A DNA stretch of 57,145 nt, counting the filler, from Basidiobolus ranarum (Eukaryota), in the NCBI GenBank assembly GCA_040143965.1. It is 2 parts of 2 records of this genome, joined end to end, with 100 filler letters (N's around TTAATTAATTAA, not from the genome) between each part and the next. Parts side by side here need not be neighbours in the genome. Positions count along the whole stretch, not along the records: positions 1 to 28,528 come from JASJQH010006989.1; 1 more part is not named here. One strand, 5' to 3'. The position numbers and the translations under genes are program-made. Position 1 is the first letter of the stretch. Every line of letters starts with the position of its first letter. The notes below the pieces were generated by a model. It saw only the letters and a list, made by a program, of their open reading frames with translations. It had not been told where the DNA came from and did no database searches. This document shows positions 1 to 57,145 of this stretch, in pieces.

Positions 1-706
1 TAGAAATAAAAATACAGTTGCTTTCACCTATCCAGAAGCAAGAGAGTTAGGTTTTGGTTAGAATGGTCACTAGTTGAAGCATGCAAATAAACAGAAGAAG
101 AATATAGAAAGGAAGCTCCTCAAAGTAGCGTCACATGGAGTTTCTATTAGTACTTGTTAAAGCGGCAACTACTACTTTCAGAAAGAGTAATGAATGAAGA
201 TGTCATTTTCAGCACCCGCTGACGAATACCTAGGAATATGATATGTAAACCATTGACTGCTAATTTTTGAGTAAAGCTAGTGTCACAAGCCCTCTGATGT
301 GTCCCTACGTTCTACTTGTCATGACATTTTAAGCCTATTATGTCATATTTCACTCTATGATACCCGTGACCTATATGTTTCCAGTAATATCTAAGAATTC
401 ATATGCGTGTCTATTGTGTGTACAAGACTGTCAATTGCGATTCCAAGATTCATTTCCAAATATAATTAATATCTCCTTCAATCAAGTAGATATGATATCA
501 TCTTAAAAGGAATGCTGATAGGGAAAAAGGGATAGCAAGGATATCCCCTCTCATAGCTATCTCTAAACATTAACCTTTCTTGATAACGTTTGTTTTATGA
601 ACATTCTATACCACGTATCTTTTTACTATTCCTTTATCTAAAGCCCACTTCTCACGTTGAAGACTGTACACAAGAAAGAAATATACATATATATATATAT
701 ATAAAC

Positions 707-3273
707 ATGTTATCATTTAAAGCCTTACTGAGCTCACTTGTGTTCATTATGGTATATACCTCAGTTGCAGCTAAACCAACTTCGAATCAAAAGCAACAAT
801 TCTTTGGGCCAGATCTCAGCCTTCCTACAGCCAGAGTCTTAGAGTTTAATTTGGCAAATTCATTAGACTCCGAAGCTTCCTTTCGCCTTAGTACAAAGGT
901 ATGTTTATTCCAAATTTCAAACACCTATCCGTATAGAATCCTAACTATGTTTTATAAATCCTAAGAGTGATATGTCACTTTCTTGCCGAGTATGTCAAGC
1001 AGTTGCCAATGCGGCTCGAAAAGCAGTTTTACAAAAGATTTCCACGAAAGTGGTGCTCACTTCTGTTATAGAATCTTGCATTCTATTTAAAGTTCAATCG
1101 GCCCACATTGTTAGTATCCAATCCACTTCATACTCAGTTAGTATTTAGTCAACTAAAGTTTACTTTCGTTCAGTGTCGGGAAGTAGTAGGACAGTTTGGT
1201 CCATGGGCTTTGACAGTTGCTGCCAATACCATATTTGATGGAGAGATTTTATGTGGTCAATTAAAATTCTGCCCTGCGTTCCAACGGCCTTCATTAGAGT
1301 TACCTTTACCACCTCGTAACCGTGCTCCTTCATCTCCAGAAATAATTGATCCTGAGGGAGAACGACTTTTTGTACTACATTTGAGTGACTGGCATTATGA
1401 TCCTGAGTATACGGTATAGGGTTCATTTATCTCATTCTTGTAGGAATCCATCTAAATTTTCTGTACTTTCAGGAAGGATTTGAGGCAGATTGTGGTGAGC
1501 CACTGTGCTGTCGACCTCCTCATAATTCTGGACCCCTTATTAAAAGGCCTGCTGGTCTATGGGGAGATTATAACTGCGGTAAAATAAGCGAATTATTCAT
1601 TTGATTTGATGAAATGCAATATTTAACTTTCTCGATCATTAGATGCTAGTCGTCTTGTTATTGATAGCATGCTTAAGGCAATTCCAGAGGTGGCACCTAA
1701 AATTGACTTTGTTGTGATGACTGGGTAAGTGTTGAAACTCTCTAACTTGATCTCCACAGTCTAATGAGTAATTACTGTTTTCTAGTGATCTCCCTCCTCA
1801 TGGTACATATATATAGAGTATAGTCCATGATTGAACTTATTACTAATTCTTGTTAGATATCTGGGCGGAGACTCAGGAGTCTGTTTTGGAAGTAGAGAAG
1901 ACTGTTATGACAGACATGAGAAGAGCATTTGAAAAGATCAATGCTACTGCTTACTTTAGCATTGGTAGGAAGAATCATTCAATGGTTAAAACTTGGCCAT
2001 ACTAACTAATCTTGAATAGGTAACCATGAATCTGCACCTATCAACTCATTTCCTACCAGTTCTATGAACTTTGATAGCATTGATTGGCTTTACAACTCGG
2101 TTTGTAGACTAAATTACTATATGAATGTATTGAATTAGAGGACTGACATTACTTCATAGCTTGCTGAACAGTGGGTCTCTTGGCTTCCGGAAAAAAGCCT
2201 AGAGAATCTCAGAAAAGCTGGCTTTTACTCTATAAGCCGTCCCGAAGAGGAGCTGAAGATCATCTCAATCAACTCTAACCTGGGTTACCGGTTTAATTGG
2301 TGGCTTCACGTTCGTCGTAACGAGACTGATCCTGAGAGTATGTTTCAGTGGTTAATAGAAGAGCTTCAGGAATCCGAGAATATCGGCGAGAAGGTGTTCA
2401 TTATTGGAGTGAGTAATTAGTCAAGACATTCAATTACACTTCTAGAAATTAACTTGTAGATATCTTAGCACATGTCACCATTAGACTACATCGATGGCCT
2501 TAACTGGTTTCGTCACGAGTTCTCACGAATTGTTGCTCGATACTCTGACACAATAATGGGACAATTTTATGGACATACCCATTATGATGAGTTTCAAATA
2601 TTTTACAGTCATGACAACTCCACAATGCCACAGAAAACCCCTATCAGTGTTGGTTATATCGGCCCCTCTGTAACCCCTTATGAAGATGTAAATCCAAGTT
2701 TTAGAGTGTACGAGATTGACAAGAGAACCAAACAAGTAGTGAATCATTTCACCTACGCCTTAGATATCGTTAAAGCTAACGAACGAAAATCTTCAAAATG
2801 GGAACTTATGTACTCTGCCAAAGAAGCCTACGGTTTGAACGATTTAAGTCCAAATAGTTGGAATGGTAAATTATCTTTAGATATCTTCTCTAACAACCCC
2901 TATTAACTTCAAGTATTGTGTTACAGAACTAATAGATCGTTTTGAGACCGACCCTGAGCTCTTCAACCAATTCTTCAAATTTAAATCCCGTCGGTTCCTC
3001 TCCCTCATTGATCCACGTCATCGTGTAGAACCCTGCTCGCTCAATAGTAAATGTCGTCAACAGATACTTTGTGGTCTTCGTGGATCCAAGAAATGCCAAA
3101 ATCAACAGACCAAGAGTAATGATGTTCGACTAAAGGTGACATATATGAGCGAAGATTCAGATGATGAGCCTGTGGTCGAAGTCGAAGGTATTGATACAGT
3201 CGTTTTTCGAACAATCGTTGATTTGATTGGCAAAGACTATGATGATAGTGTTCCTCGAGCTATGTGCCATTAA
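707..3273 (+). CDS. Secreted acid sphingomyelinase-like metallophosphoesterase (signal peptide + saposin-B domain + calcineurin-like phosphoesterase), multi-exon
   Basis: ATG 707 with hydrophobic signal (MLSFKALLSSLVFIMVYTSVAA). Saposin cysteines (CRVCQ...C...C...CGQLKFC). Spliced motifs LSDWHYDP, CGEPLCCR, WGDYNCD, TGDLPPHDIW, GNHESAP, GHMSP, FYGHTHYDEF, PSVTPY..NPSFRVY. GT-AG introns; stop TAA ends 3273. Confidence 0.92.
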
Positions 3274-4454
3274 ACAACCTACATCTACTGTAAATTTCTC
3301 AAGTTATTTGAATAAACAGTGATTCAAACACAAAAATATTACTACAAATATTGACCTATCTAGCTTTACTGATAATTCCCATATACTTTACAATTAGTAC
3401 TAACATCTGCATCCTTGGTACATACTTCAAAATTAATCAATAGAAATATTTCATTTCAAATCTATCTTATTTCCAACTCTACTAAACCCACAAAATAGCC
3501 CGTTTATTGTTGGGTAGATATATTCGTAAAAGAGGATTTCTTGTTTGTTAGTGTAAATACACTTACCGAATTCAGTGCCATTAATGGGGTAGAATCGAAC
3601 CAAGTCTAAGGGACAGTTACAAGTGAAAGTACAAGCATCTGAGATCACACTGAAATCTGGAAATAGTTGGAATATCCAAAATCAACTGACCCTAAGACTA
3701 ATCAACATTGGATTGAATGATTAAAACCATATGCTTTTCAACGGCCTAGACATAAGTTAAAAATAAACGCGCTACCAAATAGAGGTAACATCCAAAGAGT
3801 CACCTGATACATCAGAGGGTATAAGCTTAAAAAGAAACCCGAACCTCGCATTCATTCTCATTTGGTTTAGCTCTGTTTAAACTTTAACGCCATAAAACCT
3901 CATATCAAAAGAAACTTCTATTATGTAATTAAATCCAAGTTGGTAAATAGTTAACCGGAATGTTTGAATCCTAAGAATGTTTCACTTTGTCCAATTATTC
4001 TAGAATAGATCTCATGACCGAAACACATGCCCAGAGCCCTTGTCCATGCATCTTCGTTCTACAGGATCAAACCTGTTCTATAGTTGAAGCTAATGCATCC
4101 CAAGTAGATCTAGAAAATAGCGTGAATTCTACCCACATGATATGCCTAACGTCTATGGGGTAAAAGCGCCAAGGATCGTCTAAAATTTGTAATACTAAAG
4201 ACAAAATTGATACGGAATTTTGTGTGCTCCATTTACAACTGTGAATCCATCTTCGGTAAAACTATCGCGATTATTCCCCTCAAAACTTAAAGCTTACTCG
4301 GTACTTGAATATCAATTTAAGGTGACTTTATTATGATACATTATGTGTCAAAGTATATGCGGTGAACGATTAGCGAGAATATATGAATTGGTGAAACTAT
4401 TAAAATAATGGTTCAAATGTACAAAGTGAGGGATTGTATAATTAAATTAGAATT

Positions 4455-5507
4455 TTAAGTGCGAACGACCACCATAGGAGGTGTATCGTCCTTCTCTTGC
4501 TGAGCATTATCGGAATCACGGGATAAATCCGACATACTGAATGGAAGTGAGCAGTAGTTTTTCTTGCTGTTGCGTTCAGGAAGAATATGACCATGATATA
4601 TCCAGATGAAGGCGATGAGTGCATAAATTAAGCCTCCGAATAGATCAACAAGATAGTGATGACGAAGGTATAAGCAGGCCCACCAAATCCAAAAGACGTA
4701 GCCAAAATTAAGTGGAATCATCCAAGGGTTAATGCGGGCAATAAAGAGATTGATGAGTACTGCGCTAGCACTGTGCAGACTTGGCCAAGCTCCAAATACA
4801 AGTGGGGAATTACCAAAGGTATTACCATACAAATTGATATGAAGAATTCCATCTACACGGGCCAATCCTCCTGGGTTTCCGGGCATGGAGTAGTCAGCGG
4901 GTTGGGTTCCAAATAAATAAAAATACCAAGGTGAGGCAGTAGGGAAGGCAATCTGTGTGACTACACCAGCAAGGTTCATGTATCCATAAGCTCTGGCAAA
5001 TCGTGGAAGTGTTCCTTTAGGGCCAAGGAAATAAAATACAGGAATGGCAATTACTCCATTAACAAAGTGTAGAACTCCGTAAGGAATCCATGCGAAGATA
5101 TCCTTGACTGGAGAGGTGTTGCTGGCGAGTTTGTCGGAAAGATTACCACCAAATATAGCTGATTCAATATCTGGTAGAGAGGTAACATTAATTACTGGGC
5201 GAATATCGGTGGGGATTCCACCGCAACTAGTGAAGAGAGTGAGCCAAGCCAAAACTGGAAGAGCAGGGCATAATATAGGGCGCAAGTTTGGTGTAAACAG
5301 TAACAGTCCGACAACTACTACACCAATGATAACTCTTAAGGCCACATGTATGGTACCCCACATGAAGAAAGGCATAAAAGCAGCACATAGAACTAATCCT
5401 TCGATGGTATTTCTAGCGAATGCAATCTTTTCTTTCTTTGTGGTTGGTTTGTGGAGTTTGGGAACTTCAACCCGAATTAAATCCTTATGCTTACGAAAAT
5501 CGTACAT
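4455..5507 (-). CDS. AUR1: Inositol phosphorylceramide synthase catalytic subunit (Aur1/PAP2 superfamily), intronless
   Basis: Multi-TM ORF with Aur1 motifs AWIPYGVLHF, FPTASPWY, GNPGGLARVD, SPLVFGAWPSLHSA and LYLRHHYLVDLFGG. Confidence 0.9.
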   Translation of the reverse strand: MYDFRKHKDLIRVEVPKLHKPTTKKEKIAFARNTIEGLVLCAAFMPFFMWGTIHVALRVIIGVVVVGLLLFTPNLRPILCPALPVLAWLTLFTSCGGIPTDIRPVINVTSLPDIESAIFGGNLSDKLASNTSPVKDIFAWIPYGVLHFVNGVIAIPVFYFLGPKGTLPRFARAYGYMNLAGVVTQIAFPTASPWYFYLFGTQPADYSMPGNPGGLARVDGILHINLYGNTFGNSPLVFGAWPSLHSASAVLINLFIARINPWMIPLNFGYVFWIWWACLYLRHHYLVDLFGGLIYALIAFIWIYHGHILPERNSKKNYCSLPFSMSDLSRDSDNAQQEKDDTPPMVVVRT

Positions 5508-7075
5508 TATAACGGGTGGTGGGTGATTGTGTGAAATACAGAATGAGAAGATGATTCTTGGTGTGCTGGTATATGGTCACAATGCTGATGCTGAAGCAAC
5601 CGATAAATATCTAACGAGAAAATTGATGATTCTGTAAAGGAACGAACGGTCGGTATTTATGTGATTTGCATGTTCGTTCAATCCAGATTGAGATACACAT
5701 GGATAAGCGGAATAATTGAATACCACAATCACCCGAAATGACCAAGTGACGGAAAAGGGTATGACGCCACACCGAGTCCAGGATTGACTTGATGATCCAT
5801 TATAATTTAACGGTAATCATCGATCAACACAACGCATTATTAATGGACGACTGATTAGTAATTTTCTTATTCAAAGCTAGTTTGAGTTAGTGTCATATAT
5901 CTGAGTAAAACTATTAATACAAAACGTGGGAGGGGAAGAGTGCTACTCATGCCATTCCCCCTTAAAGTGAGCACTTAAAGAGTGTCTCAATTGGATGGTT
6001 TTCAGTCGCCAAGTGAACTTAAACTTTGGCATAAAAAAGGAACTACCATCCTGTTTCTTTGTCCGCAGTGACTCTATTTGAACTCTATTATGCGGAAGTT
6101 TCCAAAGAAAGATGTAGAAACAAAATCCTCATGCCAATACCAAATCGAGCTCCGTTTGTTCTTCCCCACCTCAACCTATTCGAAATCCCTTTTAACCCAA
6201 TGCCATTTTTCCGAAGATCATCTGTTTTAGTGATGACAACAATAACTGAACTGGTTTCAATTTTTTTGACATCTACCGCTTCTATATATGGATGAGTATT
6301 GCATAGAGTGGTACAAGTTTTTTTGTAGGAGTTGGATTGTGCATGAAATGTGTAAGGGATTACTAACTAGCTGGCTTCTCGGAGATATTAACACCGCACG
6401 CGTAAATTCTATTTCGCCTACTTTCGTCTACTTTATGAAGATTTACCAATACTCAGTTCAGTTTAGACTTGCCTACGACTTCTACGTAAGATTAAAGTTA
6501 AAGTTTAGGAGCATTTGACCCGAACATGTTTCATTTTATTTATTAGAGTTTGGTCTGAAGTTGAATTTGAGATTAAATCATCTCTTTGGTAGTTATTTAT
6601 TCCGCAAGCTGTGATTAGTCAAATGTTACACAACGGTGATAATCAGTCCATACACATGTATTCTGCGATCTTTATCCGAGTCGACCGGACCAGGCTCCTT
6701 ACGTTCTGATTGAGCAAGCAGTTTCATCTGAAAATGATCTCGGGTTTAGCTTGGCCAACTCACATTGTGAATTCTGCCGTTTTCTTGTACAAAGTCTTGC
6801 TGGTAGAAACTGAAATGCTGGTAAAGAGAGCTAGTTACTATGACATCATTTGGTCCAATCATGGATGCTGCAAGTCTGTGCCTGGGGTTTTCCTATTTGG
6901 ACGAATTACCGATGGAAGACAGAAAATCACTCATTCTCCCATCCCGGTTTACTAAAACCCGAGATCCGATCTCATTATATGATAATACTTTATTTTATGT
7001 AAGAATTCAGATACGAATTATTTTTTCCTCCCCTCTCCCATTTAATTAACGGAATCGATGGTTTTAGAACATTTT

Positions 7076-7432
7076 CTATAGATTCATTCTATTATCTTTA
7101 AATATCAGAAAGTGGCTGAGTGTCCCTTGGCTTTTCTCTGGTACATCTTTCTTTCCAGTATTTGGACTTGGATTTTGTGCATTCGTTGATCGGTTTTTTT
7201 TACGCGATAGTCTTCTCCGCACATTTTGCGATACCCCCTTCGGTACAGCCATTAATACATTCCAACATACCTCGACAACGAAGAATGCTAGACGAATGGA
7301 GACCAATGCCCCAAGGCATACAGAAGATAAAAATGTGAAGGAAATATAGGTCAGTGTAATGAGAAAGAGTAAGGGATATGCAATGAGCTTGAATGAAAAA
7401 GTCAAGATGTGAGAAGAAATTACTGTAAGCAT
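7076..7432 (-). CDS. Small hypothetical membrane protein (N-terminal hydrophobic segments, basic C-terminal tail)
   Basis: ATG-initiated 118-aa ORF with two hydrophobic stretches followed by RRRLSRKK; no family securely recognised. Confidence 0.55.
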   Translation of the reverse strand: MLTVISSHILTFSFKLIAYPLLFLITLTYISFTFLSSVCLGALVSIRLAFFVVEVCWNVLMAVPKGVSQNVRRRLSRKKNRSTNAQNPSPNTGKKDVPEKSQGTLSHFLIFKDNRMNL

Positions 7433-8322
7433 TATTAGTAGCCTTCCAACAGCAGAGGGGAAAAGTGGAAGGTGGGCAACAAATGGGTACTGGAAGGACT
7501 CTTTATCTACAATGTCTGGAATGATCTTATGCCCGACTCAACATGTGATTTGGCCCACTACATACATGTTTATCGATTGAAGTTAGGGACTATATCTCAT
7601 TTTGCAAGCACTCATAGAAATATGCATCCTAATAATATTCTACAAAAGCAGGGATATCATTCTGCCTGAGTGTACTTGCAGACAAACTCCCGACTCAATG
7701 TCTAACTGCATATCCAAATGGATTTTTATTATGAGGATTAATCTTTGAATTACTGGTACATCCTGAGAAAATCTACCCAACATATCAACCAATTCTCAAG
7801 AAATCTATTGTTCCTTTGGCTCTTCAGCAGGTGCAAAGGTGATTCTATATTTGTTGATATTGTGAGGTGCATCAACGAATGCTACAAAAAATATGTTGAA
7901 GTTCAAATTTGAACATTATATTTCAACACGAGGCAAGTGCTTTTCAGTCTTCCATTACTGAATGTATATCAAGATTTTATTTTGAATGAATTTCTAGCTA
8001 GCTAGATTTCCTAGTTAATAAAGGTATATATCCTGTAATGGTGTCTCTTACTCATTGCTGTTTAAAATTGGAATTTCAAACTAGTTACAATTGACTAATA
8101 CGCGTAACAAAAGAAACATGAGATAAAATGAAAACATTGCCATAACAGGAGGATCCAATTTTTTGAGTGACATGTATAGCATAAATCCATAGGAGATCAA
8201 AGGGCAGGTTAAAAAAAAGGTTTGAAATGAAAACGGTGCAACTAGTATTGTTAGTGAATTTTGCACGAACGTTACTTTCCCTCATACAACTTTTACATTC
8301 TTTCCCGTAAGAAGTTAACACG

Positions 8323-10454
8323 ATGTCAGACAACTTCATCGCCAACATGAAACCTGAGGAAATCCAGGTATTTTTTAGTTTAGATCCTACAAAGTAAATC
8401 GTTTCCTTCCTCAATATGCTTATTTTTCACTCTCTCGACAATCGTAGGATAAAATTATGTACAAATTGGCTGAATATGGATATGGTGCTGAAGATGGTAG
8501 GCATACACTTTTGAGAGTTTAGATCGTACACTGATGAACCTCACACGACTCTTAATTGTTTAGATCCAATGCTAGCAGAATTCGTTGCCGTAATGGTAGC
8601 CAACAAAAAAAGTTTAGAGCAAGTAAACTCAGAAATGACGGATTGTAAGTGGTATTTTCTCTTCATAATAGTGAACAAACGCGTATTTATTTTGGACCAT
8701 CTATAGTGATCGGTCCTGATTACAACCCTGGTTTTGGTGACTGGTTAATGCAATTTACCAACCCAGCCAGCAATTCAAGCAAACCTGAATCTTCACAACC
8801 AGAAAGTACTCCCACAGGTAAGTAAAAGATTATATCATTTGCAATTATCGATTGATCTAATGATTTTTTTTCTTGATTCGTTTGCAGACTCTATGGCCGT
8901 AGACGAAGATTCTATACATGCCAAGACTTCCACGTATATTACTTTTATACATGCTTATAATTTAACTCTTAGCTAATGTTTTCATTCGTTGTTATAGTCG
9001 TCAACAAGGGATCGCTCCTCAGAAGTCTAGATTGTTGATGAGTGCCTTGAGCAACGTTAATAAAGCTGAAACAGAGGATAAACGTGAAAAACGCCGTAAA
9101 GATGAAATGGATATAGAGGATGATCATACACTTAATAATGGTCAAAAACAACGTAGAATAAATCAAGTGCGCGAGAAACCCACTCGAGGCAAACGTGGCA
9201 AAGCTCATCAAGGCGACAGAGACAGACCACACAGGAAAACTCAAGAAACGGTGTTTACTATTTCATTGGAACCTAAGAAGAGTAATCAAACTACAGATAT
9301 CACACAAGATACTTTAAAAGACCAGCCACAACGTTGCACTTTTTGGCCCAATTGCTCTAAAGGAGAGGAGTGTAAATTCTTCCATCCTACCAAGCCTTGT
9401 CGGTAAGTATCATTTGATTTTAAATCTTTTCTCTGTCTATATCATAAGCTAATGAATATCTACAGGGATTACCCCAACTGTCCAAACGGCACCAAGTGCC
9501 TATTCATTCACCTAGATGACGAAAATACAGAGTCAAATAAGAAAACCATCGCGTGTAAGTTTGGAGCCAAGTGTACCAATCCTGATTGCAAATTCTCTCA
9601 CCCAAGTCCTGCTGCTATTGCTGCCAGTACCAGTAGGTTTAATTCAAACCCTCATTCATCACTCACATATGCTCACATATAACTTCGATTAGAATCTGAA
9701 AAAACTGAGCGTTGTCGTTACTATCCAAACTGTAAGAATGCAGCTTGTACTTACAGTCACGTTGACGAGCCACAACCACATTATGGGTAAGTATTTTTGC
9801 ATTTATCGTAGTGTATTTATTTCATATTGTTAACAATGCTCTACCAGAGAGTCTCTTGCTTCTGACTCAGCTCCAGTCTCACATTCACTTCAGATTAAGA
9901 AGGTTCCTGTTCAATGTCGTGACGGATCGAACTGTACTCGTCCTGGATGCCACTTTTTACATCCTGGTGAAGCTGCTGTGTATGTTTAGTTTTACACATT
10001 CACACAACCTAACCCAAGCAGAACTAACACGATTCATTTTTTTAGAGAGCAACCAACCAACAAAGTCCCCATACAATGTAGAGATGGAGCAGATTGTAAG
10101 CGTCCAGGTTGCCATTTCCTACACCCTGGAGAAGAGATGTCACCAAATGCTATTCCTGTAAGTAATTTCTATGTTAGTCTAAAAATGAGGAGTTTGTTTA
10201 ACATTTCAAATATCAAATAGTGCCGATTCGGTGTTTACTGTAAACGTCCAGATTGTAAATTCTCACATCCCCATCGTCAAACTGGAACTAGTCACATCAG
10301 TGAACGACCATTCTCTGTTGATAATGACAATGTTGTAGAGAAACTTCCAGTGATGAATGGCAACCTGACGGGTAATACTTCGATAGGAATTAGCGATACA
10401 GTCAACTCTGGTGTGAATGATGATGAAAATGTCGATGTTATTATGGACCTGTAA
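8323..10454 (+). CDS. NAB2: Nuclear poly(A)-binding protein Nab2/ZC3H14 (PWI-like N-terminus + 7 CCCH zinc fingers), multi-exon
   Basis: Spliced N-terminus DKIMYKLAEYGY..DPMLAEFVAVMVANKKS. Seven fingers: CTFWPNC..C...H, CRDYPNC, CKFGAKC, CRYYPNC, CRDGSNC, CRDGADC, CRFGVYC. C-terminal HISER motif; stop TAA ends 10454. Confidence 0.88.
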
Positions 10455-11639
10455 TTCTCTAAGCCACAATTTATTTATATATCTATAAGGTGCCACAATG
10501 CAAAATGTATAATATATGTTTTCCTCCATTTCATTACATTCCTTTACGCCTTGCGCCAAGACAAAAACGTAAACTAAGATAAAGATTTTCTGCCATTCCC
10601 TTTTCTTCCTCTATATCTAGGCCTTTGTTTTAGTTGATTTTATCTCATATATCATATGCTCAAGTACGATTTGCTGTACTATAATTACCGTAAGTCAACA
10701 GCCCAGGAAAAGATGAACATTAATTTGAATATACGCGGATAATCATTCGTAGTGAACGATCTAAAATCACTGTATACCAATATATGCCAGCTGATCATTA
10801 TGCACGTCAACATTAGTCAGAATCTATAGTCTAGATATGTACCAGTGTGGTTTAGCAACATTATAGTTAAAAACTTGGCAGCAACATAGGAAATGTTAAA
10901 GGAATACACATAGATTAAAAGAATTAGCACCAACACCAGCTATTTCTCCGATCTAGCACGCAGATGAACACATCTTATTAGTATCCAGATCACGGAACTT
11001 GGAAGTCACTATTTGTTAGCTTACAATTGGTGAATTAGAGCGTCATCTGCATGGAGGAACATGATGGTGAATTGCTCTCGGCTCGGCGGGTTACTTTACT
11101 CACGAGTTGTTCTATTCTGTAACAGGAGTAAGACTCTTCCTATACACTCTATTGAAATAGTTGTTTACCCGTTTATTGATATGCGTCGTAGAGTTCTCCA
11201 CAATGGGCCTTTCTGTGTTACCATTACATATGAATCGGCTAATATAGGTGGGTTGATTTTAATGAGGAACATTAGGAATCGAATGAGTTTTCTTTTTGTT
11301 ATTCTGTAACCTTGATTGCATCGCTATTTATCTCGTGCATGTTGCATGCACCAACGTGAAAATAGGTATGAATGTGAACATTGGGAATCTGTAGTAGTTC
11401 AACACCTTCGTTGCTAGCTTATGCATTTGCGTCAGGGATGAAGCCTATGATGGCTAGTCGTTCTCGAAGTACTCAGTTGAAATTAATATTCCATATGACA
11501 TGCAATTCGAAACACGATCATATAAAAGAAGTTTCACCCCGGGAGTTTAGGTTCCTGGTAGCTCCAATCGTTAAATCTTCTCCACTATCTTGGCGACTTT
11601 TCACTTGTCAACTAAAGGAACATATCCAACCCCATTAAG

Positions 11640-13128
11640 ATGCTGACCAAATTCATCCCCTTTGGCCTCACGCTGCTCAGTCTTTTCTCGAATATTATAG
11701 TTAGCGCCCAAACATGCCAAACACCATATATACGTCGAGAGATCCGGGAAATTTCGAAGCAAGAGTGGGATGACTTCGTGGTAGCCATTCAAACTCTTCA
11801 TTCGGGGCCATCACCCACTACATACGATAAACTAGTAGCGATTCATCTCCAGTACGTACCCACTGCTCACAGCAGCCCACTTTTTTTCCCATGGCACAGA
11901 AGATTTATGAAAGAGTTTGAACTCGCCCTTCAAAAAATCAATCCCAACGTCATCGTACCATACTGGGTAAGTGTTTCGCCTGATTAAATACAAAGTACTA
12001 CAAACTAATGGAAATCATTATTGAATTCATCAGGATTGGACCATTGATTCACAAGCTCCAGAGCAAAGTATACTTTTCCGTCCAGAATATTTTGGAGCCA
12101 GTGGTGATACAGAGTGCATCATGGATGGCCCTTTTAAGAACTGGAATATGGCAGTCCCTAAAGGTCACTGCTTAAAGCGCCGCTGGAACAAAGGTAAACA
12201 AATTGGTGCCTTATACCCGCCGGAACTTCTTGCAAAGATTTGCCAACAATCAAGGAGTTTTCAAGAGTTTCGGATTGCCATTGAAGCAGCGCCACACGCT
12301 CTGGTGCATGCTAACATCGGTGGTGATGGCGGTGATGTCAGTACTATGTGGAGTCCCAACGAGTAAGCTATTTTAATTACCTCATGTGTAACTTGATTTG
12401 ACCTAACCACTTTGACCAGTCCAATTTTCTGGGTTCATCATGCGTATGTTGATAAGATTTGGGCGTATTTCCAGAGACTCAGGCCCAATATTGGGATGAT
12501 TTATGAAGGTATCAACAACGAAAACAAAACTGTCAGCCCCACTGATACCATCGAGCCATTCGGTGTGGCAGTTAAGGATGTCTTGGACATCAGAGATGTA
12601 GGGCTATGCTACACATACAGTAATCTCGATATGTTATCCCTAAGAGGCCCCAATCCACAAAAGAATCATAATATACCTAGGTCTGTAAAGCAGGAAAGTC
12701 ACATTAAAAGAGATAACTCTGTGGGCCCGAACGACAGAACTGATGATACTAAGCTTCGAACTCCGTCAAAGGTTCCCGAGAAATGGGCCAGGATGAATGG
12801 CTTCAATATCAATGAGATACGTGCGTTGGAGGAGGAATATAATTCATTTATTCAGGATATTAATGACGATGATGATTACATCTCACCTGTTTCACTAGCT
12901 AGAAAAAATAACACCATTCAGCGCTTGATTGAAGGAACTTTAAGTAGCCTTTCGCTGCTCCAAGGGATGAAGAGCATCCCTCTACTTGATATCTCAGAAT
13001 TGCTAAATGGAAACAAATTAGTTCAGGGAGGCCAAGTGAACCATCTCGTTCACAAAGTAACTTCAGTGTTGGGTGGAGGCGGTCGCGCTCCTGGTAAAAA
13101 TTCGGGAATTTTGGGCGGAATTTTGTAG
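11640..13128 (+). CDS. Secreted tyrosinase (type-3 di-copper protein); exons 11640-11966, 12034-12362, 12420-13128
   Basis: Signal peptide, RREIR, CuA (AIH..AHSSPLFFPWHR), PYWDW, CuB (PHALVH..SPNDPIFWVHHAYVD), LCYTY motif. Confidence 0.93.
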
Positions 13129-14298
13129 AGTTTTTGAGTGAACATCTGGATAACCTCAGCGATCACCTTTTTGATCAAAATATAGTCACAGATATAGATT
13201 ATTACGCTCATTTCCTAGTTATGAGTACTTTGCATACGTCTCGCTCCCTCCCATATAATACTATCACATTCTATGAAATCATAAGTTGTTGGAAATACTG
13301 AAGATACGCCTAACTATTTATACTTCCCTAAAATATACCCCCAACTCTCCAATTTTGTTGAAGTTGATCTTTATTTTCTTTCCAAGAATAAATCTGCTAT
13401 TTACTGCCTTATTTTTAGACGACAATCGCTCCTTTTAATCACTCTTTTAGTCATCTTATCAAATTTAATCACTACAAATTAATCAAGCAAATTGAAAGAT
13501 CGATCGATCATGGATAAGGCGGTCGAATATTGCCCAGAGAAAGAAACTCCTTGCGTTCACTAGTTCACTAATTTATGGCCAATTGTTATCAAGTATTGGA
13601 GCAGCATTAAAGGTCAAATTTCAAACACTGAATTTCAGGGGCCAATTGGTTTCTCTCACTTTGTAGCAATTTCTTGAAGCGAATATTCGTTGAGGAAAAT
13701 ATCGAGATTAGTTACATTCATCGCCGATGAAGTGGCCAATTTAATCGATCTGCTATTCTACATCAACTAGGAACCAACGGTATCGGCGATCTTCCATAGG
13801 GATCCTTATCGACGCACGTCTCCAGTCTTCTTATTTCCTAATTTCATGGTAATGGGCCAGAGTAACAATGCAAAATACCATGGTTATATATATATATTAA
13901 ATACATCATTTATTGTTCAGTCCTTTTTTAGTAAATTATCCAGAATCTTGTCATTTTCGTCCATCCGCAACATCTAGTTGATACGTTCTCAGTTATTATA
14001 TAGTAAATCTACTTGGTATCCCAACTATGCAATACAAACGATACGCAAGTTTATAAGGAGGATGGCCGCCTCTCCCGATGAAGCTTTTCTTTGCCTAAAC
14101 AACTAAAGGAACTTAATTTATTCATTTTCCAACCCCTGTTTGACGTTCTCTACTATTTCACGTTAGCTACATACACTCAACGACATCGAATTTTCTTCGA
14201 GCAGGTCTCCACATACATCTCTCAACTACTCTTGTTGAACTTCACTAGTATATTGGAGTGTCGAAGCGAGAGAACGTAACCGATACCATTGACACGTC

Positions 14299-15640
14299 AT
14301 GAGCGATCCTTTTGGATACTTATGTGACTCAGATCCCAACTCCACGGTTAGGGAAACCCAAGAGACGAGAGACACATCACTTACGCCCCATGTAAATAAT
14401 AAGGCCTCAAACCTGACTACTCCAAAGAAGCGCACGTCTACACAACCGACAAGTACCTTTCTCACGGAATTTACGAAACGAAAAAATTGGCCACAAAAGA
14501 TTATATGTGGATTGAAAGATATATACTATGTTATCACGAACTCGAGTAAATTTATATTTTGCTCTCCGTCTTGTCAAGAATTAACTGGCTACTCCCCTGC
14601 GGAATTGGTAGGCCGAAATATTAGCGATTTCATTCATGTGGATGATATTGACCCGTTTATACGAGACCTAAATTGTGGTGCATTGAAAAAATCCTTCTCA
14701 TTATTTTACCGTTTCCGTAAGAAAGACGACAAATTCGTTATGTTAGAAGTCCAGTGTAGACCTTATTTCGTTGATGATTCCATTAATCCTACTTGTTTCT
14801 TCTGTAACGCGCGCCAATATCCTTCCAAAGCTAGTTCACTTTTAGACACTTTTCTTGAATTGAAAGTCGAGAATGAATTTCTCCGACGACGCCTAAAAGA
14901 ACATGGCCACATTACCGATGAGAGCAGCACACCGAGCACTTCAAGTACTGGAGAAGACTATTCCAATATCGATCCAACAACGCCTGCAGACAGTCAATCT
15001 CTCTCATATACAGTGAAGAAGTGCGATCCTAGCCAACGAAGCTCCATCGATTTACGTGGTGGCTCAGTTGAAAATCCTAGTCGAAATTCTGAAAGCGAGT
15101 CTGGTGTAGACGAAGACACACTCACTAAATTGAGAAAAAAGGTACACTTTATTAATATACCTTCTCCAAATACAATGTCCAAACTTCAAATGGGTTATTT
15201 TCATATTAATGTGGATATTGAAATCTCCATTTAAATTTGTAAACATATATTTTTAAGAAGTTCATGTATTTATTGTGTATATTTGAATATAATTAGAAAA
15301 AACTAAAGACTGACGAAGAGCAAGAACAACAAGAGCGTGCGTGTACGGAATGTGGAACTACCAAATCTCCCGAGTGGAGAAGAGGCTCTCAAGGCCCCAA
15401 AACGTAAGAGTACTGTTTATTATTATCATGTCGCGGTAAAAGCGTTCTGTACAAGTTTATCAAAGTAACTTGGATGAAGTTCTCCATCGATATGGTCATT
15501 TTAGTTTTATGTTATGATGGGATTTCATGGTCTTCTATGCACGGATTTTGGCCTTTACTGACTAAATTTTCCATTCTAGACTTTGCAATGCATGTGGTCT
15601 ACGATGGGCCAAAAAATCCAAGCATAAGCAACATTCATAA
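14299..15640 (+). CDS. wc-2: White collar-2-like transcription factor (PAS + GATA zinc finger); exons 14299-15141, 15297-15403, 15580-15640
   Basis: [11 protein letters not shown] before the PAS domain ([28 protein letters not shown]), [18 protein letters not shown] coil, and spliced [32 protein letters not shown] (C-x2-C-x18-C-x2-C). Confidence 0.9.
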
Positions 15641-16450
15641 GCTGCTCGAAGGGCTTTTGGACTGTAATTAGTATCATCCTTTGACAGTAATCGTCCAGTC
15701 AGTTCGAATGCTGAGGGAAGCTGTAGAAACTTTCTTCATTATGATGAATAGTGTCATAAGTTCGCCTCCTAGTATTTTGGTTCAGTGATAACATGTATTT
15801 TACCTTCTTTTATAGGATCCAATCCAGAGACCACAATAAACTCTTTCAATTGCATCTTTGTATTCTCAAAACATAATCCCAATTTCCTCTTCTTTAAGCT
15901 GCCTGATATATTGAGGCTCCGTATCGACTAGTTACTATGGCTACATTGAACCTACGACCAAACGATACGTTGACTAATCTGTTGCCGAACTCATTGGGAA
16001 TCAAGATGGAGATGATTGAGTTTAGTGCGATATTCCATCAAGTAAATGGTGGCTGAGCTTACACAAATATGCACTGCAATGCTCTCCAATCATTTTGTTC
16101 AATAAAAATTATCGATTTCGTGATTCAGAATATGGCTGAATATTTTATAATTGGCTTGATGACCATTTCCATCTTTTAGATTGTGTGTGAAGTATCTATT
16201 CTTCAGCGTAAAATATGGCAATTATCTCTGTAGAAAAAAACCTAGAAGCCACTATTTCTAATTTTAGTGTGATTCCTATTGTGCTACTTTGAATATTTCT
16301 TGTATAACTGTCGAATCCATTATCTACCCGAGGGTGAATAGAACGTCAGGGCCTTTATTGGGATTATTCTCTTTCAGTATCTTGAGTTTTTAATCGAAAT
16401 CTCTTAACCATTCGTTCTAAACTTACTCCATTAAAAACGTTAATTTTGTC

Positions 16451-19013
16451 ATGGTATTTACCATATACAACCTGGCTTTGAATCTCTTTTGGCTCATCGT
16501 CAAGATTTTCTTCAGAGATATTAGTCAAAGAGGAGCTCACAAAATTCCTAAAAATGGCCCAGTCTTTTTTGTTGCCGGGCCTCATGCTAATCAGGTTTCT
16601 TATTCTTTTGTATAGTGACAGAAAGTACACATGACTAACTCTATTCTTATAGTTCTTGGATCCACTCTTGTTACTTTTCCATAGTCCTCGTCCTATAAGT
16701 TTTCTTATGGCTGCTTCATCTATGAGCCGTAAATATGTGGGGGCATTCGGTCGTTCTATTAACTCAAGTATTTGGTTTTCCTGAAATTTTCTTGCAAAAA
16801 AGTGACTTTACTCATATTTGGATGTTATCGTAAATTAGTCCCAGTCTCCAGAGCACAAGATTATGCCAAAAAAGGTACAGGCAGCATTCAGCTTTTAGAT
16901 CGTTATAATGATCCTACACGTATCACTGGTATTGGTACCAAGTTTACCTCAGAGATCGAGATTGGTGGGACCATTGCTTTACCAAATAGTGTTGGTGCTT
17001 CAGTTGTTGATGAGATCATCTCCGACACTGAACTTGTGGTCAAAAAGGAATTTAAAGAACTCAAAGCGCTTGAACTGCTCACTGCCAGCGAGGGTACAAA
17101 ATTCAAAATAATCCCTCACCTTGATCAATCTCAAGTATACAAAGCGGTACACGATCGTTTAAACGAAGACGGATGTGTTGGTATCTTCCCTGAAGGTGGT
17201 TCTCATGATCGTGCTGAAATGCTCCCTTTGAAAGGTATTTAGATTTCTCTAACGAAATTATTCAACAACATCCTTTCTAATCAAACGAATTTTCGTAACT
17301 TTAGTTGGAGTTGCTATCATGGCTTTGGGCGCCATGGCTGAAAACCCTGGTTTAAATGTAAAGATTGTCCCTTGTGGTGCGTAAATTTTCTAACACTGAA
17401 AATCTCGTTGCAATTTTACTCATTAAGAATATCTTTAGGGTTGAACTATTTCCATCCTCATCGTTTTCGTTCTAGAGCCGTAGTAGAATTTGGAGATCCG
17501 TTGACTATACCTCGTAATTTAGTTGAACAATTTAAAGAAGGTGGCGCTGCTAAAAGAGAGGCCATCGGCAAATTTATGGACACTATTTCTAATGCGCTCA
17601 AGAGCGTTACCATTAATGCACCAGACTATGAAACACTAATGGTATATTAGCTAATTCATAGATAGACATGATCAAATGAGAGCATTAACACCAACGCTGA
17701 TTTCCTTAGGTTATTCAAGCAGGAAGACGACTTTACAAACCGGCCCATCGCAAACTTCGTACTACACAAGTGGTTAATCTAACTCGCAAGTTTGTTGCTG
17801 GATATCTTCACTTCAAAGATGAACCCGCCTTAAAAGATTTCCGTAACCGAGTTTTGGCGTACAACCGACTTCTCAGGGATCATGGTTTAAGAGATCATCA
17901 AGTGAAAAAGATGCAAATGAGTTTTAATCGCGCATTATTGCTGTTCACTTCGAAATTGCTTACCATTGGTATCATGGCTCTGATCGCATTGCCAGGGTAT
18001 ATTTTTTATTATGAGGGATTTCATCACGGCCATTACTAAACATCGTTCTGATCTAGTGCCGTTCTAAATGCTCCTATTGGAATTATCGCCAAGATCATCA
18101 GTAACAAAAAGGCCAAAGGTTCATTATTTTCTTTAGAACTGACATTGTAGTAGTCCAAAGTGAACTAATACATATTGAATGCTTACAGAGGCTCTTAAAA
18201 ACTCCACCGTTAAGATTGCCGGACGGGATGTATTAGCTACTTGGAAAGTTCTCGTTGGATTGTTCTTAATCCCTACCTTCTATTGGATCTATACTTTCAT
18301 CATGTTATATGTTGCCATTCGTTTACAGTGGCCACTTTTCTGGAAGATCTTTGCGCCAATCCTTACATTTACGCTTCTACCATTTATCAGTTATGCCAGT
18401 GTGCGCTTTGGAGAGACAGGATTAGATCTATTCAGGTAAATGAAGGATTTTTATAAGCGGTATCTTTCTATTGTTCTCACTCCCCCCTTTTCCCAGATCA
18501 ATGCGTCCACTTTTCTTTGCACTATTTCCTGGTTCTAATCAACGTGCCAAAACATTACCCGTCATCCGAGAGGAGCTTTCCAATGATATCACTTTGTTGA
18601 TCAATGAGTTTGGCCCTCAGCTATTCCCAGATTTTGATCCCGATAGAATAGCTAATGGCTCTTCCCCAGGCACCCCAGGTACTCCAGGAACCCCCAAGGG
18701 TCGTAAAGCCTGGATCATGTCACCTATGGAATTCTTAAACGATAGTATCTTCAGTTGGGAGAATGTTGGAGAGAATGAAATAGATGATGATGTATTCTTC
18801 TTCCGAGATGGAACTGACGGTAAAGTGAAGGGAAAATCTAGAAATGGAAGTTCCTCAGTTAGTCGAACTGGAAGTCATGTAGATCTTACAAGTCTTAATT
18901 TAAGTTTCAATCCTCTTACCAAACGTAATAAGGATACCTTGGAGATTCCTTCGATGACATTTTCTAATTCTAAATCTTCATCAACTGAGTATGAAGAGAA
19001 AAAGGTGATCTAG
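16451..19013 (+). CDS. SCT1: Glycerol-3-phosphate/DHAP O-acyltransferase (Sct1/Gpt2 family), multi-exon
   Basis: ATG 16451; GPHANQFLDP (HxxxxD), IPVSRAQD, GIFPEGGSHDR, VPCGLNYFHPHRFRSRAVVEFG, GRDVLATWK. SCT1 versus GPT2 cannot be resolved. Confidence 0.92.
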
Positions 19014-19079
19014 AGTTTTAATACGAAAGTCCCATAATTTTCAATATATTCATTGTTCTTGTTGCATACTCATCTATCA

Positions 19080-19168
19080 TGTTTAAACCAACCCCTTTTT
19101 AATCGACTAAAAGAAATCCTTGTTTAAACCGTCCCTTTTTAATCAACTAAAAGAAGTTCATGTTTAAA
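19080..19168. repeat. ~41-bp tandem duplication (2 copies + partial) downstream of the acyltransferase
   Basis: tgtttaaaccaaccctttttaatcgactaaaagaa / tgtttaaaccgtccctttttaatcaactaaaagaa / tgtttaaa. Confidence 0.85.
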
Positions 19169-20248
19169 TTCGCTCAAGTTAAAGATCTCGTTTAGTAGGC
19201 TCAACATCCGATGTTACTGAATTTACTGACCATCATCATCATAAAAGATACACTTGTATTAACAGCTTGCATATTTTCACCAACCCAACGTGACATCAAT
19301 GTCCACATGGATATAAATACTAAATACTTCATGTGCTGCTTAACTACATATGACCTAAATCAAACAATGTTCGATGAAGATTCGTAGCATATGGGGGGTG
19401 GAGTGAAGAGAGGTGGGGTAGGGTAGGGTTAATTTCAACAATACCTTTGCATCAACAGTAAGCTTAATCTCATAACGTTGGCTTGTAATCCATAAGACAG
19501 TATCATGATTTTGTGTGATGATCGTCATTGATCATTTACCTCATTTAGATAATCAACTATAAATATCAAGACGTGTAGTTCTAGATCAATATTCAGATAA
19601 GGTGAGATTGTTCATTGATCATTTAGCCTCGAAATATTAGTGTTTGTTAATGTAAACGAACTGTAGCTGAATTGTAGTCTCATTGATCTTAACAATTACG
19701 CATAAACTAACAACGAATATGCACCCAAAATCATCACGAGAGCTTCCACTCCACGCCAAGCAAACCATATGCACTAGAAGCGTGGGGAAGGTGAACTTGG
19801 CTTATGACATAGCTTTAGCTTCTTGGATATTAGATAATACACAACACAACACGAACATGACTAACACTTTCGAAATACCGAGTCAAATCTCATTTTCTAT
19901 CAGACATATCATTACCACCCTCCCACACACGCCATCATCTTACCAAAGTACAAGCTAGTCTAACATCTAGTTTACGGTCTCATTAGAAAGGGATGGAAGT
20001 CGGCTACGTACTCTAGTATTTAAGAGAATATTCTCCTGAAAAAGATTATTAATAAAATTAAGTGTCATGTCACCTATGCTGCATATATTGACGTTAACTA
20101 GTCTAAATGAGAGAAATATATATCCCTATTCTAGTCAAGACCCAACGACTCGTCTTAAGACACCTCCTGAGATGGAGAACAAATTTCCGTACAGATGTAT
20201 ATCCTAACAGAAATTTCAACGATTTGACTGTTTTTCTGCCTTCTTGCA

Positions 20249-20290
20249 CTACCTTACATGGACTACCTTACATGGACTACCTTACATGGA
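20249..20290. repeat. 14-bp perfect tandem repeat x3
   Basis: (ctaccttacatgga)3. Confidence 0.95.
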
Positions 20291-20809
20291 ATAACGTTAT
20301 TGAGATATCTCACAAAACATAAATACAAGCTGCATTTCAAAGGTTGATGTGATGCATTTGGTTCATTTCAGTTTTCATTTAAACTCGTATGGATGTAAGG
20401 AATCTGTGGTGGAATGCTTATCCGTGCATCAATGAAAAGATCCATAGCAGCCTACAGTTACGATCCAAACCAACATAAACATTGGAGATGTTACTACTGT
20501 TTAATGAGGATCCAGAAGCAAGGAGTGATTAGTTCATGCCGATGTTAGGTCCTGGAAAATACTTCTGTTTGGGCTACAGTTTGTTGGGATTTTGTTGATA
20601 AATCCGGTTTTCAGGAAGTCACCCAGATTGCTTTTAAATACCTGCTTCATCCGAGATCATTTTCACTATTGAAGCTTACAATCCTCTGTTCGCGAAACTC
20701 CTTCCCATTCTATATTCGCATTAAATTATTCCCCACCACTATCCCTTTGCTGTATTTGCAAATACAGATACAACGACCTAGATATCGCTACCTTATATAT
20801 ATCCAACCA

Positions 20810-22334
20810 ATGACTATTATCGACAACGACCATTACATCCTGAATGCCATACTGAATGGGGCTGGACAAGATCAACCGGATAACATTTCCAAAGACACAG
20901 ACGAGCAATCTGGCTACATGTATTCCCCAGAAGAGCTTGAACTGGTTGAAACCTTTGATGGACACGGCAGCTTCCATTTCCTAGCCGAAGAGCACGAGCT
21001 ATCGTTAGAAGAGAACTTTGACGAGAGTGATATCCAGAATTTACTTGATCATCATCAATCAGAAGCCCTAGAGCTTTGGAATGACTCCCAAACTGACGAG
21101 CCAGTACGACCAGTCTCAACCAAAGTGGAGATTGTAACCAAATCTAGCAAAGAATTCTTAAGTAAACTACAGTACTCCCAAAGAAATGAGATCTCAGGAG
21201 ACCTACTGTCAATAGAAAACGAGCTGGCCATGTTTGAAAATGGGTTTGATACCACCGAAGCTGCCGATATGGTCCAGTCTCAACAGAATGACTTGATGGA
21301 GCACCTTGGAAATGTCAAGCATTCAACATCTAGGGAACCACCTATTAATTACTCTTCTTACAAGTATGGAAAAGATGGAAATCAATTATCACGGAAGCCC
21401 ATTGCATCCCCATCTGACTCCCCGGAAAATGAAAGTTACTCCTATGAAGACGGTGCTTCTATGTCACCTGATTGCGCTCTGGCAACGCTTCAGCAGAATA
21501 TGGGTTACTATAATAGCAGTCCTACCACCTCAGCAGTAGACCAATTTGGGAACCCCTATCATGGAGAGACACAAATCCCGCCCAACCATCCTTTACAATA
21601 TGAATTCCTAGAACATGAGGCGCAGAAGACAGCCTATGAAATGTATGCCAAGCAAGCTTACATGAACAACTCGCAAAGTGGGCACCCTAATGTTCCACTT
21701 AATATGGAGGTTTGTTGACACTTTATGATTGTGTTTTTAGTTAATGATACTTACAAGCGTTGATTTGTTTCTACAGAACATGGAAGCGTACATGAATAGT
21801 CATCCACAAGCTAGACAAATGAATTATTATCTTCAACAATTTGGTCAAAATTATGAGTATGATTCCAGCTCTAATCCCTCACCCTCTGAGCTTCACCCAT
21901 ACTTATCTCTTCAACATGGAGATATGAAGTCTTGGTACGCAATGGGTCATCAACACTATCACCCCTATGCCCCATATCCAATGCACGGATACTCTCATGC
22001 TGGAGCTAGCCATGCTAATTCTATGGGCCATACTCATTCTGCACACCTGGCTAAAGGTGGTAGAAATGACGATATCGCATCTAAGCGTGCCGCCAAGGTT
22101 CAGAAAAAGAAAAATGTGGGCCGGGCCTGTGTACATTGTAAAAAGGCACACTTGGCTTGTGACGAATCTCGACCCTGCAAGCGCTGCGTACATTTGGGGA
22201 AGAGCTTTTGCGTTGATGTAGAACACAAACGACGTGGTCGTCCAAAGTTGTCAACCAACAAGAAGAATACATCTATTCCAAAGGAATCTTCGTATATCAT
22301 GGAACCACAGAATGCTTCATTAGAGACTTTGTAA
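20810..22334 (+). CDS. Zn(II)2Cys6 transcription factor with C-terminal zinc cluster and AT-hook; exons 20810-21709, 21777-22334
   Basis: RACVHCKKAHLACDESRPCKRCVHLGKSFC followed by KRRGRPK; long acidic, Q/Y/H-rich N-terminal region; one GT-AG intron. Confidence 0.9.
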
Positions 22335-23305
22335 GCATTTTAAAGCATATTATGATTGAATACGCAACTATACCAGTCAACCCCACCCCCCACTTTTACT
22401 CTTTAATGCACCCGCTAACTTGACACTGAAATAATCTGCACTTGGCCCAGTAGTCTCCGACAGTATATCAATATTCCATGAGCTATTTCCACCTTTCTTC
22501 TCTCTTTCTTCTTACCTTTGTATATATGAATATATAGCTCATTTGATCCGCTGGTAATTTCACTTATTTATTCTCTTGCTCACTCCACTCCCCATCTCAG
22601 TTCTTTATTCATAATTTCTTTTTCAATGTGATTTAAATAACTTATGCTAATATCTCACTTCATTACCGGGTAAAGAAAAGGATATTCTCTTCATTATGCT
22701 AGATATATGCTTCGGTTTTTCTGTTTATATATTGGTAAAGTGACAATTCCAAAAGAGCAGCATGTTTGAGACTATCACAGATGCGCTCAAGATTAGAATA
22801 TGAAAATTGTGAATCTTGTGACATTTCTTATTGCGACGACCCTTACACCCATTACTTCCAGCACCAAAAAGGTTGGAATGAGCACTGATATGGATCCTTA
22901 CTAGGCATATATTTGGTTAGATTGCTAAATTTATACATATCTGTACAGACTGTGGGCTTACGTACTACAAATATCTCTCACATGGACTGCTACTTAAGTG
23001 ACTTTACTGTAAACAGAAGCAACCTCGATCTAGCTCTTGATCACATTTGCATTATTACAGATGCATGAGGTGCCACTTGCAAATAAATACATGCCTAAAT
23101 TGGACTTTCTGGAGAGAAATGATGGGAAGTTATCACCATTTACTATTGACGAATCGAGCATAAAGTATTAAACTAATTGGACTATACAGAAAATATGGAA
23201 GGGGGTCTATACAAAGCAATGAACATAATCAGATGTAGACTGAAGTACAATACGACATATAGTATACAAAATATTACAGTTTGGACAAGATAAGTGATTC
23301 CATCC

Positions 23306-25015
23306 TTATTCGGGGTCACTCGTATCTGAAAGTAATAGACTTGAAATAGGCTTACGACGATTCGAGATAATACTCCAGTTGGAAGTGGTAGGATTCTCCT
23401 CTGAAATGGCCCCGAAAATGTCCACATCTTTAGTTAGAAATGACTCGATGGACTCTATAGTTCCATCGACATCAAACATAGACTCTTCTGCAAACGAGCC
23501 GAAATCCTGTTCATGCTCTACGAAACTAGTCCTGTGGCTCTCCAAAGCTTCCTCCCTCTGCATCGAGGAGATCTGACCAAGAGATTTGGGGGCTTTCTCA
23601 TCCTTGATATCAGGGGTTTTATCTTGCGTATCGTCGATCACTATATCACTCGGTGTTGGAGGCTCACACTGTTTGTAATAATCTTGAATAAAATCTAAGT
23701 CAACTGGATCTGTACTAGCGGCATTGTTATTACATAGCTTTGAAGGAGATGTTAGTAGAAGATATAAAGGAGGCCTTCATCAAATATAAACGCTACCTCT
23801 GAGAGATTCGACAGTCCAAACCGATCCTGATGAGAATTTACGATGGGCTAAGATTGAGGGAAACGTGAGTGAGAATTTCATTTTTTACGTTCATTACGTT
23901 AGTGCTTACCTCCGCTTTGGGTGGAGTTACTTTCGTCTCTTCTGTTTCTTCTGAATCCATCTAAATTTTACCAACAAATGATGAGTGACATATTCACAAT
24001 TAAAATGATTCTGGAAATGCTTTCAACAAACCTTTTTTCTCAATTTAGATGGATTTCCATATGTATCGGAGTCGGAAGAAAGAGATATCCTTCTCTTATT
24101 AGATTTGGCAACAGGTGATAAAGGTGGTGAAGAAGGTAACGCCGAAGGGAGTGAATTGCAAGCGGATAAATCATTCCAACTAGAAGATATCATCTCTGGT
24201 TGCTTTTTGGAAGTGGTTTCATGTGCTCGAAGGTTGGGTGAAGTTCTCAGTTGAGGGGAAGCATGTGCAACTTCTTCGTGTATTAACTCTACTTCTGTGG
24301 AAACAGTATTACATGTTAACAAGGGTTCTGTCATCACTTTAGGTGAATCTTCTTGAATATCAATAGAGGTCCAGGAATCACGAATGGGATCGTAAACAAG
24401 ACTTGAAGGTAGTGGTTTTATGTCTTCACTCTGAACCGTAATTGACGGCTCGGGATACATAAACCGTGAAGAGGGGGAATTTTCGCTTTTTGAAACCAAG
24501 CCCTTGGATTCTGGCAACTCTTCACTTGGTATTAAGACTGTCGATGCTGGGAATTGTGAGCAAAGTACTCTAGGCCTAAAGGTTCTTTGTGAGGGAAGTT
24601 CGTCAACTACATAAGAGTGAAAGCCATTATTCGGTTCATTTGAGTGGGTTGATAGTATAGGATGATGTAATAAGTGACTAGTGGGTGTAAGTAAACCGCT
24701 AGCTTGACTCCTATTCTGAACATTACCAATTCGATAAATATCACGCACATCTTGTAAAGTATTTGGTGTTTTAAAAGGAGTAAAGGCACTTCTTCGAGAA
24801 GCAAAAATTGGAGTAGGAGAATTGGAGCTTTGCGGCGGCATTCTACGAACAACATCCTGCTCAGGAGGGCTCGGAAAAGCAGCCGCTGAAGGGTTCACGA
24901 AGTTTGATAATAATTCTTTATGAGAGGGACGTGAACGCGGGTGTAAATGAATAGGGGAATTTAAAGGTTGCTGAGTTCTTGGGATCTCTTGAAAGTAAGC
25001 TGAATCAGGAAGCAT
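23306..25015 (-). CDS. Hypothetical S/P-rich, probably disordered nuclear protein (about 4 exons)
   Basis: 330-aa first ORF joined through GT-AG introns to short exons (MDSEETEETKVTPPKAE; PIVNSHQDRFGLSNLSE) and an acidic last exon; many S/T-P sites and basic NLS-like patches; no family recognised. Confidence 0.7.
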
Positions 25016-25615
25016 AGTATATGCAGGACTTTAGTTTGAAAAGTCTCTTCCGTGGTTATCTGGTTCAGGTAAGTAATATAGGACTTTGTAGAGTAAGTAT
25101 ATACTAAGCTAATTATGATTAAAGTGATTAGAAGTATAAAACGTGATACTAATTAATTCCGCGGTTCTCATTTCTGGGGAAGTTCTTTTAGAACAGTTAA
25201 TGGAAATCTGTAAGGTAATTTGATCTAGGCTGATACGGTCATTTAAAAGGATTGGTGGGAAAATATTCGAGATTTCAAAGTGATGGTACCCTTTGAAACA
25301 CAAAATGGATGGAACTTGGGCGCGTAATTCTTACATCCTAATTCAGAAATTATATCCGAAAATTGAGTATAATAATATAGCATAGCCTGACCACTATATG
25401 ATATTTAAAATGCAAACTTTTATGATAATTACAATCCAATTTTTCTGAAAAATCTTAATTCATTGGTTCACACATACATAAAATTTATACGCATTTGGGG
25501 TGCAGTGAAAACTCCCTCAAATTCAGTAGGCGCGTGGAGGTTTCTTCGTAAATTCGATAGTCTTGGTTATCCATAGTAGGTGGGTTTTAGAAAGGTAGAT
25601 TCACAGATCAAAAAG

Positions 25616-27278
25616 ATGTCTGATAAACGTAAAGCATCACCTCCACCCACTGGAGGTATACTGATCAAACGTCAAAAACCAGAAGAACTGCCTGAAAATG
25701 CTGTTGCGATCAAAGGCAAAGATGGATCTGTCATTCAAACTGTAAGTGCCCAATAAACTCCGGATTGATACTTGAAGTCGGTGTTTAGTATATTGATTCA
25801 ACATGTGATTCCTAGGTCAAGCGAACCTCGGGTCTTCAAGCACCTATTATGTTATTAAATGGCCATAAGGTATTTTTTTCTTCTCGCATGAGGATTTTTC
25901 TTCGTTGAAATTAATCAAATTTATATAGGGTGAAGTTCTTACATGTAAATTTGATCCTTCTGGAGAACACGTAGCTTCTGGAGCTTTCGATGGCGACATA
26001 TGTAAATCCACTTTATCTTTTTTATTTTGTTTATATACATATTAATCCTTGGGATTTAGTTTTATGGAATACTTATGGTGATTGCGTTAACTACGGAGTC
26101 CTTAAAGGGCATACCAGCGCTGTTCTGGAAGTTCAATGGTCTCAAGATTCAAAGTATTTTTTAGTTCCTTAAATTCAAGAGAATGGCGTCCATGTACTTA
26201 CGGTTATATTTTCAGAAATATTTATTCAGCTAGTGCCGATAAAAGTGTTGGAATATGGGATGTAAATACCGGAGTCCGTGTTAAAAGATTTAGAGGACAC
26301 AACTCTTATGTGAACTCATGTTCTCCACAACATAAATTCTCAGGCTCTAATGTGGTAGTTAGTGGAAGTGACGACAGAACTGTGAAAGTAAGTGTTTGTT
26401 TGTTCTCAAGCAATTCAGCACACCACCTTACAATTGTAATATCAGATATGGGATATTCGACAGAAGAATCCAGTGGATACATTCGAACAAGATTACCAGG
26501 TAACCGCCGTCACTTTCAGTGAAGCAGGTGACATGGTTTTCGCTGGAAGTTTGGATAATAAAATTACAGTAAGTATATCCAACGCATTGCTGCATCACTT
26601 CGGTATATTAATGGTGCTGATTGTAATAGGCTTGGGATGTCCGTAAGAAAGAGATCGCGTACGTTTTGGAAGGCCACGAAGACACAATTTCTGGTATCCG
26701 ACTTAGTCCAGATGGTTCCTACCTCCTATCTAATGGAATGGATAACACAGGTACCCTCATTACACTAATAATTACTATCAAAGGGAGATATAGCATACTA
26801 ATTAACCGACTCTTGATTGACAGTAAGAATATGGGATGTTAAGCCATTTGCTCCTGCCAATCGTATGCTTAAGATTTTCGAAGGTTGGTCATGTATTTCG
26901 AAATATCGAGTCTTGATAATCGTCCTTTTATCCATCAGCCGGTGTTAATTTGGTTGAATTATATTAGGTGCGCCCCAAGGCTTTGAGAAGAATCTCATCA
27001 AGCCTGCTTGGTCTCCTGATGGTGATAGGATTGCTTGCGGTAGTGGTGATAGAACCGTTGTAGTGTGGGATGTTACTACTCGCAGAATCCTCTACAAATT
27101 ACCTGGACATAAGGGATGTGTTAATGAAGTTGACTTTCACCCACGTGAACCAATTCGTAAGAATCTTATTTTCTTATTCACTGAAGCTATTTTCACCTGA
27201 GCTAACATCTTTCATCTAGTTGTTTCTGGTAGTACCGATAAATCTTTATTCCTTGGCGAGATATCTGCCAGTAATTGA
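25616..27278 (+). CDS. SNRNP40: U5 snRNP 40-kDa WD40 protein (SNRNP40/Spf38), multi-exon
   Basis: Spliced KRTSGLQAPIMLLNGHKGEV, WNTYGDCVNYGVLKGH, LLSNGMDNTVRIWDVKPFAP, FEKNLIK, LYKLPGHKGCVNEVDFHP, LFLGEI. Confidence 0.93.
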
Positions 27279-27439
27279 TTCGCTTGCTATGTTTAGTTTT
27301 ATATCTGTAAAGCGGGGTTTTTACTCTTACAATATAAACTTGTCCTTAAATAGATTGTTACTCAATTTCCATTCCTTCCACCCAAAAATATGATAATAAT
27401 TCTTTTTAAATATCAAAGTTTTGTTGTACTATGTATATG

Positions 27440-28290
27440 TGCATAAGAATAGCCCAAATATCTTAAGAGTCTTCTTAACCATTATGTTTCTTTTGCTGCT
27501 TCACAGGCAGTGATGTATTCTGCTTCTGTTGTTGAAAGTGCTATGGTAGGTTGTTTCTTTCAATTCCAAGAAATAGCTCCATTATAGCAAATAAATTAGT
27601 ATCCTATTGTAGATCTCCTGTCTTCAATGTTGCTTCCCCATCTGCATCTAAATATTCCATCAGAAAAAAGTTTGATCCAGAATATGTGTATTTTGAGCAC
27701 AGATCCATGGTACCCTTCACATATCTGAAAATCTGCTTAACTGCTATGATTTGATCAGATCCATAATTTTCAAGATATTAGTACATAACTCCCATAGAGT
27801 TTGCATTACCTGGCCATGCTTCAATCATGATATACATCAAACTACTATCCATAGAATGATAAGGATATTTCTGTCTTTCATTTGAATCCAAGAATGTGTG
27901 CTATGTGCTATTTTTGGTCAAGTCAACACTTTTCTCCATTAGGATAGATACTGATTACATTCTTTCACTTTAAACATCTTGAGTATATCTAGGATATACT
28001 TAGATTGGCTTAAAGGCATTGTTTTGGTAGTTCTATCTATCTTAATTTTGATTCCAAGATAGTATATCAGTTCATCAAGATCTGTCATGATTCTGAACTT
28101 GGCATACTTATCCACTGCAATTGGAATTCTTTTATTATTAGATTATGACATCATATCTGCTGTGCCATCCTTTCTTAGCAATCATGTGCTAGTTCATCCA
28201 GGTTACCTTATATAAAAGTCATGTTCTTTGGAATATTCCATGAAACCTAACCAATTGTATCATCCCACAGATAGTATATTTCCACCAAGA
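27440..28290 (-). mobile_element. Degenerate Ty1/copia LTR-retrotransposon fragment (RT C-terminus + RNase H), pseudogenised
   Basis: Minus-strand translations: DLDELIYYLGIKI..LSQSKYILDILKMF; PYHSMDSSLMYIMIEAWPGNA; AVKQIFRYVKGT; DRRSTIGY; GAISWN*KKQPTIALSTTEAEYITACEAAKE. Several stops and frameshifts. Confidence 0.93.
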
Positions 28291-28528
28291 TCTTCCATGA
28301 AAGGTCACCTGATCATCCTTACATCATCCCCCTTTGTACAGGTCCTTGTAGTGCCCAACACCCAAAACTTAAACTTGCCACAGTAAAATCCCTATTCAGT
28401 ATATTATGTTTCACCCTGCAATATCTATTGGGAAAATATGGGCTGTTTGGAGGAACTTTAGAAAAGTGGAGTTGTGAATAGCTTTGTGAGATAATTATTT
28501 ATTGACCAGAAATTAAGCATTTATACAT

Positions 28529-28628
28529 NNNNNNNNNNNNNNNNNNNNNNNNNNNNNNNNNNNNNNNNNNNNTTAATTAATTAANNNNNNNNNNNNNNNN
28601 NNNNNNNNNNNNNNNNNNNNNNNNNNNN
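28529..28628. other. Assembly gap / artificial contig linker (N44-TTAATTAATTAA-N44)
   Basis: Symmetric N runs around a 12-mer that puts stop codons in all six frames; total 100 bp. Confidence 0.97.
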
Positions 28629-31409
28629 ACTAGCACCAGTCACAGCTTGCTGAAGACGAATGATTTGTTTATGAAGGGTAGGGTTTTGGGCATCAATACG
28701 GTGAGCAGACTTAAGGGCCTTGAGGGCGAGAAGAAGCTTGCTTTGTCTAATGTAAATCTCAAATCCAAGGAGATGGGTTTCAATTCTATTACCGGCCAAC
28801 TCTTGAAGGGGAGTAAGGAATTGAAGGGCCTCGCCTAAAGGATTCTCAGTGCTAGCAAGTTTATCGCCATTAGGGTCTTCGTCTACCTTCTTGGTTGCTT
28901 GGTTCTTATGACTCTCTTCCTTGACTTGAGCTTTCTTGGATTCGGCTTCTTGTTGAGCCTTAAGAGCAGCCTTGCGTTGCTTGTTCTTGTATTTTTTGAT
29001 ATCAGAAGGAGTCATGTTAGCAAAGTTGGCCTGGTCAATCTCCTCTTGAGTTTTCTTTGGATTATCATAAAGATAGAGATAGTGCTTGACTGCGTTCTGG
29101 GCAGCACGGAAGTAGTAAGGATGAGATCTTAGTTGATCCTCAAGACGAAGAAGACCAATATAAGCGCGGATGGTCATTTTACGTAAACAGTATGTGTGGA
29201 AATCAAACTGATCATCGGTAAACTCATTGAAGTGCTTCTGAACTTGGTGATAGCGTTTGAGCGCTTTACCAATTTGGTTTTGTCTAGCAAAGCTTTCACC
29301 TGACTCTAAGGCAAACCACATACATTGCATATCTACAAGATCATTCAACGGATCTGTGCTATCAGCTCTGGTGAAAAGGACGATGGTCTTTTCAGCATCG
29401 GACACCTGATCGTTTCTTAACATATACTTGGTACACTTGGAGTTGATGCATCTATCTTGAAGATCGAGTTCACGGCCCTCATTCAAACACTTCGAAGCTC
29501 CCTCGAAGTCACCACTGTGCTTAAGAATACGGCCCTTGGTCATGTACAGTTCAACCATTGTAGGTGTGTGCTCAATGGCTGTGTTAATATACTCCAAGGC
29601 TTTCTCAGACTGTTGAGTGCGATCGAAGTGCTGAGCAAGGTAAAATAGACCCCAAAGATAGGCCGTAGGGGGCTCTTTAGCTTCTATAAGAGACATCAGT
29701 AAACATGGACAGATAAGAGATTGTGAACCAAGGTAACAATACCTGCTTCAGGTGTAAATTTGCCACACTCGAGATAGGTTTTCATGTAACCCTCCAAAAG
29801 ATCTTCGATAATCTTGACCTTTTCACTATCGGTGTATAGATCCTTAAGGTTGACAAACAAAGAAGGAACTCCCTTTCTCAACTGTTGTTGCATATAAACA
29901 TCTACTTGATGCTTGAATTGCTCTCCTAAAGTGGTATTACAATGCTTAGTACACCAATAGCTGTACATATACGAATGGCCTAATAGCACATACCATCAAC
30001 CAAAGACAATGGGTATCTCTTAAGAAGATTGGATCTGGGGTAGGTGCCAACCAACTCTTGGATGAGCTCAAGGGCCTGGGTCTTCTCATCGCTAGAGAGG
30101 TTATCTGAAGAAATTATTAGCAGTTATTTTCCATTGAGTATATCAAATTATCTTACCCTTCTTGTATCCTTTGCAGGCCAAAAGACCGTCAATATAAGCT
30201 CTACAATCGGAGTTTTCCTGGATAAGATCCCGGTAAGCTTTCTCGGCTTCCTCTAATCTTTCGAGTTGAAGATAAAATTGTGCTGTAATAATAATTAAGA
30301 GTTAAGTTTGACATCAGAGACGTTCTAGTTCAATAAGAGCCTACCTCTCTTTTCTTGTAGAGAACGACGATCGGCTACATCTTCTTCTATTTCCTTCAAA
30401 TGCTCCAAGGCCTTTTCAATATCACCACTTTCCTCGATGATCATGTTTTTGTATAGGACCATTTCGCTATGCTCGAAGTCGATGCCCTTGGGTCTTCCCT
30501 GTTTATTCGTACATTATATTTAAGTCTATGGGTATCTCATCTTTAACATTGGCGACTGGACGTACCTTCAAAGTCTCCTCATAAGAAGTGAGTACGTTGA
30601 GTGCCATGTCGTAGTTCTTTGATAAATGATAAGAGATGGCGAGGGAAATCCAGAAAGCTCTGTTTTGAGGTCTAAGCTCAAGGAGTTGGTGAGTGGCATC
30701 CTAAGAAGATTCATCGTTGAGATATAATGATTGTAGCCAAAATAGGGAAAGTAGTATCCTACACTGAATCCTTCATAGTTGCGCATTTGAATATGTAATA
30801 GCGAATAATCACGCAAAATTTGAAGATTTTCCTAAAGAAAATTCATTAGTCATATGCGCTACAACAAGTTACCTTGTAAAACAACGTACTTTGTCATATT
30901 TTAGAGCATGAGTATAACATTTCAAAGCTTCTTCGTAGTTTTTGTCGGATCTGTACAACAAACCGAAAACATGCCAACCTTACAGGGAAAGAAAGGTAAG
31001 CATGAACTCAGAAAACAGAAAGTTAAGAGGAGTTACTATGTACAAATGTGACTTCTGAGATTGTTTCGGAGACCCTTACGGACGAAATCATAGGCTTCTT
31101 CCTTCCTGTCCAAATGGTTCAAAAAAAGACCCTTCATGGCCAAAGTTTCTAGAAAGAGGTTTTGATTGATGTAAGTTGAAAAAACTTTGAAACAAGATTA
31201 TTGCTCGAAATTGAGTATACCTCCATGGTTAGGGAACTTCTTGAGAATCTGTTCGGCAGTCTTAAGACCCTTTTTATATTGTCTATGCTCATAAAATTTC
31301 TAGAGAATACAGTTGAAACATTTAGGAGCGTGACTAAATGAGTGGTTTTGTGGAATATAAGTACCAAAATAGTTTTGAAAACTGTTGTCTCCCTCTGAGG
31401 TAGATCCAT
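28629..31409 (-). CDS. NAT1: NatA N-terminal acetyltransferase auxiliary subunit (TPR protein), multi-exon, 3' end lost in the gap
   Basis: [107 protein letters not shown]. Confidence 0.95.
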
Positions 31410-31723
31410 ATTTTGAATTTCACAAGATCAAGGAAAGTGAAGACTTTAGGCCTAGTTTGGAACAAAGTAGAGACCACTACAGTATTCGATGCCAATGAGC
31501 TGCCTTTTTTTTTCCAATTGATTTCTCCTAGGTCTTTAGGTTGAATATCATACCCATTGATTAAACCAATTAAAACGACGTAATCCTTTAACACTCATAA
31601 GTGCCTCGATTAACGTCTGATGAAATGATACTACCTCTCACGTGACATGCATATTGCAGGCAATTCGCGACTCTGAGGAGCAATCTAGCTGAGTGTGTTG
31701 AAGCTATTAGCACCTGAAGAAAC

Positions 31724-32408
31724 ATGGCTACCAACTTGCAATCACACATTGAAAAACTAATTAAGAGGTACTACAGCCACTTATCACAGCAGGACAATTG
31801 TGCTGTTTACTGATTATTTTCCGTTGGGATTAACTTAAATATACAGAGTGGATGGACTTGAAGCAGTATTAATAACTGACAGAGACGGTGTCATCATTCT
31901 GAAAGGTGCGCCAATACTATTTTAACTTTACAAAGGGTTAGACGAATGTTAAGCAGTTTTACATGTATAGCCGCTGTAGATAACTTATCGACCAAGCTTT
32001 TGGAGCCTATTCTGTCTAATACTTTTGTAGTTGCTAGTGACCAGGTAGAATGTCTTTTGCTAAAGCAATGAAGTTACTCATCTCTTACCAATACTAAATT
32101 GGATTTATTTTTGATAGGCAAGCAAGCTTGGACTTAAGAAAAACCACAGCATTGTTAATATATTTGGCCTACATCAAATAGTACAATTTAATTTCTCTCC
32201 GCTTGTATTATCACTTGTGGCCGATTCTGAGGCTAATACAGGTACTTCCTTATTTGTAGTAGCTTTTTTATTATTTTAAACTCGACTCACCTAAAAATCC
32301 CTTTTTCTTAAAGGCGTGTTGATGGATCTGGGAAGTGAACTCAAATCTTTCACTGATATTATCATAGCTGCTATTAGCGAACAGAAGCCCAAAGATGATG
32401 AGCAGTAA
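31724..32408 (+). CDS. LAMTOR3: Ragulator subunit LAMTOR3/MP1 (roadblock domain); exons 31724-31767, 31847-31905, 31971-32044, 32118-32241, 32314-32408
   Basis: Manual splice gives MATNLQSHIEKLIKRVDGLEAVLITDRDGVIILK...STFVVASDQASKLGLKKNHSIV-like segment...QIVQFNFSPLVLSLVADSEANTG, matching LAMTOR3 hallmarks (DRDGV, DQxSKLGL, QFN.PL, ANTG). Not in the ORF track. Confidence 0.92.
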
Positions 32409-32904
32409 TCGTTAACGACAAATATTATCCCATATAAAGAAATTTCAAACGCCGTTTCTAGATCTATACGCAACTTTCATTAAAGACTCTTAGCTTTCTT
32501 TACCAAGTGAACATGACTAGAGTAATTAATAGTTGGAATAATGATTAAGTGAAACTGGAAATAAACCAGGTTTAAGTTTCAGCTATGAATGATCAAAGTG
32601 CTTAGTTAAACGGGTGTGTTAGTAACATACTTGTAGCTGAGCAATAATGTAACCTTTCAGTAGTACAAGGCAATTTCTATAGAAAGAAAGCAGCTACCAT
32701 CTTGAATGATGAAACAAACAAGTTTCCTACCTCAATAATGTATAAGTATTTACGTGAGATTGATTATCGGTTGAAAGGAAACGGTTTATTTGGTAGATTG
32801 TACATGCGAAATAGAAAGAGTGCCCTTGGTAGGTGCACTTTCAAGTAAATAAACAAAAATGTTGTGGAATCGAGTAAATTAAAGAGAGCATCTACATATC
32901 CGGT

Positions 32905-34086
32905 TTAGACGTCTACATGAGCTAAGAAATCTTTTGTGTCCAAGTAAACGCCTCTGAAATGACGAGGGCCAGAAAACCCGGTACGAGCGTGCAACATACG
33001 GTAGTTGTCATACACAATCAAATCACCAGACTTCAATGAAAAACGAAGTTGGTTTTCTGGGTCACGAACAAAGGCGGAAAATCTATTGTACGCACGATAC
33101 CATTCTTCCATCAACTCAAAAGAGGTTTGATGGGGAGCCATGGTGAAGTAAGAATATCTAATCTTAGTAATCTTGGGTTCATCAATAGTAGATCCAGGAG
33201 CCAACTCAATGATTGGAGTGTTTAATGATTTTTGATATTTGCTTTGCTTACGATCGAAACGGATTGGAACACTGGCCAAAAGGTCAAATGCGTGACGGTC
33301 CAACTCATTTCGAAGGTAGTATGCAGCTTGAACCGAATTTACCAAGTAACTATCACCACCCTCTGTCGCAGGATTAATGCATTGCAAGAATTGAATTCCC
33401 GGAGCCTCCTCGAGGTAGGGAAGATCTGTGTGAAGATCAACTCCATGATTGGTATATCCAAGTTGATCAGTATTGCTATTAGTTTTATTGTTAGTACGGA
33501 GGTCTTCAATACGGCCGAAATGAGAGCTGATAACCTCCTTATCCTTGGCAATGAAATCATGGATAATCTGCTCCGTATCAAGGCCACGATTACGAATAAC
33601 CACCGCTCCATGTTGTTTGAAAAGAGTAGCAATGGCCCTGCTGTACGCCTTCAATCCCTCAGCCGATAATGGTTGCCCAGCATTGATATCTTCTTCAGCA
33701 GGTGGGTATTGCTCCAAATATTCTTGGAAATCTATCTCTACCTTGCTTCCATCGCTAATGGGTCGAGGAGTGGCTGTCCGATTTCTGGCATAGGCATACT
33801 CGTCAAGAAAAGTGAATGAATACGTGGAGATATGTCCATCATCCCATTCGACAGTGATGCCATCTTCTTTTTCATTACTGTCTACAACTCTGCTAGGAGT
33901 TACTATTAAGGGGATCTGGCTAGAGTCTACAACTCTTTCGCCAGTTTGGGGGTGTCTGCAACCATTGAAGCATGGGCAATTGTGACGGAGCCAAAAATGA
34001 TGGAAATCAGCATGATTATCAGACCCAGGGAAAAAGACACGAAGGTAAGTAGAATTGATAGCGGCAGAAGTAGTATTGGGAATCAT
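32905..34086 (-). CDS. Fe(II)/2-oxoglutarate dioxygenase, gamma-butyrobetaine/trimethyllysine hydroxylase-like (GBBH N-terminal + TauD domain), intronless
   Basis: FWLRHNCPC..C.HP.T.ER and VEWDDGHIS.Y (GBBH-N); LHTDLPY, GGDSYLV, DNYRMLHARTGF.GPRHFRG.Y. First ATG at 34086 with TATAAAA about 70 bp upstream. Confidence 0.9.
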   Translation of the reverse strand: MIPNTTSAAINSTYLRVFFPGSDNHADFHHFWLRHNCPCFNGCRHPQTGERVVDSSQIPLIVTPSRVVDSNEKEDGITVEWDDGHISTYSFTFLDEYAYARNRTATPRPISDGSKVEIDFQEYLEQYPPAEEDINAGQPLSAEGLKAYSRAIATLFKQHGAVVIRNRGLDTEQIIHDFIAKDKEVISSHFGRIEDLRTNNKTNSNTDQLGYTNHGVDLHTDLPYLEEAPGIQFLQCINPATEGGDSYLVNSVQAAYYLRNELDRHAFDLLASVPIRFDRKQSKYQKSLNTPIIELAPGSTIDEPKITKIRYSYFTMAPHQTSFELMEEWYRAYNRFSAFVRDPENQLRFSLKSGDLIVYDNYRMLHARTGFSGPRHFRGVYLDTKDFLAHVDV

Positions 34087-34773
34087 GTCTTGACTGACTC
34101 TGAAGAGTATTAGGAAGTTCGGTTGTAATGACGAGTTAACGATAGAAGTGGAAGTTTTATAGCTGCCAACGTTCAAGAATGCGATATTACGCCATCATTA
34201 GTGATAATTATCTAGTCCAGTGAGGCTACAGGGCAAGGACTGACCAAAAAATCCGGTAAATTGCGTGATTTTGTGTGGGCTGACTAAATCTCACCAAGTG
34301 ACGATTTTCGCATCTCAAATTAATCCAATATATATACCCCTACAGCAAGGCGAGAGTTAGTCTTGATACTCGGTAGTTGATCGAGATTTAGTCGAGGAAT
34401 CTATTGATACGACTAAACCAAGCAGCACACTCACCCAGGCATATAAGGCAAGTGTTCAGCAACACAGCTATAGAGGTAGAAAATGGCATCATCTCAAGAT
34501 TTTACCACAACATGCCAATGACTCATTTTGATCACCAACACCCATCATGGTGGGATATCGTACCAGTATTGGTCATTGAGGAATATGTGTCTGTATCAAT
34601 ACTTAGCAGTAGTTGGAGAACTGTGTCTGTTTCAGTACTTGGTTAGAGAATTGTTTGTAGTTAGGGTTAAGTTGGCATTTGACGGTTCACAGCCTAGGTA
34701 CAAGCGAATAAACATCAGAGGCTTAAAGTTATAAATGAACCGGAGTTTACACAGGCATATATTCTTTCTTTCA

Positions 34774-34844
34774 TGATGACTATATGCATTCCCTTTTGAT
34801 GACTATATGCATTGACTTTTGATGATTATATATGCACTCCTTTT
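34774..34844. repeat. ~23-bp imperfect tandem repeat x3
   Basis: tgatgactatatgcattcccttt / tgatgactatatgcattgacttt / tgatgattatatatgcactcctttt. Confidence 0.88.
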
Positions 34845-35556
34845 CGTTAAATCTATGCGTTCTTTTGGTGGTATTGTCAAATCTAGCATCTCTTCATTAA
34901 AGCGGTTTGGGAAGGAATGGTGGATATGATGAACTGGAAATAATGGTGAATGCGATTACACACAAGCCAGAAATAGAGGTGGGAAAATTCCAACACCCAT
35001 TGCCGATACCAAATCACAATACATACAAACAAATAGTGAATGACTTCAAACTAAACTAGGAACGAAACCTGTTCTAAGACATGTTGCAGTCAAATAGTGA
35101 TATGGGATTTGCATAAGATCGAAGGAAATAATCCCAAATTAGAACTAATTTGAGTATATTTATAAATAGTAACAATTCGAGTAGGCCAGTCTTCTGGTGA
35201 TACCTTTGTTACCTTAATTTATTCTTTCTCTTTCAAAGAGTACGAAATTGATACAGCCATTCCGTATTTGATGCCCTCTTACCATTTTGAGTTCCTTTTA
35301 CTCTGATTCACCTTACTCTCCACTCCAACTCCTGTATTTGTTCATATCTGCTGACCTACCACCATACACTATCCTCCATAACTTCCTACCTTTCTAACCA
35401 TAGTCTTTACCCCAATTAGCCACTTTATTTCGTAGATTCTCAATATTTAAATTTACTTTTGAGAGTCAAAATAACCTGGTTTTCTAACATCTACGGTTAC
35501 TACTTAAATTCTTCTAATCTGCTGTAGGAGGGTTGAAAGATTTCGCTATAACCTCT

Positions 35557-37857
35557 ATGGATATACAAAACCTTATGGAACCTGAAGGGACCAATTTCGA
35601 ATACGCAATAGCAGATTCCTCCCCAAGCGACTCGCTCTTTGAGAACAATACCGCACCACTAGCTAAACGAAGTAATGATTTTGACTTTTATGTGCGTTAT
35701 GTAGCCAAGGATTTGTGGAAACGGATGTCTTTCTCAAGGAATGAGAGTGTTACATATACCAAGCAAATGTGTCTGACCAACTGCGGTATCACTTCACAGA
35801 AAAGCAATATCTCTTTACCTACTTTATTTTCTCCATATACCCTGTCGGACCGGGAAACTGAAGCGAATTCAGATGAATTTTTACTTACTGAAACTGATTG
35901 GACAACAGAGTATGGATTATATTGGCCAGCTGCAGTAAGACATTTGTATATAACGCACCATGGTATTGTACTTGATTAACTTCTTAAAATCAACGTAGGG
36001 ACATTGGCTAGATGATTCTAGGCGCTTGGCCACTTATCAGTTTGGAACGCAAGTAACTTAACTTTTACTAGAGCAATCAACGACACTTGGGTATTAAATC
36101 CACCGTTTGTTTCTGCTCTTTCTGAAATAATAGGATATAATCGAAATACAGCATCGCAATAGCTTTATTTTATTGCCGGTACATATATCTATATACATAT
36201 GTGAGTGTTTCTTATCTTCTAACGCACATCCTCTCAATGATAGACATTGAATTATTTCGAAAGCTATGCTGAAGGCTATTTGCTGAAAAAATGCGGCAAA
36301 GGGATCTCTCAGTGTTGGAGTTTGCGATGGTTCTGCTTACGCGGGGCAGCAATATGTTATTCACGAAGAGCAAAGGTAAATTAACCGCTAGAACTACTAG
36401 AGAGGAGTGATTCTAACATCTTCGCTTGAAACCACAGGATTGTTCTAGTGCTATTATCAACATTCACGATCGGTTTGTATTTGTGGAGGGAAATCATTTT
36501 AAATCGAAAGACGAAAACAGCTGGCAGTTTTCGATTCAATTGGGCAGCAAAACGCTCGATTTGAAAGTTACCACCCTCCAGGTAGCTACTCTACTGCCTA
36601 TATCACGAGTAACATTTCAATTGATATTTGTTTCATTCTTAGGAATATGAACACTGGCGTCGCATATTTAAGAATCTCCAAACCCGGAATCTGGAAGAGC
36701 GTACATGTCGTAAACAATCGCTATCTATTGAATCAGCAACTGCATCTGCAATATGGTCCAAATCAGCTGAAACATCGAAATGCTTGGACAGCTTTGTTGG
36801 AGAGAATAAACCCAGGCCTCGCTCAAGATCATTTCTAACCCGACACGAAATATTCTCAAGTGAAACCCATTTTAAAGCCACTTTGATTGTTATTCATCAC
36901 TCAAATCAATTATCTTTTTATAGAATCAAGTCATTCATTTGCTAAGCCACGTAAGGAAAGTATCCCTGAGCCAAAACGAATTATCCCTGTCAGAAGAGCA
37001 TACTTCCAATTACAGAATGAGCCAGAATTCGTATACATTGGTTTCAAGCCCAAAATGGCATACATATTCGGAAATAGCTCGGTAAGCTAAAGCTCGTTTT
37101 CATCAACTACAACCTATTAACACCCCTTTAATACAGCATCACAACGATGAACGGTGTATGTCCTTGTCCAATGCCTGGGTTGAAGTGGAGTACTCAACTG
37201 GCCGCTTCATGTTTGTATTCAATATCAAAAGCTACGCTGAGGATAGAATATCCCCTCCAGATGGTATAATTGGGAGACTTTATGTTGAAAGCGATGCTGA
37301 AATGAAGATGTGGCTTGTTGAATTTACAGAAGCAGCAGGTAAGATCTATTAGCTGATATTCTTTTTGAGAAAGCAACCTCTAATTGCCGGGAAATACAGA
37401 TATGCAGATCTCCTTGGGAAATATCAAATCAGTCATATTTGAAACAATACCCTCGAATCGATCAGCAGCCCCTGTGTCGGAATTTGACGATGGCTACTCT
37501 ACATCCCCGCCTACCACCCCAACAAGCTTAAGTGGGTCTGAAATCACTAACTTCCCCTTCACCCCATCGAAATACTTTACACCAAGTCGACAAAGCTTGA
37601 GAGATGATTATGAAGAGGTGAATTTCGCACCAAACAAACCTCGATAATGTTACTTTGATTAACGTGATTTACAGGTATATACTGCAAGACCCCCATCCGT
37701 CATAGACACTACTAAGCATCAGTCAGAGGACATTGACATGTCACGATATGGAACATCTGCCCCTACACCGTTTTATCTAAGCCCCTACCGAGTGGTTAAA
37801 AAAACCTCACAGCGATTTCCTACCACATTTTGGAGACGTCGGGGCTCAATAATATGA
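35557..37857 (+). CDS. PH-domain protein with N-terminal ubiquitin-like (talin/FERM F0-like) region and probable second PH domain, multi-exon
   Basis: Spliced FYVRYVAKDLWKRMSF...YGLYWPAAGHWLDDSRRLATYQFGTQDIIEIQ; EGYLLKKCGKGISQCWSLRWFCLRG...LQEYEHWRR; RLYVESDAEMKMW. Confidence 0.75.
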
Positions 37858-38460
37858 TAGCGAACCAAGTGTTCTAAGCTGAGCTTATATCACTACAATT
37901 ATCCGTCACTTTTAACAAATACTTCGGTGCATATATATCACCAAGTAATTCTCTTAATATTCATCATGGGAAGTGAGATTTATTATATAATTTCACTCTA
38001 TTTTGGTAGCATGTTATCTATTTAGTCCTGCACTTATTACATTTCGGATGATGGATAGGATACCCTCACTCCACCACATGTGCTTTTGTTCATTTGTACA
38101 TTAAATGAAATCATGGAACTTATTAAACTGAATCCAATTTAGTCCGTTGTAACGATACTCTATGTCCATATCATCCAGCGTTTCTTGGTATGTATCCTAG
38201 CACGAAACAGAACATTATGGAAGTGTATTTTATTTTTAGATATTATAACACTAGGATTAATAAGATAGAAAAAGGTTATATACCAGATACGATGTTGTAA
38301 GATGAGGTAAAAAAGAACCAATGTACAGGAAACAATTTGCGCTGAGAAAGTGTGAAAAATTTGAGGGGGTAGGCTTTAAAAAAGATTCCAAAAAACTGAA
38401 CTTGGATACTCTATGATTGTAGGGAAGAGAGGATGAAAAATGAAATGTTGTGAGTGTTGT

Positions 38461-39307
38461 TTAGAAATCATAATCATCATCTTCGTTTCTTTTACGTTTC
38501 CAAGCTGGATCAACTGGGGGATTGGTTACGGCATTAGTAGATGTAACCAATGGTGAAGTAAAACCTGTGCCACTGAGCGCTTGAGCTTTAAAGGAGGATT
38601 CGTTGAGGGCTGGTCCAGCAGGTGGGGCCTGGGAAGATGATTGCTCCAGTGCTGAGCGTACATGAGGTGGTGGTGGCAATGGTTGAGTGCCCTTGATTTT
38701 CAAAGGAAACATATTAATTAGGTGCATATGAAGCAAGAATACAGTCAATCATTTGACTACATACCTCTGGAACAATTTGAAAATTGACAGCGGTTAAGCA
38801 GTAACGCTCAGGTGGTAATCTGATACCATATTTTTCAGGAATCAATGGCAAAGGCACCTTATTTTTTTCTTCAGCCAACTCTAGAAGGAACTAATACAAA
38901 AATGTTATGGTATGTTGTTTGTTACAGGCTATTTTACAGAAAAAAATTAACCTCTTTAGGCGGTGGTGAGGTAAACGAATGATTAACACGTCCTTGTATA
39001 GCGAGACGAATATCGTCTAAATCGACCTCATTTTTACTGGCATGTTCCGAATAAACCAAAGCATCCTGGAATACATCAACAGTATATCCTTTTGTTTAAA
39101 AAATATATAGAAAGGAGCATGTAAATCAAACATTAGTATGAAATTGGTGAGCAAGGAAGATTTTGTTTGGAACATACGATGTGCAAATTCCATCAACTGA
39201 TGAATCACTCTTGGCTCACAATCTTCGACATCTAAGCTCTCTAAGATCAAAGACACTAGTTTAGCGTCGTTGGGAACCGGTTGTTGTTCGTTATTTGAAT
39301 TGGACAT
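38461..39307 (-). CDS. TAF9: TFIID/SAGA subunit TAF9, multi-exon
   Basis: [78 protein letters not shown]. Confidence 0.95.
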
Positions 39308-39557
39308 AATGAACAAGTTCAAGAGTCGTAATTTGACTACACCGAATATTTCCAACTGTTTTCCTCAATAACCCACATTAACATCATAATTGAATTCAGT
39401 ATGTTTAGACAAGAAAATGATCTTAATTGATTACATTTCATGTTGAGTTTGAAAAATTTTTATTATTTCAATTTGTTGATTACTATTTAGGTGCAAGAAT
39501 ATTTCCATGGATTTCGCCAGTAATTTCAGTAACATGCAAATCCAACTTGATCAAAAT

Positions 39558-39799
39558 ACGCGCTTTTGTAATGACGCGTCGCGAATTATCCATATGCTTT
39601 GACGTCAGTTCAAGTGAATGAATAATTAGAGTGACTATCGTCATATCCACCAATCAAATGACTCAAACGGTGGTGTTTGATACTTTCAAAATCAAAATGT
39701 TTATGGATGAAGTTCAAAAGCTGATCGCATCAGTGATTGGACGAAGGATTGAGGGATTCACATCTATGAAAATCGAAATTGACCTAAGTTTGATATAAA
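39558..39799. promoter_or_regulatory. Divergent TAF9/H2B promoter with MCB-like, CRE, CCAAT and TATA elements
   Basis: ACGCGC 39558, ACGCGT 39574 overlapping CGCGAA 39580, TGACGTCA 39600, CCAAT 39650, ATTGG 39736, TATAAA 39794. Confidence 0.65.
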
Positions 39800-39850
39800 T
39801 GGTACATGGACTCACTTGACAACCACCAAACCGTTATACTCTGATTTACC

Positions 39851-40198
39851 ATGGCTCCCAAAGACGCACCATCTAACGTTGAGAAGAAGGAAGGAGGAAG
39901 ATCCAAAACTAAGTCCAGAAAGGAATCCTATGCCTCCTACATCTACAAGGTTCTCAAGCAAGTACACCCTGACACCGGTATTTCCAACAAGGCTATGTCA
40001 ATTATGAACTCCTTCGTTGTCGATATTTTCGAGCGTGTGGCTGAAGAAGCCTCAAAGCTTGCTGCCTACAACAAGAAGAGTACCATTTCATCTCGCGAAA
40101 TTCAAACCGCTGTCAGACTTCTCTTACCCGGTGAATTAGCCAAGCATGCAGTTTCTGAAGGTACCAAGGCCGTCACCAAGTACACCAGTGCTAAATAA
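39851..40198 (+). CDS. HTB1: Histone H2B, intronless
   Basis: [34 protein letters not shown]...[30 protein letters not shown]. Confidence 0.98.
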
Positions 40199-40578
40199 GT
40201 CTTCGACATTCTATTATGTAAATATTTAAGTTTTTAGCAAGCAACAGAATAATAAATAAAACATTCTTTTATAATTTCATTTCTCTTTTTTGCTTTATTG
40301 TCTCATACTTGCTAATGTATTATTAGTTCTATGGAAGCGTGTTGAGTTTCTTTTGGCGATACTGAATTGTCTGTATATCACTCACAATCTACACGCACAC
40401 ATACATATACACACCTAACTCTGATTTCCTTACGACTTCGACCCTTTCAACCCAAATATAAAGGCAAGAATTGTTCGTCGAAAAACTCGATATTTATTGT
40501 AGCTGATATAAGTGTTTATGCGGTAATGTGTACATGCAATCTAGGATAATTTATGAGAGTGCTTAATATGAATGATGC

Positions 40579-40902
40579 TTAAGCAGTGGATTCCTTAAGG
40601 TAGGCAACACAGTCAGCACGGTCCTTAGGCTTCTTGAAACCAGCGAATGCCATCTTGGTTCCGGGGATATACTTCTTGGGGTTCTCGAGGTAATCAAAGA
40701 GGGTTTCTTCATCCCAGGTGACTGCCTTGTTGATGTTGGCAGCGGTGAAAGTGAAACCAGGAGTGGTACCAGATTTACGACCGAAAAGACCGTGGAGGTT
40801 AGGTCCGACCTTGTGGGGACCACCTTGTTCAACGGTGTGGCATTGAGCACAACGGGTCTTGAAGAGCTTAGCTCCGGCTTTAGCGTCACCAGTAGATGCC
40901 AT
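40579..40902 (-). CDS. CYC1: Mitochondrial cytochrome c, intronless
   Basis: CAQCH heme motif, [27 protein letters not shown]. Confidence 0.98.
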
Positions 40903-41739
40903 TTTTAAAGATTAGTAGAAAAGGAAGACAAGTAGGATGAGTTGTAGGCCCCGCGATAATTCTTCACTTTATACTTGCGTTGACGATAAATCCCTCCCCT
41001 TAAACTCATGATCTCATTTGTACAATTTAAATTGAATTCGGTAAGTTCTTGTCAAAGCCCATCCTTATTCACCAATAGCGGAGTTGAATCGTGATTCTTC
41101 GGGTTCACCATTTGTCCACAACGTGCGATCTCATGTAATCGGCTTCAATTGGTTCATCGTAGTATCCACAACTTGGGATTCATTGGATAACCTACCCCAT
41201 TGACTCGCGATTTTTCCCGCAATAGCCCCAACATTTGTTTTGATTGTTGGATGTACCGAGAATGTACCAAGATAAGTATTGCCACTTTACTGTCATTGTA
41301 ATTCTATCATACGAGAATGGAGCCCCACATTGCTTCTCTTCTGCTAGGAATGGTGGTAAAGGTTGAGCCATCGTGACCGTTTTCTGTGGTGGTAAAGACT
41401 GGCATTTTGGGTCCCTTCCTGTAGTGGGAGTGTTCCTTACTGTTATCACCATATCCACAAGATAGTCCCTTTTTTTACCCTGCATAGTTACTTCATCGAA
41501 TTTCTTTTACAAACTAGTTTATTTATGGGTTTTGAACAGGATGATGCTTAGCCAAGTTTAGATAAACATGAATGGAGGGTGTGGAGGGGGGGGGGACCCT
41601 TGGAGTAAGGTTGGTGGATTACATCGGTTCTATTTCCAAGGGGTAAATACGAAGTATATGCTTGCTAAAGGATAAATTAATAAAGTGGATGATTTATGAT
41701 TGATTTGAGTCAAGAAACATAAATAAATAAACATTGTCA

Positions 41740-42219
41740 CTAAATCTGATAAATACTGAAAACTACAAAGGCAATGGCTAGCATGGTTTGACCCAGAGTT
41801 CTTTCAAGTGTGGCGGACATGCTTAGAATAGCGTTGTCACTGGATGGTTTGTTCATGGATGGGTCAATGGAGGTTGTGGGAATACCAGGCATAGCAGTAG
41901 AACTTGCCGGTGTAGGAATGACCGTAACTTTGGAGCACCATTTGGTTACTTCTTGTTGTTGTGAGTTACCTAAAGAAGAGATGGTGGGATCACGAGAGCA
42001 GAAGGAGATACACTGCATCAGGTTTTGGGCTTGTTTGCAGTGACAGGAAAAGTCTGTTTCTATACATTGGGCGCTCATGGCGTTGTTACGGCAAAGATTG
42101 TAGGTATCAGCGGCTTCACATTTACTACCTACTGCTGGAACTGCTGGAAGGTAAGAAACGGCGGCAAATATCGTCGTAACGTAGAGGAACAGCGAAATGA
42201 CGATAAGAGCTATCTTCAT
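41740..42219 (-). CDS. Secreted, probably GPI-anchored 8-Cys (CFEM-like) protein
   Basis: Signal peptide from MKIALIV, eight-cysteine domain including CHC, S/T/P-rich linker, hydrophobic C-terminus. Confidence 0.8.
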   Translation of the reverse strand: MKIALIVISLFLYVTTIFAAVSYLPAVPAVGSKCEAADTYNLCRNNAMSAQCIETDFSCHCKQAQNLMQCISFCSRDPTISSLGNSQQQEVTKWCSKVTVIPTPASSTAMPGIPTTSIDPSMNKPSSDNAILSMSATLERTLGQTMLAIAFVVFSIYQI

Positions 42220-42853
42220 GATTGGAAGTGATAAACTACAAAAATCAACAATTAGAGGACAAAAACTCAATTGAAGAGAATACTCTGAACAGGTTATTCT
42301 TATATAGGGCTAAGGTGTACGAAACTTTCCTCAAAGCCCTACTGTCGACTGAACGCACTGTTTGCTTGAGTAAAGTATCTCCCTGCATAGTACGTTTAAG
42401 CGCCGATAATGTAGGCTAGTCATTAACATGATATATATATGCACAGTATCACTTCTCTTTCAGAGGAGGTTTTGTCATGGTGTTGTGTCTATAGCTACAG
42501 CTAATGCGAAGTAAAGTGTGTAAATAGGAGCTGCTCTAAACCATTCAGAGTAAGATCACCATCTAGCATAGTTCATGAAAGGGGAGTTCATTTGCTCCTG
42601 ATCTTAGTTTCTTTGTCCAAGTAGTATTTTGTGTGATAGCTTAACATGACTGATGGTATGATTTTCATATGACCAGCCCAATAAATATAGGAGTTGTGGC
42701 CGGAATTTCTGATCCATCGTGACTGCTTATAAACGTTGACAGCTAGGAGTCGCTCCTTGTTAAACTTGAATAATCTCCGCAAAATATCCCTTTTTTGTAG
42801 CGCTTTATAATTGACTATATCTTCCTGTTTCTATTAGTAGTCATTTTGTAACT

Positions 42854-43749
42854 ATGAGTGAACTTACCCAACGAAAAGCTGCCCAGTCTAACGAAAAGAC
42901 AGGAGGTGTTTCTACTGGCCTAAATAGAGAGCCAAGAGCTCAGGCTAATTCTATTATTAAGCTACTTAAGGATATAGTTTATGGTATCTTGGTGGTTCTA
43001 ACAGTGTTCTTTGTCGCTTCATATACTATTACTGATACCTTTACCTGGGGGATTCAGAATAAGTATACCAACTGGCGCAACTGGGTCCCTGTAAGTTCTC
43101 TTAATTCTATCCTTCATACTCTTACTTATTAACCTATGATTTCATGTGACGCTGAACGTAGCGAAAGCAACTCTTGCTATCTGAAGCAGAACTTAGCCGC
43201 TTCAACGGCGAAGACCCAAAACTTCCTGTTTACATAGCTATAGAGTAAGATACTTTATAACGGCTTACATATTTCTTCAACTGTTCCCCTTATAAAAATG
43301 CTTCTCTTGATAGTGGTGATGTATATGATGTCACAGCAGGAGGAAGTTTCTACACAAAGGTATTATTTGTTTTTATCCCAACAAGCGAGGTTACCAGACT
43401 AAACTTGTATAATTTTGTATAGGGAGGAAGTTATGGATTTTTTTCTGGACGTGATGCTGCTCGTGCTTATGTAACAGGATGTTTTCAAGAGCATCTCACA
43501 CACGATTTACGTGGTTTGACTAAATCTCAACTAGAGGTTGATATTTCCCTTGCTCTTTGATTTTTAAGCATGCTATTAAACTTAGGAATGATTAACTAGG
43601 GTTTAAAAGGTTGGAAAGATTTTTACAAAAACCATCACTCCTACTACCAAATCGGACAAGTAGTTCATCCGCCTATTGATCCAAAGTCACCTATTCCTGC
43701 TGACTGCAACAGTGGTTCTTCTTACAAGCCTCGAGATACCAGTTCCTGA
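42854..43749 (+). CDS. Membrane-associated cytochrome b5-like heme/steroid-binding (MAPR/neuferricin-like) protein, multi-exon
   Basis: N-terminal TM, then spliced LSEAELSRFNGEDPKLPVYIAIDGDVYDVT..FY..GGSYGFFSGRDAARAYVTGCFQEHLTHDLRGL...WKDFY. Confidence 0.9.
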
Positions 43750-43815
43750 TGAGTTTGCTCTATCTCTTAGCAATCAATTTGATACCAGCTCCTGATGAGT
43801 TTATTTGCTCTATCT
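43735..43815. repeat. Short direct duplication spanning the MAPR stop codon
   Basis: gataccagttcctgatgagtttgctctatct (43735) versus gataccagctcctgatgagtttatttgctctatct (43781). Confidence 0.8.
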
Positions 43816-44028
43816 TCAAGTTATTTGCCATTGTATCCTTGCACTTGGAGTTAGCTACTATATTTGTATTCCCTCAATCGAATGTGCTTAGTTTGTCTCT
43901 GAGAAATCATGATTAAAGTGCAGTGAGGCCAATTCATTGGTTAAAGTAAACAGCATCCATTTATTAGGAAAATTTCTTTGTTATCACATCCAAGTCAAAA
44001 GAGATTTCGATAGGTTTTGTGGATATTG

Positions 44029-46722
44029 ATGTTTCGCGGAAGATATATCAGAGTCAACCAGTTGGACTGCGTCAAAACTAGTTTCCATACCACCAAGATA
44101 CATCCAAGGGGAAAATTTATTCAACTATGTTGTCGTTACAATACCACTTCTACTGAAACGTTAGAAGCGAGTTTACAAACCAGGAATTTCAACAATGCTT
44201 GGACCAGTTTTAACCAACTTCTCAACCTTGGACAAAGTAATCAGATAGAGGCAAATCAATACTCCCGACTATTCCGACTACTTGTTTCCAACTCAAAAGG
44301 TGTTGCAAACGACAAAGTAAAGGGTCAGAAGATTTTGGATTGTATGCGAACGAATCGACTTCGGTTTACAAGTTGTGAGGAATACGCTCCATTAATTCTC
44401 TTTCAAGCAAAGAATGATAGATTAGACTTGATAAAACTAATTCTGGCCGAAATGAAAGCTCAAGGCATTGAGCCAGATTTATTTATATATAACCAGTGGA
44501 TAAAGGGTTCTCTAACTCGGAGCTTGACCTCTGGACTGGAGGTGCTAAAGTATATGGAGGCTTGTGGAGTGAAGCCAGATTTTTCCACCTTCAATATTTT
44601 GCTTAAATCACCTAAAGTGAGAAAAGATAGTCGAATACTATCGAAAATAGGGGATAAAATGCTCGCTATGCAAGTAAAAAAGGGAGTTCGAGAATACAAC
44701 ATTTTAATCGAAAGCCATTTACAGTTTCTAGAGGCAAAGAAAGTGGAAGAGATCTTTCAGGAGATGAAACAAGCTAACGTTTCTCCAAATTCCATGACTT
44801 TTAACTTGATGATTCGATTGTATGGAAAGTTGAGAAATCCCGAAAAGGTTCTCTCTCTGTATGATCTTATGAAGGAAAATGATTTTCCACTTAGTTCGTT
44901 TTCCTACGGTTACGTCGCAGTTTCGTTAGCTGAACTCTCGAAAATTGATGAAGCGTTGCAGATGTTGGAGGAAGTGGACTTACTGGGGTTCCAATTAGCC
45001 GAGGGCGCTTATGAAGCTCTTATCCGCGAATTTCTTTATCATTCACGATCAGTTGAGGCTATTAAGCTGTACCAAAAGGCGCTCGGGTCGAAGATCTCGT
45101 TGTCGGTTAAAACGTTCACGCAGCTAATGCATCAGCATTTGAGAGAGGGGAACCCTAAAGAAGCCATGCGGATATATGAAGACTTTATTGAACAGGGATC
45201 CATTCCCGACAGTAAAGTATTTACGGTTCTTATTGAAGGTCAGAATGAATTTGATAGTAGCGATCAAATGCAGGTTCTATGGCGAGAAATTAACAAGTAT
45301 GGAGTACAGATGGATGACTATCTCTCTAATACAATTCTACATGAATGTATAAGAAATTCGTGGACTGACTTGGCCATTGAAGTATTTGACAAGACCCTTT
45401 GTCTGGGAAGTAAAATCGAGTGCAACATATACCGAGGTCTTCTTCGACTTTATCAAAAAGATGACCGATCTGATGCCATCAAAACGATACTGAGAAGCTT
45501 GAGCACTCCCCGGACCGCTTCTAGCAAAAAAGCCAGTCAGTTGGTGTCACCGCTTAATATAGTAACATCCACGGTATTAATCCGCTTTTTCACCGAGAGA
45601 TTTGATTTAGATGGAGTTCGTGCAGTCCACACCCTATTGCAGAGAGATGGTGTTCAGCTCGACAACTTCGCCTATAACACCCTCTTGAATGGCTATTCCA
45701 AATGTGGAGACTTTGAAGCAGCCAAAAAGACTTTCACTCAGTATCTGGAGGAAGGCACCCGTTTTCGACCTGATACTGTCGCATTCAACATTATGATGCG
45801 AGGCTACACCATTAGAGATATGTACACCCAGGCCATTGACTTACTCGAAGTGATGGACAACTTGGGGATATCACCAAATACCCTAACATTCAATACTCTG
45901 ATTGATGGATGTATCAAATGTGGAGACCTTGCTCGAGCCGAAAATCTCGCTCAGAGGATGGAGAAGCTGGGCATTCGCAAGAGCACTGTTACATTCAACG
46001 AGTTCATCTTTGGTTACATGTCGGAGTCCAATATCGACGCAGCCAAGGATACTTTCAAGAAAATGATCCAACTTGGAATTCGACCAAACATTGTGACCTT
46101 CAGTTCGCTTATTCACGGCTACGTAAACCACGCTCGTTTCACGGAGGCTAATGAATGTTTGGATGAGATGAGAAAGAGAGGAATCTCACCCACTATTGAG
46201 ACATACAACAATTTGATGAGCGGATATGTCAAGGCCTATCGGATAGACGATGCGCTCAAAGTATACGATCAACTAAGCTCTCTTCCACAAGGCCAGGAAA
46301 TCACTCCCACCGCAGTCACTTACAGTATACTGATGAATTGCTGGGGATTTGCCAAGCAACATCAAAATGTACTGGCGGTGTGGAAGAAGTTGAAAGCGCA
46401 ACCAAACTTCACTCAAATGGATTTAGCAGGGTCAATAAGTGTGCTTTTGGATTCTTGTGGATCGAATGCTGATTTCAAAGAACTGCAAGACCGGTGGCTT
46501 GAAGTAAATTCCCTCAATATTTCTTTAAGTGAGAATAACCACATATCGTATTGGGAGGCTTTAGTCCGCTGTGATAGACCAGAGAAGGCTGTTGAAGGGT
46601 TAGAAGCATGGTGTCGTAACAATGGCACGGTAAGTCGCAAGACGAGTGAGGTGATGCTGAAGCTTATTCGAGGTAGGCGGTTACTTAAAAGGATTCGGCG
46701 TTGTCTAAAAAATAATAGTTGA
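44029..46722 (+). CDS. Pentatricopeptide repeat (PPR) protein, probably mitochondrial, intronless
   Basis: Many 35-aa repeats (e.g. PNTLTFNTLIDGCIKCGDLARAENLAQRMEKLGI; PNIVTFSSLIHGYVNHARFTEANECLDEMRKRGI); Arg-rich N-terminus. Confidence 0.95.
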   Translation: MFRGRYIRVNQLDCVKTSFHTTKIHPRGKFIQLCCRYNTTSTETLEASLQTRNFNNAWTSFNQLLNLGQSNQIEANQYSRLFRLLVSNSKGVANDKVKGQKILDCMRTNRLRFTSCEEYAPLILFQAKNDRLDLIKLILAEMKAQGIEPDLFIYNQWIKGSLTRSLTSGLEVLKYMEACGVKPDFSTFNILLKSPKVRKDSRILSKIGDKMLAMQVKKGVREYNILIESHLQFLEAKKVEEIFQEMKQANVSPNSMTFNLMIRLYGKLRNPEKVLSLYDLMKENDFPLSSFSYGYVAVSLAELSKIDEALQMLEEVDLLGFQLAEGAYEALIREFLYHSRSVEAIKLYQKALGSKISLSVKTFTQLMHQHLREGNPKEAMRIYEDFIEQGSIPDSKVFTVLIEGQNEFDSSDQMQVLWREINKYGVQMDDYLSNTILHECIRNSWTDLAIEVFDKTLCLGSKIECNIYRGLLRLYQKDDRSDAIKTILRSLSTPRTASSKKASQLVSPLNIVTSTVLIRFFTERFDLDGVRAVHTLLQRDGVQLDNFAYNTLLNGYSKCGDFEAAKKTFTQYLEEGTRFRPDTVAFNIMMRGYTIRDMYTQAIDLLEVMDNLGISPNTLTFNTLIDGCIKCGDLARAENLAQRMEKLGIRKSTVTFNEFIFGYMSESNIDAAKDTFKKMIQLGIRPNIVTFSSLIHGYVNHARFTEANECLDEMRKRGISPTIETYNNLMSGYVKAYRIDDALKVYDQLSSLPQGQEITPTAVTYSILMNCWGFAKQHQNVLAVWKKLKAQPNFTQMDLAGSISVLLDSCGSNADFKELQDRWLEVNSLNISLSENNHISYWEALVRCDRPEKAVEGLEAWCRNNGTVSRKTSEVMLKLIRGRRLLKRIRRCLKNNS

Positions 46723-46868
46723 AGACCAAAGCATAATCAAATACAATGTAACAATACAAAGCAATATTTTATTCAAGCCTGCATTTTCCTCTCAATCATC
46801 CTTTCAGATAGTATAAAGATTAATATAAACTAAAATGACCAAGGTGCCCGTGTCTGTGCCTGTGCCTA

Positions 46869-48816
46869 TTAATTCAACATCTCAAACCCCTCCTCAAATG
46901 TGCCGAATTCTTCATCTGAAAGGTACATCGGAGTGTCGTGTGCAACTGCCAAGATGGGGGCTTCACATTCTTTAGACAGCTGGAAATCAAAGAAATATAG
47001 ATTAGCAGCAGTAGGATAGAATTGCATAAGAGAGCAATAACGTAAGAATATTTGTAGATACCTCTTCTAGTCGCTGGAGGAATGAGTTGATGTCTGCCTG
47101 ATCACGGCAAAGAAATCCAAACAACATACACGGATCAATCTTTTGGATATTTATGGTGCGAATGTCATCGCAATGGTATGTTGATAGTTCCTATGAAACC
47201 ACTATTAGTATATTGATGACTGTAAGGCAGCGTTTGAGAGCTGCGATTGTAATCTACCTCTTCTGTAAGTTTGTCGTTAGTTGCACATTTTCTAGAGATC
47301 GCAGGACGAGAATAGTGAGGATCCAGGTAATATAGGAGGTCCCCTTGAATGTAATTGTCAATTTACTTTTCACTTACGCCATTCGTTTTCGATGGACATT
47401 TACCTTCATATGCTACAAAATACAGTGAGGCTGAGGGCTTCCCACTGTTGAAAAAATATGAATGATTATTCCAGGATACTTCAATGTTAATCAATTTTAC
47501 AATGAGCTCCCTACCCAGCAATGCCAAGACTCTGAGGGAGTTCTAACAAACTCTACTTCCAGAAGCAACGAGTTAGAGGTAGATTTCAACGTTTAGCAAC
47601 CGATCATGAGTTACCTTAATCGCAGGAAAATAGATGGGATTTAATGTATTTATCCCGAGACGAGTGGGGAGTAGCACTAGCAGTGGCTTGTGGCTTCCTT
47701 GCGAGTCTTGAGTTAACATTCGCAATTGGTCTTTGTATATCACACCATCAGTAGCTACATATACACCCAAATTAAGAGTCTCGTAAGAGTTCACCAATCC
47801 CCTTAATAACAATAGCCATGAGAGAATGAACTTATTCAAAGTAAAGTAGAAAATACCATACTTTATGGCCTGTGATGCAGTGACAGGGCCAAACCATTCA
47901 CCTATATTTTTTCCCAGTTGCCTTCCTTGAGTACAAAAGTTATGCAAAGAAAATGGAGTATGCGTGGTAAGGTCGTCCAGAAACAAGTCCACGATCTGTA
48001 AATGTATAGTAAAGTCAAAAACTAGCACTGATATCTGTAGATGAACATAATAAAACCAACTTGAGCGTATATTCTCTGAGATTCGACCGATGTCGAGTTC
48101 TTACGCCATTCTAAAAAGTCAATGTTAACTACTACTTGGATCAATCAATGCATACTGTAATCACCTCTTCCCAGCTTCAACATAACCAACGCCTGTCCCA
48201 AAAGCATCTGAGCTGACCGTAGCATACAGCCCCACCCTACGTCAGAGACATAATCTGAAGGTTGAATCGGTGTAAAGCCTGTTCGATATGTAAACCATAA
48301 TCGTGACTTGAAATCCTCAATGAATTCCAGAGGATATTTTTCTTTGATCTCTGCCAGTTCAGTAAGTGTAAAAGAGTACGTGGTGCCGAGCATATAGATC
48401 GTCCTATCTTCTGGTCCAGTTCCAGCAAGCTTGCTTGGAATGAGAGGTTTGATCCAGTCTGTGATACGATTGCTCGCAACCTCTGCGGCCCCCTGAATTC
48501 TCTTAAGCGTATTGTGCCCTGCTTGATAAAGTGAACGATCACTTAACCTAAAGAGACTATCTGGTGTTGTTTGTTCTGTAGGAATATTCGTTTTTGTCAG
48601 AACTGAAGTTCCAAGATCCTCAATGTCAAATAGTTCTTCGTCCGAAAAATGAGGTTCAACTTGTTTTAAGGTATCTTGTAATTGGACTGGTTTCCCATCG
48701 GAAGTATCCCCCTCTAGTGATCTCTTTGGTTCATTAAAAAGGAGTAAATTTGAGGCTGTGTGAGGGTTGTTTTGGGAGGAGTCTTTAGTTGAGTGTTCCG
48801 AGTTATAAGTTTCCAT
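46869..48816 (-). CDS. ATG4: Autophagy cysteine protease Atg4 (peptidase C54), multi-exon
   Basis: WFTYRTGF, SDVGWGCMLRSAQMLLGQAL, GKNIGEWFGP, GIAGGKP, YLDPH, IDPCMLFGF; C-terminus EEGFEMLN. Confidence 0.95.
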
Positions 48817-49485
48817 TGTGTGAGAAGGTAGATGAACGAAACGACGAATGTGTATTAACTTTTTTGGTTACTTTTAAAAGCTCCAAATTCAAGGAGTATA
48901 CCAGACTGTTATCTCAATTATGGAAAGTAAGTCAAGTAGTTGTGGAAGATTACTCGATAATTTCGTCTATTAGTTTCAGTGGTTTGCGTAAGAAACCAAT
49001 CAACGGGATGTGGCTTGATTACTTTTAAAGAAAACTATTACGTATGGATATAATATAGGTGTATTATCCTTCTGTTACTTCTCAAAGATATTGGGATTCA
49101 GTGGCTACTTTAAGAGAAGGCTCGGAATAACAAGAAAGAGCATATAAACCTCTACCTTTCAACGTTAAGTACACAAAGTGCTCACGCTATGCTTCAACGA
49201 ATAAGAATGTGACTGTGAGAGGGAAAGATTGTACACCCATCACGCATCACGCATCCATTATATTTGATCAGAGTATTTTAAAGCAAGTTTATAAATAGTA
49301 TCAATAAGTGTATAAACTAAACTGATGGGTGATCAAAATGTTTATAAAATGATTTCGCTATCACTCAGAGCCAAAATGAATGATTCCCATGGCAAAATAT
49401 ATACAGTAGAATTGACTTATTTGGATGAGTGTATGAATAGTCAATCCATGTGGCATATTATCCATCAAAGGCTAGAACATGTCGC

Positions 49486-50097
49486 TCAAACTTTGTCGAT
49501 GACAACAGTTACTTCGTCATGAACTGTCTCTGGCGTGGATAGGATAATTGTTGAGACATAAAGTCCAACTACAGCTGCCATTATTTGAACAATACCGCCA
49601 ACCTTATAGCAGAAACTTACGCCGAAGATCTGAGCGATAGAAAGGAATATAAGACTAAGAAACAGCAGAAAGAAAGTCGTAAAAGAGGTTTTGGGTTGCG
49701 TACGCCAGGCTGAGTACGAGAAAATCGCGTTGAGAATGACCCATGCGAAAGTGCAGATACCTGTAGCCTTCATGTAGGTTCCATCAGTGTAAGATTGTTC
49801 TATTCCAGCAACAGGCAAGAAATTGATTCCAGTAGTGAACCAGAAGGCACCGTAAACGGCAAAAGCGCAACCGCCAAAGCTATTTCCTCGAGCATAATCC
49901 CACATACCAGCACTGAACTGACAAAGACCGCCCATAAAGAAGCCCCAACCACAGATTACCGTTGCATTATCGGTAACAATTCCAAGGGAAAGGAGAGCAA
50001 GAACAAAGGTGGAAATGGAGAAACTGATAATTCCCAAGGCGGTAGGGTCGGCTTGTTTCTTTTTGATTTGGTGACAGTTACAAGAACAAGTTTGCAT
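49486..50097 (-). CDS. Gpr1/Fun34/YaaH (Ato/SatP) acetate/ammonia transporter, intronless
   Basis: ADPTALG, FFMGGLCQFSAGMW, GNSFGGCAFAVYGAFW, six hydrophobic helices. Confidence 0.9.
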   Translation of the reverse strand: MQTCSCNCHQIKKKQADPTALGIISFSISTFVLALLSLGIVTDNATVICGWGFFMGGLCQFSAGMWDYARGNSFGGCAFAVYGAFWFTTGINFLPVAGIEQSYTDGTYMKATGICTFAWVILNAIFSYSAWRTQPKTSFTTFFLLFLSLIFLSIAQIFGVSFCYKVGGIVQIMAAVVGLYVSTIILSTPETVHDEVTVVIDKV

Positions 50098-50508
50098 TTT
50101 GAAAGCAGACAGTAAATCCTACACGACGTGAAAGTTTTCACCTTCATGCATGTGGGTTTTGTAGTCTGGCTATTCTCTCGGATAGCCTTCATTTTTCTTC
50201 CATTTAGTGCCTTCTTTGGATCTCATTTCCATTTTCCGTATTGACTTTCTGGAATAGTCAATAATCAATGGTTTGAATTAGCGGACACAGCGAATTGGAG
50301 TTTACGTTCACCCTTTCTTGCATGCGGCGATTTCTTTTTTCGACAGCCTTCCCAAATGGGTCAGAGGCTAGAGGAGAAATCCCAGCAATTTAACCTTGGT
50401 TCATTTAAACTTGGTTCAAGATCTCACAACTAGTACTTTACTCCCTTGTGGTTGAGTGAGTTTACCCTCTTGTTTGTAGCACAGTTGTGTGTATGATGTG
50501 TGATATGG

Positions 50509-50543
50509 GCTATGCACTATGTTCTATGCGCTATGTGCTATGT
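50509..50543. repeat. Imperfect 7-bp tandem repeat (ctatgNN) x5
   Basis: gctatgcactatgttctatgcgctatgtgctatgt. Confidence 0.7.
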
Positions 50544-51699
50544 CCTCGCCATCCTCACAACTCGCAATTTAGATTCTAGGCCAAATTAAGAAGTTCAGCG
50601 ACAACTGCAAACACATCCAATATAGAACATGACTTGGTGAACTTTAATAGCCAATTATCCAGCCAAGAGTACAATTTGGTTTGTGGGGGATTTATTTTCC
50701 GTGATAAGATAACTAAACAAACATTTATATGCAAACAAAATACCGAGAAGTGATATCAATATGCTAGCCCAATTGAAACTATTTCTGGGAAAGTCATTGA
50801 CGAATGAAATTCTTAGTCGCTTTTACCTTGAATTGGTGGAAACTCTTCTAACTGTTGGAATTCTGGAATACTAACTATAGTGACAGAAATACCTTAATAA
50901 AGAGCGGTATATTATCTAAAATAGCCTAATAAAGAAGGCGGTAAAACATCCCATTTCCAACATCAATTCCGGTGAAGCTATAAATGATATATGGTTTAAT
51001 ATACCTCGGCTAATATACCTTAATTGCCTTGACCTTACCATAGCTAAAGTTGACCTCATCGATCAATTAGCCTGCATATCATGACTGAATCTCTCTCTCA
51101 TCAAGTTCGTTGATTACCGAAGTGTAAGAGTAATCATGATATGTGAGGTGGTAATTCGCCTTATTGGTTGTCATTTAGAGGTATCGGGATCGAAACCATC
51201 ACCCAACGTTACTGTTAAAGATAAGAACGAAAAGCCAAGTTATGCCAGAACATCGCCAATCTCCATGGCGCTGGGCGCAGGCTGATTGGTGCGAAGATTG
51301 TAATTACAGTTTTAATATGAATATGGCTTAGGGGCTAAGCGTATCACTATGTGTTAAAATAAAGTGTGCAATCTGATAGTAATTGCTCAGCAGAATGCAT
51401 ACCAGTACCGCATACCGCATGATTATGGAATTACGCCATCTGCTAAGCTTGTATGGAAGGTGATCACTTTGTGTGAGAATCTTTGCTGAAAGATAACAGG
51501 CTCGGCAGGGATGCAAGTGACGTTTTACTGAATCTAGTTAAACCCTAACCCTGGCCGCCTGCTCCCATCTTTTTACTCATTCAGGAATGTGAATCACCCA
51601 AGGTTCCGTATATAAGCAGCTCAAGGACTTCTCCAGAGCCCATTGTGTTATCAGACTGTAAAAATTTAAAAGCTCCCTAACTATCTCATAATCCCTAAA

Positions 51700-52419
51700 A
51701 TGTTTGACAATAACGTTATCGTTGCCACTCAACACGTGATTGATCACTATTTCACATCAAAATCCAAGGACACATTCAATCACCCTGGACACTATACAAA
51801 GGAGGCCATCCTATCTAGCAAGTCAATACCGCAAACAGTCCTAACCAAATCATCACCCAATCTCGAGAGCCAAATCAAAGCCCACATCATCAGTATCACA
51901 TCCAACACTGTCAACCATTTGTTTGAGTGTGCAGAGCCCAACTCGGCCAATCCTTTTGTTCCCGACGAACTACCCAAACTTGACGCATTCATCGCACGAG
52001 TATTCCGTCGTTCCAACCTGCCTCTCAACAATCTTTTGACCTCATTGCTGTATCTCGTTCGCCTCAAAGAGTATCATCCCTCCTGCAAAGGCACACTCGG
52101 TTCTGGACATCGATTGTTTCTTGCTGCATTGATGATGGCCAACAAATATCTTCACGATGGAGCCTACCACAACAAAACGTGGTTCAAAATAGTGGATGGA
52201 TTCTACGAACTACAAGATTTAAATCAAATGGAGTCCGAATTCCTCAGCCTGTTGAAGTTTGAACTGGTGGTGAAGAAAGAAGAGTGGGTCGAGTTCATTG
52301 ACATCATGGACGGGAAGCTCACACGCAGTTGGGCCCGCAAAGGCATCCAGGGACCAAGTGGCTATCTCTTCAGACAAATGACTAGCCAGAAGACTGCACA
52401 CATGAACCAACTCATCTAA
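51700..52419 (+). CDS. Pho85-type cyclin (Pcl1/Pcl2-like), intronless
   Basis: LPKLDAFI..VFRRSN..LLTSLLYLVRLK, HRLFLAALMMANKYLHD..YHNKTW, LNQMESEFLSLLKFEL; TATATAA at 51609. Confidence 0.92.
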   Translation: MFDNNVIVATQHVIDHYFTSKSKDTFNHPGHYTKEAILSSKSIPQTVLTKSSPNLESQIKAHIISITSNTVNHLFECAEPNSANPFVPDELPKLDAFIARVFRRSNLPLNNLLTSLLYLVRLKEYHPSCKGTLGSGHRLFLAALMMANKYLHDGAYHNKTWFKIVDGFYELQDLNQMESEFLSLLKFELVVKKEEWVEFIDIMDGKLTRSWARKGIQGPSGYLFRQMTSQKTAHMNQLI

Positions 52420-52709
52420 ACCCTCTGCCTCTGCCCTATTGTATTAATATCATCAGCCATCATCTATTGTAATATTCTCCTCTTATGTATATTAGAGCCA
52501 TCAATTGATTTGTATATACAGTCATCTATATATTGGAAACCTTCATGGAATAAACCACTTTTGAATTATCTCATTTACAGATGTTTAATTTGTTATTTAT
52601 CTGTTTGTTATTTGGAAAAACTGGAGATAATGAAAAGAAGGGAGGTGAGTTCCGATAGCCGCCAACAATTATCTACTCGGTTATAAAAATACAAATAGGC
52701 CAATGTTTA

Positions 52710-53615
52710 TTAGATCGCCATGCTGGCACGTAATTCAGCAAGCTCGGCATCTTCGTCTTCTTCTTGAACTTTGTTGCGAACTAGTTTGAAACGATAAAGA
52801 ATGAGAAATCATTTTCTTCGTAAACATATGTGTGATGGATGACTTACGGGGTTGGTCAGGAACACTGGGCATATGCACAGGTGGTGCTTCGGCACCCAAA
52901 AGTTTGGAGTCGAGTTCTTCTTGTTCAAGTTCTTCTAATTCGGCATTAAGCTCATCCTAAAATATAATTTAGTTACAAGTACATTAGAAATGACATAAAA
53001 GCTATGCTTACCTCATCCATATCATATCCAAATCCAACGGGTTGAGAAATGGCATCAGAAATTTCATTTGCCAAGTCCATCTGTTCACGAATCTCATCCA
53101 TTGTGGAATCCACTTTGTCAATATCCCTAATAAATCCGAAGTAAGTTAAAAATGCCAAGAGTAGTCAAAAAAAAACATCCAAAGTAACATACAGTTTTCC
53201 GTGGATATTTTTCATAGCATCTGAACCAGCCTTCATAGCATTCATGGTTTCGAGGTTCACATTGGCACTTTCAATGGCCATAACTTGAGTCTCAATGGTC
53301 ATCCGGGACCCGGAAATCTTCTCGATCTGACCTTCATATTGCTTCTTACGCTTCAATGCCATTAGAGCAGCTAGATGGGGAGTAAAATTGGTTATGTTCA
53401 GGATGAAACATTTGTGAAAAATATTTCAGTCATGTTTGTTGAAATATACCTCTTTTATTTTTAGTAGCATTGGCCTTGGCAACTTTTAACTCGTTATCAA
53501 TTTTGGTTTGTAGAAAATTCTCTCGTTTCTCAAGCATGAGAAGGGTTTCACGTAAACGTACGATGGCATCTTTAGGAGAAGACTTTGCTTTGGCTTTACC
53601 GAAAAATAAATTCAT
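52710..53615 (-). CDS. SNF7: ESCRT-III subunit Snf7/Vps32, multi-exon
   Basis: [90 protein letters not shown]. Confidence 0.96.
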
Positions 53616-54632
53616 CTTTAGTTGAGAAGTTAAATATATAAGGTGGAATGTGGAATTGGGATGGTTATGTTAATTGTGTTGACGGATGAGAATATCAGAA
53701 AAGAAGTGCTATAAACAAATTAGTAGTCCAAGTTACTCTAAAGGAAAATTTTCGATTTTTTAACAATGATTGCGGGTAGATTTCTATGGATCTCATTAAT
53801 GATTAATTCAATCTTACATAATATAACCATGAATATTTGAAGTTGGAAAAGTGATTTAGTGAAATGATAATTTGGTGATTTGGTGAAGTAAATATCCAAA
53901 GTCTGACTTGGTAAATACTCATTTGTTGTTTACTAATTCAATGACATTCTTTCTATTTGCTAGAGCCATTTTCTCTATTCACTTTACGTTTTTAATCCAT
54001 TTTCTCTGTTATGAACTTATCTACTTGGAGTCAACAGTTACTACTTGAAATAGTTAGAGTTTTAAGTAGAATCTGATCATATACCAGAATATCCAGTTAC
54101 CAAACTTTAAGATCAAGGATGATTGTTTTTACCGAAATGCGAATTGGAACGCGATAGCAACGCAACCTCAACCTCAACCCCGACCCCATCCTAACCCTCC
54201 TTCGACCTTGGTCTTGACCTACCCCGTCCCCTGAATACTACAGAGAGAGATTCTGCATATATGTGTTACCTACATAGACTCGTTGATCACATGAGAGTTA
54301 TTTACCACACGATAAGGTCACGTTCACCAATTACTAATAATCACAACTCCTTAATCCTGGTAAACACTCAGAGCACCTACAGAAATTACCAGCTAGATGG
54401 ACACTCCCACGTTAACTGATGATTCTTATCTTTGATTGAGTCACAAAAGAGACTCATATGACCCATTGCTATAACATAGGATGTGATGCATGTTAAATCT
54501 GGATCTACCCACACACACTGCTTGATGTTTCAGTGGGTTTTCAACGGTGAATGCTCATGTGCTTAAGTGCAGGTTAAGTTGTGGTATGTTTCACGAGAAT
54601 TAAACAATATTTAAGAAACACAAGGTGGGTCA

Positions 54633-54662
54633 GGAGGTGACAATCTGGAGGTGACAATCTGG
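54633..54662. repeat. 14-bp perfect tandem duplication
   Basis: (ggaggtgacaatct)2gg. Confidence 0.9.
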
Positions 54663-55466
54663 TTTATCAAGGAATAAAATCCGTTTACTAAATGGAGAAA
54701 TTCCCATCCAAGCTAATCTAGGCATGAATATGGAAATGTGGATAATATAGCGTGGTTAGTTTGGGGCTTTGTTGGATAGAATTAGAGCTAGATAGGGTAG
54801 GATTTTTAATCAAACTCTCAAGGGCCACGTATCCGTACTTCCATATATCCGTTTAGGGTTAGGGTTGGACACATGTTCTGTTGATATCATATCCATCAGA
54901 AGGTCAAAATGCCATCATCATCTCTTCCATCAGATAATTCGAGACTTCTCTCGAGGAGAACAAGCCCTTTTTCTTTTCATATAAATAAACCCAAGTCTTC
55001 TGGTCTAGATCGATTAGTCTCTACGTTCTAGCCATGTTATATCGTAGGGATCAGTCTGGAATTTCATCATTTGTTTTCTTGAACAAGTGAAGATTTTGGG
55101 GGAGCAAGGCAGGGCAGGGGGTAGTTGTCGAAGAAACTTCATATCTGGGAAGCCAAATTGGTTGAGTTACTTTGGGGGATCATCGTGATGGATATTGGGG
55201 AATTGAACTCAGTATGATTGGTGCAATGTGACTGTCTTATTCATTGACTAACCGAAATAGTAAGGGATAGTTAGGGATTCAGAGCGGACTCAGAAGGTTC
55301 AGTATTGCTAGCCATAAAAGCCATAAAATTCAGTTTATTACAATAAATGTACATCTAACAGAGAAGATGAAAGAGCTGATCTACACTATAGTACAATGCT
55401 CACTCGGACCAAAAATACAATCCACTAGGGATACCAAAAACATATAATACAGACGGGAATGAGCGT

Positions 55467-56336
55467 TCAACGAACTAATCTCTTGACTAAAGGTCGGTTG
55501 CGTTCTGTCATTATCTTTTTGCTGCAACGACTCAATAGCATCAAGAATTTCTGTTGTTTATCCGAGGGGACTTGGGAGTTGAAGAGCGCCTCCAAAAGGG
55601 ATTTATCTAAAACCGGTGGTGATGCCAGGGCAGATTGGCTGATCTGGGGTGCATGCAAATGCAGTTTCGTCCTCAACATGGTGATTGATTGATTGTCAAG
55701 TTTCTGTTGATTGATATTGGTGTTTTCCATCATGTTGGCCAGATCATCGACATACAATGAGACCGAGGTCTTTGCTGATTTGAGTTGCTCTGGTGGGGGC
55801 GTGATCATTCGAGATCTAGAGGAAGGGGCTGTGGATAACTTGGGCAGCAGTAGCAGATGATCCCCAAACTTCTGAAGATCCAACGGATGAACCATCAAGT
55901 CGAACTTGCTCAGAAAAAGGAACTCCATCTCCAGCCCATTCAAATCCTTCAAGTGGATGCCAGCAACCTGAGCAAAGCGTGAGTTGGCGAAGTAAACATC
56001 CGAGCAATATTTGGAAGCAACCACGATCCCAGTGACCAACAGACGGTGGATATTATAAGAGTTGATGACAAATGGGGCATTTGTTTCTTTGGAGTATTGA
56101 ACGATCCGATCAAGGTATATCAGGGTGCTCAAGAGACACTCGTTGCTGAAGGGCGTATACTTCAGAATGCGCAGAAGATAGTCTTCTACACTTATAGATG
56201 GAATGGAGTTGGAGTGGAAGCAAGTTAAACTCTTTGCTTCACAAGAATCGTTGATATGTATCATTGACTTTAGCATGCGAGAAACCAAAGAAATCGTTTG
56301 CTTCACGGGAAGCGTTGCAATATCAAAATGAGTCAT
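55467..56336 (-). CDS. Pho85-type cyclin (Pho80/Pcl6/Pcl7-like), intronless
   Basis: FHSNSIPSISVEDYLLRILKY, LIYLDRI, INSYNIHRLLVTGIVVASKYCSDVYFANSRFAQVAG, LNGLEMEFL. Confidence 0.93.
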   Translation of the reverse strand: MTHFDIATLPVKQTISLVSRMLKSMIHINDSCEAKSLTCFHSNSIPSISVEDYLLRILKYTPFSNECLLSTLIYLDRIVQYSKETNAPFVINSYNIHRLLVTGIVVASKYCSDVYFANSRFAQVAGIHLKDLNGLEMEFLFLSKFDLMVHPLDLQKFGDHLLLLPKLSTAPSSRSRMITPPPEQLKSAKTSVSLYVDDLANMMENTNINQQKLDNQSITMLRTKLHLHAPQISQSALASPPVLDKSLLEALFNSQVPSDKQQKFLMLLSRCSKKIMTERNRPLVKRLVR

Positions 56337-57145
56337 CGAATATCAGCAAATAAAGTTATATGAATGTATTAAGCTACAAGCAAAGGTCAGGAAAGAGTAT
56401 GTTCAAAGAGGTAGCGATCTAAGGACTATTGTATTTGTCCAAACGGATGCTGGACCCATTTATACTTCCGAGGATATTGGCGACATGGCACTCTTTCCAC
56501 CAAATCCAGTGGTGAATCTAGTCTCAGTTCCAATTTGAATGACATCAAAATTAACCTAATGATTAAACGATAGTGAATGGTAGCTACCTCAGTGTAACTA
56601 GCTATGAAGTTGAATGGTTATCTATGATTGGGTAAATGGATCGACTCCATTCTGGGTAATATGCAAAGCTTGGGTTTGCTCTCTAGTCTCCCCCCAAAGA
56701 TAACTTCCTTCTTTTGGATCTAACCGCAGTGCGTCGGTTGGATTCTGGTACTATTCAAATCTCCCCAAATACCCCCAAACACCCCAAGTTTCACAACAAA
56801 TATTTATGCATGGAATTGTAGACACTGCCAACAGATCCTACCAGAACATCAGAGGTTACCCCCAACCTCTTGCGAGTGAATGGGGAGAATCAGCTAGCCT
56901 CTGGATCTTTCTGTTTAGAAGAGTTTGATTGAAAATTTTCTTAAAAAAAAGGTTCGCGTATACATGGACCATCCACTAAAATGAGCACCGATATGTGTAA
57001 ATATATGTGGTAGCTTTCATAATCATACGAACTAGAAAGGTCCAGACCTCCTGCAAGCTCCACCTAGATCAAGATGCTGATTGAAGGAAAGCTTCCCAAA
57101 AACCAGGGCAACCCTGGGGAGACTATCGCGAGTTGGTATCATATC

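Follow-up and report, generated by a model that had tools for sequence, protein, structure and literature searches.

A decayed copia fragment at the end of a contig

The window, by which we mean the whole stretch of DNA that was analysed, has 57145 bases and consists of two contigs joined through an artificial 100-base spacer. The contig after the spacer has 28517 bases. A first, sequence-only reading of this DNA had treated the end of the locus described here as a gap. It is a contig boundary rather than a sequencing gap, and the CpG-free transposon relic sits at the very end of the first contig (contig A). The features of the locus are as follows.

26106..27278, plus strand: 3' exons of a WD40-repeat gene (PF00400) that flanks the relic and has normal CpG content; its stop codon is 27276-27278
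27279..27436, no strand: 158-bp interval from the WD40 stop codon to the end of the RNase H homology, without an LTR
27315..28528, no strand: CpG-free stretch with 0 CG in 1214 bp, beginning 37 bp past the WD40 stop codon and reaching the end of contig A
27437..27667, minus strand: copia-type RNase H, frame -1, with 3 in-frame stops; the best conserved part, up to 59% identical to relatives
27640..27951, minus strand: segment between reverse transcriptase and RNase H, frame -2, from tblastn, with 2 in-frame stops; it holds the TGG, TAA, CAG and CAT codons discussed below
27951..28250, minus strand: C-terminal part of a copia-type reverse transcriptase, frame -3, from RVT_2 and tblastn (28250-27957 in the latter), with 4 in-frame stops
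28251..28528, minus strand: presumed N-terminal half of the reverse transcriptase, placed from the RVT_2 profile coordinates and cut by the contig end
28529..28628, no strand: artificial spacer (N44 + TTAATTAATTAA + N44) joining two separate contigs, not a gap within the element

By homology, the stretch is a decayed, inactive and 3'-truncated Ty1/copia fragment, comprising the C-terminal half of the reverse transcriptase (RT) and RNase H on the minus strand. In the minus-strand translation, with X placed at stops, Pfam RVT_2 was matched over profile positions 142-237 of 244 (E=0.0053, 16.8 bits, below the gathering score of 31.6). A phmmer search with one relic frame against 1.84 billion protein representatives gave 15577 matches at E<=0.001. 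When the top 150 representatives were aligned to the DNA by tblastn, collinear matches appeared in three frames, with E=3e-32 for P0228 and E=7e-25 for P0135, and the initial identification of a copia RT/RNase H relic held up. The RT segment aligns to residues 1189-1285 of P0228 (tblastn). The close matches of the relic carry PF07727, and the best relatives carry PF00665 and PF13976 as well. The presumed N-terminal half (28251..28528) is heavily decayed and gave no tblastn match at E<=1e-3. Overall, the 279 homologous codons contain nine in-frame stops, and the reading frame has been shifted at least twice.

RT is followed by RNase H along the minus strand (28250 to 27437), and the position of the integrase would fall beyond the contig end. 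Past the last homology of the relic, its relatives extend for another 79-90 Pol residues plus an LTR; the alignments end at residue 1294 of 1373 in P0195 and at residue 1467 of 1557 in P0228. Because this exceeds the 158 bp available before the WD40 stop codon, the relic is truncated at its 3' end, at most 158 bp from that codon, and no LTR was found. On these grounds, and because blastn found no repeat of it in the window, we filed it as a fragment and not as an element. It resembles Ty1/copia elements (Pseudoviridae) in having an RVT_2-type RT with RNase H behind it, at the C-terminal end of Pol. On the other hand, it differs from them in being a fragment, with no LTR, with neither integrase nor gag in the contig, and with the stops and frameshifts described above.

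Identities to relatives ranged from about 23% to 64% (tblastn, among the 150 representatives listed). The nearest proteins are only 30-60% identical, and the named ones among the top 10 representatives come from a green alga, a pseudoscorpion and plants, none of them being a Basidiobolus element. With the nearest relatives so divergent and from such distant hosts, no copia family could be assigned. Further copies of the relic were sought at several levels. Within the window, blastn recovered the relic alone, and so did tblastn with 48 long copia proteins. No close copy was found by phmmer in the 1.84 billion representatives, among the matches listed. In a set of 5.8 billion proteins, identity reached 66% at best, over 75% of a 77-aa query, and in metagenome contigs 61% among the best 80 of 146 relatives; neither search yielded a copy of the family. 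Pfam detected no transposable-element (TE) domain in 124 ORFs of the window (10 long ORFs and 114 further ORFs of at least 75 aa). Apart from the relic, then, no transposon could be recognised in the window, and the evidence for CpG loss, like the repeat-specific hypermutation proposed in the sequence-only reading, comes from one locus of 1.2 kb.

Two other proteins of the window bear on the host. A TauD/GBBH-type dioxygenase is 83% identical to its counterpart in B. meristosporus and 80% identical to that in B. ranarum, with other fungi at 51% or less. The PPR protein P0001 (902 aa) has one close named relative, from B. meristosporus, at 49% identity, the next being at about 20%. These relatives agree with the earlier view that the host is an early-diverging fungus and place it in the Basidiobolus lineage. 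The B. meristosporus homologues of the two proteins are each found on a contig of 70218 bases, a coincidence that suggests synteny.

Extent and footprint of the CpG void

The claim that no CG occurs between 27315 and the spacer was borne out by counting. The relic (27315-28528) has a GC content of 0.335, at which base composition predicts 33.5 CG, and it has none. At the window's own CpG observed/expected ratio (O/E) of 0.707, corresponding to 1532 CG window-wide, approximately 23.7 would be expected, and the Poisson probability of finding none is about 5e-11 by hand calculation. The CpG O/E of the relic is thus 0, with a 95% upper bound of about 0.09 by our own calculation. The last CG before the void lies at 27313 and the next one at 28657, in the other contig, giving a CG-free interval of 1344 bp with the 100-bp spacer included.

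The second-longest CG-free interval in the window is 317 bp (52336-52653), and kilobase voids in non-repeat DNA, which the sequence-only reading had named as evidence against its own interpretation, do not occur in the window. Among 547 sliding windows of 1.2 kb, O/E was at least 0.41 wherever the relic was not overlapped (mean 0.73, sd 0.14). Of 1129 sliding windows of 300 bp, 23 contained at most one CG, and 19 of these lay inside the relic. All DNA outside both ORFs and the relic had an O/E of 0.69, compared with 0.74 in ORFs of at least 100 aa, and the 19 non-ORF segments of at least 600 bp ranged from 0.47 to 1.07. The left flank (26520-27314, 795 bp) contains 26 CG at an O/E of 0.83, in line with the earlier statement that the flanking genes have many CG dinucleotides. 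The deficit is therefore local to the relic on its left side; the right side is the contig end.

The dinucleotides into which CpG would be converted were raised. TpG had an O/E of 1.35-1.36 in the relic (count 88) against 1.12 in the window, and CpA had an O/E of 1.30 (count 89) against 1.11, whereas GpC stood at 0.98. The excess is equal on both strands (88 versus 89). By our own arithmetic, the surplus of TpG and CpA over the window baseline amounts to about 28 dinucleotides, compared with about 24 missing CpGs. Loss of CpG together with a symmetric excess of TpG and CpA and normal GpC is the textbook footprint of CpG transitions, as the sequence-only reading had proposed for this relic.

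The same reading had distinguished the pattern from repeat-induced point mutation (RIP) of the classical ascomycete kind, and the indices agree. Classical RIP, of the Neurospora type, is RID-dependent and converts CpA to TpA; its usual thresholds are TpA/ApT above 0.89 and (CpA+TpG)/(ApC+GpT) below 1.03. The first index was 0.76 in the relic and 0.82 in the window, the second 1.64 and 1.23. Both point away from CpA-to-TpA mutation, and classical RIP is not indicated. The relic shares with it the point-mutational inactivation of a repeat by C-to-T transitions, and differs in these opposite indices and in a GC content that is only mildly lowered (0.335 versus 0.37-0.42).

Arginine codons, related elements and simulated decay

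The three homologous frame segments contain 14 Arg codons, every one of them AGA or AGG, as had been claimed, while the long ORFs of the host use CGN in 105 of 159 Arg codons (66%). To compare individual positions, the residues aligned to each relic codon were gathered from up to 150 relatives. The sequence-only reading had singled out four codons as CpG-transition products at positions where copia RT normally has Arg, and all four are present: CAT at 27858, TGG at 27816, TAA at 27780 and CAG at 27735 (each being the top coordinate of a minus-strand codon). The support for an ancestral Arg is uneven. Arg makes up 35% of the relatives at the CAT column (18 of 52, the proposed YR->YH change), 91% at TGG, 57% at TAA and 52% at CAG. 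One CpG transition is enough to turn CGG into TGG or CAG, but none turns CGA into TAA directly; TAA takes two steps, and the four examples are only partly sound.

Ten columns had Arg in at least 40% of relatives. At five of them the relic has AGA or AGG, and at the others TGG, CAG, TAA, ATA and ATG. The ATA and ATG columns point to AGR ancestors, so that three of the ten columns (TGG, CAG and TAA) are possibly CGN-derived and seven look AGR-derived. On this comparison of codons, some CGN codons have been lost through CpG transitions. From the roughly 3:7 split between CGN and AGR, the element was probably already CGN-poor, in part, before this copy died, and part of the CpG poverty would then be older. 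More generally, 36 of 118 conserved columns were changed in the relic. G>A on the coding strand was the commonest unambiguous single-step change, with nine cases and no unambiguous C>T. CpG context was found in four of these nine, a number that agrees with CpG transitions but is too small to decide.

To see how the relic compares with similar elements, we took the best 80 metagenome loci of the 146 relatives with a related RNase H. After 28 of the 80 had been dropped for their span, 52 copia loci with an RT-RNase H span of 700-2000 bp were left. Their CpG O/E ranged from 0.09 to 1.03 around a median of 0.23, intactness being disregarded, and none of the 52 had zero CpG. Strong CpG loss is common for copia elements of this kind in many hosts, and the relic stands at the extreme end.

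We utilized simulations to quantify what rates and times the void implies. The model had kappa 2, an AT bias of 1.9 tuned to the GC content of the relic, no indels and uniform rates. At equilibrium, CpG O/E was 0.21 with a 10-fold multiplier on CpG transitions, 0.115 with a 20-fold multiplier and 0.068 with a 40-fold multiplier. The corresponding probabilities of finding zero CpG in the relic, P(0), were 0.0008, 0.02 and 0.1. These simple simulations indicate that CpG transitions would have outpaced other transitions by a factor of about 25 or more. Such a rate ratio exceeds the approximately 10-fold one at which O/E is 0.21, close to what is quoted for humans.

When the relic itself was evolved onward with CpG hypermutability switched off, CpGs returned quickly. 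By 0.02 time units (about 0.025 substitutions per site), 2.6-2.9 CpGs were back and P(0) was 0.06-0.08; by 0.05 units there were 6.4-6.6 CpGs and P(0) was at most 0.003. By 0.1-0.2 time units, 11-20 CpGs were expected, and 0 of 300 runs remained free of CpG. A CpG-free state thus refills within about 0.03-0.06 substitutions per site in the simulation. By contrast, when host ORFs were evolved under the model, the observed density of nine stops in 279 codons was reached only at about 0.2-0.3 substitutions per site. Because refilling is so much faster than the decay of the relic, the simple simulations indicate that the CpG purge would have been sustained through most of that decay. Two candidate histories were rejected under this simple model: a single ancient burst, after which CpGs would have regenerated, and arrival in a CpG-free state followed by drift, which does not explain the data.

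Probable methylation decay, its alternatives and their meaning

Decay of a silenced repeat linked to 5-methylcytosine (5mC) is the best reading of the relic, and we hold it with moderate confidence; methylation would most likely be the cause of the CpG loss. A silenced copia repeat would have been kept CpG-methylated by a maintenance system of the DNMT1/UHRF1 type. Its 5-methylcytosines would have been deaminated to thymine, leaving strand-symmetric CpG-to-TpG/CpA transitions, and the loss would have continued until, by its own decay, the locus had no site left to be methylated.

In vertebrates and plants, methylated transposons are known to lose CpG through 5mC deamination. The relic resembles these cases in a CpG deficit local to the transposon, in the reciprocal and symmetric excess of TpG and CpA, and in normal GpC. 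A further likeness is a toolkit of the DNMT1/UHRF1 type in the closest named relative, B. meristosporus. In the tabulated part of Funabiki et al. (PMC10538959), this species is listed with DNMT1 (ORX99839), two Dim2-type enzymes, UHRF1, HELLS and a class II CDCA7-like protein; the 5mC column of the supplementary table is empty for it. The relic differs from the known cases in that its depletion is total (O/E 0, versus the 0.2 quoted for humans, PMC13297926) and goes beyond that of all 52 related copia loci.

Among fungi, extracts from the literature offer CpG-methylated TEs in Basidiomycota, Tuber, Phycomyces, Rhizophagus and Linderina for comparison (PMC11258239, PMC8647823). According to passages in Lax et al. 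(PMC11258239), nearly all 5mC in Phycomyces lies on repeats, and the same is stated there for Linderina (Zoopagomycota) with reference to Mondo et al. 2017. An excerpt from Dallaire et al. (PMC8647823) describes high CG methylation on most TE loci in Rhizophagus. The same passages of Lax et al. (PMC11258239) describe 5mC as scarce in Mucoromycota and Zoopagomycota overall, a point that we count against the best reading. Two others counted against it come from the relic: only four of the nine unambiguous G>A changes lie in CpG context, and seven of the ten Arg-rich columns look AGR-derived. In addition, a multiplier of at least about 25-fold, set against the 10-fold one that gives an O/E of 0.21, is no less compatible with an active process than with passive deamination.

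Such an active process would be a homology-triggered, CpG-aimed and RIP-like hypermutation, in which the repeat was mutated enzymatically and not by slow 5mC deamination. We regard this as unlikely, though to be taken seriously; it stays a rival because the rate ratio is very high. The CpG loss is complete, and even multipliers of 20-fold and 40-fold leave the low equilibrium P(0) values given above. There are also precedents. The portions of two papers on Pucciniomycotina that bear on this point (Horns et al. 2012, PMC3318451; Amselem et al. 2015, PMC4352252) report a C-to-T bias at CpG and TpCpG in TEs of Microbotryum, Melampsora and Puccinia, occurring without a RID gene and associated with an enzyme of the DNMT1/Masc2 class. 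In the latter source the CpG signature extends to Tuber (PMC4352252), and the former describes a TpCpG RIP-like pattern in Pucciniomycotina (PMC3318451). The DNMT1 and the two Dim2-type enzymes listed for B. meristosporus (in the same table, PMC10538959) would be candidates for a comparable role.

The relic shares the CpG C-to-T bias in a fungal TE with the Pucciniomycotina system. However, the signature there was defined, in the same extracts, on alignments of many copies (PMC3318451, PMC4352252), whereas the relic is one copy with no trinucleotide preference, in a host that is not a basidiomycete. The products of TpCpG mutation were not clearly enriched among the relic trinucleotides (TTG 27.2 versus 22.1 per kb; CAA 19.8 versus 22.9). 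Since CpG regeneration excludes a single ancient burst, an active process would have to recur. Furthermore, a second copy, which would demonstrate present or past repetition of the sequence, was not found in the window, the protein sets or the metagenome contigs. The broader proposition that the Basidiobolus lineage subjects its repeats to an unusually strong, continuing and enzyme-driven RIP-like CpG hypermutation via DNMT1/Dim2-type enzymes, in place of passive 5mC decay, is rather doubtful.

The element might also have been nearly CpG-free at insertion, coming from a methylating lineage or by horizontal arrival, with nothing CpG-specific happening afterwards at the locus. This would accord with the Arg-rich columns, seven of which appear AGR-derived and three CGN-derived while host genes use 66% CGN, and with the low median O/E of 0.23 in related copia regions, for which intactness was disregarded. 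Nevertheless, we consider it quite improbable. The copy has decayed by about 0.2-0.3 substitutions per site, as judged from its nine stops in 279 codons and at least two frameshifts, and the 11-20 new CpGs expected by 0.1-0.2 time units are missing, an outcome that none of the 300 runs produced. Nor was any of the 52 related loci free of CpG.

Editing of the minus-strand cDNA by an APOBEC-like cytidine deaminase before integration is very improbable. It could account for coding-strand G>A being the commonest unambiguous change, at nine against no C>T, but that count depends on which amino-acid changes lend themselves to scoring and is biased accordingly. The products are strand-symmetric (TpG 88, CpA 89), and the coding strand is richer in G (230) than in C (177), not poorer. 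According to the simulation, changes made before integration could not have prevented CpGs from reappearing in the relic as it decayed.

That the void arose from chance, low complexity or an assembly artefact is scarcely credible: although the relic lies at a contig end in a window made of two joined contigs, it runs on without a break from a normal gene, its sequence is complex and has recognisable protein homology in three frames, and zero CpG is hardly to be expected at the window's CpG level (Poisson P about 5e-11).

In most discussions, early-diverging fungi figure as rich in 6mA and poor in 5mC. Few of them have been mapped directly for 5mC, those named in the extracts being Phycomyces, Rhizophagus and Linderina (PMC11258239, PMC8647823). 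The sequence-only reading had called repeat defence in these fungi poorly described. This is partly true, but the sections of the literature cited above already report 5mC on repeats in Linderina, Phycomyces and Rhizophagus (PMC11258239, PMC8647823) and CpG bias in fungal TEs (PMC4352252, PMC3318451). For Basidiobolus, our literature search, whose coverage was incomplete, found no paper with a 5mC map or with TE CpG decay.

The phenomenon itself is well known, and we regard the relic as fairly ordinary: a real and clean signature, here from a fungal lineage that has received little study. One locus of this kind is suggestive and would not surprise a specialist. A CpG-free relic beside a CpG-normal gene is nevertheless cheap evidence of the sequence-only kind, and it suggests that CpG-directed methylation, or a related mutagenic defence, has long been active on repeats in the Basidiobolus lineage. 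If confirmed genome-wide, the observation would add a further deep branch of the fungi to those with TE-targeted CpG methylation and provide a rate estimate for the mutagenic cost of CpG methylation. Should an enzyme-driven RIP-like defence prove to be true, it would mean that mutagenic repeat defence predates Dikarya.

Make-up of the window and its genes

Two contigs were joined to make the window, and it would be unsafe to treat them as neighbours. The second, contig B, spans 28,517 bp, the same as the length on record for the contig of the window's own PPR protein. The artificial spacer between the two contigs carries TTAATTAATTAA, which gives a stop in every frame. The features considered here are as follows.

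11616-13125, +: tyrosinase-domain exons
14293-15231, +: PAS-domain ORF (PAS_3/PAS_9)
28529-28628: artificial spacer, N44 + TTAATTAATTAA + N44
28629-57145: contig B
32908-34194, -: dioxygenase gene with TauD/GBBH-N domains
44014-46719, +: PPR protein gene
51670-52416, +: cyclin-domain gene (PF08613)
55470-56342, -: cyclin-domain gene (PF08613)

The tyrosinase-domain exons adjoin the PAS-domain ORF, and the PF08613 cyclin domain occurs in two separate genes less than 5 kb apart. The dioxygenase's B. ranarum relative is named trimethyllysine dioxygenase by one source. Since the best B. meristosporus relatives of the dioxygenase and of the PPR protein both lie on a contig of length 70218, the comparison suggests that synteny has been kept for this pair, despite very different identities to those relatives (83% for the dioxygenase versus 49% for the PPR protein).

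A second CG-free interval

The second longest CG-free interval in the window, 317 bp at 52336-52653, lies downstream of a cyclin (PF08613) gene, in a region where 8.8 CG are expected per 300-bp window. An 88-aa ORF overlaps it, for which a Pfam search returned no match. Because its length is near that given by chance spacing of the window's 1532 CpGs, the interval is probably without meaning.

Related copia elements elsewhere

Several top protein representatives matched from the copia relic, P0120 and P0125 among them, are gene models in which one RNase H fragment is repeated in tandem as many as 10 times, as in a 2851-aa pseudoscorpion model. Such gene models, probably annotation artefacts over repeat arrays, raise phmmer scores artificially. 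Among the best 80 of 146 metagenome relatives (loci L001-L080), 52 contigs gave CpG observed/expected figures for the related RT-RNase H region, and these show strong CpG depletion there too, with a median of 0.23 and a minimum of 0.09. Copia elements poor in CpG are thus common.
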